64,000 nt of DNA from a virus. The stretch spans positions 96,001 through 160,000 of IMG/VR virus record IMGVR_UViG_3300044729_001198. One strand, given 5' to 3'. The notes under the pieces were generated by a model. The model ran no database searches. It was not told the origin of the DNA and was given only the letters and a program-made list of their open reading frames with translations. The translations under genes and the position numbers were made by a program. Every line of letters starts with the position of its first letter. Within the stretch, counting starts at the first letter, position 1. Below, in pieces: positions 1 to 64,000 of this stretch.

Positions 1-1113
<1,113 letters not shown>

Positions 1114-1725
1114 TTATTCTTCCTTTTTGTTTTTGTTGTATTTACTTTGTTCTTTTGCGATTGTTATTTGTTCGGCTCTCCACTCCGGCTGTTTACCTCG
1201 TAGATTACCTCGGAGATTATGAAAGCAATTATAACACAAGAATCTTAAATTTTCTCGTATATGATTGTGCCAGTCATCATCCATGTGGTCTAATACCAAT
1301 GGAATTGTTCCATCTGATATTCGTTTTTCATTATACCCACAACTATGACATTCATGTGGAAAATCTTCCAACTTATCAGCATTGTTAATCAATCTCTTTT
1401 TTAACAAATGGACTGAATAGTCAGGATACTTACCATCTAAAATATCTTGTAGAGCATACCTACCCTTATCAACATTGTAGGGTTTTTTTACACCTTCACC
1501 CTTTTGGTTTTTATGTAAGTCCCAAAGAGTTTTTCCGGTGGTCTCGTCTTTATATACTTTGGAGTATTTTTGATAGGTCGTTAATGATACATTCAAGAAT
1601 CTAGCAGCACCAGAATTTGATTTAGAGTTCTTCATCGCATATCGAATCTGAGCCTCTGTCAAATTCATTGGGGTTCTACCCATCCCAAGAACATAACCAT
1701 TAGGTAATTTATGACCTTTTTTCAT
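1114..1725 (-). CDS. HNH endonuclease with N-terminal HTH-like region and Zn-binding Cys pairs
   Basis: CHSC...LVLDHMDDDWHNHIRENLRFLCYNC matches the HNH/Zn-finger pattern; the N-terminus has an AARFLNVSLTTY HTH-like segment. Confidence 0.8.
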   Translation of the reverse strand: MKKGHKLPNGYVLGMGRTPMNLTEAQIRYAMKNSKSNSGAARFLNVSLTTYQKYSKVYKDETTGKTLWDLHKNQKGEGVKKPYNVDKGRYALQDILDGKYPDYSVHLLKKRLINNADKLEDFPHECHSCGYNEKRISDGTIPLVLDHMDDDWHNHIRENLRFLCYNCFHNLRGNLRGKQPEWRAEQITIAKEQSKYNKNKKEE

Positions 1726-1744
1726 TTATCGTAACTCCATTTAT

Positions 1745-1752
1745 AATAAATA
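1745..1752 (-). promoter_or_regulatory. TATTTAT(A/T) motif, putative phage late promoter
   Basis: Sense-strand TATTTATT about 20 nt upstream of the HNH ATG; the motif recurs across the window. Confidence 0.45.
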
Positions 1753-1758
1753 CACGAT

Positions 1759-2007
1759 TTAATATTTTCGGATTATAGTTTGTAAAAATTCGAAATCAAA
1801 ATTGTTCATTAATTCATCCTTTTTCAATAACTTTGACTCAATATCATATAATCCTCTACGGTCATAGTATGCTTCAATACCATGAATGATTCGGTCATTC
1901 ATATAAGCATAAAACTTAACACTTTGAAAGATTCTTTTTTGTCTATTGAGTTCATTACCCAATAAATCGTTGAGTTTTTTGTTAGTTGTATAGATGTCTA
2001 CTTCCAT
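1759..2007 (-). CDS. Hypothetical protein (82 aa)
   Basis: ORF on the coding strand, overlapping the upstream gene. Confidence 0.55.
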   Translation of the reverse strand: MEVDIYTTNKKLNDLLGNELNRQKRIFQSVKFYAYMNDRIIHGIEAYYDRRGLYDIESKLLKKDELMNNFDFEFLQTIIRKY

Positions 2008-2342
2008 AATACTTGAATTAATACAATAATTAAAGATAATCCTAAAGAAACAAGGGTTTTCGTGTTCATACCCTCATTCATAAAAAAGTAAGTCATTACA
2101 GTGAATGACACAATGCCCAATCCAAATCCAATGAATCTAACGGGCCACAAAGCGCCGTTGAAATACGGCACCATATACCGAGTTGAGGTTATAAATAGGA
2201 ATGATAATACAGACCCAAAGACCACGGATAAAATGATGGGGTTACGTCTAAACCAATCCCAAACAAATTGTCCGTTTGTCTGAATCCATACCAATGATTG
2301 ACCCATTAGCATCAGTACCATTCCTATAATTAAATTCCTCAA
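1998..2342 (-). CDS. Small 4-TM membrane protein (SMR/DMT-like)
   Basis: 114 aa with four hydrophobic helices; the TTG start overlaps the TGA stop of the upstream small ORF. Confidence 0.6.
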   Translation of the reverse strand: MRNLIIGMVLMLMGQSLVWIQTNGQFVWDWFRRNPIILSVVFGSVLSFLFITSTRYMVPYFNGALWPVRFIGFGLGIVSFTVMTYFFMNEGMNTKTLVSLGLSLIIVLIQVLWK

Positions 2343-2488
2343 TCCTCGTAATTTTCGTATTCAAACTCCGTGGATTGTTTTTCTTTTAACCACGATTCAT
2401 AATGATAAGCGTCATCGATGTAATCTTCAGATTCATCGGTAATTTCAGCTTCTCGGAGTTGTTCAAACCAACGCTTTGTTATACTCAT
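2339..2488 (-). CDS. Small acidic protein (49 aa, not in ORF track)
   Basis: MSITKRWFEQLREAEITDESEDYIDDAYHYESWLKEKQSTEFEYENYED; ATGA-coupled to the groES stop and TTGA-coupled to the next gene. Confidence 0.6.
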   Translation of the reverse strand: MSITKRWFEQLREAEITDESEDYIDDAYHYESWLKEKQSTEFEYENYED

Positions 2489-2769
2489 TTTACTTCTACC
2501 ATTAAGATTTCACCTTCACGATACAAATTGTATTTATCACCCTCAAGTTTGAGTTGGATACCTGTGTTTGGTACGATGATGGTATCACCGGCTTTTAAAG
2601 ACATTGGGATGAGATTACCATTTTGAGTATAGATTCCAGGTCCAACTGAAATAACCTCACCTCTCATTTGTTCTTTTACTGATTCGGGTCTATACAACCC
2701 ACCTTTGGTTTTTTCATCCTCTCGGATGATTTTTACTAAAACGTAATCGTTCAATGGTTTATAGTTCAT
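2485..2769 (-). CDS. groES: Co-chaperonin GroES
   Basis: KPLNDYVLVK...TKGGLY...GEVISVGPG...LKAGD...YREGEIL, 94 aa. Confidence 0.95.
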   Translation of the reverse strand: MNYKPLNDYVLVKIIREDEKTKGGLYRPESVKEQMRGEVISVGPGIYTQNGNLIPMSLKAGDTIIVPNTGIQLKLEGDKYNLYREGEILMVEVK

Positions 2770-2788
2770 AACTTTCCTTTAATTTTAA

Positions 2789-2820
2789 CAAATATACGAA
2801 ATTAATTTGACATATCCAAA
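2789..2820 (-). promoter_or_regulatory. Bacteroidota-type sigma70 promoter for groES
   Basis: Minus strand TTTG-N20-TATATTTG, an exact match to the TTTG/TAnnTTTG consensus. Confidence 0.8.
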
Positions 2821-2823
2821 CAT

Positions 2824-3273
2824 CTACCAAAAATCCCCATTCACAAAGTCTTTTTGGCGTCTTGCTTGTTTTTTTAGAGCAACCTTGTCGTCATTAGATA
2901 ACTCCTTACTTTTTACTTTTTTATTAACAATTGGTACTTCTTTTTTAGGACGTGACCTAGCAACCTCATTTAAAATACGAGTACGTTCGGCATCGGTCAT
3001 ACTACTTGTCAATACTGAAGAAACATAACAATATGGGTCTCGTGGGTCATCTAACTCAATATCATAATAAATACACCCAATTGTACTTACCGACCTAACT
3101 CTATAGGTGGCATATCCATCTTTTGTGAACTCCAACTTTTCAACATAAGCGAGTTCCTTAACACCAAACCATTTTATAGCAATCGGCTCATATGGTTGAT
3201 ATTGATGCTTCTTGCGTCTACGTTTATCTTTGTTTACGTTTCGTACTTTGGGTAATAATGGTTCTTTACTCAT
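2824..3273 (-). CDS. Hypothetical basic protein
   Basis: ORF; start set at MSKEP because of the ATGA overlap with the upstream stop. Confidence 0.6.
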   Translation of the reverse strand: MSKEPLLPKVRNVNKDKRRRKKHQYQPYEPIAIKWFGVKELAYVEKLEFTKDGYATYRVRSVSTIGCIYYDIELDDPRDPYCYVSSVLTSSMTDAERTRILNEVARSRPKKEVPIVNKKVKSKELSNDDKVALKKQARRQKDFVNGDFW

Positions 3274-3647
3274 GACCACCAATTGTCTATATGTTTTTCT
3301 AAAAGTTTAAATAAAATACGTTTGGCCTTTTGATGTTGATTATAATGATATTCAACTACCCAGCGGTCATTAACAACATCACCACTCGGTAACCTATCAA
3401 ATAGTTGTTCAATGTAATATTCATTCTGAACCCTATCTAACAGTTTGAGTATGGTTTGTCCTCGTTGGTACTGATAATCAAACACCACAATTTCTTCTTC
3501 TTGAATGTGTTCGAGTTGAAACTCTATTTTCTTTTTCAGAATTTCATAAACATAGTAGTAATCCCAATCCCTATCTTTCCATATGATGGGAGCCCATCGA
3601 ATCATATTTCTAATACGACTCACAAATGTTTTAAATTTGTGTAACAT
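3270..3647 (-). CDS. Hypothetical phage protein (WxDRDWD motif)
   Basis: 125-aa ORF coupled to its neighbours. Confidence 0.6.
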   Translation of the reverse strand: MLHKFKTFVSRIRNMIRWAPIIWKDRDWDYYYVYEILKKKIEFQLEHIQEEEIVVFDYQYQRGQTILKLLDRVQNEYYIEQLFDRLPSGDVVNDRWVVEYHYNQHQKAKRILFKLLEKHIDNWWS

Positions 3648-3649
3648 GA

Positions 3650-4018
3650 TTAGATGTTGATGTTTTCGAGACCACCATTCTTTTCAACTTGGATAGCGAT
3701 AGCTCTTTGTTCTTCGGGACGTTCCTCACTTGAGTTGTTGATAAGGATACGTTCAGCACGACCAATTCCCATCACCAATTGGTGGAATGGAATACCCAAG
3801 TTTTTCATCTCGATTTCAGTAGTGTTTCGTAGGTATTCAGGTCGAGCGGTAGTCAACACAATGTGGTGACCTTCGTTATACCACTTGTTCATTTTCTCAA
3901 CAGCACCGGGCAGAGCACGACTGGTATGTGGGTTAATTTCTTCAAAACGGACTTGATGAACCAAAGTTCCGTCAATGTCACTAAAAATGGTCATGGGTTT
4001 CATATTTCTCTCAATCAT
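3650..4018 (-). CDS. HAD-superfamily phosphatase
   Basis: Motif I IFSDIDGTL and motif II VLTTAR; start moved downstream of the promoter -7 element. Confidence 0.75.
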   Translation of the reverse strand: MIERNMKPMTIFSDIDGTLVHQVRFEEINPHTSRALPGAVEKMNKWYNEGHHIVLTTARPEYLRNTTEIEMKNLGIPFHQLVMGIGRAERILINNSSEERPEEQRAIAIQVEKNGGLENINI

Positions 4019-4024
4019 TACTAA

Positions 4025-4056
4025 CAAATATACAAATTATTTTTCATACTGCCAAA
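4025..4056 (-). promoter_or_regulatory. Bacteroidota-type promoter
   Basis: TTTG-N20-TATATTTG. Confidence 0.8.
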
Positions 4057-4062
4057 CATTTC

Positions 4063-4082
4063 AATGTTAAGTTTATGTTAAA
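4063..4082 (-). promoter_or_regulatory. TTAACAT direct-repeat element upstream of the -33 box
   Basis: TTTAACATAAACTTAACATT; a near-identical copy lies at 8616-8635 in the same position relative to a promoter. Confidence 0.5.
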
Positions 4083-4260
4083 TACACAATTTTTCACGGA
4101 GGCGTTTGATATGTTTACACTCGGAGTATCTACGGAATTGTCCAGCAGGACACTCACAACTAAATGACTTGTGTTCATATGAAGTCACTATATAATATTT
4201 GAGTTTTCCGGTCTTCTTGTCTCGGGAACCCATTTCTTTGTATTTCTGAATCCAACTCAT
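4078..4260 (-). CDS. Small SWIM-type zinc-finger protein
   Basis: FSCECPAGQFRRYSECKHI matches the CxC...CKH SWIM pattern. Confidence 0.65.
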   Translation of the reverse strand: MSWIQKYKEMGSRDKKTGKLKYYIVTSYEHKSFSCECPAGQFRRYSECKHIKRLREKLCI

Positions 4261-4278
4261 AGTCTCAATCTTACTTTG

Positions 4279-4310
4279 TAAAGATACGAAACTATTTTGA
4301 TAATGCCAAA
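4279..4310 (-). promoter_or_regulatory. Bacteroidota-type promoter (variant)
   Basis: TTTG-N20-TATCTTTA upstream of the SWIM gene. Confidence 0.6.
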
Positions 4311-4314
4311 TTTT

Positions 4315-4959
4315 TTATGCTTTTTTTGGAAAAATATTTGAAAGTTTGCTTTGCGTTGGTTTAGAATCCCACAAATTGTCAAAGTTATCCCACTTACCAT
4401 ATCCAAAGTTATCATAGTCTTGCTTGAATCTCTCATAGACCAACTCACGAAGTTCTACCTCATCCCAACTAACGTTCGATGGTACTTTCAGTCTTCCCAA
4501 ATTCATCTGGTCTATTACAATATCATTGGGCATAAATGGTAAATTGAATATGTCTTCAGACCAAGTTTCGGCATGAATTATATAATCAATTCGTGATTCA
4601 AATTGTGTAATAACTCTCCACTCCGATAAAGCATCACATCTTTCTAATGGGAATTTTTTAAGAGCATCCAAGGGGTCAGTCGTACCACTTGGTAATTCAG
4701 TACCATCCACTTGGTCATGTTTCCAATACGAAATCCATCTATAATATGGATGTCTAACTGAAACTATATGTAAATATTCATTAGGACATTCTTTGGGCCA
4801 ATTGTTTTCATGAGTAAACACGGGCCATCTCTGATTTGCTAATGGTGTTTGTATGTGTGGATTCAAATCACAATACTTACGAAACACTTCAGCCGTGCTT
4901 CTACTAGCAACCTTTGGTGGGCAATGCCAAACAAACCTATATTTGTGAGAATAATTCAT
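4315..4959 (-). CDS. Sulfotransferase (Sulfotransfer_2-like)
   Basis: PAPS-binding-type motifs FVWHCPPKVASRS and SVRHPYYRWISYW. Confidence 0.7.
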   Translation of the reverse strand: MNYSHKYRFVWHCPPKVASRSTAEVFRKYCDLNPHIQTPLANQRWPVFTHENNWPKECPNEYLHIVSVRHPYYRWISYWKHDQVDGTELPSGTTDPLDALKKFPLERCDALSEWRVITQFESRIDYIIHAETWSEDIFNLPFMPNDIVIDQMNLGRLKVPSNVSWDEVELRELVYERFKQDYDNFGYGKWDNFDNLWDSKPTQSKLSNIFPKKA

Positions 4960-5543
4960 TAAAGTTCGGTATCGAAGAAGAATGTCTGAAACAATCTACC
5001 ATCGTACAAATCTTGTCCAAAATAATCCAATGACATATGAAAATTATCACCACGATACATCACAAGTCTATTGTATCTATTAGCAAGTCTATCTACCAAT
5101 TCCCATTTAGTCATGTCTTGGGAATCTTTATATATTGACTTTAATACTTCTTGATTGTAAGTACCATCTTCATTTCGAGGCGCGGTGAACAATCCCGTTG
5201 GTTTGTGTTTGAATAATCCCGTACCGGAACTCAACGGAGCATCGGGTGTTAAATAACAAACAGCAGCCCACTTCGTAGTTTGGTCAGCATGAATCCAACT
5301 TCTATCTCTCGAAGTTGTATATTGATAAGCACCTGTGTATTGTTCTTCAGACCAATAAGTCACATTTCCATAAAAAGGTTTGACAACCGACTGAATGGTT
5401 TCTTTCATTGAGTCGTTCAGAAACGTTTGTGTTCTTGGTCCTGGATAATTTCCACGAACTGAAAAATCTTGTTGTAGAGCGAATTCTCTAACAGTGTCTA
5501 CGTCCGAGTAGAAATCATCAATAATGTAAGCTGATATTTGCAT
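4959..5543 (-). CDS. DUF6445-like / 2OG-Fe(II) oxygenase-fold protein
   Basis: IIDDFYSD...YPGPRT...WIHAD...WAAVCYLTP...GTGLF...YNRLVMY...FHMS, showing an HxD...H facial-triad pattern. Confidence 0.7.
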   Translation of the reverse strand: MQISAYIIDDFYSDVDTVREFALQQDFSVRGNYPGPRTQTFLNDSMKETIQSVVKPFYGNVTYWSEEQYTGAYQYTTSRDRSWIHADQTTKWAAVCYLTPDAPLSSGTGLFKHKPTGLFTAPRNEDGTYNQEVLKSIYKDSQDMTKWELVDRLANRYNRLVMYRGDNFHMSLDYFGQDLYDGRLFQTFFFDTEL

Positions 5544-5560
5544 AACTAATTTTGGTTTGT

Positions 5561-6481
5561 TTATTTCATGTTTGCTGTGATTGATTCGGGAGCATTACCT
5601 TTAATCCAACCGAATAAAGTATCTTTCCACAATTTTTCTGGCAAGATAGAACCACCTGCCTTTTTAACAGGCAATGATAAGAATCCCTTGGTAGCACCGG
5701 TTAATTTATTACCATCTTTGTCGTAATAAAATACAGTATGTTCAGGATTGTTTAGAATCACATCAACTCTACCATTCATGCCCTTTGGCATGGCTTTAGT
5801 GACAAGCCCCCAAACAGTATTAGCAGCACCCTCATGAGTACCTAAAAGAATATCTTCAGGAACTACCCGTGACCTACCTTTGTTATTTTTAAGTGCAATA
5901 TTGTAATTAGTCAATACCCATGTCAAGTGAATGTTTTCTGGCTTGTAACCAGCTTCTTCCAACTCTACCATGTACTCGGTGATTGAACTAACTTTCTTTG
6001 CAGTAATATCAAATAAGATGTTCGGTAATACTTCAGGATTATCTTTACCAGCCAATAGAGCAGTTAATGTCTTATCCTTCAAGCCCATTGCATCTACAAT
6101 CGTATGTAGTGCGTACACATTCTCCGGCTTTCTCATATCCCACTTGTAGAACGGAACACCTTTATCTTTAACTAATTGAATTTTCTCCATGTCTGATGGA
6201 GTTATATTTTTACCAAATCTTTTTAAGACGTTATTAAGGTTTAGCTTTTTTAATCGATTCAACTTTTGAAGATTGCTTTTCATAGCATCCACATCACGGA
6301 CTTTGAATCCAGCCGAATCAATAAAGTTATCAATAGCCCAACCCTTACCACTACCAGCACCACCGGCAAGGAATACCACTTGACCATATGGTTTTCTATT
6401 ATTGTAAGTAATCAGTTTTTCATCAAGTTGTTCTTCCTTGATTACTTCTAATATAAATTTTGCAAGATTTGGGAATTTCAT
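5561..6481 (-). CDS. P-loop kinase/ATPase with acidic xxE leader (probable virion-associated)
   Basis: Walker A VVFLAGGAGSGKG; N-terminal FILE-VIKE-EQLDE leader. Confidence 0.7.
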   Translation of the reverse strand: MKFPNLAKFILEVIKEEQLDEKLITYNNRKPYGQVVFLAGGAGSGKGWAIDNFIDSAGFKVRDVDAMKSNLQKLNRLKKLNLNNVLKRFGKNITPSDMEKIQLVKDKGVPFYKWDMRKPENVYALHTIVDAMGLKDKTLTALLAGKDNPEVLPNILFDITAKKVSSITEYMVELEEAGYKPENIHLTWVLTNYNIALKNNKGRSRVVPEDILLGTHEGAANTVWGLVTKAMPKGMNGRVDVILNNPEHTVFYYDKDGNKLTGATKGFLSLPVKKAGGSILPEKLWKDTLFGWIKGNAPESITANMK

Positions 6482-6657
6482 TTATTTTCCTTGGTTTTGT
6501 AGGGAAACACTTTGTTTAGAGTTTGTTGCCTAGCAGCACAACCACAATCTTCTGCCCCAACGGCTTTAGCTATTTGTTCTGCTAATACATCTAATTTTGT
6601 AGCTGATGTAATTTTAGCTATTGTATCACCAAGTCCTTTAGATTGATTCGTTTCCAT
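6478..6657 (-). CDS. Small GLGD...CGC protein (59 aa, not in ORF track)
   Basis: METNQSKGLGDTIAKITSATKLDVLAEQIAKAVGAEDCGCAARQQTLNKVFPYKTKENK; ATGA-coupled to the downstream gene; resembles a family I recognise from Bacteroidota phages. Confidence 0.7.
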   Translation of the reverse strand: METNQSKGLGDTIAKITSATKLDVLAEQIAKAVGAEDCGCAARQQTLNKVFPYKTKENK

Positions 6658-6880
6658 ATTCTTTTATTTCTACTTTAAATCCGTTTTTCGTAAATACTTC
6701 ATAGATTTGTTCAATCTCCGAAGCATCACCACTTTTAATTTCACATCTACCCACTGTATGTGTAATCTCAGCAATTGAACACCCATGTATCAAGGTATAA
6801 CCAAGATATCGTTTCAATATGGATACTACATCATCGAATGAGTGTACGTCATCATTTAATAAATATAGTTTAGATTTCAT
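6638..6880 (-). CDS. clpS: ClpS-like N-degron adaptor
   Basis: LYLLNDDVHSFDDVVSIL...AEITHTVGRCEIKSG matches the ClpS core (NDD-H-F-V...H-G). Confidence 0.75.
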   Translation of the reverse strand: MKSKLYLLNDDVHSFDDVVSILKRYLGYTLIHGCSIAEITHTVGRCEIKSGDASEIEQIYEVFTKNGFKVEIKEYGNESI

Positions 6881-7068
6881 TAAATGTCGTAGATTATTGT
6901 TTCGGTGGTATTATATTCCGATTTGAATTTACTAATATAAATTGGTAGTTCAACTTCATTTGCTATTTCAGCAACTACAGGCCTACCATCGTCATTCATA
7001 ACATAGATGATGAATGGTTTATTAATTGTTTCTACTTCACCACCAACTCGTTTGATTATTATTTTCAT
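6880..7068 (-). CDS. Hypothetical protein (62 aa)
   Basis: ORF coupled to clpS. Confidence 0.5.
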   Translation of the reverse strand: MKIIIKRVGGEVETINKPFIIYVMNDDGRPVVAEIANEVELPIYISKFKSEYNTTETIIYDI

Positions 7069-7255
7069 TGTCCTTCTCCATAACCTTTAGCAGTTCTTGA
7101 AGATGAATACATTTTTCATACTCTTCTACAACAGTATAGTATTCGGTCAAGTTACTAATTAGGTTTTTCTTAACGATATCATCCACATTGTTTGGATTGT
7201 ACAATAATATGCTGTACACTTCATCCATAGCTTTATGTTTGAAATCTATACCCAT
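7037..7255 (-). CDS. Hypothetical protein with UVR-like EEYEKC helical motif
   Basis: YTVVEEYEKCIHLQELL resembles UvrB/UvrC-motif helices. Confidence 0.5.
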   Translation of the reverse strand: MGIDFKHKAMDEVYSILLYNPNNVDDIVKKNLISNLTEYYTVVEEYEKCIHLQELLKVMEKDNENNNQTSWW

Positions 7256-7275
7256 AAGTATGAAAAATTAATTAA

Positions 7276-7659
7276 TTAAAACAAAAAACTCTGAGCAGAG
7301 AAAAAGATTAAACCAATGACTGATGTGAAAAGTATCCAAAGAGCTCTGTTTACACCCTCTTTCCAATCCAACATCTTTTCTAATTCTTTTATTTTATTTT
7401 CGTAATAATCTTCTTTACGTTCTTTTTCAAGTCTGAACTCGGTATTACGATTTACTCTAACAATAACCCCATTTTCAGGATTAAGTAGAGTATATTTTAT
7501 TTCAGAAACATCTTCTTTGATGTCTATGTAGTTTTCTTTCATTTCTTGAATGGACAGTTCCATTCGTTTTAACTCCCCATTTGGGAGTTTTGTTTTCATT
7601 TCAGAGATTTCGTGTAATATACTCTCTAATATTTGAGCCTGCGTTTTCGTAGTAGCCAT
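7276..7659 (-). CDS. Coiled-coil protein with C-terminal TM anchor
   Basis: 127 aa; hydrophobic tail ALWILFTSVIGLIFF. Confidence 0.6.
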   Translation of the reverse strand: MATTKTQAQILESILHEISEMKTKLPNGELKRMELSIQEMKENYIDIKEDVSEIKYTLLNPENGVIVRVNRNTEFRLEKERKEDYYENKIKELEKMLDWKEGVNRALWILFTSVIGLIFFSAQSFLF

Positions 7660-7696
7660 AGGTTTCCTATATCGGGGTTTTGTAAACTAAACTGAT

Positions 7697-7704
7697 TATA
7701 AATA
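7697..7704 (-). promoter_or_regulatory. TATTTATA motif (putative late promoter)
   Basis: Intergenic, upstream of the gene starting at 7659. Confidence 0.5.
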
Positions 7705-7705
7705 G

Positions 7706-8275
7706 TTACAAAAGTCTTTTAAATTGGTCAGAGTAGTATTGTTCTAACAATTCTTTTCTTTCCATGGTGGTTAAATGTTCGACAGCCAGAACGGATTTAA
7801 CTCTAATATTAGGATACTTGTCTTGTAATTGAGCTACGGCTTTTACGTTTTTAATCGAGTCATCCATAAATGCAATGTCGGTGTATCCACTTTTAATGTG
7901 TTTTTCAATCCAATCAGCTTTTGCCTGTGGATTAGCATCACCAAGTGCAACAACATAGACATCTACACCCAAATTCTTCTTGAACCAATACTTGACAGGA
8001 AATCCTAACTTACGAGCAGTAAGAATGGTAACTTTCTTTTCAGGACTTGAAATCATTCTTCGTAACAAATCCACATTCTTTTTGATAACCTTTGGATTAT
8101 TCAACATTCTATTAAAATCACGATAGTCGAATGTATCACCTACTTTTGGTTCATAGACAGCATATTCGGCTGGGTCAAGGGTACTTTCAGTACCATCCGA
8201 ATGCTTTACATAAATATATGACACACTTTTCGCAAGCGTGTCATCGAAATCAAAAACTCTTAACGTTTTACCCAT
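7706..8275 (-). CDS. HAD-superfamily hydrolase (PNK-phosphatase-like)
   Basis: VFDFDDTL, ILTAR and FMDDSIKNV (HAD motifs I, II and IV). Confidence 0.8.
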   Translation of the reverse strand: MGKTLRVFDFDDTLAKSVSYIYVKHSDGTESTLDPAEYAVYEPKVGDTFDYRDFNRMLNNPKVIKKNVDLLRRMISSPEKKVTILTARKLGFPVKYWFKKNLGVDVYVVALGDANPQAKADWIEKHIKSGYTDIAFMDDSIKNVKAVAQLQDKYPNIRVKSVLAVEHLTTMERKELLEQYYSDQFKRLL

Positions 8276-8278
8276 GTA

Positions 8279-8286
8279 TATAAATA
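8279..8286 (-). promoter_or_regulatory. TATTTATA motif (putative late promoter)
   Basis: Ends 3 nt before the ATG at 8275. Confidence 0.55.
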
Positions 8287-8312
8287 TTACTATTTCATGA
8301 TTGACATACTAA

Positions 8313-8567
8313 TTAGACGTACATTTCTGAATTTGAGAATGACAAGTGAAGTTCAGCCAAGTCTTTGGCGACCTTTTTAGGATTTAGAAGTTTTTCAGCG
8401 AACACCTCAACTCGGTGAGCATTCACAAACTTCTCTGCGTTTTCATATCCAAGAAACGACTTCAACAATTTTTTACGAAGAATAACATTGTAAACTTCTT
8501 GACCATTTAACTGGCGACCAGCCAACTCAATTTTGTAAGGACGAACACTTTTCATAATATCTCTCAT
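8313..8567 (-). CDS. Hypothetical protein (84 aa)
   Basis: ORF downstream of a Bacteroidota-type promoter. Confidence 0.6.
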   Translation of the reverse strand: MRDIMKSVRPYKIELAGRQLNGQEVYNVILRKKLLKSFLGYENAEKFVNAHRVEVFAEKLLNPKKVAKDLAELHLSFSNSEMYV

Positions 8568-8578
8568 TGATTACAGAG

Positions 8579-8610
8579 TAAAGATACTATTTGTTTTTGA
8601 ATAAACCAAG
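8579..8610 (-). promoter_or_regulatory. Bacteroidota-type promoter (variant)
   Basis: CTTG-N20-TATCTTTA. Confidence 0.6.
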
Positions 8611-8615
8611 CGTTT

Positions 8616-8635
8616 AATGTTAAATTTATGTTAAA
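8616..8635 (-). promoter_or_regulatory. TTAACAT direct-repeat element upstream of the -33 box
   Basis: TTTAACATAAATTTAACATT, 19/20 identical to 4063-4082. Confidence 0.5.
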
Positions 8636-8667
8636 CTTATCAACAAGTTATTAACATTATTTTAGTG

Positions 8668-9426
8668 TTATTTCAAATTAGGAATACCACCAATTTTTGG
8701 AATTCTAACTTTCCAAGCGGTGTATATCTTTTTACGAGTGATTGGATTGATAATACCATCATCAACCAATGAATCTAAATAATCATCAACCACATCTTGA
8801 TATGGTTTCTTCAACGTCTTGGCTTTAGAATACAATCCGTGAATGTTAGCATCAACCTCTTTTGGTAATAAGAAGTATTTGTAGAACAATTCTGGGTTTT
8901 GTCTGATTTTGACTCTCATGGCCTCATCACCACGGAGTAGTTTTGATAACTTCAAAGCAGCTGAATCTTTACCATGTGTCAAGTGTTCAATCTCATGTCT
9001 TACCAAATCACGAAGAACTGGCTGAATTTTTGAGAATATTTTTTCGTTATCATCGGGGTGTACTGCAACATTCACTTCGATTGATGGGAAATCGGAATCA
9101 GCTTCAGCGTGACCATCCATGAAAAACTTACCCGGCGTAACGCCATCTTCAGTCACAGCAAACTTTAAATGAACTTCAACATCTACGCCCGATACTGAAT
9201 CTGAAAACTCACCAACGTACAAAGTTCGGTCTTCAGTTTGAAACAAAGTTTGCATATCACTAAATGGCATTGGGTCTTTACGAACAACGTAACCCTTGTA
9301 CTTCTTTGGTGATTCTTGAGTACCTGACCCTTTTAGAGCGTTCTTCATCGTAACGAACACAGCCTTGTTGATTTCACCCGTAAGTTTATCGTACATTCCT
9401 TCTAATATGAGATTCTTTAACTTCAT
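8668..9426 (-). CDS. HExxH zincin-like protein with MKLKNLILE leader
   Basis: LVRHEIEHLTH followed by PKEVDA (possible third-ligand Glu). Confidence 0.65.
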   Translation of the reverse strand: MKLKNLILEGMYDKLTGEINKAVFVTMKNALKGSGTQESPKKYKGYVVRKDPMPFSDMQTLFQTEDRTLYVGEFSDSVSGVDVEVHLKFAVTEDGVTPGKFFMDGHAEADSDFPSIEVNVAVHPDDNEKIFSKIQPVLRDLVRHEIEHLTHGKDSAALKLSKLLRGDEAMRVKIRQNPELFYKYFLLPKEVDANIHGLYSKAKTLKKPYQDVVDDYLDSLVDDGIINPITRKKIYTAWKVRIPKIGGIPNLK

Positions 9427-9428
9427 TA

Positions 9429-9460
9429 CAAATATACGAATTAAATTTTATATTTCCAAC
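9429..9460 (-). promoter_or_regulatory. Bacteroidota-type promoter
   Basis: GTTG-N20-TATATTTG ending 2 nt before the ATG, so the transcript may be leaderless. Confidence 0.55.
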
Positions 9461-10767
9461 TTTGGAGTAGACGATTTGAAATCTTTTTTTCTCATGATAG
9501 TTTTGGCAATTGCCTTGTTGGCTTGTTTCATAAACGGAATGTTGATGTTGGTTCTATCATCGGTAGCTACCATTTGTTCGTATTTCTCAAGAAACTCGAC
9601 AAATTGTTTTTTATGTTTTGATAATCTCTTAAAGAACCCAATCAATTCAGCTTGTGAGATTTCTTTACCATTTCTTGGGTCATTAAGTCTATCAAAGAAA
9701 TGTTTGTCAGTAAGAACTACATCCAATGGATTTAAAAACTTATCAGCAACTCTATCGATGTCTTTCAAATCATCCATAGGGATTTCGTTGATTACACTCT
9801 CACTTGCGCCTGTTTTTGAGAACGTGGGTTTTTGACCTTTCTTTTGTTCGCCACCCTTTTTAGCATCACCCGATTTCTTTTGGTCTGCTCTTTTTCTTCT
9901 TACAAATGCGGCTCTACCATCAGGTCCAAGTTTTGCAGCTTTTTCTTTTGATAAACAAGCAGCATATGCATCTCCATCATCACCATCACCACACTTACCT
10001 AACCTTTGACCATCAGTTCCATATCTATCCCAACCACCACCATCGTTTGAGCCGGTTTTACCTTTACCAAACCAATTTCTTAAATCTTCTTTTAGTTCTT
10101 GGGATTCATTCTTTTTTTTACCTTGACAATGTGCTTTTTGAGAAAACCCTTTTGGATTATTACAATCTATGGAGCGTTTGTATTTCTCACTCCAATCCTC
10201 ATTACGAGCTTTACTTGCTTCAATGGCTTGTAATTGATTCAAAGCATCTTCATATGTGTCATGAGTACCAAGTCTATCACCACCTGATTTTGGGTATACA
10301 ACATACTTACCATCTACTTTTTCAATACGTTCAAACATACCCTTTGTATTGATTTTTCTCCAACCACCACCGGGCATATTAAACAATCTTGCTGGGATTG
10401 GTAGGATTGCTCCTACTTTTAACATCGGATGTTTAACTGGCGTGTGAATTAAACGAGTAAGATACATTCGAGTTTTATTATCAACACCATACAATTCAAC
10501 CTCAACCTCAATCTTTTGATTTGATATTTTGATTGGACCTTTGTACAAACCTTTTGTAGGACCTTCGTTTAAAGTAGACTCGGTAATTTCAGCATCCATG
10601 TATTTTTTATACAACATCATTAAAAATGGTATAAGGTCGTGAACCATCTTTTGTTTTTCAGCTTGATTATTTTTTGATACTATAACCTTGTCAGTAGCGC
10701 TGGGTGGATTATGTACTGCGTTTACAGCTTGTCTTTGTATTTGCCGCTTAGTAACTCGTAATGCCAT
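9448..10767 (-). CDS. Modular probable internal-head polyprotein
   Basis: Short modules (RIEKVDGKY...LQAIEASK; DWSEKYKRSIDCNNPKGFSQKAHC; DLRNWFG...; HFFDRLNDPRN) each preceded by an xxE motif. Confidence 0.6.
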   Translation of the reverse strand: MALRVTKRQIQRQAVNAVHNPPSATDKVIVSKNNQAEKQKMVHDLIPFLMMLYKKYMDAEITESTLNEGPTKGLYKGPIKISNQKIEVEVELYGVDNKTRMYLTRLIHTPVKHPMLKVGAILPIPARLFNMPGGGWRKINTKGMFERIEKVDGKYVVYPKSGGDRLGTHDTYEDALNQLQAIEASKARNEDWSEKYKRSIDCNNPKGFSQKAHCQGKKKNESQELKEDLRNWFGKGKTGSNDGGGWDRYGTDGQRLGKCGDGDDGDAYAACLSKEKAAKLGPDGRAAFVRRKRADQKKSGDAKKGGEQKKGQKPTFSKTGASESVINEIPMDDLKDIDRVADKFLNPLDVVLTDKHFFDRLNDPRNGKEISQAELIGFFKRLSKHKKQFVEFLEKYEQMVATDDRTNINIPFMKQANKAIAKTIMRKKDFKSSTPKLEI

Positions 10768-10838
10768 ATTATATTCTTCCCATTTTTAATAAGTATTTAA
10801 AAATTCATTATCAAGGTATAAAATGGGATTGTAGTTAA

Positions 10839-10985
10839 CTACCTACCTTGACCACGATATAATTTTTTGTAATTCTTCGAATTCTTATTTTTAGACGTTT
10901 TGGTTTTGGCGTGAACGCCTGGTCTGTTAATTTCTTTTTTTTCCACAACATTGATTGTAGAACTTTTAGCTTTTGGTTTTGCCAT
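10839..10985 (-). CDS. Small basic YRGQGR protein (48 aa, not in ORF track)
   Basis: MAKPKAKSSTINVVEKKEINRPGVHAKTKTSKNKNSKNYKKLYRGQGR with an AGGAGA RBS upstream. Confidence 0.7.
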   Translation of the reverse strand: MAKPKAKSSTINVVEKKEINRPGVHAKTKTSKNKNSKNYKKLYRGQGR

Positions 10986-11000
10986 TTTCGAATCTCCTAA

Positions 11001-11828
11001 TTAGAGGTCTACTTCTTCGACCTCAATTTTAATTTTCGGAACGTAGCCCTCTGGTAATCTAACAATGATACCATTGAACTTTTCCACTTTTGATTTAAAG
11101 TAATGTAATGTCAAAACTCTATCAGTCAAGTTTAACATAAGTTGTGATGATGTACTCATTTTGGGAGTATCACGTCTCATGTTCAACGGACTGTCTTGCT
11201 TATATAACTGTTTTCTTAAATTTTGTAATATTCCAATTGGGTCATCGCTGACCTTGTTTGTCATTTTTTCAGCTGACATTTTTCTAATCTTCGAAGACAA
11301 GTAATCAGGTCCTTTTGTGTAACCAGCATCAGCATAATGATATCCATGGTTAGTTCTTACAAAGTTATCTGAATCTATATCTCTAATGTCAATTTTGGGA
11401 TTGTGTTTTGATGTCATCTCAACGGATACTGCTGTTTGTGGATTTGATACCAAAGTATGTCCTTTAACACCACCATCTACTTTAACAACACTTGTTAGGG
11501 CTTTACCCAATGTTTTATGACTCAATGCTTTACGGATTCTAGCACCATCCTTTGAGGGTTTACCACCCTTTTTCACAATCTTCTTTTCATTTTCATCATA
11601 TCCAACCATGAGTGCTGTATTCAAAATACCAATGCCATACTCATTCATACCCTCTGACCAATCGGTTATCATATCACGAAGATAAGCTACTTCAACACCA
11701 TCCACAATTTCATGTACTATTTCTAATTGAGGCATGTAAGCTCGGTCACGGTTCTTAGCCATTACAAGTGTATCACCAACTCTTTTGGCTACAACAATAC
11801 ACTCGTTGATTAGGATGTCTTTCTTCAT
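11001..11828 (-). CDS. Ntn-hydrolase (C45/acyltransferase/choloylglycine hydrolase-like)
   Basis: CIVVA...MAKNRDR...WSEGMNEYGIGILNTAL...RTNH; putative nucleophile Cys10. Confidence 0.75.
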   Translation of the reverse strand: MKKDILINECIVVAKRVGDTLVMAKNRDRAYMPQLEIVHEIVDGVEVAYLRDMITDWSEGMNEYGIGILNTALMVGYDENEKKIVKKGGKPSKDGARIRKALSHKTLGKALTSVVKVDGGVKGHTLVSNPQTAVSVEMTSKHNPKIDIRDIDSDNFVRTNHGYHYADAGYTKGPDYLSSKIRKMSAEKMTNKVSDDPIGILQNLRKQLYKQDSPLNMRRDTPKMSTSSQLMLNLTDRVLTLHYFKSKVEKFNGIIVRLPEGYVPKIKIEVEEVDL

Positions 11829-11831
11829 AAT

Positions 11832-11839
11832 AATAAATA
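11832..11839 (-). promoter_or_regulatory. TATTTATT motif (putative late promoter)
   Basis: Ends 3 nt before the ATG at 11828. Confidence 0.55.
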
Positions 11840-12238
11840 TCAGTCTAAAGCATCTTCCAATGATTTTTTCACTGCAATGCTAAATTCAGTTCTTTCAAAT
11901 GGTAAATTCTCATCTTGGAGTTGTAACAAAGTAGCAGCAACGTTTGTTTTTGCTATTCCCGTACCAAGGTATTCCTTACCATCAATAACTACTTTACTCT
12001 TAACTATTGTTTTTTTTGATTTAAATTCAAATGGCCCGATTCTTAATCCTTGAGTTGGAGCTTCGATTGATAAAATTACAACTTCAACGGGCTTTCCATC
12101 GGGGCATAATTGGTACTTTTCTTGTATCATGTCTTCAGTAATTTGTCTGATACCATATGTTAGTTTTTTCTCGTCTACTCCATTCATACTGGCTAATGAG
12201 GTGACTGCTGCTACGAAATAACAAATGAGTGTGTTCAT
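11840..12238 (-). CDS. Small exported CsgG-like alpha/beta protein
   Basis: The C-terminus GTGIAKT...LPFERTEFSIAVKKSLEDAL resembles that of the CsgG gene (GQGTST...MSFDQSTVGIATQRALEVA). Confidence 0.5.
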   Translation of the reverse strand: MNTLICYFVAAVTSLASMNGVDEKKLTYGIRQITEDMIQEKYQLCPDGKPVEVVILSIEAPTQGLRIGPFEFKSKKTIVKSKVVIDGKEYLGTGIAKTNVAATLLQLQDENLPFERTEFSIAVKKSLEDALD

Positions 12239-12247
12239 GGTGTTTCC

Positions 12248-13912
12248 TTAATATGTTAGTTTTGATTGATAGGTATAACCGGGCGATAATAAATAGAAGT
12301 TAGTAGTTCCTCCCGATGTTGGTGTAAATGTATAATTTGTTGTGATTCCTGGAATTGTAGATTTTAAATTCGTAGTTCCATTAGATAGTGTAGTCCATTG
12401 ACTTGATGTAAACAATAGCGTTTTTTTGGTAAATGACAACCCATTCAGTATTCGTGCTACATGGTATACATCACCCACAGTCACATAACCATCATTGTTT
12501 AAATCACACTTATGATATTGATATGATTTTAGTGGGATTTCACCAATAGATACTTTTGATGGTCCTATAAAATCTGAAGAACTTATATTGGATGAAACCT
12601 TTGGAGTAACGACTTCAATATAATATTGCTTTGATGGGTTATATGTTTTACTAAATGAGTATCTACCATTCACATCAGTAACTATACTATCTTCCATAAC
12701 CCAATCGGTTGTATCAACTATGTAATCAAATTCAATTACATATGGAAGTGAGCTATTTGGTAAATCATTCCATCTACCACCAGATACAAATTGAATATAG
12801 TCCTCACCACCAGCGTTATTTGGTTCTCCACTATTCCAATTTAAATATTTCATCCTACCATACCGATATGAAATACTCATCCAAGCCCTATCAATCTCAT
12901 CGTCTGATAATTTTCTATTAAATATTCTGAAATATCCCAATCTATATTTACCATAAGCACCACTACCCATATTTGTGGATTCGGATTTGGCCAAAGCATA
13001 ATACATACCATTTGAAGAATTACTATGTGGTACTTCCCTATTGAATGTGGACGTTCCAAAGTAAGTGCCATCCAAATAACCCCTTAAAGTAGAACCATCA
13101 TATGTCATTGTTATCAAATGCCATGTGTTCATCGAGATTGTCGTTGATATACTTGATATAGTACCACCCGTATTCCAAAACCCAACTTTCAATGTACCAC
13201 TTGTGGTTATTTCCATAACAGCAGCATGCCAACCACTCGAAGCGCTACCCGTACCAAGCTCGGTAACTAATATACCGGCTGATTCCGGATAACATAATAA
13301 TTGTAAAGTTTGAACCTCTGACACATTAGGAAAACTGCCAGAAACGTCACCTGTTATTGAGTAATCATTTGTACCATCAAATTGTACATAATTACCACTT
13401 GAAGTTGTTAGGGTTGGCCCATTGTACATTGTTGCGTTTTTACTACCAACGTTATCTACTAAAGTTGTAGTGTAATTTTTAGAATCATAATTGTGTTTAT
13501 AATCATCAATATCATTTTCAGTCCATCTCCAACCCCCATTAGGTTCGGAATAAAAAGCACCACCTTTATCTTGATACAGCCCAATCCAACCCGATGGCCA
13601 TGTTCCAAACAAAAAAGAATTTTCACCTGAAGTTGATATTGTTGCTAAATGACCACCCATGTTCTCACATGCGGATTTTGCACTTGTCCAAGTGGAATTA
13701 CTCGTAGACCTATAGTATGAGTGACCATTGTAGTTTGTTTGTGAAGTAAATCCGGTAATATTTGGTATTACTCTACTATAAAGTTTTACAGGTACATTTT
13801 TTACACCAGTATCTCCCTCGGTTCTAATGTATCCGGAATGACTCCAGGTTTGAGAATATCCTTGGATTTGTACTAATAGTATAAAAATAAGAGTTAAAAT
13901 AAACTGTTTCAT
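12248..13912 (-). CDS. Secreted C-type lectin / LamG / dockerin-like protein
   Basis: Signal peptide MKQFILT...; CTLD halves (WTSAKSACENMGGHLATI...WIGL and NWNSGEPNN...WND) split by a LamG domain; C-terminal CDLNNDGYVTVGD EF-hand/dockerin-like repeat. Confidence 0.8.
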   Translation of the reverse strand: MKQFILTLIFILLVQIQGYSQTWSHSGYIRTEGDTGVKNVPVKLYSRVIPNITGFTSQTNYNGHSYYRSTSNSTWTSAKSACENMGGHLATISTSGENSFLFGTWPSGWIGLYQDKGGAFYSEPNGGWRWTENDIDDYKHNYDSKNYTTTLVDNVGSKNATMYNGPTLTTSSGNYVQFDGTNDYSITGDVSGSFPNVSEVQTLQLLCYPESAGILVTELGTGSASSGWHAAVMEITTSGTLKVGFWNTGGTISSISTTISMNTWHLITMTYDGSTLRGYLDGTYFGTSTFNREVPHSNSSNGMYYALAKSESTNMGSGAYGKYRLGYFRIFNRKLSDDEIDRAWMSISYRYGRMKYLNWNSGEPNNAGGEDYIQFVSGGRWNDLPNSSLPYVIEFDYIVDTTDWVMEDSIVTDVNGRYSFSKTYNPSKQYYIEVVTPKVSSNISSSDFIGPSKVSIGEIPLKSYQYHKCDLNNDGYVTVGDVYHVARILNGLSFTKKTLLFTSSQWTTLSNGTTNLKSTIPGITTNYTFTPTSGGTTNFYLLSPGYTYQSKLTY

Positions 13913-15360
13913 AATAATATTTTTGTACCTGTCATTAACTGCCAGTTTAAAACTGACTGATTTAACTGATATACTCCTGCAAAACTTATACTCCATTTGA
14001 ACTTATCCGTAACTTTAAAATCGGTATTAATCATAGGCACCATCAAGAACCCACTTTTATACCACTGTCCCTCATAATAAAATATGTATGGAGAATATAC
14101 TGACAACAATAATACGTTAGCTCCTATAGATTTTCCACCTTTAAAGTTTGTAAATCCACCACCAACTAATGAAAAGTTTTGGAAATTACCTTTACCCAAG
14201 TAACCATATGTGTAGTTTCCACCTATCATCCAAGTTACAGGACCCGTCTTTTGAGCATTTAATAATGATGTTGTATTAAACCAATCCGTTTTAAAGTTTG
14301 TCATAAATGAGTTTGAAAATATACCCATGTATCCATTTTTTTTTAATGAGCCATATAGAGTAACATTTGTTACGTTTTCTCCGGTTTGATAGTTGACGTT
14401 AACACCTTTAATGAATGTTTGTTTAGTATTCAAGTGAGTCATAGATACATTTATCTTGTAGTTATCAAGGCCTGATTCTGAAATATCACCGGAATTTCTG
14501 ATTATTACGATATCACCTGCGCCAATCAAAGCACCCCTACCCACTTTTTCTTGTTTAGATTTAGATTTATTTCCACCGGAAGAACCACCACCACCCTCAC
14601 TCGATTCGGATTCACCACCGGTAGCGGATGCGTTTGTTTGACTTGTACCACCACCTTCAGATGTGGTACTTCCCTCGGAGTTAGGAGTTGTTTCGGATGA
14701 TGGTTGTCCCTGTGAGCCCCCATTAGAACCACCACTCGAAGAACCGCCAGTATTTCCACCACCACTACCACCACCACTATTACCATTTCCACCAGTTGAA
14801 CCACCACCAGAGCCGCCACTTGGAGGTTTACTACCACCGGAATTGTTAGAGCCAGAATTGTTAGAGCCACCCTCTCCACCTTCACCACCTTCGCCATTAT
14901 CATTTGAGTTAGAACTTCCGCCAGATGAGGATGAACTGCCTGACATAGAACCCCCCACACCCCCAGCAGTTGAGGCTGCGCCTGACATTGTACTACCCAT
15001 GGAAGCAGCCATACTTACAATGCCAGTTATTGATGCTACGTTATTAGCTGATTGTGAACCGAGTTGAGTGTTAAAATCGTTTGTTACGGTTTCACCTTGA
15101 CCAGCACATGGGTCGACTCCGGGTGGAAATTGTGCATTAATAGAAGCAACCCAAGCTTCATAAGCACCACCTTGAAGTTCAGCCCAAGTAAATATACGAG
15201 TTTGACCAGCATAATTCATTATTGTGCCAGTACCACTTGGTGGTAGATTTATCGTTTTTTGTTGACCAGTACACGGGTCTATATAACGATAAGTGGACTG
15301 CCCATATAGGGACAATCCACTTAAAAGTAAGATAAATAATATAAATTGTTTACCAGCCAT
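13909..15360 (-). CDS. Exported protein with Gly/Ser-rich stalk and C-terminal outer-membrane beta-barrel-like domain
   Basis: Signal peptide, roughly 150 aa of G/S/N/E low complexity, then alternating amphipathic strands ending in WQLMTGTKILL. Confidence 0.65.
   Translation of the reverse strand: MAGKQFILFILLLSGLSLYGQSTYRYIDPCTGQQKTINLPPSGTGTIMNYAGQTRIFTWAELQGGAYEAWVASINAQFPPGVDPCAGQGETVTNDFNTQLGSQSANNVASITGIVSMAASMGSTMSGAASTAGGVGGSMSGSSSSSGGSSNSNDNGEGGEGGEGGSNNSGSNNSGGSKPPSGGSGGGSTGGNGNSGGGSGGGNTGGSSSGGSNGGSQGQPSSETTPNSEGSTTSEGGGTSQTNASATGGESESSEGGGGSSGGNKSKSKQEKVGRGALIGAGDIVIIRNSGDISESGLDNYKINVSMTHLNTKQTFIKGVNVNYQTGENVTNVTLYGSLKKNGYMGIFSNSFMTNFKTDWFNTTSLLNAQKTGPVTWMIGGNYTYGYLGKGNFQNFSLVGGGFTNFKGGKSIGANVLLLSVYSPYIFYYEGQWYKSGFLMVPMINTDFKVTDKFKWSISFAGVYQLNQSVLNWQLMTGTKILL
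14560..15000. repeat. Gly/Ser low-complexity coding repeat
   Basis: Runs of ccacc/accacc; includes an exact 15-nt tandem (gaattgttagagcca x2) at 14840-14869. Confidence 0.7.
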
Positions 15361-16090
15361 TTGTACTCATTCGCTTCATAAGGTTCATTGTAGCAACCTC
15401 CAAAGCTCTTTGAGTAGCAATTCCGACTGTAGATTGGTCAAAAGACATACTTGGGTTTTTAAAGTAACCTTCACCAATTTGAGTGGATGTACCCTGACCA
15501 GAGGCTACAATGTATTGTGAATTGTCAACATTAACCATTCGGATTTGAATACCGATAATTGTAGTGTTTGTCTTTTGTAATTTACCCTTATCATATTTCT
15601 CAGCATATGAAACTGAAAAGTCATAGATTTCAGCATACACTATGAATTTTGGTAAAGCGATACCTTCCATCTTGATTTTGGTTCGACCATCACCAAGACC
15701 TTGTGCATCCTTTTCCCAAGCATCAAGCATTTGGTTGACTATGGCTTCTTTTTCTTCTGCGTAAATAAATCTATTTGTAGTCTCGAAGTTTTCGATGATT
15801 CTATTCGATACACCCATTCCGAGTCTCTTCTCACGAAGTTCAGGAAAGGATTCCCACAATTCTTTATTTACATTTAAAGTAGCCAACTGAACCACTTGTT
15901 TCTCACCAGTGTATGGTGGTAATGTTTCCAATGGAGCAGCTTTTTCAAATTCAGCTTGATATTGTTGAGTAGATATGGTAGATTTACAACCAGTAACAGC
16001 GGATGAAATGAGAGCGAAGCCGGCAATCATTACGATGATACCAATAACACTAAATAATGTTGAGATAAATTTATCTTTACGAGTTTCCAT
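15350..16090 (-). CDS. csgG: CsgG/HfaB-family outer-membrane lipoprotein
   Basis: Lipobox VTG-C; LGMGVSNRIIENFETTNRF..E...IVYAEIYDFS...IGIQIRMVNVDNSQYIVASGQG matches the CsgG pattern. Confidence 0.75.
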   Translation of the reverse strand: METRKDKFISTLFSVIGIIVMIAGFALISSAVTGCKSTISTQQYQAEFEKAAPLETLPPYTGEKQVVQLATLNVNKELWESFPELREKRLGMGVSNRIIENFETTNRFIYAEEKEAIVNQMLDAWEKDAQGLGDGRTKIKMEGIALPKFIVYAEIYDFSVSYAEKYDKGKLQKTNTTIIGIQIRMVNVDNSQYIVASGQGTSTQIGEGYFKNPSMSFDQSTVGIATQRALEVATMNLMKRMSTNGW

Positions 16091-16497
16091 TATTTACCTT
16101 CACCATTGGCTTCAGCTTTTTCCCTTTTCAATCGAGCAACTCTCTCTGCTACAGTTTCCTTTTTTGGTTCTGGCGCTGGAGTTGCGGCTGGAGCTGCTTG
16201 TTGAACAGGCACTTCACGAACAGTCTCTTTGATAATGGTTTTACCACCACCATTTGAGTTGTTTTGTTGTTGTGTGTTATTGTTTGTCATGTTGATAACA
16301 ACTGGCGCTGGAGCAGCTGATTGACCTTGAACTCCACCTTGTTCAGATACTTGTTCGGTCTTTTCTTTTTCTTCAGTACCAAAGATTTTCTCAACATTTG
16401 TAACTACATAACCGGAAACTACAGTTACAATTGTAGTAACAGCACCAATTACTGTTTTGGTGATGCTTGACATTCCTTCTTTTACTTCTTCACTCAT
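16090..16497 (-). CDS. N-terminally anchored Gln/Asn/Pro/Ala-rich protein
   Basis: TM segment TVIGAVTTIVTVVSGYVV, then NMTNNNTQQQNNSNGGG and AAPAATPAP linkers; coupled to csgG. Confidence 0.6.
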   Translation of the reverse strand: MSEEVKEGMSSITKTVIGAVTTIVTVVSGYVVTNVEKIFGTEEKEKTEQVSEQGGVQGQSAAPAPVVINMTNNNTQQQNNSNGGGKTIIKETVREVPVQQAAPAATPAPEPKKETVAERVARLKREKAEANGEGK

Positions 16498-16510
16498 TTC
16501 GAATCCTTTT

Positions 16511-18412
16511 TTAATATTTCATGATTTTATAGAATTTTGTTTTAGTATCAGTTGACATCATTAACACATACACACCGGTAGGTAATTTTGTCAAATCATA
16601 CTTGGTGCTTGTAACACCACCTTGGTTGATAACTTCATTATGTTGTAACAACCGACCATCAAGTGTAAACAATCCACTTGATAATTTGTGTTGTTCAGCC
16701 ATGTAGTAATCAACCAAGATATAATCGGTGGCTGGGTTAGGGAATGTTCTGAAACCATCTACTAACTCATCCAACAATTCACTCTTACCTCTTCTATAAA
16801 CAACAGTAGCGTCTACAGGAGTTTTGATGATATTTAAGTCATCTGCGTTTTCATCACCAGCTGCTTTTGAGAATACACGAATGGGACTCTCTTCCCAATT
16901 GGTTGATTTAATTTTAAATTTGAAACTAAATACGTTGGTTACGCCGGTAACAAGAGCGGGGTCCATTTGTGATTCATGACCACCCCATAAGATTTTACCA
17001 TCTTGATTAGACAAGAATGATGTCCAACGACTCATAGTCTCACCCATATCCAATGATTCGAATTCAAAAATGTTAGTATCAAACTCAAGACCAATTTGTG
17101 CAGCACCAATTGAATTACCATGAGTAACTAAAGTTACAGGAATTGTAGCGGTGTTATCAGCAGATACGTTTAATTTAGGAATTACAAACTGAACTGAATC
17201 ATCAATGTGTTCAATCATTCGCTGTTGGTCGAGAACGTATTGAGTTCCAGTTCCACCTTGAGCAATTCTGGCAACCAAGTAAGATGTTGTGTTGTAACCA
17301 GTAGATGTAACATCACCTAATACATAAGAATGGTATTGTAATGAATCTAATCCATTAATTACTTTATCAATTGTGTATACACCAACCTTTGATGTTAAGA
17401 ATGTACTTGAATTTGATACGATTGAATCATATTCAGTCTTTCTCAATAATTTAACGTTATATTCACCTGATACAAGATTGTTCCAAGTCGTATCCATTTT
17501 GGCTAATCTATTGAAAACCAAGAATGCGTCAGATGTAGTCAAAGTTCCATTTCGGTTTACGTCACCTTCTTGATACTCATAAGAAGCTGCAGTATCAGAT
17601 TGTACTGAAATGTCAGCCAATCTATATGCATCTACAATAGATATAGCTGAACCATCTTTTAGAGAGTCGGTAGCGATTGTCAATTTAACATTGTAATATG
17701 AAGTGTCATATGGAATCACCACGTTTACTTTACCAGTAGAATCGGTTCTGAACGATGTTCCGGCTAACCAAGTAGAAGATGCTTTTTTCTTGTAGTGGTA
17801 TTTGGCGGTAATCCCTTTAGTTCCATTGTTTTGAACGTTTTTAACAATGAATGGGAATTTCAATTCCGGTTGTAAGAAAGCACCACCATAAGAATACATA
17901 CCCAAAGTTACGTCAATACCGGCACTTGTGGTAGCCAAGTTATTATATGTTGTAGTACCAATCAACTCAAGTGAATCTACAGTAGCAGGGTCAAAGGTTG
18001 ATTTATGAGGTAACTTAACCATGAAAATAGCACCATTGGACCATCCGAACGTAGTCGAGTTTCCGGTGTAAATCAAGTTAACGTTAACCCAGTTTGATGA
18101 TGAGTAGTATGCACCATACTTTGAACTAACAGCAGTTGCTACAGGCCCCCACTTTACGATAGGAGTTTTGAAGTTAGCATTATCATAGAAGAATCTAACC
18201 TGAATACCTGTAATTTTATTTGAGGTTGGGTTATTGAAGTGTAAATAGATAACAGTTGTATCTTCAAGTTTAGAACCTTGAACGAACGTGGTATCAACCA
18301 AGAAATATGGAGAGCTCGAAGCGGGGGCAGGGAGAACTTCGTTCTTACCATTCTGCCCAAACGCTGACACACTCACCCATATTGTAGTTAACAATACGAG
18401 TAATTTTTTCAT
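16511..18412 (-). CDS. T9SS type-A CTD protein with two cohesin-like domains and a dockerin-like repeat
   Basis: Signal peptide MKKLLVLL...; cohesin-like ITGIQVRFFYD and IPVTL...IGAAQIGLEFD; GDVNRNGTLTTSD; C-terminal FPNPA...LFTLDGR...DLTKLPTGVYVL...KIMK. Confidence 0.85.
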   Translation of the reverse strand: MKKLLVLLTTIWVSVSAFGQNGKNEVLPAPASSSPYFLVDTTFVQGSKLEDTTVIYLHFNNPTSNKITGIQVRFFYDNANFKTPIVKWGPVATAVSSKYGAYYSSSNWVNVNLIYTGNSTTFGWSNGAIFMVKLPHKSTFDPATVDSLELIGTTTYNNLATTSAGIDVTLGMYSYGGAFLQPELKFPFIVKNVQNNGTKGITAKYHYKKKASSTWLAGTSFRTDSTGKVNVVIPYDTSYYNVKLTIATDSLKDGSAISIVDAYRLADISVQSDTAASYEYQEGDVNRNGTLTTSDAFLVFNRLAKMDTTWNNLVSGEYNVKLLRKTEYDSIVSNSSTFLTSKVGVYTIDKVINGLDSLQYHSYVLGDVTSTGYNTTSYLVARIAQGGTGTQYVLDQQRMIEHIDDSVQFVIPKLNVSADNTATIPVTLVTHGNSIGAAQIGLEFDTNIFEFESLDMGETMSRWTSFLSNQDGKILWGGHESQMDPALVTGVTNVFSFKFKIKSTNWEESPIRVFSKAAGDENADDLNIIKTPVDATVVYRRGKSELLDELVDGFRTFPNPATDYILVDYYMAEQHKLSSGLFTLDGRLLQHNEVINQGGVTSTKYDLTKLPTGVYVLMMSTDTKTKFYKIMKY

Positions 18413-18416
18413 GAAA

Positions 18417-18665
18417 TTATCCCTCTGATTCTTCGTTGTTCTTTTTACCACCGAAAATCTTACCAGCTTCAGCGATACCAAAAGCACCCAAGGTAATCAT
18501 TACGAACGAATTAAAAATCGTGTCGCTAATGATGAGTTGATTACCCATAATACCTGTTACGATGTCAGCTCCGGCGAAAATAGCCATTACTGTGAATGAT
18601 AGAAAACCTACGATAGTCTTCTCGTTAAAATCATTTTTGTCTTTGAAAATGTCCCAAAATGCCAT
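18417..18665 (-). CDS. Small 2-TM membrane protein (holin-like)
   Basis: 82 aa, two hydrophobic helices and a charged C-terminal tail. Confidence 0.55.
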   Translation of the reverse strand: MAFWDIFKDKNDFNEKTIVGFLSFTVMAIFAGADIVTGIMGNQLIISDTIFNSFVMITLGAFGIAEAGKIFGGKKNNEESEG

Positions 18666-18717
18666 AGTTGTTTCTCCTTTATTAACGGCTACATAACAAT
18701 TCCAAAACTAATTCCAA

Positions 18718-18725
18718 TATAAATA
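18718..18725 (-). promoter_or_regulatory. TATTTATA motif heading the envelope operon
   Basis: Lies just downstream of a terminator and upstream of the gene starting at 18665. Confidence 0.55.
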
Positions 18726-18734
18726 TATCAATAT

Positions 18735-18765
18735 AAAAAGAAACCCTCCTTGTTAGGGGAGGGTT
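18735..18765 (-). terminator. Rho-independent terminator after the lysin genes
   Basis: 8-bp stem AACCCTCC/GGAGGGTT followed by TCTTTTT on the minus strand. Confidence 0.8.
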
Positions 18766-18789
18766 CTTACTATGTTTAATTTTCGATGA

Positions 18790-19389
18790 TTAAACGATAT
18801 CTTTAGATTCAATCAATGTATAAGTGAATGACTTACCATGAATTGCTCCAGCTTTTCTACAAATAGCCATAAACTCTTCAAAGTCAGCCGCTCTTTTGAA
18901 TACTTGACATCCTTCGGACCAGTTTTCTACATAAGTAGAATCAGCACCTGCCTTGTGGATGTTGATACCAAATACACCTTCTTGAATTTTAGTCTCATCA
19001 TAGTTCATGTCACGGTTTGCGTCACGATAAACTTTTACGGGCTTTTGTTGTTTCAATGCTTCGTACTTACCTTGGTGTAATCCCAAAGTATGTGAACCAC
19101 GATATTGACCAGGAACCAAACGAGCTACACCAGCAGCGTTATGATATTCCTTAACACCTTTAGTTCCAGGATCGGTAGTGTTTACCCATTCTTTGTAAAC
19201 CCAAACACCATTTTCTTTGTAAGATACTGAAATAGCATCATCAAATGCGTTAGTAACTTTAGTTCCGGTAGCAGAGTTTCTGATACCAATGATGTTCAAA
19301 TCGAACCCTTTGTTAGAGGCGTCTTCGAACCACACATAACCTTTAGCTTTTACAGCTTTTTCAATTTGTTCTTTTGTGTACTTTGCCAT
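18790..19389 (-). CDS. Putative peptidoglycan enzyme, L,D-transpeptidase (YkuD)-like
   Basis: GINIHKAG...NWSEGCQVF (His...S-x-G-C catalytic pattern); adjacent to the GH19 gene. Confidence 0.65.
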   Translation of the reverse strand: MAKYTKEQIEKAVKAKGYVWFEDASNKGFDLNIIGIRNSATGTKVTNAFDDAISVSYKENGVWVYKEWVNTTDPGTKGVKEYHNAAGVARLVPGQYRGSHTLGLHQGKYEALKQQKPVKVYRDANRDMNYDETKIQEGVFGINIHKAGADSTYVENWSEGCQVFKRAADFEEFMAICRKAGAIHGKSFTYTLIESKDIV

Positions 19390-19402
19390 TTTATTAGTCT
19401 CC

Positions 19403-20014
19403 TTATTTTAGCCACCCATAATACTTGAGTGTTTTTTCCTCACGGTCGGCTAACCCATGAGTTCCACCATTAATTCTTTTTGTCAATGCAAGAATGGTAT
19501 CTTTATTAACACCCTTATCACAAATATCCCATAATTTATTTCTCTCAAAGAAAAACAAAGCAGATTCAAAAGCAAGTTCATTTGCTACTAAATCAGGTGT
19601 TGTAATGATTTCGGGTTTGTTTAAATATTTTGAGAACGCTTCGTAGTTAGCTTTACCAGTTAATTGTAGAGCTCCTCTACCACGATATTTCCAACCATCA
19701 CCTGATGCTTCATTACCATTACCCATTCGGTCAGCATATACTCGATTAGCAATCTTTTCAGGTTGTCTAGCATATGATTCTTCTAAATTTCCAGGAAAAT
19801 ACTTACCAAAGATTCCTTGTAATCCTTGAGCTGAATAATTTAGATTTTCAGAGAATGCTTTAAATCCACCAGTCTCATGTGATGTTTGAGCAAAGAAATG
19901 TGCCGCTCTTTCGGGTGTAAACTTGTAGTATGTCATAGCTGCTTTTAAAGTTCCGGGCCCAAAAGCACCATCAGCATTTACACCAATTTTAGTTTGTAAC
20001 GATTTTAAACTCAT
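19403..20014 (-). CDS. GH19-family endolysin
   Basis: AHFFAQTSHETGGF, ENLNYS, DGWKYRGRGALQLTGKANY, INGG; N-terminal ADGAFGPGT peptidoglycan-binding-like motif. Confidence 0.9.
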   Translation of the reverse strand: MSLKSLQTKIGVNADGAFGPGTLKAAMTYYKFTPERAAHFFAQTSHETGGFKAFSENLNYSAQGLQGIFGKYFPGNLEESYARQPEKIANRVYADRMGNGNEASGDGWKYRGRGALQLTGKANYEAFSKYLNKPEIITTPDLVANELAFESALFFFERNKLWDICDKGVNKDTILALTKRINGGTHGLADREEKTLKYYGWLK

Positions 20015-20031
20015 AGAACTCCTATTTTAGA

Positions 20032-20039
20032 AATAAATA
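20032..20039 (-). promoter_or_regulatory. TATTTATT motif upstream of the endolysin
   Basis: Intergenic, upstream of the AGGAG RBS. Confidence 0.5.
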
Positions 20040-20049
20040 TGTTAATATC

Positions 20050-20619
20050 TTATCTTTCGATTTGTTTTAATTTTAATATATTCAATTTTGGACGAGATGG
20101 TAATGCTATATCAGTTTGCCAGTTTAATGGTGGTTCTTTATCATTTTTATCATCTCTATTACAATCCGGTGTCATTTTATAAAATAATAAATCACCATTG
20201 GAATCATTTTTTCTAACAACATAATCTGATAAATCTACAGCAACTACCGATTGTTGTTGATATGAGTAATATAACCAAGAACCTTCAACTGCTCTTTTAT
20301 ACAACCACTCTGAAATAGTATCAAGTCTATCAACTCTTTCTATTTCCTTATCTATGATTGTATTGTATTCAATTACTCTATTTGTATAATATATCAACAA
20401 GGTATCTCGGATTGATATTATAGAATCTTTAACTCTCGTGTCAGCTTTATACTTTGCTATTTTAGCTTTTTGACTTTCAAATATAGAATTAATTGTATCA
20501 GCTTGACCCTTTGTCAAAATAACAAAAGTATCACCATCAATTACCTTCTGAATCGGGTAACTTGATTGGCTGAAACTCAAATTCCCTACCATTATTAATG
20601 CTATTAACAGTCCTCTCAT
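20050..20619 (-). CDS. Exported hypothetical protein (possible lysis accessory)
   Basis: Signal peptide without a lipobox; overlaps the upstream gene by 83 nt. Confidence 0.55.
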   Translation of the reverse strand: MRGLLIALIMVGNLSFSQSSYPIQKVIDGDTFVILTKGQADTINSIFESQKAKIAKYKADTRVKDSIISIRDTLLIYYTNRVIEYNTIIDKEIERVDRLDTISEWLYKRAVEGSWLYYSYQQQSVVAVDLSDYVVRKNDSNGDLLFYKMTPDCNRDDKNDKEPPLNWQTDIALPSRPKLNILKLKQIER

Positions 20620-20914
20620 CTTTCAATTCTTTCTTAATGTTTTTAACAACAGACTTGGTACTATCTAAATCCCCAATAACCTCGGATACCATGGTTTCGA
20701 GGTTTTGTTTTTCTTCTACAAGTTCTTCATTTTGAGTTTCTAATTTAGAAACAGTACTACGCAATGATTTATTTGCTGTGGTTAATTGTTTATTCTCATC
20801 GGTGAGTTGTACGTTTTCTTCAACAACGACAACGTGACCATGACCACTTGAAAATATTTGTAAACAAACCAATGCTACAAATGCTGTGATTACTATGAGT
20901 ATCTTTCTTTTCAT
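20537..20914 (-). CDS. N-anchored coiled-coil protein (i-spanin-like architecture)
   Basis: N-terminal TM followed by a long heptad region. Confidence 0.5.
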   Translation of the reverse strand: MKRKILIVITAFVALVCLQIFSSGHGHVVVVEENVQLTDENKQLTTANKSLRSTVSKLETQNEELVEEKQNLETMVSEVIGDLDSTKSVVKNIKKELKDERTVNSINNGREFEFQPIKLPDSEGN

Positions 20915-21156
20915 TTTTTACCACTTAAAAACATGATAACGATTTCTTTTAAACTTTTAGAGTTTTCGGTACTTTCGGTCAATTTCTCTTCCAATGAATC
21001 ACGATATTCCTCTTCCAAGTATTCTACTCGTTTTCTATACTCTTCTTCACTCTGCATTAGTTTGTTTAAAAACACCCAACACAAATAACCCAATCCTAAA
21101 ACGGCAAAACCCAATACTCCATATTGAGTTAATACTTCAAACGGACCAAAAGACAT
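20911..21156 (-). CDS. Single-TM holin-like protein A
   Basis: FGPFEVLTQYGVLGFAVLGLGYLCWVFL plus an acidic coiled coil. Confidence 0.55.
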   Translation of the reverse strand: MSFGPFEVLTQYGVLGFAVLGLGYLCWVFLNKLMQSEEEYRKRVEYLEEEYRDSLEEKLTESTENSKSLKEIVIMFLSGKK

Positions 21157-21344
21157 TATTTCTTACGTTTCTTTGTATTATTTAATTCTTCTTTTAGTCT
21201 GTCTTTTTCAGCCCACTGGCGTTTTAAAAACATCCAAGCTACATACCCAAGCGCAAGTACAGCTAATCCTAACGGACCGTAATCACCCAATTGATTAAAT
21301 ACACCAAAATCAGGTACGGCCGGTTGTACTGAAGTTGTATCCAT
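21156..21344 (-). CDS. Single-TM holin-like protein B (paralog of A)
   Basis: FGVFNQLGDYGPLGLAVLALGYVAWMFL plus a basic tail. Confidence 0.55.
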   Translation of the reverse strand: MDTTSVQPAVPDFGVFNQLGDYGPLGLAVLALGYVAWMFLKRQWAEKDRLKEELNNTKKRKK

Positions 21345-21366
21345 CGTACTCCTTTATAAAATATAT

Positions 21367-21387
21367 GCAGCCACAATATGTGGCCGC
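21367..21387. terminator. GC-rich hairpin after the two-component operon
   Basis: GCAGCCACA-ATA-TGTGGCCGC, followed on the minus strand by ATATATTTTATA; only a weak U-tract. Confidence 0.4.
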
Positions 21388-21411
21388 TTCTGACTATTCT
21401 AATATAATAAT

Positions 21412-21990
21412 TTACTCTTTCGAGTTACCATTGTCGGTAGCATATTTAACACCCATAATAGTACCAACTATTGAAAATGCATTTGTCAAAAGAATACCAA
21501 ACATATTGCTCCATGTAGAACCTATGATTTGCGTATCTTGACCAGCCATCATTGCTATAGCGTACATTACCGATGTAATTACACCCACCCCAATTATCAC
21601 AAATAAAGCAACCCTAACAATCGTACCTATTAATTCAAATTGAGTTCGTTTTTGCATTATATCAAGGTCATCGAGTGCTTTGTCTTTAGCTTGTTCAGCT
21701 TGACTTCTTAACATTTCAGACTCATCTAATGCAACTCTCAACTCTTCCATCAATTTAGACGTGTTAGCCGCTGCTACTTCTAATTCTTTATTTTGTTGTT
21801 GTACTTGTTTTGTTACTTCTAGTCTCTTTTTACGAGAAGAAACATCTCTAACAATACAATCTTTTAGATAGGTTTCAAACTCAACATCACCGGCTTCGGC
21901 TTGTAGAATCTTTAATATATTACCCTCAAGATATATTTTCTTTTTGGATAATTCTAATAACCCATCTCTCGTAACTTTTCCAACAACCAT
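21412..21990 (-). CDS. Coiled-coil protein with two C-terminal TM helices
   Basis: 192 aa; starts 2 nt after the response-regulator stop. Confidence 0.7.
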   Translation of the reverse strand: MVVGKVTRDGLLELSKKKIYLEGNILKILQAEAGDVEFETYLKDCIVRDVSSRKKRLEVTKQVQQQNKELEVAAANTSKLMEELRVALDESEMLRSQAEQAKDKALDDLDIMQKRTQFELIGTIVRVALFVIIGVGVITSVMYAIAMMAGQDTQIIGSTWSNMFGILLTNAFSIVGTIMGVKYATDNGNSKE

Positions 21991-21992
21991 TT

Positions 21993-22430
21993 TTATTTAT
22001 ATATTTTAAACGGGGCTGTTTTATTTCGATACCCCTCATAGTCTTTTTTAAACTCAATTAAACGTGGTTCAATGTCATCTGATTTTATAATCCAAAACTG
22101 AGCACCAACTTTTTTTGCCTTTTCGATTTCTTCAATATCCTCTGATGATGATATGATACCAATCACACACCCATTACCATATTCATAGTTTATTTTACGA
22201 ATCATCTCAATACCATCAAAAGATGACCCGATGATGTTCAAATCAACAAACACACATTCAGGTCTTTCATGATTCACGTCATCAGGAAACCACTCCTTGA
22301 ATTTTTTATCAGCTTCATCAGATGAATCTAACGCTTCCATTGAAAGCGCTATATCAAGCAATGAACAAGCATCCTCGAATACGAGATGAAATAAATTTTC
22401 GTCATCAATTAACATTAAAGATTGAATCAT
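21993..22430 (-). CDS. Single-domain response regulator (CheY-like receiver)
   Basis: LMLIDDE, phosphoacceptor VFVDLN, DGIEMIRKI, IISSS, WIIKS; no output domain. Confidence 0.9.
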   Translation of the reverse strand: MIQSLMLIDDENLFHLVFEDACSLLDIALSMEALDSSDEADKKFKEWFPDDVNHERPECVFVDLNIIGSSFDGIEMIRKINYEYGNGCVIGIISSSEDIEEIEKAKKVGAQFWIIKSDDIEPRLIEFKKDYEGYRNKTAPFKIYK

Positions 22431-23323
22431 ACCCTTACCATTAGTTTTGTTCCACAATCAGTCTTATAAGCTCTTATTTTAAAGCCGTGTTCTTTTAATA
22501 TTTCAGTACATATATTCAACCCCAATCCAGTTCCACTTTCTACCTGACCTTCTTTTCTCTGATAAGGTTGTGATAATATGTCAAACTCGTCTTGGGTCAT
22601 ACCTCTACCATTGTCCTCTATAACTATGTAGGACTTACCATCTTCGGTTGATTCTTTGTATATTTTTACCCACTTTGTTGGTGAATCATTATACTTTAAT
22701 CCATTTCTAATTAGATTATCAATAGCAGTACAAAATAAAGCTTCATTTACATCTATGGTTGGTAAATTACTATCAAGTATAACTTGGTTTTTATAAGCGG
22801 TAAGTCTTAAATAATCTTCTAATATATGTTTAATATCACAAGTGGTTTTTGTTAGTTGTGAATTTTGTTTTACAAGATTTGTAAACTCATATACCCCAGC
22901 ATATACCTTTTGAGCATGATGTAACCCATCTTCCACTAATTGTAGTGGAGCCCCAATTCCAAGTTCTTTGATTTTGTCGTCATCAAGTCTACGTCTTAAA
23001 GACTTAACACCACGAGGTAAGTAAGTGTTAATACCGCTATGCATATCATGTCTGATTATCTTTGCGGCGTGTTCAAGATATATATTTTTCTTTTTAAGGT
23101 CATTTGATGTAGTTTGTTTATTTCGTAAGAATTCCATAACCACCATGAAAAAGGGTGGCATAAACGCAATTACACATGAGTATCCAAATACGGCTAGTTC
23201 ATATGAATTTTTACAAATTCCAAAAACAATACATGATTGTACAGCGAAGAACGTAAACATAATCACAGCAGCTACTAAAAGTGCTACTCGTGACCTAACT
23301 GATATTCCATCGAGAGCCGACAC
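22427..23323 (-). CDS. Membrane sensor histidine kinase
   Basis: Two TMs with a tiny loop; H-box IIRHDMHS, N-box DNLIRNGLKYN, G1 IEDNGRGM, G2 GTGLGLNI. Confidence 0.92.
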   Translation of the reverse strand: MSALDGISVRSRVALLVAAVIMFTFFAVQSCIVFGICKNSYELAVFGYSCVIAFMPPFFMVVMEFLRNKQTTSNDLKKKNIYLEHAAKIIRHDMHSGINTYLPRGVKSLRRRLDDDKIKELGIGAPLQLVEDGLHHAQKVYAGVYEFTNLVKQNSQLTKTTCDIKHILEDYLRLTAYKNQVILDSNLPTIDVNEALFCTAIDNLIRNGLKYNDSPTKWVKIYKESTEDGKSYIVIEDNGRGMTQDEFDILSQPYQRKEGQVESGTGLGLNICTEILKEHGFKIRAYKTDCGTKLMVRV

Positions 23324-23324
23324 G

Positions 23325-23513
23325 TCATAGCTCCGACTTTTTGAATCCTATTTTTTCAAAAATCCACTTTGATGGACATACCTTGGTCCAAACTCCAGCT
23401 TGTAGCATTATCACTACAAATAAAACAACATACCAATTGCTCAACAAAATTGATGTCAACAATACAAGTGACATTAACAAGTATACGGCTCTAACCGATG
23501 TCCAATGTTTCAT
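23325..23513 (-). CDS. DUF2892/YgaP-like small membrane protein
   Basis: Two TMs then VCPSKWIFEKIG (CP...G motif); start at MKHWTS, ATGA-coupled. Confidence 0.6.
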   Translation of the reverse strand: MKHWTSVRAVYLLMSLVLLTSILLSNWYVVLFVVIMLQAGVWTKVCPSKWIFEKIGFKKSEL

Positions 23514-23617
23514 AGGGCTCCAATTGTAGCAAAAAATGCTACCTTTAATCGAATCCAAAACCGTGTCTTCCAAGGTAGTGCTTTGAATTCGGGTGTATTA
23601 AATGATTCTTCTATCAT
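23510..23617 (-). CDS. 35-aa peptide heading the two-component operon (not in ORF track)
   Basis: MIEESFNTPEFKALPWKTRFWIRLKVAFFATIGAL; 3 nt after TATTTATT and coupled to the DUF2892-like gene. Confidence 0.55.
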   Translation of the reverse strand: MIEESFNTPEFKALPWKTRFWIRLKVAFFATIGAL

Positions 23618-23620
23618 AAG

Positions 23621-23628
23621 AATAAATA
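23621..23628 (-). promoter_or_regulatory. TATTTATT motif heading the two-component operon
   Basis: Ends 3 nt before the ATG at 23617. Confidence 0.55.
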
Positions 23629-23814
23629 TTAAGCTATCTCTAAAAAGTCAAGTGGTATATCCCATTCGATTCCAAATGGGTCTTCTATCCTACCTTCTTG
23701 CTTTTGTTCGTTTACTGATATGAGAGTCACCTTTTCTCCCACTATCAGACTTCCCCGATGATTCGAGTATGTCTTCTTTAACTTTATTTTTCTTTTTGGG
23801 TTTAAATTTTTCAT
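23629..23814 (-). CDS. Small beta-rich hypothetical protein
   Basis: ORF from MKNLNP. Confidence 0.5.
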   Translation of the reverse strand: MKNLNPKRKIKLKKTYSNHRGSLIVGEKVTLISVNEQKQEGRIEDPFGIEWDIPLDFLEIA

Positions 23815-23861
23815 AACCAGCGTGTTGAATTTCACTAAAATCGAATTGATTAACATTAAGT

Positions 23862-24107
23862 TTAGCCATGTCGGATTACTTTCAGCTTTTTAATAACGTC
23901 CAAGAATTCTTCTACGGAATAAGATTTGTTTTTTTCATCTTTTATAACCACCGCTTCAAGGGTGTCTGGATATTTCTCTACCAATCGGATTAATATTTCA
24001 AAACCATGTTCGGCCCAAAAATTCTTAAACGATACTTCTCCTAATATGTTGGTTGAGTAATCAACATCTTTCTCGGTATCATCTGGTAGTAATATAAAAT
24101 ATCTCAT
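23862..24107 (-). CDS. Hypothetical phage protein (81 aa)
   Basis: ATGA-coupled to the upstream glycosyltransferase. Confidence 0.6.
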   Translation of the reverse strand: MRYFILLPDDTEKDVDYSTNILGEVSFKNFWAEHGFEILIRLVEKYPDTLEAVVIKDEKNKSYSVEEFLDVIKKLKVIRHG

Positions 24108-25276
24108 AGTTTTATAAGGCCATCTTCATAGTGTTTTACACGATTAACCTTTACATTAAATATGTCAAATTCGTACTCACCGATTTCAAAGTTGTTAAAA
24201 TCGAAGATTTCTGACATATTTTGGATGAATTGAAATGACTGATTTGTCATTCGTTTAACATCAAATTGTACAATAACGTCCGAATTCTCATTCACATTTA
24301 TACGTTTTGATAAGTCGAATTTAGTATTTGACTGTTCATTTTTAATATACTCAGCAATCACTTCTTGTGGTAAATCGGTATTGATTACATCACACCACGG
24401 TTCTAACATCTCTAAAAATTTCATGTCACAATTTGTGATGTCAAACTGAATATTGTATTTATGTGGAATTAACGGTTTCATGTACACATCATGTTTTACA
24501 AAATGTCCCCACTTACGAATGAAATTTCTACCATTCTTGGTCGTGGTGTGAATCCATTCTTCGGAGTTTACACCAGCAGACCCACCAGCGTGTTTGTTAA
24601 ATCTACTACCACGAGATGTAAAGTGATACACGAGAGCATCCCAACTCTGAATCAGCTGATATCCATTAAGTAGAAACCTATTGAATAAGTCGGAGTCTTC
24701 CTTTGATTGTGGAGCAAATAGTTCATCATGACCACCGATTGATAGAAAATCCTCACGATACATACACCATGGTGCAAATATACCTTCAGTAGTTTTATCT
24801 TTGTTTTGATTCTCAAGTTGTAACAAGTTTATTACGTTCATGTCATAATCATACTCATCAACCTCATTACCCCAAGCTAATGTAATCTTTTCAACACCCG
24901 GTGGATGTAATGGTGGCTCAACCCGTGTAGCTGATACAACTGTTAATGGTTTTAGGTGTTTGATAATATTCTTATCTAAATTTGGAGATGCTACCATATC
25001 AGCATGAAATGCCATAATAATTGGAGTTCTTGCCATTTGAATACCTTTATCAAACATACCAACAATTCCAATACGTTCAGGTCCATTATTTCTATATGTA
25101 ATCAGTTTGTCATCATTTAAAGAACTAATCCACTCCGATGTACCATCGGTTGAAGCGTCATCTAATACCAAAACCTCGTGATTACCACCCAGGTCTTTGA
25201 TTGATTTATATGATAATTTTAAAAACTCAAGATTATTTCTTGATGGAATTACAAATGTTATTCTTTGGTCTAGCAT
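24104..25276 (-). CDS. GT2-family glycosyltransferase
   Basis: ITFVIPSRNN, VLDDASTDGT, HADM (DxD), EDSDLFNR. Confidence 0.85.
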   Translation of the reverse strand: MLDQRITFVIPSRNNLEFLKLSYKSIKDLGGNHEVLVLDDASTDGTSEWISSLNDDKLITYRNNGPERIGIVGMFDKGIQMARTPIIMAFHADMVASPNLDKNIIKHLKPLTVVSATRVEPPLHPPGVEKITLAWGNEVDEYDYDMNVINLLQLENQNKDKTTEGIFAPWCMYREDFLSIGGHDELFAPQSKEDSDLFNRFLLNGYQLIQSWDALVYHFTSRGSRFNKHAGGSAGVNSEEWIHTTTKNGRNFIRKWGHFVKHDVYMKPLIPHKYNIQFDITNCDMKFLEMLEPWCDVINTDLPQEVIAEYIKNEQSNTKFDLSKRINVNENSDVIVQFDVKRMTNQSFQFIQNMSEIFDFNNFEIGEYEFDIFNVKVNRVKHYEDGLIKL

Positions 25277-26109
25277 GCGTATAATTTTTTAATATAGTCT
25301 TCAAGCTCACGAGTCGGAGTCCAACCCAAGATTTCCATGGTCGTAGAATCCGTGTTTAATGTATGTAGTGCTTCTCCCGGCTTACCATCTTTGTAAATAG
25401 GATTAATACCGAACATCTTTGCAACTTCATTTACTGAAATGTTTTTACCTCTACCCAATTCAAATTCATAACCATATGATTTCTTTTCCATAATCAATAC
25501 CAACGCATCTACAATGTCATCTACATGAGTAAAATCTCTACGTTGCTCACCATTACCATAGATTTCACAAGCAATACCTTTACTCAAGTTATTAATCCAC
25601 CTACCAATTAAAGTGGTGTAACCCCCTTCAAGTAACTGATGTGGTCCGTAAACATTGTAGAACCTAGCAATAGAGGCTGATAATCCAAAATGGGTCTGAT
25701 ATAGAGTAATAATATCCTCACCCAAATCTTTTGAGAATGTGTATGGGTTTTTAAATCTACCGCTGTGTTTAGAAGAAGACCCAGCATATATTAATTTAAT
25801 ATCATTGTTTATACAAAACTTAACAACCTCGTATGTTCCGTTAAAGTTTGTATTAATATAATCTTCAGGCATTTCGAATGATGGTTGAATTCTAGCAATA
25901 GCTGCCATATGAAATACTACATCAAAATCCGTATCCATTGTGGATATGTGTTGAATATCACCAACCCAATACCGACAACCACTTATTTCATTAGATTTAA
26001 GACCGGTCGAATAGTTGTCTAACGAAGAAACATCATGACCATCTTTTAATAATCTTTTGATGAGGTTTGTTCCAACAAAACCAGCACCACCTGTAACTAA
26101 TATTTTCAT
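25270..26109 (-). CDS. NAD-dependent nucleotide-sugar epimerase/dehydratase
   Basis: VTGGAGFVG, YTFSK (YxxxK), RFYNVYGP, RDFTHVDD. Confidence 0.92.
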   Translation of the reverse strand: MKILVTGGAGFVGTNLIKRLLKDGHDVSSLDNYSTGLKSNEISGCRYWVGDIQHISTMDTDFDVVFHMAAIARIQPSFEMPEDYINTNFNGTYEVVKFCINNDIKLIYAGSSSKHSGRFKNPYTFSKDLGEDIITLYQTHFGLSASIARFYNVYGPHQLLEGGYTTLIGRWINNLSKGIACEIYGNGEQRRDFTHVDDIVDALVLIMEKKSYGYEFELGRGKNISVNEVAKMFGINPIYKDGKPGEALHTLNTDSTTMEILGWTPTRELEDYIKKLYAC

Positions 26110-27038
26110 AATATAGATTTTACCTTTTCTATAAATACAGACTCGGAGTATAATTGATTGTATAATTCTTTAGTTGACTCACTACACTCTTTGTAAAAGT
26201 CCCTATCAGATTTTAATTTGTTTGCTAATTCTTTTGCTGTGACTATATCACCACGTTCTACACTTAAATTTGGGTGTAGATATTTTTGCGTATTTACATC
26301 ATTGTATCCAATGCAAGGGATGCCTAAATACGAACAATTTAAAGGGAATTGTCCAGCAGACGCGGGATAACATTGTACAGCATATTTGTATTTTGATAAT
26401 TCAAACATAAAGTCAGACCACACCATCCATGGTAAATACTCAACTCCATTTTGTTCTTCTCCACTTTTAAACTTACCAGTTTTGTAGCCAACCATCGGTA
26501 AGTCAAACTCACAAGCTATAGACCAAGCGTCAAAACCACGATATGTACTTGTCCAATTCCCAGCAACAAATACTTTTTCTTCTTTTGTTTCAGATTGTCG
26601 TATTCCGTTATCAATCATTAACGTTGGTAAAACAAATGCAGGTTTATTAGTTACTCCTCCAAAAAAAGGAACATCAACATCGTTATGACACAAGACACCA
26701 TCGCTATCTATTAGTTGTTTATAAAACCAAGCCATAGATGTAAATGACTCATCTTGCCAGTCCCATTGAATACTTTCTTGCATCACATAAACTTTTCCAC
26801 AGAAAGGCTTTATTTTTTGAATTAAATCAACTTGATTTATAGCAAGATGCTCTCTATTCTTTTCTTTTGGTATAATCACAATACCAACATCTATGAAATA
26901 TGGAATTTCCGGCGTATTAAAGATTGGGATGTGAATTGCATCTAAAGCACATACCCAAGCTTGGTCAGTTCTCATATTTGGATTATTTCGTGGAACTTTT
27001 CCAAAGTAACCACCTTCAGTAAAAAATGCTATTTTCAT
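26106..27038 (-). CDS. GT-B-like glycosyltransferase
   Basis: C-terminal SAGQFPLNCSYLGIPCIG pattern; lies in the glycan island. Confidence 0.55.
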   Translation of the reverse strand: MKIAFFTEGGYFGKVPRNNPNMRTDQAWVCALDAIHIPIFNTPEIPYFIDVGIVIIPKEKNREHLAINQVDLIQKIKPFCGKVYVMQESIQWDWQDESFTSMAWFYKQLIDSDGVLCHNDVDVPFFGGVTNKPAFVLPTLMIDNGIRQSETKEEKVFVAGNWTSTYRGFDAWSIACEFDLPMVGYKTGKFKSGEEQNGVEYLPWMVWSDFMFELSKYKYAVQCYPASAGQFPLNCSYLGIPCIGYNDVNTQKYLHPNLSVERGDIVTAKELANKLKSDRDFYKECSESTKELYNQLYSESVFIEKVKSIL

Positions 27039-27604
27039 ATGTGTTGTAATGTAGTGTAATAATTTGTAACATTCGGATGAAAGTAACTAACTTTACAATC
27101 AAATAAGGATTCATCGAGATATACAACTCCACCACAACCACTTATATATTCGGTTGCTGAAAAATGTTTACATATGTCTGCAAGCCGTTGTGAGCTTGAC
27201 GATGTGATTCCTAACTCTGATGACCTGACCATGGGTGTTGTTATACCCAATGCAGTTCTACAATATTCAATACTAGCAATGTTTACGTCAACGAGAGAAG
27301 TGTGTGAGTATATATCTGAAAAGTCTATTCCAAAATTGGTTTGTAACTTATTTAGGATTACACGTTTCCATTTTGGATTTTGACTAACGAAAATATCCTT
27401 GATTAGTTTTGAATTTGCGTGTTGTTCCAACTCAATAGTAAACCATTCATCTACACCATTTTTATTAAGAAACTTATTTCGATTCTGAAAGTTATTTTTT
27501 GTGTATTGAACATCGTCTAAAATTACAAATAAGTCAGCCGATTCCATTTTTTGAAAGAATCCCATGTAGGGGAAATGTTCAGGTTGATGTATTGTTATTT
27601 TCAT
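27035..27604 (-). CDS. wbqC: WbqC-like protein
   Basis: IHQPEHFPYMGFFQKMESADLFVILDDVQY...QNRN...RLADICKHF.ATEYISG.GG..YL. Confidence 0.85.
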   Translation of the reverse strand: MKITIHQPEHFPYMGFFQKMESADLFVILDDVQYTKNNFQNRNKFLNKNGVDEWFTIELEQHANSKLIKDIFVSQNPKWKRVILNKLQTNFGIDFSDIYSHTSLVDVNIASIEYCRTALGITTPMVRSSELGITSSSSQRLADICKHFSATEYISGCGGVVYLDESLFDCKVSYFHPNVTNYYTTLQHI

Positions 27605-28218
27605 CGAGATAATACCATTAAAAAGTCAAATTTTGATTTGTGTATTAAGGTAACATTTTCAGTTACCGATAAGGCAATCTCTAATGTAGATGATGGTGAG
27701 AAATACTCAATATTAGTGCTTCTTATAGAAGCCCATGTGCTTGGAAAATTTACCATAACAACATCAGAACAATCATACATACATTGTAGATATTCTTTTA
27801 ATTTAGTTGGATGGTCAGCAGGTCCCCCTTGATTTCCAGCAACTCCAGATGAGATTGCTAAATCATACTTTTTGTTAATCTTTGATTCTAAAATATCCGA
27901 TACCTCAAACGAATGTTCTTTGTAATTTTCAGATGCAATTTTAACAAACTCATCATTTATATCAATACCATGATATGACTTACAATTATAACCAAAATCA
28001 AAGAAAGAACCCCAGCCACAACCAAATTCAATAATTGACTTATCCGAAAACGGAATAATTGAATTCATAGCATCATATCTAAACTTCGCAGAAGTGCCAT
28101 CAGCTGACCCCCATGTCAGAGACCTATAGTCTCCAACTCCATATGTTTTTAAAGACTCAGCGTACCAAGTCATCATTCTTTCACGTTGATTCATATTTAA
28201 ACAATTATAGAAACCCAA
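27601..28218 (-). CDS. Class I SAM-dependent methyltransferase
   Basis: IIEFGCGWG, YHGIDIN, YDLAISSG. Confidence 0.8.
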   Translation of the reverse strand: MGFYNCLNMNQRERMMTWYAESLKTYGVGDYRSLTWGSADGTSAKFRYDAMNSIIPFSDKSIIEFGCGWGSFFDFGYNCKSYHGIDINDEFVKIASENYKEHSFEVSDILESKINKKYDLAISSGVAGNQGGPADHPTKLKEYLQCMYDCSDVVMVNFPSTWASIRSTNIEYFSPSSTLEIALSVTENVTLIHKSKFDFLMVLSR

Positions 28219-28883
28219 TCTACCTTACCAATATACGAATTAATTTTATAACATCCAAGCCCACCAACAATTTTATGTAAGGGAATGTATGGTTCTCGTT
28301 TAGAATGGTCGGTGAAATACATACCACGAAGCCACGAACTTTCATTACCAATTAAATTAACACCAGCGTTCTTTATTTCGTTTGCCAAATCCACTCTCTT
28401 TATAAGATTAGATTGAATTGTTGGTTTTAACTCATCAAACGTATATAGTGGTAAATCCATCATTTTATTTGAAAATACAAACCCACCTCTACCAAAGTTT
28501 AACCATTTGGATTTATTTGTAGATGAGACCACAATGTCAGCATATTTACCCAACCCAACCAGACCATGACATTGACTTAAATCTTCGATTATTTTTAAAG
28601 ACGTGTGTTCTCTTATGGTTTTAACATCAGCTCTGATACCAAACATATGTGGTATGATGATAGTATCATAGTCGTCAGCAACACTTAACACATCTTTGAC
28701 ATCAATTTGTAGGTCAAAATCACAATCAGACAAGTAGTAATCACAATTGGTTTGTGTAACTGCTGTCAATATGTCAGTGCAAGTGTAGGATGGTATAATT
28801 ACTTTTTTAGAATCTAACTCTTTCAAAGCAATTATTAAAGCATCCGTACCGGATTTAGTTTGATATGTATATTTTTTATACAT
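28197..28883 (-). CDS. DegT/DnrJ/EryC1/StrS-like PLP aminotransferase (short)
   Basis: SGTDALIIAL, VIIPSYTC, PHMFG, IIEDLSQCHG, STNKSKWL..GRGG; only 228 aa. Confidence 0.75.
   Translation of the reverse strand: MYKKYTYQTKSGTDALIIALKELDSKKVIIPSYTCTDILTAVTQTNCDYYLSDCDFDLQIDVKDVLSVADDYDTIIIPHMFGIRADVKTIREHTSLKIIEDLSQCHGLVGLGKYADIVVSSTNKSKWLNFGRGGFVFSNKMMDLPLYTFDELKPTIQSNLIKRVDLANEIKNAGVNLIGNESSWLRGMYFTDHSKREPYIPLHKIVGGLGCYKINSYIGKVDWVSIIV
28228..28259 (-). promoter_or_regulatory. Bacteroidota-type promoter (variant) inside the aminotransferase 3' end
   Basis: CTTG-N20-TATATTGG upstream of the methyltransferase. Confidence 0.45.
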
Positions 28884-29533
28884 TAGCGAACAATTTTTAA
28901 AACATTAAACGCTTCAGCATATTTAACACCCGACTGACTACCTCTGAATTTTGCTAATGTTTCAAGATTGGATATCATATCAAATCCATGACATTTGAAT
29001 TTTTCTATCTGACTCCGGTGTTTTAGACACCCTTGAAGTTTGTAGTCAAATGACTCTGTGATATCAACATAATAGTTAGCTACAGGATATGTCGTAGTAA
29101 TTCTTGGAAGTGGGACTTGTTCATAACAAAGTACATTTTTAACCAAACGGCCAGCAGCCATTGTAGCAGAAAGAGTATTAATGTGGTCTTGATGAGTATC
29201 ACCACCCCAATGGGTATAGATAATATCTATATTACGTTCTTTAATGATTTTTTCAAGGAACGCTACTGATTGATTATCAAATGGAACTTTAGTATCTTGA
29301 AATGGTCCAAGAATTAATTCAGCACCAATTACATCAGCAGCCAATTTTGCTTCAATAATACTTTGAGAACTATCTCGTGTTACTTCTTGAGTATGAGCAT
29401 CTTTAACATCACTTTGGGTCATTACAACCATAGTCACATTATCACCATCATTGGTGTGTTTTTTTAGTGTGCCAAAACACCCAAATTCAATATCATCGGG
29501 ATGAGCACCGATTGCTAAAATATTATAAGACAT
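28883..29533 (-). CDS. PIG-L/LmbE-family deacetylase
   Basis: ILAIGAHPDDIEFGC...DTHQDH; start at MSYNIL. Confidence 0.9.
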   Translation of the reverse strand: MSYNILAIGAHPDDIEFGCFGTLKKHTNDGDNVTMVVMTQSDVKDAHTQEVTRDSSQSIIEAKLAADVIGAELILGPFQDTKVPFDNQSVAFLEKIIKERNIDIIYTHWGGDTHQDHINTLSATMAAGRLVKNVLCYEQVPLPRITTTYPVANYYVDITESFDYKLQGCLKHRSQIEKFKCHGFDMISNLETLAKFRGSQSGVKYAEAFNVLKIVR

Positions 29534-30488
29534 CTTTCCAACCTTTAAATTTATAATATGGGTGAAATAAATTAGCAAGATTTTGACTACTTGCTTCATA
29601 AGCCTTCTTATACCAAGAATGTTGTTCTCTTAACAAGCCCGTGTTTGTTGGGTCTATACCAACCTCACCTAAAACATTTTTACGCTTCGAATGGTGTTTT
29701 CTATTATGAACTAACAAAATATTTCTGATAACATATTGTGGTATATTACCCAACAATTTTTGGGTCATCATCATAAACGCGGTATCTTCATGTACAAAGA
29801 ACATACCTTTAGGAATATTAGCACCTGATTTGATAACTTCCGATGATATTACTAACCCACACCCGTTAAATTTATGTTGTGGTAAAACTACAACATCTAA
29901 ATTTTCAGTTTCTTCATTTATAGAATCCATTTCGGATTCAGACATGGTGTAGCGTAATGACCACCAATTTTCAGTATCACCTTCTATAAAAGGTTTGGTT
30001 GTGAATTTCGGATGTTCCAATAATTTCCAAGAATCATCCCACATTTTACACCCACCAAAGAACGAAAGGTATTTTGGAGTTTGGTCTTTAACTTGCTGAT
30101 GTAATTGGTCAAGTATAACGAACATTTGTTTTGGAGCCAGCATATCAGACTCACCCCAAATCAGAACATCAGCCGACTCACAATATCTTTCATTAAAATC
30201 CCTACGATAGTCTGCGATTGAATATAAGGTTGAGTGAGTTGTTATGTTTACAGAATAACCATCACGTTTCATATATTCAAATTCCGTGATTATTTTATTT
30301 AAAACCCATTCAAATTCATAATCTTTACCATCAAATTTTTCAAGAAGTTGATTTGTAATCAATGCAAAGTCTACTTGTACTTTTGATTTATCATACAATT
30401 TTATAGAAGAGCGAATTGATGAGATATACTCATCAATAATTTTCACCTCATACCATTGTACTAAACATCCTATAGCAAACTTTGTCAT
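29523..30488 (-). CDS. Glycosyltransferase-like protein
   Basis: WGESDM (DxD-like) and HEDTAF; lies in the glycan island. Confidence 0.45.
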   Translation of the reverse strand: MTKFAIGCLVQWYEVKIIDEYISSIRSSIKLYDKSKVQVDFALITNQLLEKFDGKDYEFEWVLNKIITEFEYMKRDGYSVNITTHSTLYSIADYRRDFNERYCESADVLIWGESDMLAPKQMFVILDQLHQQVKDQTPKYLSFFGGCKMWDDSWKLLEHPKFTTKPFIEGDTENWWSLRYTMSESEMDSINEETENLDVVVLPQHKFNGCGLVISSEVIKSGANIPKGMFFVHEDTAFMMMTQKLLGNIPQYVIRNILLVHNRKHHSKRKNVLGEVGIDPTNTGLLREQHSWYKKAYEASSQNLANLFHPYYKFKGWKDVL

Positions 30489-30997
30489 AGTATGTATCCC
30501 GTGTTTTCATCAAGAGCGAACCATGGTCTACCAACGTGTTCTGAAACTTTAATCATCAAAGCACGTTCTGTATGTCTATTTATATCATCAAATACCATTG
30601 GTACTGATGTATTAAACATATCAATGTGTTTTAAAAAACCACCTCGACCAAACATACCATTTGGACCATCTATTAGAATTAAATCATAATGTTCTGGCAA
30701 TTTACCAACTAACATTGAGGGGTCGTACCAACCAATTTGGCGTTCCGAATGTTCTCCTGGAAGTTCGGGAGAAGTCCACTCCGAATTGTAGTTTTTAATT
30801 GGAGCGTAAATGTACGTTGAGTCATATTTATCAATCCACTCTTTATAATTTTCAATTGAGTACATCGTATAGTGTCTACTCAAATAATCAGTACCAATAC
30901 CACTACCGAATTCTAATATAGTTTTACCCTCTGGTAAAATCTCTTTAATAAAATTGTAACAGGACTCTTGGATAGCCCATCCACCTAATTTACTCAT
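30485..30997 (-). CDS. SAM-dependent methyltransferase-like protein
   Basis: ILEFGSGIGT, YDLILIDGP, VFDD. Confidence 0.7.
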   Translation of the reverse strand: MSKLGGWAIQESCYNFIKEILPEGKTILEFGSGIGTDYLSRHYTMYSIENYKEWIDKYDSTYIYAPIKNYNSEWTSPELPGEHSERQIGWYDPSMLVGKLPEHYDLILIDGPNGMFGRGGFLKHIDMFNTSVPMVFDDINRHTERALMIKVSEHVGRPWFALDENTGYIL

Positions 30998-31598
30998 GCC
31001 AAATAACTTTTGTAATTACACCTTCAAAATCTTCTAATATTCTAAATTGTTCATTGTAACGTCTACGTCCAAAATTGTGACCGACCCCATGCCCAATTCC
31101 TTTAACAAGTTCTATGTGGTTTTTGCTTAATGCCAAATCAACAGCACGTTTTACGTTTTCCCTATGAACATTACAACCATAATCATCAAACACAATATAA
31201 CATTCTGAAGAACAATTCATACCAACAGCACGATTCAAGTCTGATATTACTTGGTCATATTGATGACCAGCATCTATTAAGAAAACTGAAATCTCATCCT
31301 GTATGTTTAACAACTGATTTGAATATAAATCGAAATTATGATAAACTATATTCGTTCGGTCATTATTCAATTCCTTAGCAGATTCATTTTCATTATGGTT
31401 TATTGTATGAACTTTGTCAAATAAAAATGATAATATACGGGTAGTTTGTCCTTTATGAGTTCCAAACTCAACACATACTTTATCTTCAAATCCTTTAAAA
31501 AAGTCCCACAAATCAGTTTTGAATTTGAATGATGTGGTTGAGAGGTTCTGGTGTTTATCTTCACCAACCTCTATTAATAGTTCTTCAATTGTTTTCAT
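30990..31598 (-). CDS. Methyltransf_24-like methyltransferase
   Basis: VEFGTHKG, FLIDAGH.Y..V..D, IVFDDYG. Confidence 0.75.
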   Translation of the reverse strand: MKTIEELLIEVGEDKHQNLSTTSFKFKTDLWDFFKGFEDKVCVEFGTHKGQTTRILSFLFDKVHTINHNENESAKELNNDRTNIVYHNFDLYSNQLLNIQDEISVFLIDAGHQYDQVISDLNRAVGMNCSSECYIVFDDYGCNVHRENVKRAVDLALSKNHIELVKGIGHGVGHNFGRRRYNEQFRILEDFEGVITKVIWHE

Positions 31599-32349
31599 AT
31601 AAATGTTTATAAGTTTTTTCAATCCAATATTGCGATGATGGTGGCGTACCAGCGTTGTAATGACTCACATACCCATAACGAGTATGTAACATATCATCAC
31701 CCAACACTTCAAATCGCATCATGTCTTGCATATTCCACTCGTAACCTAAAACTTTGTAGTCGTGTGGAATGTCACGATTTACAAAGAAGTTAAATACAGG
31801 TTGGTCGTTCCCAACACAATATGTATTTTGAACCCAAATCAATTTATCACGATTTTCTTGATAAAAATTATGGATTGATTTAAATAACTCTTTGTGTTTT
31901 TTGTTGAACACCATAACCCCTGAATTAAAATAATTGTAATAAGGGAATGTAAACCCATCAAACACAAACTTTGAATAGTTTTCAATACTACGACATACCC
32001 AATCCATATCACCATAATTTCTAACAGCTGTAAATTTATGGTCAGTCAACTCAAAAATATTTGGAGCATCAGGTGTAACGATGGTATCGTAGTCTACATA
32101 TAAAACTTGGTCGTAATCAATCTCATTAGCCTCAAGAATATCAAGAATATACATTTTAAACCAATTTGGTTTCATCCATTCAATATCCATCAAAGGTTGG
32201 TCTAATACAAAAATATCACACCCCCATCGTTCCGCATAACTTTCCCAAGACTTTATTGACCACTCAAAAGCCCCCTTGAGAGTGTTTCCACCCCCTTGGA
32301 ACTTTTTATCATGTTCTATGTTTATAAGAAAAATTATGTTTTTAGCCAT
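31585..32349 (-). CDS. GT-A (GT8/GT34-like) glycosyltransferase
   Basis: VLYVDYDTIV, YFNSGVMVFN, NDQPVFN. Confidence 0.8.
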   Translation of the reverse strand: MAKNIIFLINIEHDKKFQGGGNTLKGAFEWSIKSWESYAERWGCDIFVLDQPLMDIEWMKPNWFKMYILDILEANEIDYDQVLYVDYDTIVTPDAPNIFELTDHKFTAVRNYGDMDWVCRSIENYSKFVFDGFTFPYYNYFNSGVMVFNKKHKELFKSIHNFYQENRDKLIWVQNTYCVGNDQPVFNFFVNRDIPHDYKVLGYEWNMQDMMRFEVLGDDMLHTRYGYVSHYNAGTPPSSQYWIEKTYKHLYENN

Positions 32350-33124
32350 TGTACATCTCTTTTACGATATCCCATGTTTGTTTCATCAGAGAGTTTCGTT
32401 GTTTTCTATCAAAGCCGGAAAACTTCCATAAGTTACCATACTTGATAAAGTAAGGAGTCTGGTCTTCTTTTAACTGCCAATTGTGAGAAAACCAATTAAA
32501 TCGATTCATGTGATTTACGTTAAATGAGTTGGGTAACTCAAACCTAAAATCTACACTCATAGATTGTAACATATAATTGTATACGGGCTGGTCAGTCCCA
32601 CGACCAACACTTGACTCTAATATACAAATTTTCTCATAGTTTTCCAAATAAAAATCCTTTAAATTATTTAAAAATTCAATGTGTGATTTTGTAAATATTT
32701 GGAAACCACAATCGATATATTTTTTTAAATCAAAGTTTACATTTGGAAATAAATCATAATACCCACCAATTCCTTGAGACAACCATCTAACGTTTTCGAG
32801 AGATTGAAACGTGCTCAATCCATCAAAAGTCATATTAAAAAAATTAGGAGAATCCCAACGAATCATATAAGAGGCATCAACAACAGCAACCTTATTCCAA
32901 TCCAAATGTGAAAGTTTTGATTCTAAATCAAACCACCGTGTCCAAGTTACTTTATGTTTGGTAGTGTCCCATTCCGTGGAATCGTATTCGTAAAACTCTA
33001 CACCATTTTTTGTACACCAATGTTTCCAAGTGCTTTTAGAGTATTCAAAGTATTCGAACCCACCATGTTTTTCCATAGTGTTTTCATTAGAACTTTTAAC
33101 CCCAACCCAATATACTACATTCAT
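32342..33124 (-). CDS. GT-A (GT8/GT34-like) glycosyltransferase, paralog of the neighbour
   Basis: VAVVDASYMIRWDSPNFF, CGFQIF, TDQPVYNY. Confidence 0.7.
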   Translation of the reverse strand: MNVVYWVGVKSSNENTMEKHGGFEYFEYSKSTWKHWCTKNGVEFYEYDSTEWDTTKHKVTWTRWFDLESKLSHLDWNKVAVVDASYMIRWDSPNFFNMTFDGLSTFQSLENVRWLSQGIGGYYDLFPNVNFDLKKYIDCGFQIFTKSHIEFLNNLKDFYLENYEKICILESSVGRGTDQPVYNYMLQSMSVDFRFELPNSFNVNHMNRFNWFSHNWQLKEDQTPYFIKYGNLWKFSGFDRKQRNSLMKQTWDIVKEMYNG

Positions 33125-33187
33125 AAATAGCTAATAGATAAATTGAAAATTTTCTTTATGACACACGTCTCGTTCCCAAACATTCGT

Positions 33188-33799
33188 TCACGATAGGGTA
33201 TCGTAGTAATCGTTTTGTTGTTCTTGTCTTTCAATGGTTTTATCATGGAATAATGATAATTCTAACATCCATGGTAAGTTTGAAATCGTCTCATATCCTT
33301 CGAGTCGTTCGTGTACTTTGTTAATCCAACGAATTGACTCTTTGTTCTTGTAGATTCTCCATTGCGGGTCGGGCCAATTAACCCAACCATGTTCGTTTAC
33401 ATTCCAACCCCATTTCTGAATATGGTCTTGTGTCAATCCTTCTACCGTGTTTACTCGTGGTACAAGGATTACATCAACATCGTTGGATTCAAGAATGTCT
33501 GGTAGATTAGCCAATAGTAATGGGTTGGGTACTTCATCTGCGTCAATCTGAAAAATATAATCACCACTACAAAGTGATGTTAATTTGTTTTTCCAATCAC
33601 CAAAGTGGCCATCAAATGAATCTGAAGTAACATTGATATTGTTAGATTCTAACCATTCGTGGATTTCTTGGAATCCGTTTTTGTTATCAAACAAAACTAC
33701 AATCTCATCTTCATCACGTTTTCCCTCGGACAAGAAACTGATAAGTCGTTGAATCTCTTTCAACTCTTTACATACTGTAACTGCGTAACTGATTTTCAT
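33188..33799 (-). CDS. GT2-family glycosyltransferase
   Basis: ISYAVTVC, YIFQIDADE, WPDPQWRIYK...KVHE. Confidence 0.8.
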   Translation of the reverse strand: MKISYAVTVCKELKEIQRLISFLSEGKRDEDEIVVLFDNKNGFQEIHEWLESNNINVTSDSFDGHFGDWKNKLTSLCSGDYIFQIDADEVPNPLLLANLPDILESNDVDVILVPRVNTVEGLTQDHIQKWGWNVNEHGWVNWPDPQWRIYKNKESIRWINKVHERLEGYETISNLPWMLELSLFHDKTIERQEQQNDYYDTLS

Positions 33800-33803
33800 A
33801 ATT

Positions 33804-34259
33804 TTAATCTATTTGTTCTCGTTCTTGTTCCGAAGCCACTCTATCAAATTTACCATATTTGTAATTGTAGATAATAATTGATGTAATGTTTCGTTCCACA
33901 AAAGTCCTATATCCCTCACTCAACATCTTTCGTTTGATTTCGGCCATATAAAATTGTTTAGAACTCTCGTTAATTTGTAATTTAGTCAAGTCCAACTTTT
34001 TTACTTTTGAACTTGTACTTTTAATCTCGGGATATTCTTCCGCTAATTTTTCAAATACATTTGGTTTGATGTGCTTTAAGTCGATACAATGGAAATACTC
34101 CATATACTTGGGCTGTAATACGAATACAAAATATTCTTCAATATCACCCGATACCTTTTTGTATCTCACTTTAGCAACCATACCCCTTTCCAATTTACTT
34201 TTTGAAATCGGAGTGGGGTCGGTCATTCTAACTCTATGTTGACTTTTAAAATCAGCCAT
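33804..34259 (-). CDS. Hypothetical phage protein (151 aa)
   Basis: ORF coupled to its neighbours. Confidence 0.6.
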   Translation of the reverse strand: MADFKSQHRVRMTDPTPISKSKLERGMVAKVRYKKVSGDIEEYFVFVLQPKYMEYFHCIDLKHIKPNVFEKLAEEYPEIKSTSSKVKKLDLTKLQINESSKQFYMAEIKRKMLSEGYRTFVERNITSIIIYNYKYGKFDRVASEQEREQID

Positions 34260-35529
34260 TTACTTTTTTCAATTTAGGTAATTGTAAAGTCACTTGTTGT
34301 GGACCTTTACCTACGTTATGTTTTTGTAAAATTTCACCAAGCAGTTCGGTCATGTTCCGAATTGTAAAATTGTCTTTGACAAACTTACGATTTTTTCTTG
34401 ACATTTCCAAACATTTACCATGGTTTTCATAAATATATTTTAAGGTATTAGAAACCTCATTATAATTGATTGTAAACCAATTAGAATCTTTGACCAACCA
34501 ATCGTTAGCAGCTGATGGGTGGATTTGTTCAAGATTCCCACCTACCAAGAAGTTGTATTCTTTATGTAAGAAATCTAAATGACCACTCCAATTTGAAGTC
34601 AAAATAGGTTTACCACTAACACAAGCCTCTAACAATGGTCTACCAAACCCCTCACCTCGTGTTAATGAAACGTGAGCCTTTACTTTCGAATGGTTATATA
34701 ATGAGTTCATCTCATCATCAGTCAAGTCACCATCTACAATATAGATATTAGGTAGGTTTTTAGAATCAACCGTTGACTTGATTAAATCAATACGTTTACG
34801 AATTTCATGTACATTTGTAATTGATGGAGCCACAATCGATGTCTTCAGAATCAGAGCGGGCTTTTTAGTTTTGTTTTTAAAACTTTCAAGAAACGTTTTA
34901 ACCAAACCACTTACATTCTTTCGGTCTTGCATAAATTCACCGGGTAACCAATGACCAACAAATAAGAAAGCAAAGTCTTCTTTTACCGAACCCATAATGT
35001 CATCTACCGACCTATGTACTGGCTTTTTATTATCAAAGATATTTTCGTCAAATCCTTCGAACAAAATTTCAACTGGTTTTTCTAATTTCAATTCACCAAT
35101 TTTTTGTTTGGTTTTTTCATCTTGTTTATCGTATGTAACCTCAAGAGTTTTCTTGGAGTGATTAGATGAAACAATAGTCAAATCCATTCTATTACAACCT
35201 TCGATAAACGCTGGACTTGCTGTATCAGTTTCAATAACAGCACTAACACCTATATTAAAATGACCAACTGACTGAAACTCATTTGGAATTGTAATCTGAA
35301 TCCAAACATCCGGCTTTTGTTGAATTGATGTTATCATTCTTGAAATTAAATCATTGTCGATACCATCAGTAAGAGCCGTTTGAGGTGTATTTCCCCAACG
35401 TTGTGGTAAAATCTTAACATCCCACTCATCTTTTTTTACTTCGATAAGAGAACGTACAAAGTCTCTCGAACGAGACCCATATCCACTTCGAGTTGCGATT
35501 GGGCAACTAACTATACATAACTTTTTCAT
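34252..35529 (-). CDS. GT4-like (GT-B) glycosyltransferase
   Basis: SGYG, FLFVGHW..DRKN, RGEGFGRPLLEA...PIL.SNWSGHLDFL. Confidence 0.85.
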   Translation of the reverse strand: MKKLCIVSCPIATRSGYGSRSRDFVRSLIEVKKDEWDVKILPQRWGNTPQTALTDGIDNDLISRMITSIQQKPDVWIQITIPNEFQSVGHFNIGVSAVIETDTASPAFIEGCNRMDLTIVSSNHSKKTLEVTYDKQDEKTKQKIGELKLEKPVEILFEGFDENIFDNKKPVHRSVDDIMGSVKEDFAFLFVGHWLPGEFMQDRKNVSGLVKTFLESFKNKTKKPALILKTSIVAPSITNVHEIRKRIDLIKSTVDSKNLPNIYIVDGDLTDDEMNSLYNHSKVKAHVSLTRGEGFGRPLLEACVSGKPILTSNWSGHLDFLHKEYNFLVGGNLEQIHPSAANDWLVKDSNWFTINYNEVSNTLKYIYENHGKCLEMSRKNRKFVKDNFTIRNMTELLGEILQKHNVGKGPQQVTLQLPKLKKVNG

Positions 35530-36944
35530 GCTTTATAAATATCAAATCGTTTACGAGGTTTCCAATTTTGGAAACAATCTTCAAATGCTTCGATGAACTT
35601 GTCACCCATTGTTTCGGATGCCATATCACCATCACCAACAACCCACTCATGACCACGTTGACCATAAATTTCTAACCTATCTCTACCATATGAAAATGTA
35701 AGGTTTAGAGCGTTAGCTACATCATGAAAATCACATCGGTCATCAAAGATATACGGAGTCATCGGCGAACCCTGCAATGACCTGTTACTTGGCCAGACAG
35801 GAAAAGCCCACACACCATAAGATATGTCATCCGAATTCGACCACTCTCTATGGTTGTGTAGAGACCCGATTTCTACATAATCTTCGGCTGTTATTTGTTT
35901 ACCAAACAATTCAAAACCACATTGGTCTTGTAGTCCACCGGTGACATTAACAATGATTGGAGTTCCGGCTCGTAGAGCTTCACATGAAGCCAATCCAAAT
36001 CCTTCGTTAGAACCAATATTAAGAATAATATCACCTGAATTATAATATAGATTTAATTCTTGGGTTGTCATTGGTCCGTTTGTGAATTTGTAATCACCAA
36101 ACTTACCATTCCATTTGATTACTTCAGGAATATCAGTTCCATGTTCCGATACTTGTTCGGAGTGTATGAACAAACATACCTTTTTATCTTGATTCGTTTC
36201 GGCAAATTCATTAAATGCAAGAATTACATCTCCTGGAGATTTTCTACGAATGTTTCTATTGTTCCAAAGAACTACAAAGTCATATTTGTCAAGGTCGTAT
36301 TTTTTCTTGAATTCAATCAACGATGTGTCATCACTTGGAACTGGCTTGAACATTTTAGAAACACCATGTGGAATATACTTGTATGCCCAATCTTCTTTAG
36401 GCATTCCATACTTTTCCAATACACGTTTGTTGATACCATAGGTTTGTTTTGATATTGAAATCAATTGGTCACAACTTGCATAAAACGGAGCGTTCCACAT
36501 TGGGTCTGGCAAATCATCCCAAATGTTGTAGTAAATAATTGGTACAAATTGTCTTAACTCAAGCTCCATGTCATACAACCACCCCCAAAAACGTGGGTCA
36601 GTAAAGTGCATGATGGCGTCGGGCTTTTCAATGTTGATTAGTTCTCTGATAACTTCAGGACTACCATATCCGGTATGAGCATAAATTTTAACACTACCAT
36701 CTTCGATTCCGGCTTCTTTACAAGCATCTTCAGAAACATCAAATACCTTACCATGGTCTGGATGTTTTAAAGCAGCTCCCAACTGAACCCAATCATACTT
36801 GTGTAGACTTGAGATGACAATTTCTTTTGATTGAGTGGCAATTCCACTATGTAGCCGTAGGTCGTCTGACAATAAAAGAATCTTCTTTTTCTTTTGACGA
36901 TTCGGGTCTACCTTTTTAAGTTTAGGTAATTTTAATTCTTGCAT
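35526..36944 (-). CDS. GT4-like (GT-B) glycosyltransferase
   Basis: WNNRNIRRK, NEGFGLASCEALRAGTPII. Confidence 0.85.
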   Translation of the reverse strand: MQELKLPKLKKVDPNRQKKKKILLLSDDLRLHSGIATQSKEIVISSLHKYDWVQLGAALKHPDHGKVFDVSEDACKEAGIEDGSVKIYAHTGYGSPEVIRELINIEKPDAIMHFTDPRFWGWLYDMELELRQFVPIIYYNIWDDLPDPMWNAPFYASCDQLISISKQTYGINKRVLEKYGMPKEDWAYKYIPHGVSKMFKPVPSDDTSLIEFKKKYDLDKYDFVVLWNNRNIRRKSPGDVILAFNEFAETNQDKKVCLFIHSEQVSEHGTDIPEVIKWNGKFGDYKFTNGPMTTQELNLYYNSGDIILNIGSNEGFGLASCEALRAGTPIIVNVTGGLQDQCGFELFGKQITAEDYVEIGSLHNHREWSNSDDISYGVWAFPVWPSNRSLQGSPMTPYIFDDRCDFHDVANALNLTFSYGRDRLEIYGQRGHEWVVGDGDMASETMGDKFIEAFEDCFQNWKPRKRFDIYKA

Positions 36945-36959
36945 ATCGTAACTCTTTCT

Positions 36960-36967
36960 AATAAATA
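36960..36967 (-). promoter_or_regulatory. TATTTATT motif heading the glycan island
   Basis: Followed by GAGTTACGATA, which also occurs just upstream of the HNH gene at 1725. Confidence 0.5.
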
Positions 36968-36975
36968 TAGAATTG

Positions 36976-37437
36976 TTATTGTATAAATGTTGCTTTTTTG
37001 TTGTTTCGTTCTAATACACGTTTAAAGTGATTGAACTCACTTCTTGGAATTTCTCCAAAGTAAATAATCTTATCAGCATTCCAAACTATAGTGTCGTACT
37101 GATGTAATTTTTGTGTAGGATGAAATGGTTTTTCATAGTATTCATCGGTCATACCACTGTAAAGATTCATTGGAGTGTGTGCAGGATTGTATTCAATATA
37201 CTTGATACCCATTTCCAAACTAAACTTTCTAACGTGCTTTTCGATACCATTCTGATTACCCCTACTCATAATGATTAGGTCATCATTATATTTTTGTTTT
37301 AGTTTAAATAGCATTTCTTTTAGTTCACCACGAGTTTCGTATTTCTCGCTACCAATTAGTGCTACCTTCATACCCTTATCTTTCTTGAATCTATAGTTAA
37401 TCTTCACCTTTACGGATGTTTTTGGTTTTCTTATCAT
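36976..37437 (-). CDS. SLOG/YspA-like Rossmann-fold protein
   Basis: KVALIGS...IMSRG..NGIE...FSLEMGI..IEY.P.H pattern. Confidence 0.55.
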   Translation of the reverse strand: MIRKPKTSVKVKINYRFKKDKGMKVALIGSEKYETRGELKEMLFKLKQKYNDDLIIMSRGNQNGIEKHVRKFSLEMGIKYIEYNPAHTPMNLYSGMTDEYYEKPFHPTQKLHQYDTIVWNADKIIYFGEIPRSEFNHFKRVLERNNKKATFIQ

Positions 37438-38000
37438 TGAAACTTTTCTTTTAGTTTACGGTCCTCAATAACTTGCTTCAACATAACAACGTAGTTACCA
37501 GCCTCAGCGTAACTATTACCTAAATATCTAAAATAGTCGTCTTCACTACCGATACCCGATAGGAATCTACATTGGTAAAATGCGTAGTCATATACCGACT
37601 CTTCCCAAGAATCATAATATGCGTGATTGTTTTTAGTACCTTTTGCGGTATTAACACGAGACATTGCCTGTTTCATTCCAAACAAGTTATTGTTCTCTTT
37701 AAAGATGTGTGATTTGAAATCACCAGTTTCCAAAATAGATTGTGCCATTACAATATGTGGAAATTTAATCTTTAACTCCTTCATCAAACTCACCAACTCT
37801 TCTTCTTGAAATGGCTCGGAGTTCATGTTAACAAGAACTACATTTTTTTCAAACCTTGATAAGTTTGTTATGTTCTGATACCTACCAATTAGGTATGAGG
37901 TTAAAGTAAGACCAGTCATCATTCCGAATAGAATGAGTGAGGGTTTTACCAACTTAACTCGTTTAAATTGTAGTCGTTTTTTGTCGTACTTGTAAATCAT
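37434..38000 (-). CDS. Membrane-anchored GH73 glucosaminidase-domain protein
   Basis: IVMAQSILETG...NNLFGMK...Y.SWEESV.DY...YAE..NY; N-terminal TM. Confidence 0.8.
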   Translation of the reverse strand: MIYKYDKKRLQFKRVKLVKPSLILFGMMTGLTLTSYLIGRYQNITNLSRFEKNVVLVNMNSEPFQEEELVSLMKELKIKFPHIVMAQSILETGDFKSHIFKENNNLFGMKQAMSRVNTAKGTKNNHAYYDSWEESVYDYAFYQCRFLSGIGSEDDYFRYLGNSYAEAGNYVVMLKQVIEDRKLKEKFQ

Positions 38001-38016
38001 ATATTTGGTTTATTGA

Positions 38017-38964
38017 TTACGATTTTAACCTCTCTGCTTTTACACAAAGGTCGTGATTATCCTTGAATGGACAATATTTACAATTCTTATTCTTTTCACC
38101 AGCAGTTGCTTCAAACACACCATCAGTTCTATATGAACCATCATCGTTAAAAGCACTCTTAACAAATGACTCAAAATTGTTACCGATTTGTTTGAGGGTC
38201 ACACTGCCAGCAGCAGGTTCGAATTCTTGAATTCGACTCTGAGCAAACATAACTTCTTCGTATAACTTACGTTTAAGAATGAAGTATTTTACTTGGATGT
38301 TCTCAATGGGATATCCGTATTGTTTGGAAAAGAACTTCTTGTATAAAACCAACTGAGCGGTTTTTGTTTTATCAGCTTTCTGATATTTGTTCCAACCATT
38401 TGTTGAGGTCTTGATGTCAAGGATTACCATGCGGTTCATAGTAACATCCTCAAATACCAAATCAAGGAATCCCTTCATCATTACATTTTCGTTGGTCTCG
38501 GTTGGATAATAAATCGGCAACTCAACACCTACAAGTTTATAGTGACGTGTACTGAAATACTCACCACGTTTCTTTTGTAAGAAGTTTAGGATTTCCACAC
38601 CATCTTGGTAGAACTCATTCATTTCTTCACGAGAGGTGAACTTGACACCATATATAGCCATAGCTTTTTTGTATTCTTTGGCCATATTGTCCCTCAACAT
38701 GGTGTTCAAGTCCATCTCCTCTGCCTCTTTTACACTATCGCTGTAGATAACCTTTAGCCAGTCTTGAACAACCTCGTGCATAGCAGTACCAAAAATCAAA
38801 TGTATAGATGATTCATCTTTCTTATGACCATCCATATACGTCAGTTTCCATTGTTTAGGACAATTAGCCCACATGGTGTATTGAGAGTAAGATACTTTAG
38901 AGTGTTCTTTCTTCTCTTCGTATGTTGGGAAATTGAATATGTTGGAAACGACTGATTTTTTCAT
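38017..38964 (-). CDS. PD-(D/E)XK nuclease (RecB/Cas4-like exonuclease)
   Basis: SYSQ...CP, FGTAMH, GFLDLV, ILDIKT, QLVLY, CKYCPF. Confidence 0.85.
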   Translation of the reverse strand: MKKSVVSNIFNFPTYEEKKEHSKVSYSQYTMWANCPKQWKLTYMDGHKKDESSIHLIFGTAMHEVVQDWLKVIYSDSVKEAEEMDLNTMLRDNMAKEYKKAMAIYGVKFTSREEMNEFYQDGVEILNFLQKKRGEYFSTRHYKLVGVELPIYYPTETNENVMMKGFLDLVFEDVTMNRMVILDIKTSTNGWNKYQKADKTKTAQLVLYKKFFSKQYGYPIENIQVKYFILKRKLYEEVMFAQSRIQEFEPAAGSVTLKQIGNNFESFVKSAFNDDGSYRTDGVFEATAGEKNKNCKYCPFKDNHDLCVKAERLKS

Positions 38965-38969
38965 CTATA

Positions 38970-39001
38970 CAAATATAATAAATTTTTGGCAGACTGCCAA
39001 A
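38970..39001 (-). promoter_or_regulatory. Bacteroidota-type promoter
   Basis: TTTG-N20-TATATTTG. Confidence 0.8.
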
Positions 39002-39012
39002 CTTTTAGGGAA

Positions 39013-39426
39013 TTATTTTCCCCACTTACCTCTCTGAACGATTTGGGCGATAATACCATACACCGATAAATCTTCGTATGTGTCTTGGATAGACTCACCC
39101 ACCTCATCCGGCTGTCCTAAAACAACCATTTGTTTTAATCTTTGAACCTTGTCATTGATTCTAAACCACAATCCGGTCAAAGACAATCTAACCTCATCTT
39201 GAGTTTGGAGTGCTGTACCAACCGAAATGTTACCCGGTCCATAGTTTCTTTGTTTTTTACAAAATGTAATATACATCTCGTCCAAAATATTTTTAAACTC
39301 TTCAGTAGTTTGTGGATAGTTTTCTTCACAATACGCAACAGCGCTTTGTTCTGGTCGTGATTCTGATGTGTAGGATTCGCCCTTCCACTCTACCTTTGTC
39401 GTTGCTTCTTTAATTACTTCAGCCAT
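39013..39426 (-). CDS. DUF1599 / nucleotide-modification-associated domain 1-like protein
   Basis: FCKKQRNYG..NI...RINDKVQRL...ESIQDTYEDLSVYGII. Confidence 0.7.
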   Translation of the reverse strand: MAEVIKEATTKVEWKGESYTSESRPEQSAVAYCEENYPQTTEEFKNILDEMYITFCKKQRNYGPGNISVGTALQTQDEVRLSLTGLWFRINDKVQRLKQMVVLGQPDEVGESIQDTYEDLSVYGIIAQIVQRGKWGK

Positions 39427-39869
39427 TTTTGTATTTCTTCTTTTTTGATTCCGTATTTTTGTATGATTTCTATCACTTCCGATTGTGGTAAAATCTCAAG
39501 ATAATCCATTACCTCACGAGATGATACATTAAAATGAGTACACAACCACTTAATGATGTTCTCATTCCATTTGTTATCATCTTTACCTTTAACGTATTTA
39601 TCAAAGCTTTTTCTCTTTGGTAGAACATCTAAATAAAACTTGTAAACTTCACGAGTACCCATGTTACCAATGGTAAATTTCTGATACTCATTCACAAGCT
39701 CCAAGTAATCCATGTTCATGGATAGGAAGCGATTCACCATAAACGGCGAAAATGACTTCCTATCCATTTCGGACAAGGATTCCCATGAAGTTTTTTGGTA
39801 GGTTAACCCACCCAAATGGTCGAATAGAGATTTTGCCTTAATCGTGGCAGTATCACTTTTCTTCGCCAT
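39414..39869 (-). CDS. Clamp loader small subunit (T4 gp62-like)
   Basis: FSPFMVNRFLSM...VNEYQ...YKFYLDVLPKRK; adjacent to the large subunit. Confidence 0.8.
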   Translation of the reverse strand: MAKKSDTATIKAKSLFDHLGGLTYQKTSWESLSEMDRKSFSPFMVNRFLSMNMDYLELVNEYQKFTIGNMGTREVYKFYLDVLPKRKSFDKYVKGKDDNKWNENIIKWLCTHFNVSSREVMDYLEILPQSEVIEIIQKYGIKKEEIQKWLK

Positions 39870-40125
39870 TTTCGAATAGTTCTTTCGGTGTAAACTTTGG
39901 ATGTACAGTACCACACTCATTACAAATTACAACCGGAATTGGAAGCAATGACGCTTGACCGGTTGGTGATTGTAGTGCTGGGACTTCTTTGTACATAGTT
40001 ACCTCACTAAAGAAGATACCTTCACAATTAGGACATTCAACTGTTTTTAGTTTGAATGGGTCTAACTGCATTTTCATTTGTTCGGGTTGCTTTTTACCCA
40101 TTTCGATTACTTTACCTTTTGCCAT
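39853..40125 (-). CDS. Zinc-ribbon protein
   Basis: CPNC...CNECG. Confidence 0.65.
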   Translation of the reverse strand: MAKGKVIEMGKKQPEQMKMQLDPFKLKTVECPNCEGIFFSEVTMYKEVPALQSPTGQASLLPIPVVICNECGTVHPKFTPKELFENGEEK

Positions 40126-40126
40126 T

Positions 40127-41041
40127 TTAGATACTTGTTATAATATTTAACATCATCGCCATCACGTTAATTTCTTTGTCTACTACCATTGAGTCTTTGT
40201 ATTGACCATCTGCGATGTTTAGAATAGTCTGACCCACTTTGTTGTTAGCGTATTCATCAACTCGGTCGTACAACAAACGATACAACGGAGTGAAATCTTT
40301 TACACCCGAATCTGCAATGATTTGACGTACACTTACAAATTTAGATTTAGCATCACCATTACCTTGAAGAACCTTGACAACCTCTTCAGCATAATTCGCC
40401 TGAATTGTGGATTGTTTGTCGATTACTAACTTCTTGTTGATGACTTGTCGTTGAGCTGCGTTTAACACCCTACGAATGTCAGGATATCCACTATTAACAA
40501 GAACAGCAAGGTCCGACATTTCAAACTCAACACCTTCAGTTGTTAGAATATCATTCAATCGTTTTGCAACATCCTTTTTTGATGGTGGTGTAATAGCAAA
40601 CGTTTGACAACGTGATTGAATTGGGTCGATGATTTTTTCGACATAGTTACACGTCAAAATGAATCGGGTCGACTTACTAAAAGTTTCCATCAAATTACGG
40701 AGAGCTGCTTGAGCATTTGGTGTCAAGTAATCAGACTCATCCAAAATAATGATTTTCCACTTTCTGAATCCCATTGATGAAGCGAACCCACGGATTTTGT
40801 CACGAACCGTGTCAACGTTGTTCTCATCAGATGCGTTGATGTACATGACATCACAATCAATCTGATTTGTAATGATTTTAGCCAATGTGGTTTTACCCGT
40901 ACCGGCTTGACCATACAACAGCAAATGTGGTACGTCTTCGTTCTCAATGTAGATTTTTACTTTCTCAAGGATATGTTCGTTTCCGACATAACCTTCTAAC
41001 GTATCGGGTCTATATTTTTCAACCCATAATGTATTACTCAT
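40127..41041 (-). CDS. Clamp loader large subunit (T4 gp44/RFC-like AAA+)
   Basis: LWVEKYRP, GQAGTGKTT, INASDE, IILDESD, SRC. Confidence 0.95.
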   Translation of the reverse strand: MSNTLWVEKYRPDTLEGYVGNEHILEKVKIYIENEDVPHLLLYGQAGTGKTTLAKIITNQIDCDVMYINASDENNVDTVRDKIRGFASSMGFRKWKIIILDESDYLTPNAQAALRNLMETFSKSTRFILTCNYVEKIIDPIQSRCQTFAITPPSKKDVAKRLNDILTTEGVEFEMSDLAVLVNSGYPDIRRVLNAAQRQVINKKLVIDKQSTIQANYAEEVVKVLQGNGDAKSKFVSVRQIIADSGVKDFTPLYRLLYDRVDEYANNKVGQTILNIADGQYKDSMVVDKEINVMAMMLNIITSI

Positions 41042-42228
41042 CTTCCTACTTCGTTTAAATACTTTTCTTTTGCGGCTTCCCAAGACATACCAATAATATC
41101 AAGGTAAAATAATGGTTCTGGTTTTATACGACCCTCTTCGTGTAGTTTCTCATAACGAGATACTGCCTTCTTTTTCCACCAATTCATAGTGTATTCATCG
41201 CCTTTAGCAAATTTGTCTTTTAATACCAATTGGTCTTCGGTGATTTCATTTCGGAGAAACTCATTACCATTCTCATACATTTGAGCAAAGTATACACCCC
41301 TCTTAAATCCATGTTGATATTTAGAAGATTTGATACCAAGCTCCTTGAATATCATATTAATGATTTTTTGTTTTACTCCGGTAGCAGGTCCATCGACATT
41401 TGCCTTTTCAGCAGTTTGTCTTGCGTATTCTTCCGGCTGATTTTCCTTCATCCAATGATGCCATACTTCATATACCGAATCATCTGGTTTAGTAGCAACC
41501 TTACCTGCGGACTCACCAAGTGTTTTGAAGTGTGGGATGCCATTGTATTGTGAATGGATTCCATACAAAGATGTAGTACCGACAGCAATCAAAGTCTGAC
41601 CATACTTTTCTTTCCAATACTTTCTTACGATTGGTGATGTAGCCATACAAGCAATCAACTTACCACCCAAGAAGTTGTATCCCAATGGTTGGGTACATAC
41701 AATAGTAGTAGCAATTGTTGTATGATTTAATTTACCATCTTTGTATTTGTTGTCTTGAGTCCACCCAATATAAGCATCCCTTACACCCAAAGAGGTGACA
41801 TCTGAACCTAACGAAATCATACCTAATACCTTACCACTAACTCGGTCTTTAACATAAATCTTGACATTACGACCGGGATTGGCTGAAAAAGCCATGGTGT
41901 GAATTAGTTTACGGATTTCAGTCCAACGAGTCGATTCTTTAGAATCATCAACAATCTCTACATAGGGTTCGAGTGCCATAACCTCTTTTATAGTTTGTTC
42001 TTTATTATAGATGTCAGTTGGCATCCACAAAGAATCAATATAAGTAGCCATAGCAGCCTTCCTCTTCATTGAGGATGGTAGGTCGGAATTCCACTCTTCC
42101 CATTTCTTGTAAAGAGTTTGTTCTTCAACAGACATAGAAGAAAGGTAGTCCATATTATCTATGAACTTTTTCTTTTCAGCCGTGTAGTCGAACTCCGGTT
42201 TCGCTGGTTCAGTATCCCAAAAACTCAT
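41038..42228 (-). CDS. DUF4338 (DruA-like, Mom/GNAT-related) protein
   Basis: PGRN..IYV.D..SGKVLG.ISLGSD...RDAYIGW...QPLGYNFLGGKLIA...TTSLYG..SQYN. Confidence 0.7.
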   Translation of the reverse strand: MSFWDTEPAKPEFDYTAEKKKFIDNMDYLSSMSVEEQTLYKKWEEWNSDLPSSMKRKAAMATYIDSLWMPTDIYNKEQTIKEVMALEPYVEIVDDSKESTRWTEIRKLIHTMAFSANPGRNVKIYVKDRVSGKVLGMISLGSDVTSLGVRDAYIGWTQDNKYKDGKLNHTTIATTIVCTQPLGYNFLGGKLIACMATSPIVRKYWKEKYGQTLIAVGTTSLYGIHSQYNGIPHFKTLGESAGKVATKPDDSVYEVWHHWMKENQPEEYARQTAEKANVDGPATGVKQKIINMIFKELGIKSSKYQHGFKRGVYFAQMYENGNEFLRNEITEDQLVLKDKFAKGDEYTMNWWKKKAVSRYEKLHEEGRIKPEPLFYLDIIGMSWEAAKEKYLNEVGR

Positions 42229-42923
42229 TACTTAATCTCTACTAAATAGTAATTAGATTTAAACCCATCATGTTCGAATGCAACATGAGCAAGACCTTGA
42301 GACGAAATCTTCAAAGAAGATGCTTTTGCACCTCGGTTAGCATTCAAGATTTCTTTAAGGTATTTAGCCGAGAATGAAATTGGTTCAACGTCAGATACAC
42401 AAGTACACTCAACGTTGATGGAAATTCGGTTCGAGTTAATTTTAGAATATCCCAAAATAACCTCACCTTTGTTACCCTTACACTTAAATGTAAATGTGTC
42501 GGAGTCACTCAAAGCACCTTTTGATTTGATGAACTTACCAACGAACTCATCGTCAAGTGTAACGTTTGAACCAAACTCCGGAAGAGTTTTCAGTTCAGGA
42601 ACTACAGGAATTACTGACAAGTCAGCCAACATATAGTTTACAGACGTACCATTGTCTGAAAATACTAATGATGCCTCACCTTGTTCTACTTTGACGTTTG
42701 AATCCAAAACACCAAGAAGACCTTTTAGTTGTGAAGTCGTGTAAACACCAAACTCACCATTTGGAAATTCTTTCTCTTCAGTCTCAACACTACCCAATAG
42801 GGTTTTGTCATCGGAGATGAATCGAACAGACATTCCTTCATCAGTTGAGTTGATTTTTACGGATTCAACCTCACCACCCAAATTGTAACGGGCTACAAAC
42901 CCTTCAAATGAACTTTTTTTCAT
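42228..42923 (-). CDS. DNA polymerase sliding clamp (gp45-like)
   Basis: 231 aa, acidic, two-repeat beta/alpha pattern; located in the clamp-loader/polymerase operon. Confidence 0.7.
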   Translation of the reverse strand: MKKSSFEGFVARYNLGGEVESVKINSTDEGMSVRFISDDKTLLGSVETEEKEFPNGEFGVYTTSQLKGLLGVLDSNVKVEQGEASLVFSDNGTSVNYMLADLSVIPVVPELKTLPEFGSNVTLDDEFVGKFIKSKGALSDSDTFTFKCKGNKGEVILGYSKINSNRISINVECTCVSDVEPISFSAKYLKEILNANRGAKASSLKISSQGLAHVAFEHDGFKSNYYLVEIK

Positions 42924-42943
42924 GTTTTTATTTTTTATTTAGA

Positions 42944-42975
42944 CAAATATACGAAATTATTTTGAATTATCCAAA
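42944..42975 (-). promoter_or_regulatory. Bacteroidota-type promoter
   Basis: TTTG-N20-TATATTTG. Confidence 0.8.
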
Positions 42976-43578
42976 CCATTGGTGGATTTTTTGCTTTCTT
43001 TTTTTGAATCGGTAAATGTAAATGTTCTTTGTAAGGGTTTCCACATACTTAGCACTTCCATCATCCAATGCGTTTTTCAATTCAATAGCAACGGGCTTTA
43101 GTTTCCCATTGTGTTTGTTTCTTAAAGTTTTGTCGTGATACCTACGACCATTCCACATAATAACCCTTCCGGCTGAAGTTTCACCTACACATTCAAAGTT
43201 TGTAGCTTTATAAACCACACCTTCATGTCCAAATGTTTTATCAGCATATGAGATTATCATTTCTAAATCAGTATTTCGTTGTAACCACCGAAGCGTCCAA
43301 CCTATGAAATAAGATTCAGTATTCTTTGGAGTATCATCAATACACACGAGTCGTTTTAACTCCAAAATCTTTGATGGATTGTTGGTGTACTTTTCAGCAA
43401 CCCCAACCATACCCAACGACCCATACACCATAGCACCAATCATAGTATCACCATCCATCAACTTAAAGCAATATGAAATGTGTAATCCATTCATATTTTT
43501 TGAATAGTGATGAGTTTCCACAAATTTTACAATCTCACTCCGTGGACATAATTCTACTATGTAATTGGTTACACTCAT
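42967..43578 (-). CDS. mom: Mom-like DNA modification protein 1
   Basis: HHYSK...IGAMVYG...LELKRLV...NTESYFIG..L.WL...IISYAD...GHEG.VYKATNF. Confidence 0.8.
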   Translation of the reverse strand: MSVTNYIVELCPRSEIVKFVETHHYSKNMNGLHISYCFKLMDGDTMIGAMVYGSLGMVGVAEKYTNNPSKILELKRLVCIDDTPKNTESYFIGWTLRWLQRNTDLEMIISYADKTFGHEGVVYKATNFECVGETSAGRVIMWNGRRYHDKTLRNKHNGKLKPVAIELKNALDDGSAKYVETLTKNIYIYRFKKRKQKIHQWFG

Positions 43579-43781
43579 TAATTTGTTCGATTGTTGAACT
43601 CGTCCTCCAACATTTCATTAATTTTTTCAATGGTGTACGCATTTTGTAAAACTGAATCTAACACATCGTACGCGCCATCCTCCGAAATATCACCATATCG
43701 GTGGACATCATCGGTGTGCCAGAGATTATCTACATAGTAACCATGTTCTTTTAATACTTGTTTTGCTTGTTCAATATTCAT
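43578..43781 (-). CDS. Hypothetical acidic protein
   Basis: ORF from MNIEQAK. Confidence 0.55.
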   Translation of the reverse strand: MNIEQAKQVLKEHGYYVDNLWHTDDVHRYGDISEDGAYDVLDSVLQNAYTIEKINEMLEDEFNNRTN

Positions 43782-43791
43782 ATCATTCAAA

Positions 43792-46314
43792 TTAAAATCC
43801 AAAAAATTGTGATGCTTTTTCAAGATTTGGGTTTGGTTTATCCCAACCCATAGCATCGTAGAAGTCGGTAATCTTGTTTTCCAACTCTTTTTCCCAAATC
43901 AAGTCCACATCGATGTGTTGACGAATCATGTCTTCAATTTGAGTTGGGTCGTTATGACCGGTGAAAGCCGTTGCCTCAATTCCAAGTGGGTTCTTTTTAA
44001 GATATACCCATTTGATTTTATCACCATCCTTCATAGGTTCATATTTGTAAGGAGCATCAAAGAATTTCAACAATCGATTGTACGTTATAGCAGCCTTAAC
44101 GTGTGCTGGTGTACCTTTCTCAAACTCATTCAAAGAATATACGTTTCGCTTCTTGATATACTTTGACATATCTTTCACAGCAGAGTTCTTTGCGATATCC
44201 ACGAAATTTTGGTCTGACATCTTGTCTTTGAACTCAATAATCTTTGCGTCAATTTCTGATTTGTTAACACCTTTTAGGATATCCAACAACACAGTCTCCA
44301 TTACCTTTTTAAAATATGTTGGGAATGATGACCTACGAACATCCAATCCTTTTACATCCATCTTATCACACGGAACAGTATTGTCGTTGATAATCCATTG
44401 AGCATATCTTTTCTTTGATACCCAAAATCCACCTTTTGCAATAGTTTCTTGTTTGATGTCAAATCGGTGAGAATTCACATTGAACAATTTTTTAGACATT
44501 GTGTCATAGACCTTGTTGATGTGTTCTTGAACTTCTTTAGCTACCGACAAAATAGCGGGAACCATTTGTTCATCGGATGTGGGGTCAATATCTGGATTTC
44601 TGGCTTGAACCAATGGTAGTGCTTGATAAAACACGGAGTCGGTATCGGTATACACGTTATAGTCTCCATCCTTACCAATGATTTTTGTGTAGTATTGGTT
44701 AGCTATCTTTTCAGTAGTCTTAATTACAGTTTGACCGGTGATAGTGGTAGCTTCAGCATTATCCACATCGTAGAATCTAAACGATGGTAATCCCAATACC
44801 CCATACAATGAGTTCAACATAATCTTTTGAACTAACTGACGTTGGGAATAAAATTTGTAAAGGTCGGTCTTACCTTCCTTACCATATTGTTTTTCCAACT
44901 TTCGATACTCAACACGTTTATCAAACCACACATTTAAGATTTCAGGTATAACCCCAATCTTGTCTTGGGTGTATAAAACACCATTTGATGAAATTGAATA
45001 GTTAGATTCTTGGATTAGCTTTTGAAACTGTTCTTTATTCAAAGGTGGATATTGTGTACCATTTTCTTCGACAATTACATAAGACTCAATCATGTCTTTC
45101 ATATAATCCTCTGAAGAGAATGATTTTAACTTACCAATCTTGGTTTCGGGGCTAACATTCAATGTCATAATGATAGATGGATATAGAGATGTCAAGTCCA
45201 AGTCATATACCCACTTGTAAAGACCAGGTTTTGGTTCTTTAACATAAGCACCTGTAAACTTTTCTTCACCATCAGTACCATCCTCATTTTTATCAGCTCT
45301 ATGAGGTTTGTCAGGAGCAACACGGCCGCTCCTACGCAAGAACGTCAAGATAGCACCTTCTAACCATTTTGATGAGAATAAGAAATCTTCATAGAAAACG
45401 TGACCGGCGTGACAAATCGCTTGAGCAAGTTCAATGAACTGAAGTTTTTTATCCATGTCTACCACCAACTCAACGTCAACCAAGTTGTACTCAATGAATT
45501 TTTCAATGTCATCACGGAACAATTGGTCAAGATTACCCTTGTATTCAATTTTACCACGACCCAATACGATATTAGCGATGGTGTCCAATCGATAGTTAGG
45601 GAATTCTTGGTAGGTAAAGTTTTTGTAGAGAGCCAAGTAGTCCAAACAACTCACCCCAGCAATGATATAACGATTACGATATTTGTTGTACCCAATCTTA
45701 CCAATAGGCGATAGTTTGTTTGCCATTCGTTCACCCACAACATTCTTGAGTCGATTGTACAAATATGTAATATCAAAGTAGTCAATATTCCAACCCGTTA
45801 CAATTGTTGGATTAATTTCTTGCCACTTGTTTAAGAATGATACCAATAGGTCTTCTTCAGTATCGAATGAACGAACCTCGGCTCCTTTAATACGTTTGTT
45901 AATATTACCACCCTTACTTACAACATATACAAAGTAATCGTTTGTAACCGAATCATGTCCTGCGATTGATGTAATCTCATTTTCAGCTTTATTGATATCT
46001 GGAAGACCAGAATTCATCTCAACCTCAATATCGAATGTCAAGACTGTATGACCTGTAGATACTTCATCTGAATCGCCATACTCGTCAATCAAGAAACGAG
46101 TTACCTCGTTCACATCAGATTCGTATAGTTTTAGATTATCTTCTTTTTTCCAAAAGTTTATCTTTTTAAGACGCTCTCCGTGAATAGAAGTAAAAGCACC
46201 ACTCCCATCTCTAACATAAGCATATCTACGGTACTTACTTGTAAAATAACCCTTTTTGTCATCCCAACAATGGATGATACTTTGTTCCTTATCATAGTAT
46301 ACATTTTGATACAT
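43792..46314 (-). CDS. polB: Family B DNA polymerase (T4 gp43-like)
   Basis: Exo I FDIEVE; motif A YDLDLTSLYPS; motif B KIMLNSLYG; motif C YTDTDS. Confidence 0.97.
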   Translation of the reverse strand: MYQNVYYDKEQSIIHCWDDKKGYFTSKYRRYAYVRDGSGAFTSIHGERLKKINFWKKEDNLKLYESDVNEVTRFLIDEYGDSDEVSTGHTVLTFDIEVEMNSGLPDINKAENEITSIAGHDSVTNDYFVYVVSKGGNINKRIKGAEVRSFDTEEDLLVSFLNKWQEINPTIVTGWNIDYFDITYLYNRLKNVVGERMANKLSPIGKIGYNKYRNRYIIAGVSCLDYLALYKNFTYQEFPNYRLDTIANIVLGRGKIEYKGNLDQLFRDDIEKFIEYNLVDVELVVDMDKKLQFIELAQAICHAGHVFYEDFLFSSKWLEGAILTFLRRSGRVAPDKPHRADKNEDGTDGEEKFTGAYVKEPKPGLYKWVYDLDLTSLYPSIIMTLNVSPETKIGKLKSFSSEDYMKDMIESYVIVEENGTQYPPLNKEQFQKLIQESNYSISSNGVLYTQDKIGVIPEILNVWFDKRVEYRKLEKQYGKEGKTDLYKFYSQRQLVQKIMLNSLYGVLGLPSFRFYDVDNAEATTITGQTVIKTTEKIANQYYTKIIGKDGDYNVYTDTDSVFYQALPLVQARNPDIDPTSDEQMVPAILSVAKEVQEHINKVYDTMSKKLFNVNSHRFDIKQETIAKGGFWVSKKRYAQWIINDNTVPCDKMDVKGLDVRRSSFPTYFKKVMETVLLDILKGVNKSEIDAKIIEFKDKMSDQNFVDIAKNSAVKDMSKYIKKRNVYSLNEFEKGTPAHVKAAITYNRLLKFFDAPYKYEPMKDGDKIKWVYLKKNPLGIEATAFTGHNDPTQIEDMIRQHIDVDLIWEKELENKITDFYDAMGWDKPNPNLEKASQFFGF

Positions 46315-47447
46315 TATCCGTTTAGTTTTTTATGTAATTCTTGAATCATCTTGTCTTCGTTCAAAGATAGCTCCATTGCTCTTTGAAGTGACAATTTGTC
46401 TTGTTCTTGTCTGAATGTGTCATCATCCAACATTTTATCTAAATACGCAAAGAATTCTTTCTTGGTCTTAAAGAACATTCCGTTTGGGTCAATCTCATAG
46501 TAACAATCAGATTCTTGCCAAATCATTGGAGTTCCGTTCATCATACAATCCGTACCACTAACCGACCACCCATAGTTGGTTTGTCTCATCTGAACCCCAA
46601 CCTTACAATTCTGAAGTCGTTGATAGTATTCGTGTTTTGGAACTTTTGTGTTGTCAATCCACGAGTGTGGAGCGTCACCTACTAATTGTGGAATCCAAAC
46701 ATTGAAGTCTTGTCGTTGTGTACGATACTCTTCCATCAATTCAATAAACTTTGGATATCCTTTGTATGCGGCCGCTCGATGGTTGAATACGATGGTATTT
46801 TCTTTTGAAAGTTTTACATCACCAACTATTTTATCTTGAGGTACACCCAAATTCCATACCTTTAAAATACCATCTAATTTTTGAACAAACTCATGGTTAA
46901 AAGTCTCCATTGCCTCATTTAAAACTCTATCTTTTTGGTCTTGGGTGTTAAGATAACAGACATCCATTTGTGATACTCCAAGGATTTCTATTGGTAACCA
47001 CAACCATTTAGCTTTTCCAGCTCTATTGTCAGGCCCATTACATGACTTCATTTCCCACCAATGACAATAACCTACAATTTTAGTGTCCATTGATTTCTTG
47101 TATCTACCCACTTGCGGCCAGTCCGGTAAATGTGAGTAGATTACATCATAATCAATGTCTTTCAGTAGGTTGATTAGTTTTGGAGATGGGAATGACCTCT
47201 GATTCATCATATCACCGGGAATATCAATCTGATGTTGCTTGACGTTTGGCAAGTTCAACTTCTTACTGATTTTACCACTTGGCATGAGTATGTTCCAATA
47301 ATACTCACCATATGATTCTAATGCTTTGATATGATTATGTATCACATCTACAAAAGAATCTTTATCAATATTAGAAGAGTTGGTGATGTTCGGTATCACC
47401 AACACTTTCCGTGCTTTATTATAATCTATACTATCCCAAAAACTCAT
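46314..47447 (-). CDS. GT-B glycosyltransferase, candidate DNA glycosyltransferase
   Basis: VFNHRAAAYKGYPKF, DCMMNGTP; translationally coupled to the DNA polymerase. Confidence 0.6.
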   Translation of the reverse strand: MSFWDSIDYNKARKVLVIPNITNSSNIDKDSFVDVIHNHIKALESYGEYYWNILMPSGKISKKLNLPNVKQHQIDIPGDMMNQRSFPSPKLINLLKDIDYDVIYSHLPDWPQVGRYKKSMDTKIVGYCHWWEMKSCNGPDNRAGKAKWLWLPIEILGVSQMDVCYLNTQDQKDRVLNEAMETFNHEFVQKLDGILKVWNLGVPQDKIVGDVKLSKENTIVFNHRAAAYKGYPKFIELMEEYRTQRQDFNVWIPQLVGDAPHSWIDNTKVPKHEYYQRLQNCKVGVQMRQTNYGWSVSGTDCMMNGTPMIWQESDCYYEIDPNGMFFKTKKEFFAYLDKMLDDDTFRQEQDKLSLQRAMELSLNEDKMIQELHKKLNG

Positions 47448-47451
47448 TTAC

Positions 47452-47483
47452 CTAATATACAAAATAATTTTTACATTTACAAA
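47452..47483 (-). promoter_or_regulatory. Bacteroidota-type promoter (variant)
   Basis: TTTG-N20-TATATTAG. Confidence 0.7.
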
Positions 47484-47876
47484 TCAGACCATTGGAAATC
47501 CAACAGCTGAATTTGTCGTTGAACGATATTGTGGTGCGTTTGAACTCCAACCTTTTGAGTGATTACTAAAAGGCCGGCTACCAAATGAATTAGCTACCAT
47601 TGGTGACGGTTGTCCAATACTATCCCAACTACTTTCAAACTTTTCAACAACAGTACCCTCTTTAAATGTAATCGTTGACTCATCAAACGAATCTAACATT
47701 TTCATAGATACTTTACGAAACACATTCTTCCGCTCTGGCTTAATTACTTCAATGAATAAAAGTGAACGTACTTTAACACGACATACTTTTAAATTCATTG
47801 AGAACAATACACCTTTAACAGGTATAACCACCTTTACAATTTTACCTTGAAGTTCTGATAATTCCATACTCATCAT
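47484..47876 (-). CDS. Hypothetical protein
   Basis: ORF from MMSMEL, downstream of a promoter. Confidence 0.55.
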   Translation of the reverse strand: MMSMELSELQGKIVKVVIPVKGVLFSMNLKVCRVKVRSLLFIEVIKPERKNVFRKVSMKMLDSFDESTITFKEGTVVEKFESSWDSIGQPSPMVANSFGSRPFSNHSKGWSSNAPQYRSTTNSAVGFPMV

Positions 47877-47888
47877 ATTATTACTATA

Positions 47889-47920
47889 CAAAGATAAGGA
47901 ATTAATTTGACATATACAAG
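47889..47920 (-). promoter_or_regulatory. Bacteroidota-type promoter
   Basis: CTTG-N20-TATCTTTG. Confidence 0.7.
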
Positions 47921-47925
47921 CCTTT

Positions 47926-48720
47926 TTACCAAAAGTTTACTTTATTTTCCGGCTCGTAAGTTTCGTATCGTTCTGCCTTTGGTAGAATATCATTGATATC
48001 TTTTGGTGGAGTTTCACATGGGTGTTTCAAAGAATTCAACAACTTTTTCTTTTCAGACTTGTTCGTTGGTAGAATTTGAATGTATCGTAGTTTGGACATT
48101 TCTTTTCTACGCCAGAACTCTTTATACCCATCCTTACCAATTTCAGTTTTGAGGTGTTCCAAGTTATGTGACCCCCAACGTGAGAATACAGTCCGTGAAT
48201 GAATGTACTGACCATCCTCACCTTCCAAACAAATTCCATAATTTGGCATTAATTGTATTTTGTTTGTATCTTGAAATAACCAATTCGTAGCACGATAGAT
48301 ACCACCCAAGTGACCTTGGAACGGGTCTGAATATGATAGTAACATTTTGATATTTGGAGCGTGTTCTCTCATCCACTTAAATGTTTGACCCAAAGCGTAT
48401 GATTCAATATTAGACCCATACCCATCGTGAATGAACAATCGAGTCAACTCTAAACATTGGTCATTACCCAACCCATCAATTATTGAGGTTACAGCCGACC
48501 TGCCAACAGGAAATCCATAGACAGCAACACCAATCAGTTTTTCATCATTACCAAGAATGTCTTTCTCATCGGTTTTGTAAAACACACCCAATGCGTATCT
48601 ACACATGGTCCAAGCGTGCGAATAGTGATACGTTACAATCATATCTTTTGCAATCGCTTTGTTAATCTCACGAATTGATACTCGTGAGGTGTCCACATAA
48701 TGTTTATTTTCCTGTTTCAA
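47926..48720 (-). CDS. mom: Mom-like DNA modification protein 2
   Basis: YHYS...AVYGFPVGR...LELTRLF..DGYG.NIES...SYSDP..GHLG.IYRATNW; probable TTG start at 48720. Confidence 0.8.
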   Translation of the reverse strand: MKQENKHYVDTSRVSIREINKAIAKDMIVTYHYSHAWTMCRYALGVFYKTDEKDILGNDEKLIGVAVYGFPVGRSAVTSIIDGLGNDQCLELTRLFIHDGYGSNIESYALGQTFKWMREHAPNIKMLLSYSDPFQGHLGGIYRATNWLFQDTNKIQLMPNYGICLEGEDGQYIHSRTVFSRWGSHNLEHLKTEIGKDGYKEFWRRKEMSKLRYIQILPTNKSEKKKLLNSLKHPCETPPKDINDILPKAERYETYEPENKVNFW

Positions 48721-49330
48721 AATTAAAAAAATGAGAATGGGTAGTAGTTGAACTTTCGATGAAACTAGCCAAAAAGTCATGTAGTTTATAGTATGGTTTA
48801 ACGATATTAGACCATTTATAATTTACTTCTTGATGCTGTACATCTTTGTCACATTCAATCTTGTCGTTGTTTACAAAAATTACATTTTCAATACCAGCAG
48901 GTAACATTCTTAAATATTTTGAATTTCCTGTACATAAAACACCTTTACTGTCTTTCGTAATCACAATATATTTTATACCCATTTTATGGTATCTCTCAAT
49001 GTGTAGAATGGAAGCATATGCTGAATTGTCTTGGAATGATGATTTTGATGATAGTATAAGTTGAACTTTTCCAAATGGGTCAATCAATACAAAATCAACA
49101 TCGGGAATATCACCATTCCATGCAATTTGTTTAAAAATTTCACTTGTTGGTTTTGTACTACCTATGTGTACAATATCCCATCCGGAGTACCACCTTAAAA
49201 TTCTCGTAACATCATCAACGAGATATTTTTCAAGAGCATCGCCTCTTAATTTAAGAATAGAACCTAAATGGCTCATTGCGTCTTTTTCTTCGGGTTTAAT
49301 TAAATCGCCTAATAATTCTACTCCTGTCAT
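48704..49330 (-). CDS. Restriction-endonuclease-like PD-(D/E)XK protein
   Basis: IPDVDFVL...ILSSKSSFQD...KYIVITKD resembles type II REase active-site motifs. Confidence 0.5.
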   Translation of the reverse strand: MTGVELLGDLIKPEEKDAMSHLGSILKLRGDALEKYLVDDVTRILRWYSGWDIVHIGSTKPTSEIFKQIAWNGDIPDVDFVLIDPFGKVQLILSSKSSFQDNSAYASILHIERYHKMGIKYIVITKDSKGVLCTGNSKYLRMLPAGIENVIFVNNDKIECDKDVQHQEVNYKWSNIVKPYYKLHDFLASFIESSTTTHSHFFNFETGK

Positions 49331-50082
49331 TTTACAATTGGTTCTAATTTATGTATCTCTTCTTCAAAGACCTCACTTACTTTTGGATATGGTAGTGATG
49401 GATACTTCAATGTATCAAATATACGATTTTTTTTCGACTTATCCAAAATATAAACATATCTATGTTTCCTTGGTTCTTTTTTAATCCAAAATGGTTTATC
49501 TACCATTTCTTGTATTTTTGTAGGATTGTTTGTACCATATCTAACAAACGAAGTTCTACTATGATGCCATTCATCGGTTTCATCCCATTTGAATGACCAC
49601 GAATCATTGGGTCGGATTCTATTACCTTGATATATCCAATTTGTAGACTGATACACAGTACCCAAGTGTCCTACTTTAGGGTCTGAATATGATACCAATG
49701 CTCTAATGTGTGGTACGTTTTGACGTAACCATTTAAAGGTCTGGCTTACAAACCAACTTTCAATGTTACAACCATAACCATCAAATACAAATAGTCGGGT
49801 CAACTCAAGGACTTCAGTTCGGTCAAGAAGTGGAGAAATGGATTGGCCGGAGTGTCTACCTACAGGATCTCCATAAGTAGCAACTCCGACCAACTCTTCA
49901 TTTACACCACTAAAAAATTGATGTTCACTTTCTGATTTGTAAAATAACCCAAGAGCATAAGATACCTTTGTCCAAATACCACTATAGTGATTGTTTACAA
50001 TGATATCTTTTGCAATTGATTTTGCGATAGGTCTTACCGAAAATTTACTTATGTCAGAATAAAGTTTACCTTCAACTTTCAT
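49327..50082 (-). CDS. mom: Mom-like DNA modification protein 3 (paralog of 2)
   Basis: NHYSG...ATYGDPVGR...LELTRLFVFDGYG.NIESW...SYSDP..GHLG.VYQSTNW. Confidence 0.8.
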   Translation of the reverse strand: MKVEGKLYSDISKFSVRPIAKSIAKDIIVNNHYSGIWTKVSYALGLFYKSESEHQFFSGVNEELVGVATYGDPVGRHSGQSISPLLDRTEVLELTRLFVFDGYGCNIESWFVSQTFKWLRQNVPHIRALVSYSDPKVGHLGTVYQSTNWIYQGNRIRPNDSWSFKWDETDEWHHSRTSFVRYGTNNPTKIQEMVDKPFWIKKEPRKHRYVYILDKSKKNRIFDTLKYPSLPYPKVSEVFEEEIHKLEPIVK

Positions 50083-50287
50083 ACGGCCAGTTTAGGATAT
50101 GAGTCCAAGTTTCACCTTTAACAATCTTACGGATGTTTGCAGGAGAAACGCCATGATTTCTGGCAAGGACTTTAATATTCCTATGACCAATAGCCCATAG
50201 TTTACGAATTGCTTTAACTTGCTCTTCAGTAAGTTTATGGGCTGGGTGTGATTCTCCTCGTAACGACATCCTAAACCTTTTCATCAA
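50072..50287 (-). CDS. Stand-alone HTH protein (type usually fused to HNH endonucleases)
   Basis: GESHPAHKLTEEQVKAIR...LARNHGVS...I..IVKGETWTHI. Confidence 0.7.
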   Translation of the reverse strand: MMKRFRMSLRGESHPAHKLTEEQVKAIRKLWAIGHRNIKVLARNHGVSPANIRKIVKGETWTHILNWPYES

Positions 50288-50705
50288 ATTCTATTTGCAT
50301 CTGACCTTCGCCACTTTTCCAAGCATCATGAATAATCTTATCGATGTTTGGTTTAAAGTAGTTAGGTCCTTTCATAACTTTTCCATCTTCACGATAGATG
50401 GGTTTGCCATCCTCACCCAACTTTGACATATTTGACCGATGGACTTCATCAAATATGGTTACGATTGTATCTTGCATACCATGAACTAACATAGTTCCCA
50501 ACAAAATGTAAAGTTGGTCAGCAAGAGCATCAGCAATACCAACTGGGTCATCATTTTGATTTGCTTCGAGATATTCATCCAACTCTTCCTTACCAAGTCG
50601 GTATCTTAATTGAGCAAGTTCATCCGATTGAGCACAGGGTGATTTTTCAATTGGGTGTCCAAATACACTATGGAACTCTTTAAGTTGTTCTAATTGTTCT
50701 ATCAT
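50271..50705 (-). CDS. MazG-like / PRA-PH-like NTP pyrophosphohydrolase
   Basis: EELDEY...IADALAD.LY...EVHRSNMSK...REDGKVMKGPNY. Confidence 0.85.
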   Translation of the reverse strand: MIEQLEQLKEFHSVFGHPIEKSPCAQSDELAQLRYRLGKEELDEYLEANQNDDPVGIADALADQLYILLGTMLVHGMQDTIVTIFDEVHRSNMSKLGEDGKPIYREDGKVMKGPNYFKPNIDKIIHDAWKSGEGQMQIEFDEKV

Positions 50706-50710
50706 AACCA

Positions 50711-50742
50711 CTAATATACGAATTTATTTTTAATTTTCCAAG
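50711..50742 (-). promoter_or_regulatory. Bacteroidota-type promoter (variant)
   Basis: CTTG-N20-TATATTAG. Confidence 0.6.
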
Positions 50743-51962
50743 ACATTTGCTAAATTTTTTGCGTCTACGATGTTATCCTCTATTGAACAATATGTCCAAG
50801 AACCATATCTACCTATGGAGTATATTCCCAATTTATTATAATCTAAACACCAACTATTATATAGTTGTTTTGATTCTTTTGTAATATGTACATATGCTGG
50901 GTTCATAACTAAAAACTGATAATCAACGAGGTCATGAGTATCAACAATATTTACACGTTCTAAATCTTTCAGAACCATTTTTAACAAAACACCCTCATCT
51001 ATAAGTTGGGTTTCAGACAAACCAATCTCAACATATAAACTCATTTTTTCATGTCCCAAAATATTATTGTAAAACCCAACTCTGTAAAAAACCTCTGAAC
51101 CCGGAAAGTATCTCCAATGTGTTTTTATAGAAGTACCTTTGTCAAATCCTAAATTAAAAACAGCTACCTTATTAGAAGATAGATTATCAAATTTACGATT
51201 GGATAATTTTAAAAGATTTTTAAATGGAATTGTACTTACAAGATTTTCAAATTGAATCTTTTCTCCTGAATTTGTAGTTACAATCTTATCATCATAGTCT
51301 ATCGATGATATTGTAGTATTTAATTGAATCTTTGATTCATCTACCCGTTTTAGTATAGATTTTATATACTCGTAGCTACCACCGGTTGGATATATGAACG
51401 TGTCATTGTATGATTTTGATTTTTTCGAGTCTCGTAACTCATCGAAGCTAACCATTTTTGGAAAAAACCGACCCATAGAATCGGATTCAAGTTCATCGAG
51501 ATTACAAGCATATAATTTTTCATTATACGGAATTACAAACCTATCACAAATAGCAGCACCAAGGGATGATTTAACGTATGATTTAAATGTAGAATTATCA
51601 ATCTCTTTACATTTTTCCAAGTCTTCCAAACATTGATGATATTCAGCATTACTTAACTGATGAATGTTATGTTGAAATGGAAAATCTATAATTTGATAGT
51701 TGTAGTAAATATCAGTAATTTTTTCAACTTCTAACAAATCACATTCTATGTTTTCTAAAACATAGTTTTTAATTTCTTCGTTTTTAAAGTGAAAGAAATG
51801 ACCAGAATAATCCCAAACATAATCACCTCGCTTTTCGGTTTTGCAATAACCACCAAGTTCGGAGTCTTTTTCTAAAATGAGATAATCTCTCTTTGACAAA
51901 TACGAAGCCAAAGAGAGACCGGTCACCCCACCACCGATAATTAGTACATCAGTTTTTTTCAT
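50730..51962 (-). CDS. FAD-dependent oxidoreductase (UDP-galactopyranose mutase/HemG-like fold)
   Basis: IIGGGVTGLS, LEK..ELGG.C.T, WDYSGH, SIGRYGSWTY. Confidence 0.8.
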   Translation of the reverse strand: MKKTDVLIIGGGVTGLSLASYLSKRDYLILEKDSELGGYCKTEKRGDYVWDYSGHFFHFKNEEIKNYVLENIECDLLEVEKITDIYYNYQIIDFPFQHNIHQLSNAEYHQCLEDLEKCKEIDNSTFKSYVKSSLGAAICDRFVIPYNEKLYACNLDELESDSMGRFFPKMVSFDELRDSKKSKSYNDTFIYPTGGSYEYIKSILKRVDESKIQLNTTISSIDYDDKIVTTNSGEKIQFENLVSTIPFKNLLKLSNRKFDNLSSNKVAVFNLGFDKGTSIKTHWRYFPGSEVFYRVGFYNNILGHEKMSLYVEIGLSETQLIDEGVLLKMVLKDLERVNIVDTHDLVDYQFLVMNPAYVHITKESKQLYNSWCLDYNKLGIYSIGRYGSWTYCSIEDNIVDAKNLANVLEN

Positions 51963-53115
51963 CCAATTTGTTGTTGAAATGTTTTAGATTGTCAAAAAGT
52001 CTATCTTTTGAAGATTCAAACTCTGAATCGTTTAATATTTCTAACAAATAACCAATACCTTCTTCATATCTACCAGTCCAATAGCAAGAAACAGACAATT
52101 CATCATTTATGTACTTACCATACGCTTTTTCATTAATAAACAAAATGTATTTTGATTTTGCATTATCAAGGCTTAAAGTATGAGCTTTACTCAAATAGCC
52201 ATAAGCAAGTTCCCACTCACCGATAGAATTTAAATATCCACCCAAAGTCAAATATGGTTCGGCTCGGTCTGGAAACAAGTTTATGGCAGATTCCATTTCT
52301 ACAATAATTTCATTCAAATTACTTTGCAGTCTCATAAGACATACCGAACTTCTCATATGAGCCTCAAATACTTCTTCAATCCATACATTTTTTAATTTTA
52401 GATACAATCGATTCCATTGTAACGCTTCACGATACATACCATAGTCCATGTAACTTTGGGCTGTATAAAATACAGACCGACTATTCAACTCATCAGGATC
52501 ATTTACCAAAGTATCCCAAAATTGCTTTTGCAATCTTTCAGCATCATACAAATACTTTTTAGGGTCAAATGCTCGAGAACCAATACCTTCACCTGATATA
52601 TAAAATCCGCCATTTGACAAATCTCCGGTTGTATAATTTGGCTTGTCTAAATTCTTGATTGTAGTATGAGCTACACCACAAAATTTCCAACTATGATTAC
52701 CATTAAACATAATCAATGCTTTCCATTCTGAAGTACCACGTTTTACAGGAATAAAATAAGCGTCTCTAAAATCTATTGAAACATCATCAAAAACTTGTGC
52801 AAATTGAAAAGAAAAATCACCTACCAATAAGTCATCAGCATCAAGATGCATGATATAGTCGGCTTTACCTTTAGAACGCTCCATCATCAAAGTTTTATTG
52901 TGGTCAAAGCCCACCCACTCATCTTCATGTAATTCGCCGGGAATATTTCTATCTTTAAAAAATGATTTTACAAGTTCTATTGTTTTATCAGTAGAGCCGG
53001 TGTCACACACAATCCAATAATCGATGTGGTCAGCTACTGACTCCAATGTTTGTAAAATACAATGTTCTTCGTTTTTGCACATTGTAGCAAAAACTATAGT
53101 TGGTTTTTTTATCAT
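51949..53115 (-). CDS. GT2 glycosyltransferase with C-terminal TPR region
   Basis: TMCKNEE, DTGSTD, LDADD; helical TPR-like C-terminal half. Confidence 0.85.
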   Translation of the reverse strand: MIKKPTIVFATMCKNEEHCILQTLESVADHIDYWIVCDTGSTDKTIELVKSFFKDRNIPGELHEDEWVGFDHNKTLMMERSKGKADYIMHLDADDLLVGDFSFQFAQVFDDVSIDFRDAYFIPVKRGTSEWKALIMFNGNHSWKFCGVAHTTIKNLDKPNYTTGDLSNGGFYISGEGIGSRAFDPKKYLYDAERLQKQFWDTLVNDPDELNSRSVFYTAQSYMDYGMYREALQWNRLYLKLKNVWIEEVFEAHMRSSVCLMRLQSNLNEIIVEMESAINLFPDRAEPYLTLGGYLNSIGEWELAYGYLSKAHTLSLDNAKSKYILFINEKAYGKYINDELSVSCYWTGRYEEGIGYLLEILNDSEFESSKDRLFDNLKHFNNKLDEKN

Positions 53116-53118
53116 AAC

Positions 53119-53355
53119 TTATGGGTTTAAATATTCAGATTCCGACTTTACTCCAACAAATCTTTTAGTTTCTACTCCGTTTTCCAACAAAATTACAGTT
53201 GGAATATTTCTTACATTATATTGTCTGGCCAAATCAGGTTGGTCATCTACAATTACCTTTCTAACAGGTATTGTATTATTGACTCTATCCATAACAGGAC
53301 CTAACATTTTACAGGGCCCGCACCAAGGGGCGCTGAAATACAAATATTGTCTCAT
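53119..53355 (-). CDS. trxA: Thioredoxin
   Basis: FSAPWCGPCK, VRNIPT. Confidence 0.92.
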   Translation of the reverse strand: MRQYLYFSAPWCGPCKMLGPVMDRVNNTIPVRKVIVDDQPDLARQYNVRNIPTVILLENGVETKRFVGVKSESEYLNP

Positions 53356-53358
53356 AAT

Positions 53359-55143
53359 CTATCCATCACAACTTAAACAATCAGGGTCAGTAGCACGACT
53401 GGCGATATCACCACGAAGTACCGATTCAGTTCTCATATAATAAAGGGTTTTGATTCCCTGCTTCCAAGCCTCCATGTGTACTTGGTTAATCCACTTTGGA
53501 GTTGCTTGTTGTGGGAACGCAAGATTCAATGATACAGATTGGTCAACATATTGTTGACGAATTCCAGCTTGTTTGATTAATTCTAATTGATTGATTTCTT
53601 TGAATGTTTTGTATACATCTTTAACCCAATCAACTTCTTTATTATCAATATTAGTTTGAGAAATGTCTTGGATGTTGAGTAACTTACCATTAACAAATCC
53701 CCAATTATCTAATTCAACAATATCTTGAACCGAACCACCATCTTGTAGAATCTTATCCCAAGTATCTTTATTATTGATACCAATTTTACGGAGAACTCGT
53801 TCCAATTCGGGGTTCTTACGAATGAATGTACCTTTAGCCGTTTGTTCAGTAAATACGTTAGCAGCCCATGGTTCAATTCCAGCAGATACATTACCACTCA
53901 ATTTTGAGTTTGATACAGTTGGAGCAATAGCCATCAAGTGAGTATTTCTCATACCAGTACCAACACACCATAGCGGTTCACCATATTCTTCAGCCATATC
54001 CCTACTTGCTCTTTCGGCTTCAATACGAATGCCAGAGAAAATTTTACGAGTTTCAAATTGAGCAGGTAAACCTTCAAAGGACATACCCTTTTGTTGTAAG
54101 TAAGTATGCCATCCGAGAACACCAAGTCCAAGAGCTCTACCCTTTTCGGCTGAACGAACTGAATTCTCAAATCCTCTCATGTTTTTAGCTCTCTGAATGA
54201 ATTCTTCTAATACACCATCCAAAAACCAAGTTGCGGTGTAAATTAGGTCGGTATCTTTCCATTCATCATATTTAGCCAAATTTACTGACGATAAACAACA
54301 AACAAACGAATGTGATTCATCAGTATGTAATGTAATTTCAGAACAAATATTAGTCATAAAGACTTTCAACCCATTTTGTTTATATGCCTCTGGATTTTGT
54401 TTGTTTACATTACCTTTAAACATGATATAAGGTTCACCAGTAGCTTTTCGTTTCTGAAGTACCTTACCCCACTTTCGTCTAGCTTCAGCATCACCCTCTT
54501 CAAGTTTTCTCATAAACTTATCACCGATAACAACACATTGATGTAGGTTTAGTGATTGACGATTCACATCACCCTTTGGTTCACGGATTTCAATCCACTC
54601 ATCAAAGTCACCATGCTCAATGTTTAAATTGATTGAAGCAGCTCCTCTACGAACTGAGCCTTGGTTTGTAGCAAGAATCGTTGAGTCGTAGATTTTACAA
54701 AAAGGAACTACACCATCAGATGTACCATTTCCGGTTATTTTTGACCCAGCAGACCGAATCATATTTACACCAAGACCAACACCACCACCATGTTTGGCAA
54801 GTAGCATCATTTCAAGGTTTTTTGCCCCAATTTCTTGAATGGAATCACCCACGTCAATACCAAAACAAGAAATCGGTAGACCCCTATCAGTACCAGTATT
54901 GGAAAGGACAGGAGTAGCAAGATTAAGCCACCCGCGCCAAATATAATCAAAAAACTTACTAGCAAGTTGAGGTTTACCCAACCTACGGGCAACAGCGGTC
55001 GATACGCGCCAGTAAGCGTCTTTTGGGGTTTCTCCGGCAAGGAGATATCCCTTTGAGATTGTTTTAACATAAATTTCGGTATTACCCCAGGTTGGAAAGT
55101 CTACTCCGAGCTCCCAACCCAATTCTTCTCCATGATTTTTCAT
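53359..55143 (-). CDS. nrdA: Ribonucleotide reductase class I alpha subunit (no ATP cone)
   Basis: ATPVLSN, PISCF, TNICSEI, CCLSS, GLGVLG, AIAPT, KTLYY and a C-terminal CLSCDG. Confidence 0.95.
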   Translation of the reverse strand: MKNHGEELGWELGVDFPTWGNTEIYVKTISKGYLLAGETPKDAYWRVSTAVARRLGKPQLASKFFDYIWRGWLNLATPVLSNTGTDRGLPISCFGIDVGDSIQEIGAKNLEMMLLAKHGGGVGLGVNMIRSAGSKITGNGTSDGVVPFCKIYDSTILATNQGSVRRGAASINLNIEHGDFDEWIEIREPKGDVNRQSLNLHQCVVIGDKFMRKLEEGDAEARRKWGKVLQKRKATGEPYIMFKGNVNKQNPEAYKQNGLKVFMTNICSEITLHTDESHSFVCCLSSVNLAKYDEWKDTDLIYTATWFLDGVLEEFIQRAKNMRGFENSVRSAEKGRALGLGVLGWHTYLQQKGMSFEGLPAQFETRKIFSGIRIEAERASRDMAEEYGEPLWCVGTGMRNTHLMAIAPTVSNSKLSGNVSAGIEPWAANVFTEQTAKGTFIRKNPELERVLRKIGINNKDTWDKILQDGGSVQDIVELDNWGFVNGKLLNIQDISQTNIDNKEVDWVKDVYKTFKEINQLELIKQAGIRQQYVDQSVSLNLAFPQQATPKWINQVHMEAWKQGIKTLYYMRTESVLRGDIASRATDPDCLSCDG

Positions 55144-55149
55144 AACTTA

Positions 55150-56160
55150 TTAAAATATATCAGACCAATCTTCACCCTCACCAGCCTTCGAATAATCGGT
55201 AGGTCGTAGAGCAAAAAAGTCGGTATGTGTTAAGCCGCCAGTCAAATGGTAAAACCATTCTAATTGTTCAGCTGATTCTTTATCATATTCAAAATAATCA
55301 TCACCACCGGCAAATGGATTGTATCCAAGTTCAGCGAGTTTTTCATTTAGTCTCTGATTGATAAAGTTTTTTAGGTCGTCTTTTTTAAGATTTTCAAGGT
55401 CACCCATTTCAAACATCTTGTCGATGTAGTTGTGTTCTAATTTCTGAATTAAACGAGCAGCTTCATAAACTTTAGGTTTAACGGACTCTAATAATTCAGG
55501 ATACTCATCACACATATGTCTGAATAGTTGACATCCCATTTTTGAGTGTAACGATTCATCACGAACCGACCACTTCATTTGTTGACCAATACCTTTCAAA
55601 AGATTTCTCATTTGAAACGAATAAAGTACAGCAAATGATGAGTATAATGATACTCCTTCAGCAAAAGCGGAAAATACAGCCAAGGAACGAGCAACGTCTT
55701 CACGAGCTTCGGAATTCCATTTCAAGTCTTCGGGTGTATAATCAGCCGTTGTATTAATTAAAACTTCGAACTTTTCAGCAGTAGCAGATTCATGTAAGAA
55801 CGCTTCAAAATCCTCAAGTCCGAGTGTTTCGTTTAAATACGAATAAGCCGTAGCATGAATGGTTTCTTGCGAACCAAACATCATAGCCATTTGTTTAATT
55901 TCATGTTTAGGAAACCATTTGGTAACCATACCAGTCCAATAGTCAGATACAGCACACTCGGTTTGAGCAAATCCTAATAGGATATTACCAACCAAGTTTT
56001 TTTCCGAAACTGACAAATTTTCATTCCAATCTTTTACATCACCTTGCATCGGAATTTCCGTGTGCAACCAGAATGCTTGTGCTTGTTTCAACCAACCTTC
56101 AGTATAGTATTCAGTATACTCAAAGGGTTTAAATGGTATACGATTATCAAATAGCGCCAT
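55150..56160 (-). CDS. nrdB: Ribonucleotide reductase class I beta subunit
   Basis: KPFEY, FW...E, ETIHATAY, EGVSLYSSF, RDESLH, DFF. Confidence 0.95.
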   Translation of the reverse strand: MALFDNRIPFKPFEYTEYYTEGWLKQAQAFWLHTEIPMQGDVKDWNENLSVSEKNLVGNILLGFAQTECAVSDYWTGMVTKWFPKHEIKQMAMMFGSQETIHATAYSYLNETLGLEDFEAFLHESATAEKFEVLINTTADYTPEDLKWNSEAREDVARSLAVFSAFAEGVSLYSSFAVLYSFQMRNLLKGIGQQMKWSVRDESLHSKMGCQLFRHMCDEYPELLESVKPKVYEAARLIQKLEHNYIDKMFEMGDLENLKKDDLKNFINQRLNEKLAELGYNPFAGGDDYFEYDKESAEQLEWFYHLTGGLTHTDFFALRPTDYSKAGEGEDWSDIF

Positions 56161-56218
56161 ATACAACTCTCCTTAAATTTTTGTTCATTTTTTCTAATTG
56201 GGTGATTATATATAGGTG

Positions 56219-57577
56219 TTAGAAATCCATCCCACCATTGATTTCTTTATATTTTTGTAACAATTCTTTTCTTACTAAACTCTCCCCACCTTTCATCTCT
56301 TTTTGTGTTTGTTTACCATCAATGGAAGCGTCATCAAATATCTGAATTTGACCATTTGAGAAGTTTGCTTTCGATGGGAAAGTCATACCATCAGGTCCAA
56401 ACCGATTCTTAATAACGTGCCATCGACCAGTACCACTTAACTTATCTTCAATCTTACGAGACAATGAAATTACAAAGTCAGCAGTCATCATTTTTGAGAA
56501 TGAACCTGCGATTTTAGTACCTGTAATAATGTCATCTTCTGCCCCACTACGATTGATTTGAGATGCCGTGTAAATTGGGACTTCATATTCACCAGCCATA
56601 CCACGGAGGTCTTCGATAATTTCTTCTAACTCTTCGTGTCGTTTTTCTTTGGACGGCCCTCTTAACAAATCAGCATAATCTACAATTACAACATCAGGAC
56701 GCTTTCCTTGTAGAATCATTCTATCCAAGTGAGCTCTTAACGAGGTTACACTGGCAGTCTTGGTAGGGTAATACTTTACAATTAGGTCACCCTTTACGGA
56801 CTTGACCATTTTGTCTACTTCCTCTCGGTTAAATTTTAGGTTAGCGACAGGTATGCCCGTTAAAACAGCATCATATCTTTGACCAACGTAACCTTCATTT
56901 AATTCCAATGTATAGTGGGCTACCGTCTTACCTTGTTTCATAGCATTAACACCAATGTTAATTAATGACCAAGATTTACCAATTCCCGGAGGAGCAGCAA
57001 ACATTACAAGTTCACCCTTACCAAAACCACCTTGTGTAACATCATCAATCACTTTCCAACCAGTAGATACCACGTTTCTAATTGTGTCTTCGTATCTAAC
57101 ATCAATCATTGTTTTGTAATCATGACCAATATCTTGTGATTGACCTGATTTCATAGCATCATCAATCTTTTTCTTGATTGTATCGTATTTACCTTGTTCG
57201 AGTAATGATACTGAATCGAGAATAGCGTTCTTGATTGATTGATTTCTACAAAACTCTACCGATTGTTCTTTTACATAGTCTAAATCCTCGCTTTCAAGAT
57301 TAGTCCAAGCGGATTTTAAAGTATCAACAATTGAAGTCTTTAAAACATCACGTTCAACCGAATTAATCTTTACCTTCAGTACATCGAGGGTTGGTAACGT
57401 CTCATATGTGTCCATATAGGACATTATTTCCTTAACCAACCACTCCGATGCCTCTGAATCGAAATATTGTGGTTTAAGGATATCAAACACCTGTCTGGTA
57501 AAAACTCTATCACCAAGTAAGGATGATATAACTTTTATCTGAAATGTGTTTGAGAACTTCGTTCCGAATTTTTCCAT
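56219..57577 (-). CDS. dnaB: DnaB-like replicative helicase (T4 gp41-like)
   Basis: APPGIGKS, YTLEL, VDYADL, TASQINR, KNRFG. Confidence 0.92.
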   Translation of the reverse strand: MEKFGTKFSNTFQIKVISSLLGDRVFTRQVFDILKPQYFDSEASEWLVKEIMSYMDTYETLPTLDVLKVKINSVERDVLKTSIVDTLKSAWTNLESEDLDYVKEQSVEFCRNQSIKNAILDSVSLLEQGKYDTIKKKIDDAMKSGQSQDIGHDYKTMIDVRYEDTIRNVVSTGWKVIDDVTQGGFGKGELVMFAAPPGIGKSWSLINIGVNAMKQGKTVAHYTLELNEGYVGQRYDAVLTGIPVANLKFNREEVDKMVKSVKGDLIVKYYPTKTASVTSLRAHLDRMILQGKRPDVVIVDYADLLRGPSKEKRHEELEEIIEDLRGMAGEYEVPIYTASQINRSGAEDDIITGTKIAGSFSKMMTADFVISLSRKIEDKLSGTGRWHVIKNRFGPDGMTFPSKANFSNGQIQIFDDASIDGKQTQKEMKGGESLVRKELLQKYKEINGGMDF

Positions 57578-57581
57578 AAAC

Positions 57582-57612
57582 CAAATATACGAATTTATTT
57601 TCTATTATCAAA
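57582..57612 (-). promoter_or_regulatory. Bacteroidota-type promoter
   Basis: TTTG-N19-TATATTTG. Confidence 0.75.
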
Positions 57613-58650
57613 ATGATTTTTAAGATTTGTGTCCAAGCTTGTGAATGAATTTCTCAACCACGAGTCCACATTAGCAAATGCGGTGTACAATTTATCGTAC
57701 ATGAACATTTTCTTGAACTCAACTAAATCAAGAGCAGGTCTATGGTCATCCATAATGGCTCTAACATTTGATTTAATTGATGATGAGATTTCAGGGTCTC
57801 GTAACTGCATTAAGTCGTAATTTAAAGTTATTGTATCTTTAGATTCTAACAATTTCTTTGATAACTTTTCATCACATTCAGTAGAACACCCATCCAAAAA
57901 CCCATCCAGAGATAATTCTCCATTATTCAAGAATGTCATTTTTTGAGAAATGGTTTTTTCACCAATACCCTTAACTCCTGATATATTATCCGAAGCGTCT
58001 CCGGTTATAACCCTATAAAATACCAAGTTTTGAGGTATAACACCATACTCTTCTCGTACCAAAGCCTCATCATACATTTTTTTCTTGGTAGAAGCCCAGA
58101 CGTTAATTCGTGGGTTTACCAATTGAAGAAAATCTTTATCAGATGATACAATTGTTACTTTTTCTTTGAAGTAATGTACAGCAAGATATGCTATAATGTC
58201 ATCTGCTTCAACGTGGTCTATGTAAGTTATAGTGATTGGTAGAACTTGTAGATATTCTATGAGTCTTGCAAATTGTTTTCTCATAGAGGCTGATTGGTCT
58301 TCTAAATCCTCATATCCAGCAAGTCTATTTAACTTGGTCAAGCCAGTACGACCCTCTTTGTATTGTTTATAAACTGATTTTCTACGATTAGAACCACCTT
58401 TACCATCGAACACAATAACAACACGAGTTGGTTTAAGAGTTCGGATGGTAGCAGCGGTGGACAGTAAGAAACCTGTCACACCACCACAATGTTCACCATC
58501 ATCATTTAAGGCAGGAACTGCACCAAAGACTCGAATGAACTGATTCAGTCCATCTATGATTAGAACTCTATCGTTTAACTCTTCAGTTTTTACTTCACTA
58601 TGTTCCTTTTCTACTTCTTTGAGCAGTTCTTTATACCTATTAATCATCAA
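57595..58650 (-). CDS. rnh: 5'-3' exonuclease / T4 RNase H-like (FEN family)
   Basis: LIIDGLN, VFDG, EADDIIA, SSDKDFLQL, GDASDNISGVKGIGEKT. Confidence 0.92.
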   Translation of the reverse strand: MMINRYKELLKEVEKEHSEVKTEELNDRVLIIDGLNQFIRVFGAVPALNDDGEHCGGVTGFLLSTAATIRTLKPTRVVIVFDGKGGSNRRKSVYKQYKEGRTGLTKLNRLAGYEDLEDQSASMRKQFARLIEYLQVLPITITYIDHVEADDIIAYLAVHYFKEKVTIVSSDKDFLQLVNPRINVWASTKKKMYDEALVREEYGVIPQNLVFYRVITGDASDNISGVKGIGEKTISQKMTFLNNGELSLDGFLDGCSTECDEKLSKKLLESKDTITLNYDLMQLRDPEISSSIKSNVRAIMDDHRPALDLVEFKKMFMYDKLYTAFANVDSWLRNSFTSLDTNLKNHFDNRK

Positions 58651-59776
58651 AATCAGTTAATTCAACATTATCAATATTAGCTTCTTCACCTGCCTCTTTG
58701 TAAGACATAATGTATGTGTCACAAATTTGTTGGTAAATCGTCTCCTTTAACTCGGGGTCACTTGTAAGCGTTTCTTCAAAGTTTTTAGCTTGGAACTTAA
58801 TTTCTTCACCTGTAATTTTGTTAACATAGGTGTACCAAGCCCCACTTTGATTTACAAGTTTGTAGGTCTTCATCATTTCCAACCAAGAACCATAATTATC
58901 AATACCACTATCAAAGTAGATATCATAATCAACCGAACGTAGCGGTGGCCCCATTCGATTCTTGATAACTTGAGCACGAGTTTTGATACCAACAACTTGT
59001 TCTACACCACCAACTTTAGCTTTTAACTGGCCCATTTGTTTCAATCGAAGTCTACATGACGAGTGGAATGCAATTGCCTTACCACCACTTGTTGTCCATG
59101 GGTCACCAAACGAGACTCCCATACGAGTACGAAGTTGGTTTGTAAAGATTAATGAGATACGTTCACGGCCAATTAGGTTTGTGACTTTTCTCATAGCCTT
59201 TGAAATGATAATTGCCTTTTGAGTTGCATAACCGGCTTGGTCATAGTCGGCTGAAATCTCAACCTTTGTAGAAGCACCAGCAACGGAGTCAACTACAATG
59301 GTAACCAACTTTTTCTTGTCACCATCAGCGGCTCTAACTGACTCGATAATTGAATCAATTGCTTCAAAGATGTCTTCAACGGTTTCCAATGGAACGTATA
59401 ACATCTTACGAATGTCCACTCCAATTGCTTCAAGAAATTCTTGGTTTAGAGCATTTTCGGTGTCAATGTAAACACCCAACCCACCTTTACGTTGCGTATC
59501 AGCAATAGCATGAGCCGCAAGGAGTGATTTACCACTACCTTCTAATCCTGTAATCTCGGTAATACGACCTACTGGCAAACCACCATGGGGTCTATTAGAG
59601 ATAGCCAAGTCCAACATAGGAGAGCCGGTAGACACCCACTCATCCAAATCGGTGGGTGTCTGTTCCGAGCCATCCAAGAAAAAAGCGACTTTGTGAGCCG
59701 ATTTGAATTTCTTGTTTAGATTGGTAGCGAGGATTGACGATAGTTCATCACGAACTGAATCTTTCTTTCCTGCCAT
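58640..59776 (-). CDS. recA: RecA/UvsX recombinase
   Basis: GRITEITGLEGSGKS, IDTENA, VVDSVAG, FTNQLR, GGKAIAFHSSCRL. Confidence 0.95.
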   Translation of the reverse strand: MAGKKDSVRDELSSILATNLNKKFKSAHKVAFFLDGSEQTPTDLDEWVSTGSPMLDLAISNRPHGGLPVGRITEITGLEGSGKSLLAAHAIADTQRKGGLGVYIDTENALNQEFLEAIGVDIRKMLYVPLETVEDIFEAIDSIIESVRAADGDKKKLVTIVVDSVAGASTKVEISADYDQAGYATQKAIIISKAMRKVTNLIGRERISLIFTNQLRTRMGVSFGDPWTTSGGKAIAFHSSCRLRLKQMGQLKAKVGGVEQVVGIKTRAQVIKNRMGPPLRSVDYDIYFDSGIDNYGSWLEMMKTYKLVNQSGAWYTYVNKITGEEIKFQAKNFEETLTSDPELKETIYQQICDTYIMSYKEAGEEANIDNVELTDFDD

Positions 59777-59779
59777 AAA

Positions 59780-60550
59780 TTAGTCGTTGAAAAGGTCGTC
59801 AAATGCTTCTTTTACACTGGCAGCACCACTTACTGATTTAGGTGCTGATTCAGATTGTGTTGGTACTTCAGCAGCAGGTTCTGCTTCGTCAGCAACTTGA
59901 CCAGTCTCTAACCATTGTTCAAGCATCTTATTCATTTCTTCATAAGAAACTTTCTTAAACATTGTAGACAAGTCAATTTGGTCTTTACACAATTCAAGGA
60001 TGTTTTTATCCTCTGAAACGGGAGTTGTGTTTGGTTTTACACGAATGTAAGTTTCTGGGTAAGATTTACCCACGTCAGCAGCCGACTTGAATTCTACAGT
60101 AATGTCACGGCCGGTCATAGGGTCGGTCAAATCACCATAGTCAGGGTCAGCGAAGAATGCCAACAATTCTTGATAAACTTGTTTACCAAATCCCCAAAAC
60201 TTAACACCTTCAGATTCTTCACCACGAACTAATACAGGAACGTAAGTACGCATCTTTGGAGTCAATTTTTTAGAAAGATTCCAATCATCACGATTTCCGG
60301 TAGCCTTCAATTTTTCAGCAAACTCTACCAATGGGTCAGCCCCACCATGAGAAATTGGAGATAGAACATTTTTACCACCAAAATCAAAATGGAAGTAAAG
60401 TTCAATAAAAGGGTTAGCGGGATTGTGGATGTAAGGAAGAATCCTAATTTGTTGTTTACCAGGTTGTGGTTTCCACAAGTTGTCAGTCTTTGTTACTTTG
60501 GTCTGAAGACTGTTCAGACGGTTTCGGATTGCATTTAAGTCAATAGCCAT
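59780..60550 (-). CDS. Single-stranded DNA-binding protein (gp32-like)
   Basis: LWKP..GKQQIRILP...FWGFGK.VYQ.L...DYGDLTD..TGRD; acidic tail ending FDDLFND. Confidence 0.8.
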   Translation of the reverse strand: MAIDLNAIRNRLNSLQTKVTKTDNLWKPQPGKQQIRILPYIHNPANPFIELYFHFDFGGKNVLSPISHGGADPLVEFAEKLKATGNRDDWNLSKKLTPKMRTYVPVLVRGEESEGVKFWGFGKQVYQELLAFFADPDYGDLTDPMTGRDITVEFKSAADVGKSYPETYIRVKPNTTPVSEDKNILELCKDQIDLSTMFKKVSYEEMNKMLEQWLETGQVADEAEPAAEVPTQSESAPKSVSGAASVKEAFDDLFND

Positions 60551-60589
60551 AATTTACCTTTTTTTATTTGTTAATTGTTAAACTTGTCA

Positions 60590-60621
60590 CTAATATACAA
60601 CATTTGGGTGACAATTCCAAA
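60590..60621 (-). promoter_or_regulatory. Bacteroidota-type promoter (variant) for SSB
   Basis: TTTG-N20-TATATTAG. Confidence 0.7.
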
Positions 60622-60661
60622 TGTATTTCAAAAAATATTTTTCAATGTTCAGTTTTTGTAG

Positions 60662-60691
60662 TACCTACTGGTATAATACCTACTGGTATAA
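60662..60691. repeat. Perfect 15-bp tandem repeat TACCTACTGGTATAA x2
   Basis: Each unit contains an internal TACC/GGTA inverted repeat; the second unit overlaps TATAAATA at 60687-60694. Confidence 0.85.
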
Positions 60692-60705
60692 ATATCAAGA
60701 TACAG

Positions 60706-61095
60706 TTAATTAACGTCAATTATCCTGAATAAAGATGTCTTGAGTATCTTGTAACCATCACCATCGGTTAAAATTACAGCATTTCTATAATCATTCCAAT
60801 GTATTTGGTAATCCTTGTCAACCATACCACCATTCAATTGTGATATTAGTCTATTCAAAGCATTTATAGTATACATGGTGTTTGTTTCTTTTTTACGATG
60901 AACCATGATGGTATTTGGTAAAAATGAGTTTGTAGAAGTTGGCATGATGTTATAACTTACAACCAATTCCTTCGATGGGTCTAACTTCAGTATGAATATT
61001 TTTTTGCTAAACAACTCAAATGATGACTGAATAGTATTGACCACATCTTCAAATGTGGATTCGTTTGTAAATGTACACAACAACTGCGTTCTCAC
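60706..61095 (-). CDS. Hypothetical phage protein (HRKKETNT.YTINALN motif)
   Basis: 129-aa ORF; the motif resembles a family I recognise from large Bacteroidota phages. Confidence 0.7.
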   Translation of the reverse strand: MRTQLLCTFTNESTFEDVVNTIQSSFELFSKKIFILKLDPSKELVVSYNIMPTSTNSFLPNTIMVHRKKETNTMYTINALNRLISQLNGGMVDKDYQIHWNDYRNAVILTDGDGYKILKTSLFRIIDVN

Positions 61096-61109
61096 TCATA
61101 TCTCCCAAA

Positions 61110-62999
61110 TTATTTTGAATATACTTGTTTATTAGCAGTTTCAAGTGTTTTAGCAAACCTCTTATCTAACTGCATTTCAAATTTTATCTGACCACCATAT
61201 CCAACACCATCTTCACGAACAACAATTGTAGCCAAAGGAATTACCTTACCATCAAGGTCAGCTTTATAACCCAAATATGGTGGATTGCCATCTTCAGCAA
61301 CTAACTTTTCTTTGATTTGTTCAAAGTCAGACGTTCCAAATATTTTCTCCATGACTTTTTTATCAAGTGAGTTTGGACCAATAGCCATAGTCTCTTCACC
61401 ATCTGAAACTGATTTTAGTGGGAACTCTTTTTTAATTTCTTCCAACATCCCAGCTTTCATTTTGGGATTGGTTACAATTGCTTTAACGGATTCGGCTTGG
61501 AACTTACGATGTGTCTCATCAACTTCTTTCATGTAAGCTTTAGCATCAGCATTACCAGAATCAGCGAGAGCCTTAATACCCTCTAACACAACTTTCGACT
61601 TACCTCTACTACCACCACCCTTTGACAAATCAGATAAGGCTTCATTAAATGATATTTTTTTGGACTTCATCGTATCAACCAAAGATTTAACGGATGGGTC
61701 GTTTGAATCTATCAATTTTTGAATGTCATTTGAAAATTTAGAACCAACTTCAGTAAGACGTTTTCTTTGATTTGATGAGTATACCTTTTGGTTGATTTCG
61801 TCTGGCAAATTATCATCCCATTCGGAAAATTTACCAGCACCTGAATTCAAGAAGTTTACCATTGTAGATTTTTTCAATGAAACCTCATCTAAAATTTCGC
61901 TACCATCTTTTAATTTGATTTTAGCGTACATATCACTTGAAAACCCTTTGTTCTTATTGTAATTTTTCAAACCAAGAGCTTCTACCTCTTCTTTGGTATC
62001 CCATGATGTTGCTACAATTTCAGCACCCGGATATTGTGAGCCAATTCGGTTTAATATAGCTTGCCTATTATTCTTTGCGGCTTGAATCCAACTCTTTGTA
62101 ACAATACGACTACCTTCAGTTTTCATTCCAGGATTATTCTTAATCAGAGCCGTTTCATGTGCTGATAAAGCATCGGTCAACTTTGTAAACTCATCATTGG
62201 TCATTGATGTACCCATCATGGTCATCAATTCTCCAGCTTGAGCTGATATTTGTCCGGCTCCTCCAGGAATATCACTAAAGTGTGACCACTTTGTAGCATC
62301 ACCAGTCGGTCTCGTATTCATCATACGTTCAAGAGCCTTCATATATCGTTTTGGGAATTTTGGATTAGAAACCAAATCTTCAGGAAGTTTGAATGCATCC
62401 GGTGGAGTTGGATTTGCTAATTTTGCGTTCTTTTTTGCAAAGTCATCATCGTTTGGAATCATGTCTTGACTAAATGCCTTCGATTCTAATGAATTTGTTT
62501 TTATTAAAGTCTTATCCTTACCAGAAATAATACGTTCTTCAGAAGCAGGTTCACCCTTTGGTTCATCCGCATCATCGGATGGGGTTGCCTTTTGCTTTGC
62601 CTTTTCAACATCATCTTTAGTAGCAGGGTCTTGTGTTTGTGGATTTAATTGTTTTACTTGATAAACCGAACCTGACTTTTTATTCTTTACCCAAGTTTCT
62701 TCATCGAGGTCTTGTTCTTCAGATTTCTCGTTGTACTTATCACGTTCAAGAGCTGTCATCATACCCAACTCGATTGTCTCAACATCTTTTTCACCAGCAG
62801 GTTCTTCTTTTTGAGCATCTTTGGGCAATCCACCACCCTCTAATAGAGTTTTTACATACTCATCAGCAAACTCATAACCAAAACCTTCAGCCAAAACTTT
62901 ATGCAATCCCATTAGTGAAGTTTCACTATAAGGGTTGGTCAAATCTATACCAACTTGAGACCACCATTTTCTGACTATTTTTTCGAACAATTTCTTCAT
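61110..62999 (-). CDS. Large probable internal-head protein with C-terminal nuclease-like motif
   Basis: Acidic N-terminus with LLE-G and LDE-E motifs; SSDMY...LDEVSLKK (D...xSLK, PD-(D/E)XK-like). Confidence 0.55.
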   Translation of the reverse strand: MKKLFEKIVRKWWSQVGIDLTNPYSETSLMGLHKVLAEGFGYEFADEYVKTLLEGGGLPKDAQKEEPAGEKDVETIELGMMTALERDKYNEKSEEQDLDEETWVKNKKSGSVYQVKQLNPQTQDPATKDDVEKAKQKATPSDDADEPKGEPASEERIISGKDKTLIKTNSLESKAFSQDMIPNDDDFAKKNAKLANPTPPDAFKLPEDLVSNPKFPKRYMKALERMMNTRPTGDATKWSHFSDIPGGAGQISAQAGELMTMMGTSMTNDEFTKLTDALSAHETALIKNNPGMKTEGSRIVTKSWIQAAKNNRQAILNRIGSQYPGAEIVATSWDTKEEVEALGLKNYNKNKGFSSDMYAKIKLKDGSEILDEVSLKKSTMVNFLNSGAGKFSEWDDNLPDEINQKVYSSNQRKRLTEVGSKFSNDIQKLIDSNDPSVKSLVDTMKSKKISFNEALSDLSKGGGSRGKSKVVLEGIKALADSGNADAKAYMKEVDETHRKFQAESVKAIVTNPKMKAGMLEEIKKEFPLKSVSDGEETMAIGPNSLDKKVMEKIFGTSDFEQIKEKLVAEDGNPPYLGYKADLDGKVIPLATIVVREDGVGYGGQIKFEMQLDKRFAKTLETANKQVYSK

Positions 63000-63002
63000 A
63001 AA

Positions 63003-63010
63003 TATAAATA
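63003..63010 (-). promoter_or_regulatory. TATTTATA motif (putative late promoter)
   Basis: Ends 3 nt before the ATG at 62999. Confidence 0.55.
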
Positions 63011-63011
63011 T

Positions 63012-64000
63012 CTAAATACTTACCTTAACCATATCTTTGTAATTATCACCAACTTCTACTTCAGTAGGATATCCACCAATTTCCATTATAGACTTAATTG
63101 ATTTAATGTATTCAATACCATTATCAGGATGTACATCAAATAAAATTGAGTCATATGTGTATAGAACTGGCAAAGACCTCGACTCATGGAGTTTGGACAA
63201 TTTGTCGATTATAATTATGTTTCTTTCAGTCTCAACCGATTGTAGAATATAGTTAAATAGTTTATTTTTGTTTAAATCATCAGACCATACAATTTTTCTA
63301 TTTAATATAGGAGTCTCTACATAACCAATGGTTTTAAATTTACCCCACAAATATTCTATGTACTCTGATACTTTTTTGAAAAATGGAATGTGTATGTATT
63401 CTTCTTGAACACCCCCATATAATTGTCGGAATGTAATTGCTTTTGCAGTAGAATCGTCAACTCCATACTGATTAGCCAACCACTTATGAGCTTTTATATC
63501 CAATGGTATATCCACGTCAATTAATTTACCAATAAGTCTAATATGGTAACCATCAAAGTCTAACTGATATAGTTTACCATTTTCAAATCTTGATACAAAT
63601 CTCTTACGAGTGTCACCATCCTTTTTGAGAGCAGCATAGTTAATACCACCAAATGCGTTGGATGGTCGTGATGTGGTTGTTAAGAAGTTGTAGTTTGTAT
63701 ATTCAATACCATCTACAGTATTTATACCATTTTTTTCAATATAGAACAAAGACTTTGGATATAGCTGTGCAAATCTTGAAGTCGCATTTTGAGACCACAA
63801 GTTTTTCCATTTTAAGAACTCCTCATAGTGTTTCCAAATAGGAATGAGGTCGTTTGCCCTTGGAGCTTGTCTACGTCTGAATATTGTATATATAACACCT
63901 TCGTCTACTTCATAATCTTTAGCCGAATGAAACAATCCTGCCTCAAAGTCATATATATTAGAAGTATCACCTTTATAATGGTATAAAAAGTCTTTTAGTT
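63012..64000 (-). CDS. Family A DNA polymerase-like protein (5' end beyond the window)
   Basis: Motif A QLDFDGYHIRL, motif B AKAITFRQLYG, motif C LYTYDSILFD; the frame stays open from 63935 to the window edge. Confidence 0.75.
   Translation of the reverse strand, partial: LKDFLYHYKGDTSNIYDFEAGLFHSAKDYEVDEGVIYTIFRRRQAPRANDLIPIWKHYEEFLKWKNLWSQNATSRFAQLYPKSLFYIEKNGINTVDGIEYTNYNFLTTTSRPSNAFGGINYAALKKDGDTRKRFVSRFENGKLYQLDFDGYHIRLIGKLIDVDIPLDIKAHKWLANQYGVDDSTAKAITFRQLYGGVQEEYIHIPFFKKVSEYIEYLWGKFKTIGYVETPILNRKIVWSDDLNKNKLFNYILQSVETERNIIIIDKLSKLHESRSLPVLYTYDSILFDVHPDNGIEYIKSIKSIMEIGGYPTEVEVGDNYKDMVKVSI

Follow-up and report, generated by a model that had tools for sequence, protein, structure and literature searches.

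An uncultured marine phage with a 187-kb genome encodes a sensor kinase of its own, together with a phospho-receiver and CC (CC192), a membrane hairpin protein confined to viruses. Within the window, by which we mean the whole 64,000-nucleotide stretch of this genome that was analysed, they lie in a set of five tightly coupled minus-strand genes (23628-21367), with a late-type promoter motif at one end and a terminator-like hairpin at the other. Judging from its sequence, the kinase-receiver-CC set probably makes the moment of host lysis depend on a signal that is sensed. We favour, with reasonable but not high confidence, the view that a lysis membrane protein coupled to a sensor, widespread among phages, is present here in a split form of three parts, in which CC would be the effector. 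A literature search returned no description of a kinase-receiver-CC module.

The genes follow one another in the order p35, p62, histidine kinase, receiver and CC, with starts corrected from the lengths of the relatives' proteins. The first, p35 (23510-23617, on the minus strand like every feature located below), encodes a 35-aa peptide with a hydrophobic C-terminus. Next comes p62 (23325-23513), a 2-TM membrane protein, tentatively YgaP-like (DUF2892-like), in which C46-P47 is invariant (alignment A4); the relatives' protein has 62 aa, which makes the ATG at 23513 the most likely start, sharing ATGA with the p35 stop, and an 82-aa start is disfavoured. The histidine kinase (22427-23323) begins with a GTG 1 nt past the p62 stop and is a short form in which 2 TM segments are followed by a putative DHp and by CA, without a PAS domain. 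Since the receivers of relatives are 143-148 aa long, the single-domain response regulator (21993-22430, 145 aa) is placed at the ATG at 22430, which overlaps the kinase stop as ATGA, and the 154-aa TTG start is disfavoured. The last gene encodes CC (21412-21990, 192 aa). The coupled five-gene operon described in the initial annotation is borne out by real open reading frames on the minus strand, by the ATGA overlaps, and by the motif and hairpin as its bounds.

The promoter motif TATTTATT (23621-23628) lies 3 nt ahead of the p35 ATG. It had already been singled out by the initial annotation, and its intergenic enrichment on the coding strand confirms that choice: 35 of the 56 coding-strand copies of TATTTAT in the whole genome are intergenic, and intergenic DNA makes up 6.3% of the genome. 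The motif is found upstream of the genes for the tail sheath, tail fibre, head-tail adaptor and GH19 lysin, and the start codon follows it by 2-4 nt in several other genes; the whole-genome count gave no intergenic copy in the replication module. The operon, based on this motif comparison, bears the same late-type motif as the virion and lysin genes. At its far end, a terminator-like hairpin of 9 pairs and a T run (21367-21387) closes the unit and, sitting between CC and the first holin-like gene, separates it from the lysis genes in the window.

The kinase matches Pfam HATPase_c over residues 197-295 (E 3.6e-15), and 25 relatives all keep the N, G1 and G2 box residues N203/N207, D237-N238-G239-G241 and G266/G268, as well as an RHDMH motif. 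The latter belongs to the stretch YLEHAAKI(I/L)RHDMHSGINT, which is invariant in kinase relatives and in which H92-D93 is placed as in SHELRTPL. Pfam HisKA was not matched by the kinase at E <= 0.1. The family profile matches HK853 (2c2a, E 3.4e-12), EnvZ, CpxA and others, the HK853 alignment beginning after the His helix. With two TM-like segments, a loop of about 5-8 residues, and H92 and the box residues invariant, the earlier description of a 2-TM kinase with intact N, G1 and G2 boxes stands, H92 being the putative phospho-accepting His of the H box, and the predicted GHKL ATP-binding domain assigns the protein to the histidine kinase class. Intramembrane-sensing kinases of the LiaS and BceS type have two TM helices, a minimal outer loop and accessory membrane proteins encoded alongside; the window's kinase shares this architecture of two TM helices, minimal loop and accessory membrane genes, and the relation goes no further.

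In most relatives a PAS domain is inserted after TM2. By comparison with these, the window's kinase has lost the domain, the short form having arisen inside a PAS-bearing family. A periplasmic position of the ~120-aa insert of the relatives' kinases was ruled out, as the insert follows TM2 and equals the PAS domain, and a LOV domain was ruled out because there is no NCRFLQ-type cysteine motif. The closest resemblance of the PAS domains is to MmoS and Aer, which are FAD-type redox sensors. A cytoplasmic PAS domain of this kind points to an internal signal, and the initial proposal of a relay that senses envelope state or superinfection is not supported.

The receiver narrowly matches Pfam Response_reg (30.6 bits against a cut-off of 30.2), and D9, D10, D63, S94-96 and K116 are invariant in its family. 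Its AF2 model (pTM 0.75) is a (beta-alpha)5, CheY-like fold, and the PDB fold matches listed (top 500) are all receivers, with Spo0F first, Rcp1 also among the best, and E values down to 2.8e-8. The modelled fold and the presence of the acidic pair, phospho-Asp, Ser/Thr and Lys indicate a CheY-like receiver, as had been expected from the conserved Asp and Lys. As the protein has no output domain, its output is likely to be by protein-protein contact and not transcriptional, again in line with the first reading. A search for longer receiver relatives found three natural kinase-receiver fusion proteins, and no receiver-CC fusion in the receiver subfamily. Together with the ATGA gene coupling, these fusions lend indirect support to a putative phosphotransfer from kinase to receiver.

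CC consists of a small N-terminal domain, a long cytoplasmic helix of variable length and a C-terminal TM hairpin with a polar stripe (alignment A2; AF2 model pLDDT 83.5). TM2 is the most conserved part, and its stripe of Ser, Thr, Asn and Gly may resemble pore-lining or tightly packing helices. The family is large (~7,644 metagenomic clusters). CC has no Pfam, PHROG or PDB fold match, a fold search and an ESM Atlas search returned its own family only, and its PAS- and GAF-fused relatives gave no holin match; on these comparisons of sequence and model, CC resembles none of the known holin or antiholin families. In a profile search the N-terminal domain was found only at the N-terminus of CC-family proteins (194 representatives) and nowhere outside the family, which fits a dedicated input domain. 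The suggestion that CC is the receiver's likely partner is supported, with putative docking between the two.

The strongest indication of what CC does comes from its longer relatives, of which 807 were found. Nearly all of the best 120 of these 807 have a PAS-PAS-CC (366-378 aa) or GAF-CC (341-363 aa) architecture, in which a sensor domain takes the place of CC residues ~1-60, the coiled coil and hairpin being retained. Six of their genomic contexts were examined. Two have the order GH19 (80% identical to the window's), PAS-PAS-CC, a 94-107-aa 1-TM protein and a lys199 homologue (L076, L081), two have GAF-CC, two small genes and GH19 (77% identical to the window's; L079, L083), and one has PAS-PAS-CC, two small genes and Peptidase_M15_3 (P0210). 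In these five an endolysin is at most 3 genes from the fusion, and four of the lysins are homologous to the window's own. In the sixth (L082), the fusion sits among holin- and spanin-like genes, in the order w82b, one small gene, PAS-PAS-CC, spanin-like c28 and a p189-like gene. No kinase catalytic domain or receiver was found near the fusion in the five contexts with DNA. Because its PAS- and GAF-fused relatives sit in lysis cassettes, among GH19, lys199-like and M15 lysins and spanin-like genes, CC can be regarded as a lysis-cassette membrane protein, and the link that the initial annotation drew between it and the lysis machinery is upheld. The relay then looks like a split input to CC. As small lysis-cassette membrane proteins beside a signal-less endolysin, the fused relatives would belong to the functional holin class, with pore formation putative.

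The window's own lysis genes follow the operon. First come h62 and h81 (20911-21344), a pair of paralogues (55% over 31 aa, E 2e-11), each with 1 TM and a charged tail, that are holin-like candidates. Next are a weakly Rz-like 125-aa TM and coiled-coil protein and an overlapping 189-aa protein (together 20050-20914): the former has the architecture of an Rz-like i-spanin and weak matches to the Rz-like spanin profiles phrog_739 (E 3.6e-4) and phrog_214 (3e-3), and the latter has a signal-peptide-like hydrophobic N-terminus and no lipobox Cys, so that no lipoprotein o-spanin partner of the 125-aa protein was recognised. A second TATTTATT motif (20032-20039) stands ahead of the GH19 endolysin (19403-20014; Glyco_hydro_19 at 1.9e-9, phrog_181 at 1.2e-64), which lies five genes downstream of CC. 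The second lysin, lys199 (18790-19389), has 199 aa, matches endolysin phrog_33083 (1.8e-11), has no PDB sequence relative, and carries an H...SxGC motif that we take to be YkuD-like. Neither lysin has a TM segment. The 82-aa 2-TM protein w82b (18417-18665), which travels with lysins in relatives, is a further holin candidate. The previously noted downstream group of holin-like paralogs, spanin-like gene and two lysins is confirmed as to the paralogy and both lysins; the spanin match is weak, and the hairpin intervenes.

Since h62, h81 and w82b are present, CC need not be the holin. The several other holin candidates, the lack of similarity between CC and known holins, and the metabolic roles that cellular holin-like proteins can have (PMC5717393) would all suit a regulated membrane effector outside lysis, acting for example in superinfection exclusion or in a pre-lysis depolarisation that alters host metabolism. 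However, the fused forms occur repeatedly between or beside endolysins and spanin-like genes, and we regard such a role as improbable.

The trio itself is strictly conserved as a set. All 59 related loci on contigs of sufficient reach carry it, and its partners were found wherever the contig reached, whether the locus was recovered via the kinase (14/14), the receiver (43/43) or CC (3/3). In DNA and protein searches of 50,697 deposited phage genomes, neither the operon nor the receiver nor CC had a relative, and the kinase gave two weak matches only, to qseC-like genes of an Acinetobacter phage. The statement that kinase-regulator pairs are rare in phages is correct for deposited genomes but not for uncultured phages. 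A scan of GTDB genomes for CC yielded only three MAG contigs, each from a different phylum and each with the trio; they are probably mis-binned phage DNA and give no host assignment. A Por_Secre_tail (T9SS) domain encoded in the window points to a Bacteroidota host as a candidate. An identity as a pelagimyophage was ruled out on the basis of this domain and of PolB, which is closest to that of Microcystis phage Mel-JY01 (48.6%).

Linkage of the trio to lysis genes, whose absence from relatives would speak against a role in lysis, is frequent but not universal. Lysis-type genes lie at most 4 genes from the trio in 16 of 40 distinct loci, with GH19, lys199, Amidase_2, M15_3 and DUF5675 lysins and the holin-like c4 and w82b flanking it on either side; none is recognisable in the other 24, and in four large relatives (G001-G004) the only lysin detected is 41-122 kb away. 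These four distant cases count in part against the role in lysis proposed by the initial annotation. This distance, the highly variable neighbourhoods of the trio, and the T9SS-sorted protein in the window, a sign that host surface systems may be a target of the phage, would agree with a relay aimed at the host. In such a relay the receiver would bind some conserved protein of the host, for example a regulator, a protease adaptor or a secretion component, and reprogramme host physiology late in infection. CC would then merely anchor or sequester the receiver at the membrane, and its proximity to lysis genes would reflect a shared variable late region. The receiver family also has a mean column identity of 83%, far above its phage partners (kinase 52%, CC 51%), and its alpha1 and alpha4-beta5-alpha5 faces are both invariant. 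This higher conservation counts against the lysis model, and the receiver could also, or instead, bind a conserved host protein. Nevertheless, a host target leaves unexplained both the receiver-less PAS- or GAF-fused CC hairpin inside lysis cassettes and the invariable position of CC beside the receiver, and we consider it unlikely.

The p35 peptide is conserved (48-77% identity) across about 30 related loci. In relatives its gene lies downstream of a lysin and upstream of holin-like c4, and in two loci (L031, L038) the lysin stop codon abuts it. The description of p62 as DUF2892-like is weakly supported: 9 of 14 family members match YgaP-like_TM (PF11127) weakly (best E 0.0029), and the window's own protein has no PF11127 match at E <= 1; of the 14 relatives, 7 match the related DUF4395 and 3 match Phage_holin_2_2. 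In several lineages the kinase has small membrane proteins beside it, the window's kinase is without a sensor domain of its own, and two loci (L054, L055) carry a compact 7-TM rhodopsin and a 4-TM protein between receiver and CC. HtrII serves sensory rhodopsin as a transducer. By analogy, CC could be an input transducer whose hairpin couples to p62, c34 or the rhodopsin and signals to the kinase, the receiver's target being elsewhere. The rhodopsin, however, was found in only these two loci, the CC hairpin is C-terminal, the reverse of Htr transducer topology, and the fusions place the sensor on the cytoplasmic end of CC with no kinase, so that the hairpin is the signal's end point. We give this arrangement little credence.

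Under the split-effector model that we favour, the membrane kinase, possibly aided by p35 and p62, would autophosphorylate on H92, and the phosphate would move to D63 of the receiver. The phosphorylated receiver would dock on the small N-terminal domain of CC, which would stand in place of the fused PAS or GAF sensor. Docking may alter oligomerisation of the hairpin, and lysis would be advanced or delayed. CC, with its cytoplasmic coiled coil and two-helix membrane hairpin, would act as a holin-type pore former or as its regulator.

To our knowledge, T4 lysis inhibition is the only well-understood case of signal-dependent lysis timing. There, holin T works with the antiholins RI and RIII, and RI senses superinfection in the periplasm (PMC11413866). 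As proposed here, both systems would use a phage-encoded input to shift lysis time post-translationally through the soluble domain of a lysis membrane protein. They have no sequence relation, however: T4 uses no phosphorylation, whereas a kinase and receiver are present here, and holin T has one TM segment and a periplasmic domain, whereas in CC the coiled coil is cytoplasmic and a hairpin forms the C-terminus. In staphylococci and Bacillus, LytSR is likewise a two-component system linked to holin- and antiholin-like membrane proteins, LrgAB and CidAB, and LytS is reported to respond to membrane potential (PMC5717393). That system is cellular, and LytR binds DNA and acts on transcription; ours is viral, with an output-less receiver that presumably acts by protein contact. 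Compared with HK853-RR468, Spo0F, CheY and the phytochrome regulator Rcp1, the kinase core resembles HK853, the receiver fold resembles Spo0F and Rcp1, and the catalytic residues are intact, but the proteins are phage-encoded, the DHp is too divergent for Pfam HisKA, and the membrane partner is virus-only. Marine phages described in one publication also carry their own histidine kinase beside envelope-related genes, with neither a receiver nor a CC-like partner reported there.

Burst size and phage fitness are set by lysis timing. It is possible, and we put it forward tentatively, that uncultured phages of a large group, abundant worldwide, place a new type of holin or antiholin under signalling control, either through a fused flavin-type PAS or GAF domain or through a phosphorelay. 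If so, such a phage would time its burst by the redox, energy or membrane state of its host, and in at least one lineage light may perhaps be read through a phage rhodopsin inside the operon. Acting on a lysis membrane protein, a phosphorelay or a fused PAS or GAF domain would give phages a second, mechanistically different route to read the host before it is killed and, as the CC family comprises thousands of metagenomic clusters, could affect the lysis rate of abundant aquatic bacteria.

The five genes that the initial annotation had grouped into a signalling operon are all present on the minus strand and are tightly coupled. The unit opens with p35 (23617-23510), whose stop codon overlaps the p62 start at 23513 in an ATGA, the most likely start given that p62 has 62 residues in all relatives. 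The kinase ORF begins with a GTG at 23323, one base past the p62 stop, and the receiver with the ATG at 22430, which overlaps the kinase stop and was preferred because relatives' receivers are 143-148 aa long. The ORF of CC192, a 192-aa coiled-coil protein with two transmembrane (TM) segments, starts three bases beyond the receiver stop; 3' of it, at 21387-21367 on the minus strand, a T run follows a terminator-like hairpin.

The motif noted earlier in front of the operon, TATTTATT (23621-23628, minus strand), proved to belong to a real class enriched in intergenic DNA genome-wide: 35 of the 56 coding-strand copies of TATTTAT in the whole genome fall within the 6.3% that is intergenic. It sits 2-40 nt ahead of the tail sheath, tail fibre, head-tail adaptor and GH19 lysin genes and of the five-gene operon, and no intergenic copy occurs in the replication module; we infer that it is a late-type promoter. 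A scan of the phage's own genome places TATTTAT[AT] in the window at, for example, 1745, 8279, 11832, 20032, 23621, 36960 and 63003 (coding strand). In several genes the start codon follows just 2-4 nt later, which suggests that their late transcripts may be leaderless. The motif also occurs in 5 of 17 distinct upstream regions of relatives, those where the operon opens a transcription unit; in the others p35 lies directly 3' of another gene, which is a lysin in loci L031 and L038.

The kinase carries HATPase_c (Pfam, E 3.6e-15), and its family profile matches HK853, EnvZ and CpxA. Of the catalytic boxes reported earlier, N, G1 and G2 have held up, their residues being invariant in 25 relatives. 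RHDMHSGINT is equally invariant, and with Pfam HisKA not detected in the window kinase it is this motif that marks the putative His box. The receiver barely exceeds the Pfam cut-off, and D9, D10, D63, S94-96 and K116, including the Asp and Lys first pointed out, are kept without exception in relatives. Its model has a (beta-alpha)5 fold (pTM 0.75), and among the PDB matches listed all are receivers, with Spo0F at the top. Three natural kinase-receiver fusions were found, and they support the predicted first step of a relay. Of the DUF2892 likeness ascribed to p62, a weak resemblance to YgaP/DUF2892 is what remains.

The window kinase is a short form; in most relatives TM2 is followed by a PAS domain, about 120 aa long, whose closest matches among solved structures are the FAD-binding PAS domains of MmoS (3ewk, 1.2e-20) and Aer. 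In one lineage (L045:4248-4772:+ and L046), the gene immediately upstream of the PAS-kinase is YceI-like (E 6.5e-34; polyisoprenoid/quinone-binding family), which would fit a redox or quinone-related signal. As a guess, the conserved TM pair of the PAS-less window kinase, acting with p62 and p35, might let it sense the membrane. Some lineages have a second, soluble kinase paralogue; in L050, L051 and L052 (e.g. L050:3939-4940:+) it has 333-336 aa and no TM segment and stands in tandem ahead of the membrane kinase. Phage kinases beside curli genes, "sometimes two", have been reported in a study of the pelagiphage T8SS (PMC9599517); the tandem kinases recall them.

According to alignment and model, CC192 opens with a small N-terminal domain, followed by a single long helix that varies in length and continues into TM1; a short loop then leads to TM2. 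No other segment of CC192 is as conserved as TM2, along which small and polar residues form a stripe. The protein matched nothing in Pfam, PHROG or PDB folds and nothing in deposited phage genomes; about 7,644 clusters were found in a metagenome protein collection, and among 185,579 species genomes the only carriers were three MAG contigs, each with the whole trio of kinase, receiver and CC. Across 56 viral and 3 MAG loci these three genes always occur together and in the same order wherever the contig allows, while the flanking genes vary freely. The receiver is the best conserved of the three, with a mean column identity of 83%; the kinase has 52% and CC 51%.

At L055:6942-7523:+ and L054 (record G004, 297 kb, 99% complete), the module includes a microbial rhodopsin (Bac_rhodopsin, 1.2e-13), compact at 193 aa and with 7 TM segments, in the order kinase-receiver-c34-rhodopsin-CC, where c34 is a 4-TM membrane protein. 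Helix C reads RYMDWTFTIPILIYQ, with D and T at the positions of bacteriorhodopsin D85 and T89 and Q at that of D96, so a carboxylic proton donor is lacking; helix G (DLTAKLG) retains the retinal lysine. Found in these two loci only, it may serve the phage as a sensory rhodopsin whose signal enters the relay.

A search for longer CC relatives gave 807 proteins. Nearly all of the best 120 are fusions, either PAS-PAS-CC of 366-378 aa or GAF-CC of 341-363 aa, in which the ~60 N-terminal residues of CC give way to sensor domains. What they retain, at 50-66% identity, is the coiled coil, the juxtamembrane motif DLDxMQKKxQxELI and the hairpin. Judged by gene content, the contexts examined are lysis cassettes. 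L076 and L081 hold a GH19 lysin (80% identical to that of the window), PAS-PAS-CC, a 94-107-aa 1-TM protein and a homologue of the second window lysin, lys199; L079 and L083 hold GAF-CC, two small genes and GH19 (77% identical to the window's); P0210 has PAS-PAS-CC, two small genes and Peptidase_M15_3; and L082 has the holin candidate w82b, one small gene, PAS-PAS-CC, the spanin-like c28 and a p189-like gene. In the five fusion contexts with DNA, neither a kinase catalytic domain nor a receiver lies nearby. Minus-strand genes near the cassette in L076 and L081 encode a thioredoxin, PRPP synthetase, a Sulfate_transp-family protein and both topoisomerase subunits. The 199-aa lys199 itself (18790-19389, minus strand) belongs to phrog_3000 and matches endolysin phrog_33083 at 1.8e-11, with no sequence relative in Pfam or PDB; its H...SEGCQV motif recalls YkuD-type L,D-peptidases. 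CC may act as the holin, as an antiholin or in some other role; further holin candidates in the phage are h62 and its paralogue h81, as well as w82b, a companion of the lysins in relatives.

Linkage of the trio to lysis genes is recurrent and not obligatory. Of the 40 distinct trio loci, 16 are linked: a recognisable lysin occurs within four genes in 9 of them, and the other 7 have holin- or spanin-like genes only. The remaining 24 loci have none. The lysins, on either side, are GH19, lys199, Amidase_2 with PG_binding_1, Peptidase_M15_3 or DUF5675, and the association survives these changes of type. In a quick tree, linked loci are scattered across the larger clade and almost missing from the deeper one. 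For four relatives with large records (202-297 kb), an Amidase_2 gene is the sole lysin detected, and it lies 41-122 kb away from the trio. In the window itself, h62, h81, the spanin-like gene and the lysins lie beyond the terminator-like hairpin that closes the operon. The initial annotation held that unlinking from lysis genes in relatives would count against its reading, and this is in part what is found.

The window covers bases 96001-160000 of an IMG/VR virus record (186.6 kb, rated 98% complete), with nearly all genes on the minus strand, and the phage is T4-like. Its PolB matches phrog_262, the nearest being Microcystis phage Mel-JY01 (48.6%), and no close relative was found among deposited phage genomes. 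A 658-aa protein (16511-18487, minus strand) has Cohesin (2.5e-9), a weak Dockerin_1 and a Por_Secre_tail (T9SS) sorting domain (32.9 bits; Pfam cut-off 27), and is probably phage cargo for a Bacteroidota type IX secretion system; this sorting domain suggests, short of proof, a Bacteroidota host. Its 246-aa neighbour gave no Pfam match at E <= 0.05.

Like T4 lysis inhibition, the module would couple a phage signal to a lysis membrane protein, but it would use phosphorylation and unrelated proteins (PMC11413866). LytSR-LrgAB/CidAB likewise pairs a two-component system with holin-like proteins, but is cellular and transcriptional (PMC5717393). Our literature search found no paper describing a kinase-receiver-CC module. 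A profile search with the CC N-terminal domain found it only within the CC family and always at the N-terminus. The simplest reading is that the CC hairpin would be the effector, working with lysis genes, and the N-terminal domain an input port that in the trio would take the phosphorylated receiver. The operon originally described is confirmed, and its interpretation as a relay tuning lysis is supported in part. We regard control of lysis by the module as reasonably probable, and the module itself as a putative two-component relay whose virus-only membrane output would be tied to lysis.

Follow-up and report, generated by a model that had tools for sequence, protein, structure and literature searches.

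A probable Mom-type DNA-modification module in the replication operon of an uncultured freshwater T4-like phage

For Mom of phage Mu, both a mechanism (Silva et al., 2026, PMC13219725) and a structure (PDB 8bv8) are available. The enzyme acts post-replicatively on dsDNA with no change of the dNTP pool needed, and it requires the body of tRNA(Gly), since Gly-tRNA(Ala) is not used; in Mu, the ordinary tRNA(Gly) of the host is the one employed (PMC13219725). Several Mom genes can occur together, five of them having been reported in PA5oct (Iyer, Anantharaman, Krishnan, Burroughs and Aravind, 2021, PMC7824862). In Staphylococcus, a non-proteogenic tRNA(Gly) serves the Fem transferases (Rietmeyer et al., 2021, PMC7826273).

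The window, a stretch of 64,000 nucleotides, comes from an uncultured freshwater (lake) T4-like phage of ~187 kb, and the part considered here is its replication operon; the nearest isolate is Microcystis phage Mel-JY01 (48.6% identity in the family B DNA polymerase, PolB). An earlier note on this DNA described a hypermodification cluster, every gene of which lies on the minus strand at coordinates that we reproduced. Taken together, three Mom genes, a DruA-family enzyme, a glycosyltransferase, a nuclease and look-alikes of tRNA-Gly make it most likely that this phage disguises its own DNA in a manner related to that of phage Mu and more elaborate.

The earlier note had named three Mom-family genes and a DUF4338 gene and had proposed searches with profiles of both families, and in those searches both families matched above the Pfam cut-offs (27.1 bits for Mom, PF25680; 27 bits for DruA, PF14236). 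Mom1 (42967..43578, 203 aa), Mom2 (47926..48720, 264 aa from TTG) and Mom3 (49327..50082, 251 aa) scored 118, 159 and 155 bits, respectively, far above the threshold, and a search of the whole genome returned exactly these three Mom genes, all intact. Six of the seven residues of the Mu active site (H58, Y59, R111, S124, D149 and Y159) are kept in all three proteins and across 14 Mom2 and 19 Mom3 orthologues, save for N at D149 in two of the Mom2 orthologues. The Mu-essential R151 is not kept, its position being occupied by T in Mom1, by F, G or E in the Mom2 family, which leaves Mom2 with no basic residue there, and by K in the Mom3 family; Mom3 has a full catalytic set with this Lys, and its catalytic columns are invariant across the 19 orthologues. 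The HTH-like DNA-binding insertion can also be aligned, with H183, T186 and G193 invariant. Mom2 and Mom3 are 47% identical, and the order HTH-Mom3-Mom2, with the TTG start of Mom2 overlapping the end of Mom3, is kept in 76 loci; the TTG at 48720, the start site of all relatives, is most likely the start here as well, within an open frame that extends to 48780. Mom2 and Mom3 behave like obligate partners with overlapping genes and active sites that are not equivalent, for which one two-subunit enzyme fits at least as well as several specificities. True orthologues of Mom1 are confined to the closest relatives, where alone a 92-aa protein (43578..43856) with no Pfam or PHROG match is found, always alongside Mom1; judging by sequence, Mom1 is a lineage-specific extra Mom. 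The C-termini are aromatic in PolB (..ASQFFGF), in Mom1 (..HQWFG, PolB-like) and in Mom2 (..FW, invariant).

That these genes are interleaved with clamp loader, clamp and polymerase is borne out by positions together with Pfam and PHROG names. The replication genes comprise the gp62-like small subunit of the clamp loader (39414..39920; Phage_clamp_A, 29.6 bits), its gp44-like AAA+ subunit (40127..41083; AAA, DNA_pol3_delta2, Gp44_lid), the gp45-like sliding clamp (42228..42923; PHROG 223, DNA polymerase processivity factor, E 4e-11) and PolB (43792..46314; DNA_pol_B and exonuclease domains). A 90-aa zinc-ribbon gene (39853..40125; weak Zn-ribbon matches) is kept within the clamp-loader operon of relatives, Mel-JY01 having a similarly sized gene at that place. 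The DruA/DUF4338-family gene (41038..42228; PF14236, 87 bits) is coupled to the clamp, as the earlier note claimed, with base 42228 common to it and the clamp stop. Its AF2 model (pLDDT 84) has a Mom-like GNAT core, and among 48,161 PDB representatives Mu Mom comes out on top (8bv8_B; Z 10.1 and rmsd 3.9 over 167 aligned residues), ahead of generic GNATs by less than 1 Z unit, with FemA at rank 4; comparison of the DruA-like profile with the Mom profile found no sequence similarity. Among relatives the DruA gene adjoins Mom2 (L057, L071) or precedes PolB (L054), staying inside the module throughout. The coupling of a GT-B glycosyltransferase (46314..47447) to PolB holds in that base 46314 is common to it and the PolB start, and its neighbours in the ESM Atlas are GT4 clusters, but its family matches are sub-threshold (Glyco_transf_4, E 9e-5; Glyco_trans_1_2), and it matched neither PDB sequences nor the T4 glucosyltransferase families. 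Next to it, a 478-nt spacer holds a doubtful 135-aa ORF (47484..47891) with no Pfam or PHROG match, which was found in none of the related loci examined; unrelated proteins of 500-680 aa fill that slot in relatives.

Inheritance was compared across ~150 related contigs and on a 64-row tree of PolB, which requires a minimum of 8 changes of state for Mom2 and of 7 for DruA. Over 7 independent contrasts, Mom2 and DruA moved in the same direction in 6 and in opposite directions in 0 (p 0.03), and in the same contrasts Mom2 and the glycosyltransferase agreed in 4-5 and opposed each other in 0. Whole-record searches found exactly one DruA in 16/16 Mom-positive records and neither Mom nor DruA in Mel-JY01, G063 and G064. 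The glycosyltransferase occurred only in loci with DruA/Mom (50/50 versus 0/21), and 12 of the 61 Mom-positive loci are devoid of it. By these comparisons, the Mom3-Mom2 pair, the DruA-family enzyme and usually the GT4-like glycosyltransferase are a set inherited as a unit. Modification genes sit in two slots of the operon, of which one precedes PolB and the other separates the clamp from the clamp loader, and in Mom-less relatives the same slots are occupied by an ABC-ATPase+GNAT protein, by a TET-associated glycosyltransferase (TAGT, 122 bits) or by methylase-like proteins. Together with the structural closeness of the DruA-like protein to Mu Mom, this supports a DNA-modification module embedded among the replication genes.

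Additions to the earlier gene list, besides the TTG start of Mom2, are a 71-aa HTH gene upstream of Mom3 (50072..50287; weak HTH_28 and PHROG HTH / HNH C-terminal-domain matches) and a 208-aa protein encoded between Mom3 and Mom2 (48704..49330). The AF2 model of the latter (pLDDT 68.6, moderate confidence) matches BsaWI (Z 11.3) and AgeI (Z 9.8), followed by PspGI, PfoI, SgrAI, Bse634I, NgoMIV and Cfr10I, and on this model the fold is that of a CCGG-family restriction endonuclease; D79 and S95-K96 are invariant among six homologues.

Additionally, the genome carries two predicted tRNA-Gly-like RNAs, which neither ARAGORN nor Rfam called. Across 64 distinct sequences these RNAs form a cloverleaf (99% of cells paired; double-sided changes in 18 of 21 pairs) and keep the GlyRS identity set (G1:C72, C2:G71, G3:C70, U73, C35, C36), with any base at position 33, a D loop devoid of GG and a T loop of GGCRG, and they look unfit for decoding on the ribosome. 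The phage encodes neither GlyRS nor a CCA-adding enzyme. Of 8 Mom-positive genomes that were at least 84% complete and picked irrespective of the RNA, 7 carry the RNAs, and Mom is present in 8/8 near-complete genomes chosen by the RNA and having PolB; in G004-G007, Mom-positive and 71-84% complete, no such RNA was found. Both the RNAs and the Mom set are confined to one large phage clade, so that their co-occurrence represents few independent events.

As a whole, we think it fairly probable that the locus is an inherited, replisome-associated Mom-type modification set with DruA, a glycosyltransferase and tRNA-Gly-like glycine donors. The results concern the families of the genes, the folds of their products, residue conservation and joint inheritance, and from these we infer the following steps. 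The expected Mom reaction would move a glycyl group from Gly-tRNA(Gly) onto adenine N6 in dsDNA, yielding N6-carbamoylmethyl-adenine or a variant of it and blocking host restriction. Mom2 and Mom3 would probably act as a heterodimer, one two-subunit enzyme, in which the diverged Mom2 may be tethered to the sliding clamp by its PolB-like aromatic C-terminal tail. The DruA-like enzyme may serve a second target or a second acyl step in the same pathway, and the glycosyltransferase may further decorate the modified product, although N6-carbamoylmethyl-adenine is not known to offer a glycosyl acceptor. The tRNA-Gly-like RNAs would likely be private glycine donors. Mom1 and the nuclease cassette are additions made by this phage lineage, and the nuclease, co-translated with Mom3 and Mom2, would cut unmodified DNA of a host or competitor.

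The earlier note had instead pointed to T-even phages and inferred a multi-step modification with several sequence specificities. Spelt out, this would have MazG remove a canonical dNTP, a modified base be built, the GT-B glycosylate it and the several Moms add further marks, each with its own specificity. In T4, the corresponding work is done by a dCTPase, a hydroxymethylase and glucosyltransferases of the GT-B type, and the presence of MazG, GT-B and a DUF1599-like gene within one operon is in keeping with such a pathway. The MazG-like nucleotide pyrophosphohydrolase is indeed there (50271..50711; PRA-PH, 57.7 bits; PHROG 671, E 3e-42), as is the DUF1599-like gene (39013..39426, 137 aa; PHROG 1485, function unknown), albeit at 22.5 bits against a cut-off of 25. 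However, both persist in relatives from which Mom, DruA and the glycosyltransferase have been lost, MazG being present in Mom-less L170 and L171, and the 71-aa HTH gene directly precedes PolB in Mom-less L172; all three are therefore backbone genes, and what stands of the proposed hypermodification cluster is the Mom3-Mom2/DruA/glycosyltransferase module. The sole thymidylate-synthase-family gene is a true ThyA, passing the NCBIfam equivalog thresholds, which leaves a nucleotide-level pathway unsupported; ThyX, TGT/DpdA and hydroxymethylase genes were not found in the phage. Since Mom works after replication with the dNTP pool unchanged (PMC13219725), we consider canonical dNTP removal with glucosylation of a hydroxymethyl-base very improbable here. 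It is also quite unlikely that the GNAT-fold proteins acylate tRNA or aminoacyl-tRNA, as TacT and AtaT do, or replisome or host proteins, or that the DruA-like protein is a Druantia decoy unrelated to Mom. A non-DNA substrate would fit the loss of R151, and, as discussed in PMC13219725, a GNAT fold by itself does not determine which substrate is used. Against this stand the scores of the three proteins on the Mom model, the six retained active-site residues, the aligned DNA-binding insertion and the recognised DNA modifiers that fill the same slots in relatives. To our knowledge, DruA has been met only in a defence system and has no described biochemistry, which together with the missing sequence-level link to Mom would suit a decoy, but its gains and losses go with Mom and not alone.

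The other components of the favoured Mom-type set also admit other readings. We find it doubtful that the tRNA-Gly-like RNAs are unconnected to Mom and DruA, sharing only a clade with them and acting as decoys or spares against tRNA(Gly)-attacking defences or as odd decoding tRNAs. Some 65 kb separate them from the Mom genes, host tRNA(Gly) suffices for Mu Mom, the antiphage toxSAS FaRel2 picks tRNA(Gly) via the acceptor stem (bioRxiv 10.1101/2024.07.05.602228), and TacT, as cited in PMC13219725, acetylates Gly-tRNA(Gly). Yet they are missing from all 3 of the complete genomes devoid of Mom, including a pair with 21 and 25 normal tRNAs, whereas Mom-positive relatives with comparable tRNA arrays do carry them; their altered parts are the D loop, T loop and position 33, used by ribosome and EF-Tu, and not the acceptor stem that a FaRel2 decoy must offer; and the pattern matches the staphylococcal tRNA(Gly) of the Fem transferases (PMC7826273). 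That the nuclease and its flanking Moms form a true restriction-modification pair is a real possibility, though not the one we lean towards. Its modelled fold, its translational overlap with both Moms, an 88%-identical copy elsewhere that also lies immediately before a Mom gene, and the Mom-REase domain fusions of jumbo phages (Iyer et al., PMC7824862) all argue for a pair, but the gene was found in 0 of 155 related loci, among them one with a 96% identical Mom2, and homologues (73% and 31%) sit among small early-type genes of other phages with no Mom nearby. This distribution points to a mobile cassette that landed here and not to a conserved partner, and by sequence comparison the insertion is recent; it was precise, with the TTG overlap re-created.

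Among known systems, T4 hydroxymethylcytosine glucosylation (gp42, gp56, alpha-/beta-glucosyltransferase) likewise has a GT-B and an NTP pyrophosphatase among replication genes, but here there is no hydroxymethylase, MazG is independent of the module and the T4 glucosyltransferase families gave no match. The CCGG-family type IIP enzymes (BsaWI 4zsf, AgeI 5dwa, Cfr10I 1cfr, NgoMIV 1fiu) resemble the 208-aa protein most closely in structure, and it shares a D...SxK-type motif with Cfr10I, yet they span 270-310 aa and it has no methyltransferase partner. ABC-ATPase+GNAT and TAGT DNA-modification systems were reportedly predicted by Iyer et al. in 2013 and 2021; they belong to other protein families and are absent from this window, but in Mom-less L171 they fill both of these replisome slots, and they likewise combine a glycosyltransferase with an enzyme of the acyltransferase type. 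With type I Druantia the locus shares clear membership of the DruA family (PF14236/DUF4338), whereas druB-E are absent and the gene is phage-encoded, has the clamp on one side and the clamp loader on the other, and is inherited together with Mom. Multi-Mom jumbo phages also have several Moms per phage and associate Mom with a restriction-fold nuclease; here, in contrast to the Mom-REase fusions (PMC7824862), the nuclease is encoded by a gene of its own that was inserted as a cassette, and the two paired Moms have a fixed place among the replisome genes and are co-inherited with DruA. The staphylococcal non-proteogenic tRNA(Gly), used with FmhB/FemA/FemB (PMC7826273), similarly keeps the GlyRS identity set while its D and T arms differ, and it serves a transferase outside the ribosome, as the RNAs here may do as donors; these RNAs are phage-encoded and of an unrelated lineage, their acceptor would be DNA, and their changes are more radical (position 33 free, T loop GGCRG). 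With Mu Mom, finally, the proteins share the HMM family (PF25680), six active-site residues, an aligned HTH-like insertion and a phage origin, but where Mu has one late gene under Com, this phage has three genes in its replication operon, two of them a conserved overlapping pair with unequal active sites, with no conservation of R151, with PolB-like aromatic tails on Mom1 and Mom2, and a DruA-family partner, a glycosyltransferase and tRNA-Gly mimics alongside.

The window comes from an IMG/VR virus record of 186,631 bases with a completeness estimate of 98%; it has a GC content of ~35%, with genes on the minus strand. The nearest isolate is Microcystis phage Mel-JY01 (PolB identity 48.6%), followed by T4-like cyanophages at ~31-33%, and megablast with the whole region gave no match among isolate phages. 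Transcription runs from 50711 to 39013 through genes for a MazG-like pyrophosphohydrolase, a 71-aa HTH protein, Mom3 (49327..50082), a 208-aa protein (48704..49330), Mom2 (47926..48720), a 478-nt spacer with a doubtful ORF and a GT4-like glycosyltransferase of GT-B type (46314..47447), and then PolB, a 92-aa protein, Mom1 (42967..43578), the sliding clamp, a DruA/DUF4338-family protein (41038..42228), a gp44-like clamp loader, a Zn-ribbon protein, a gp62-like clamp loader and a DUF1599-like protein. Profile searches, by which the families were assigned, bore out the gene list and coordinates of the earlier note. The Mom and DUF4338 searches that it had proposed placed Mom1, Mom2 and Mom3 at 118, 159 and 155 bits (PF25680, gathering score 27.1) and the DruA-like protein at 87.3 bits (PF14236/DUF4338, gathering score 27). 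Two of its labels are weaker: the DUF1599 match reaches 22.5 bits and falls under its cut-off, and the glycosyltransferase is sub-threshold in Pfam but is supported by its ESM Atlas neighbours. The glycosyltransferase profile found no match among PDB sequences, and NCBIfam offers no name for the glycosyltransferase, DruA-like, MazG or DUF1599-like proteins. Upstream of MazG lie an immediately adjacent FAD-dependent oxidoreductase-like gene (50730-51962; weak UDP-galactopyranose-mutase/amine-oxidase-type matches, all below cut-off) and a GT-A-like gene (51949-53115; weak SunS-type match), both conserved in the closest relative only.

Searches of IMG/VR with Mom2 yielded 76 related loci, and a PolB profile added 80 more. 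Across these loci the HTH gene, Mom3 and Mom2 form a fixed unit in which the TTG start of Mom2 overlaps the end of Mom3. Wherever the Mom pair is present a DruA-like gene is present as well, even when relocated to adjoin Mom2 (L057 and L071) or to stand before PolB (L054), and whole-record searches found exactly one DruA gene in 16 of 16 Mom-positive records and neither Mom nor DruA in Mel-JY01 or the complete genomes G063 and G064. Some relatives have, in addition, a shorter DruA-family gene (L071:8519-9250, 243 aa, 76 bits) with the HTH gene on one side and Mom3 on the other. The PolB tree, which had 64 distinct rows, required at least eight changes of state for Mom2; among seven independent contrasts DruA moved in the same direction as Mom2 in six and against it in none (p 0.03), and GT-B followed Mom2 in four to five and likewise went against it in none. 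GT-B was limited to DruA-bearing loci (50/50 vs 0/21), and Mom1 and its 92-aa neighbour occur in the closest relatives only. The core of the earlier claim, a DNA-modification module inside the replisome, holds in a sharpened form: the module comprises Mom3-Mom2 and the DruA-like gene, usually with GT-B, joined here by Mom1 and a nuclease cassette.

That claim had also counted MazG and the DUF1599-like gene as members and had likened the cluster to the T-even phages, in which modified bases are glucosylated and pyrophosphatases remove canonical dNTPs. Neither extension survived. MazG, the DUF1599-like gene and the HTH gene are all retained in relatives that lack Mom, which identifies them as backbone genes, and because MazG persists where Mom, DruA and GT are missing, this dNTP pyrophosphatase is not linked to the modification genes. 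The genome holds a single TS-family gene, which scores above the thymidylate-synthase equivalog thresholds (NF002496, 330 vs 325; TIGR03284, 318 vs 108), and searches of the genome found no TS-family paralogue of the dCMP/dUMP hydroxymethylase kind, no ThyX and no TGT/DpdA. Taken together, the sole true thymidylate synthase, the absence of ThyX and TGT/DpdA and the independence of MazG remove the analogy with glycosylation of hydroxymethyl bases of the T-even type. The thymidylate synthase gene itself (C1:93759-94841 of the whole genome record, minus strand, outside the window) encodes 367 aa, longer than usual, and its HMM match is broken into two or three segments, a sign of a possible insertion.

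That other DNA modifiers take the same positions is the strongest indirect evidence for an action of the DruA-like protein and the glycosyltransferase on DNA. Mom-less relatives whose PolB is 73-80% identical either leave the two slots empty, as in L172 where the HTH gene abuts PolB, or have other modifiers in them. Locus L171 carries an ABC-ATPase+GNAT protein before PolB (L171:8788-9969), the slot of Mom and GT in the window, and a TET-associated glycosyltransferase (L171:13276-14529; PF20691, 122 bits) between clamp and loader, the slot of DruA; this exchange shows an acyltransferase and a glycosyltransferase recurring as a pair. ABC-GNAT proteins have been predicted to acylate DNA bases (Iyer et al., PMC7824862). 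Sub-threshold matches point to N6_N4-methylase-like proteins before PolB in L203 and L198, and to a similar one between clamp and loader in L220. The slot between Mom2 and GT is hypervariable: the window has there the 478-nt spacer (47448-47925) with a doubtful 135-aa ORF, and relatives have mutually unrelated proteins of 500-680 aa that gave no Pfam match (L011:11424-13220; L019:10857-12632; L022:11010-13058; L033:10987-12510; L054:10889-12643). One group of relatives also carries a GroEL/Cpn60-family chaperonin gene between PolB and the clamp (L022:16971-18587).

Mu Mom moves glycine from Gly-tRNA(Gly) onto adenine N6 in double-stranded DNA, where a rearrangement on the base yields N6-carbamoylmethyl-adenine; this chemistry became known only in 2026, from one enzyme of one phage (PMC13219725). 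Its active site is lined by H58, Y59, R111, S124, D149, R151 and Y159, and an HTH-like insertion (Mu residues 175-209) is required for activity (PMC13219725). Alignment with Mu Mom showed that H58, Y59, R111, S124, D149 and Y159 are kept in all three paralogues, and in the orthologue sets the same six residues are invariant except for D149N in 2 of 14 Mom2 orthologues, with every catalytic column kept in Mom3 (n=19). The position of R151 is not conserved, being T in Mom1, F in Mom2 and K in Mom3, with G, E or F across the Mom2 family and K in 17 of 19 members of the Mom3 family. By sequence alignment alone, the HTH-like insertion region aligned without large gaps, with H183, T186 and G193 invariant. 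Mom2 and Mom3, which may form a heterodimer, are 47% identical, and Mom1 shares only ~33% identity with each of them in the core.

In T4 and RB69 the C-terminal tail of the polymerase binds the clamp. Here PolB ends in ASQFFGF (clade consensus KFFxF), Mom1 ends in HQWFG, and Mom2 ends in an invariant FW behind a variable acidic linker; by analogy with the T4 and RB69 polymerases, the tails of Mom1 and Mom2 may bind the clamp.

The 208-aa gene was found in none of the 155 related loci. It is inserted precisely, with the TTG overlap restored, and is therefore coupled in translation to the genes on either side. The predicted structure (pLDDT 68.6) matched type IIP restriction endonucleases of the CCGG family, namely BsaWI (Z 11.3) and AgeI (9.8), then PspGI, PfoI, SgrAI, Bse634I, NgoMIV (7.8) and Cfr10I (7.8), and in the model the protein adopts a PD-(D/E)XK fold of the Cfr10I/NgoMIV/BsaWI type with a D...SxK motif, of which D79 and S95-K96 are invariant among six homologues. 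No methyltransferase adjoins the gene, which is flanked by Mom genes; an 88%-identical copy elsewhere likewise precedes a Mom gene, and more distant copies sit away from Mom. The gene is a mobile cassette that has entered the Mom operon and encodes a predicted nuclease, and it is plausible that this nuclease would leave Mom-modified DNA uncut.

The DruA-like gene is phage-borne and lies beside the clamp and clamp loader, and none of the type I Druantia partners druB-druE was found alongside it. The AlphaFold model (pLDDT 84) places a GNAT core in residues 81-343, and its best match in the PDB, first of 48,161 representatives, was Mu Mom (8bv8_B; Z 10.1, rmsd 3.9, 167 residues aligned), followed by generic GNATs at Z 9.4-8 with the aminoacyl-tRNA-dependent FemA at rank 4. 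Foldseek returned acetyltransferases only, the tRNA cytidine acetyltransferase TmcA first. With hhalign the DruA-like profile matched neither the Mom2 profile nor the unknown proteins in the DruA slot of Mom-less relatives; given the negative comparison with Mom, the DruA-Mom link is drawn from structure and co-inheritance.

Two RNAs ~65 kb from the Mom genes, outside the window, may bear on the glycyl donor. These 74-nt cloverleaves (C1:75217-75290 and 75711-75784, equal to L006:7217-7290 and 7711-7784, minus strand) lie inside a tRNA array that also carries a normal tRNA-Gly(GCC), and are called by neither ARAGORN nor Rfam. A covariance model recovered 108 copies in IMG/VR phages, usually two per genome; 64 of them are distinct, a lower bound for the size of the family, and in the alignment 99% of cells are paired, with changes on both sides in 18 of 21 pairs. 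Kept are G1:C72, C2:G71, G3:C70, U73, C35, C36 and A37, and with them the published GlyRS identity set (G1:C72, C2:G71, U73, C35 and C36; PMC7826273). Altered are position 33 (any base), position 34 (U or A), the D loop (TTRARAGAA, without GG) and the T loop (GGCRG). In this retention of the identity set together with altered D and T arms the RNAs are like the staphylococcal non-proteogenic tRNA(Gly) that serves Fem transferases, a functional analogy only. For Mu Mom the tRNA(Gly) body is needed and glycine alone is insufficient (PMC13219725). Searches of the genome found neither a GlyRS nor a CCA-adding enzyme, and the searchable literature holds no mention of such RNAs. Metatranscriptome contigs match the spacers of the tRNA array with 100% identity and leave the two RNAs uncovered, which carries no weight either way. 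Metatranscriptome contigs also cover a freshwater-1 RNA (Rfam RF02979, 74 bits; L006:7052-7113 = C1:75052-75113, minus strand) within the array, which has tRNA-Gly(GCC) on one side and a tRNA-Gly-like RNA on the other.

Among Mom-positive genomes at least 84% complete and chosen regardless of the RNA, 7 of 8 carry it, and all eight near-complete genomes with PolB that were chosen by the RNA carry the Mom pair. None of three complete Mom-less genomes has the RNA, though ordinary tRNAs number 21 and 25 in two of them. These counts are suggestive (Fisher p ~0.02 for the unbiased set, by our own arithmetic) but come from few independent events. Four records (G004-G007) have Mom and lack the RNA; they are near-identical in the Mom-PolB region to the 271-kb genome G008, in which the RNA lies 106 kb from Mom, and are therefore probably partial genomes. 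The sole RNA-less genome among the eight likewise looks like a partial copy of this RNA-bearing 271-kb type. A candidate counter-example with the RNA and no Mom (G047, the record behind L137, to which CheckV assigns 96% completeness) lacks both PolB and the replisome module and was rejected as a fragment; completeness estimates for this clade, whose genomes span 167-287 kb, are unreliable. Pelagibacter phages Mosig and HTVC008M lack Mom, and no R1-type RNA was found beside their DruA-like genes.

Comparative genomics had already revealed phages with several Moms and the pairing of Mom with a nuclease; that picture is extended here by the fixed pair, the partnership with DruA, the exchange of modifiers at the slots, the tRNA-Gly mimics and the possible clamp tails. 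These results place Mom-type enzymes as a fixed pair, with a DruA relative and a glycosyltransferase, in the replisome operon of a large and abundant aquatic phage clade, in a module that is interchangeable with other DNA modifiers and gives a concrete handle on the biochemistry of DruA. We infer the chemistry of the module in every part. A far-reaching reading, to which we give only a small chance, would have Mom3-Mom2, the DruA-like protein and GT-B carry out an undescribed DNA hypermodification. PolB-like tails would hold these enzymes on the clamp at the fork, and two tRNA-Gly mimics, encoded by the phage and kept off the ribosome, would feed them, with perhaps one mimic per Mom. Under such hypermodification the product could be, for example, an N6-glycyl or oligoglycyl adenine that is trapped, ahead of its rearrangement, when a second acyl or glycosyl group is transferred. 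Were this true, it would constitute a replication-coupled, self-supplied, tRNA-dependent DNA modification machine, and the DruA-like enzyme would point to the role of DruA in Druantia defence. Clamp-binding tails, in turn, would suggest that modification is coupled to replication, and by analogy we propose that these phages may have glycyl-tRNA donors of their own that stand outside translation, much as staphylococci have for building the cell wall.
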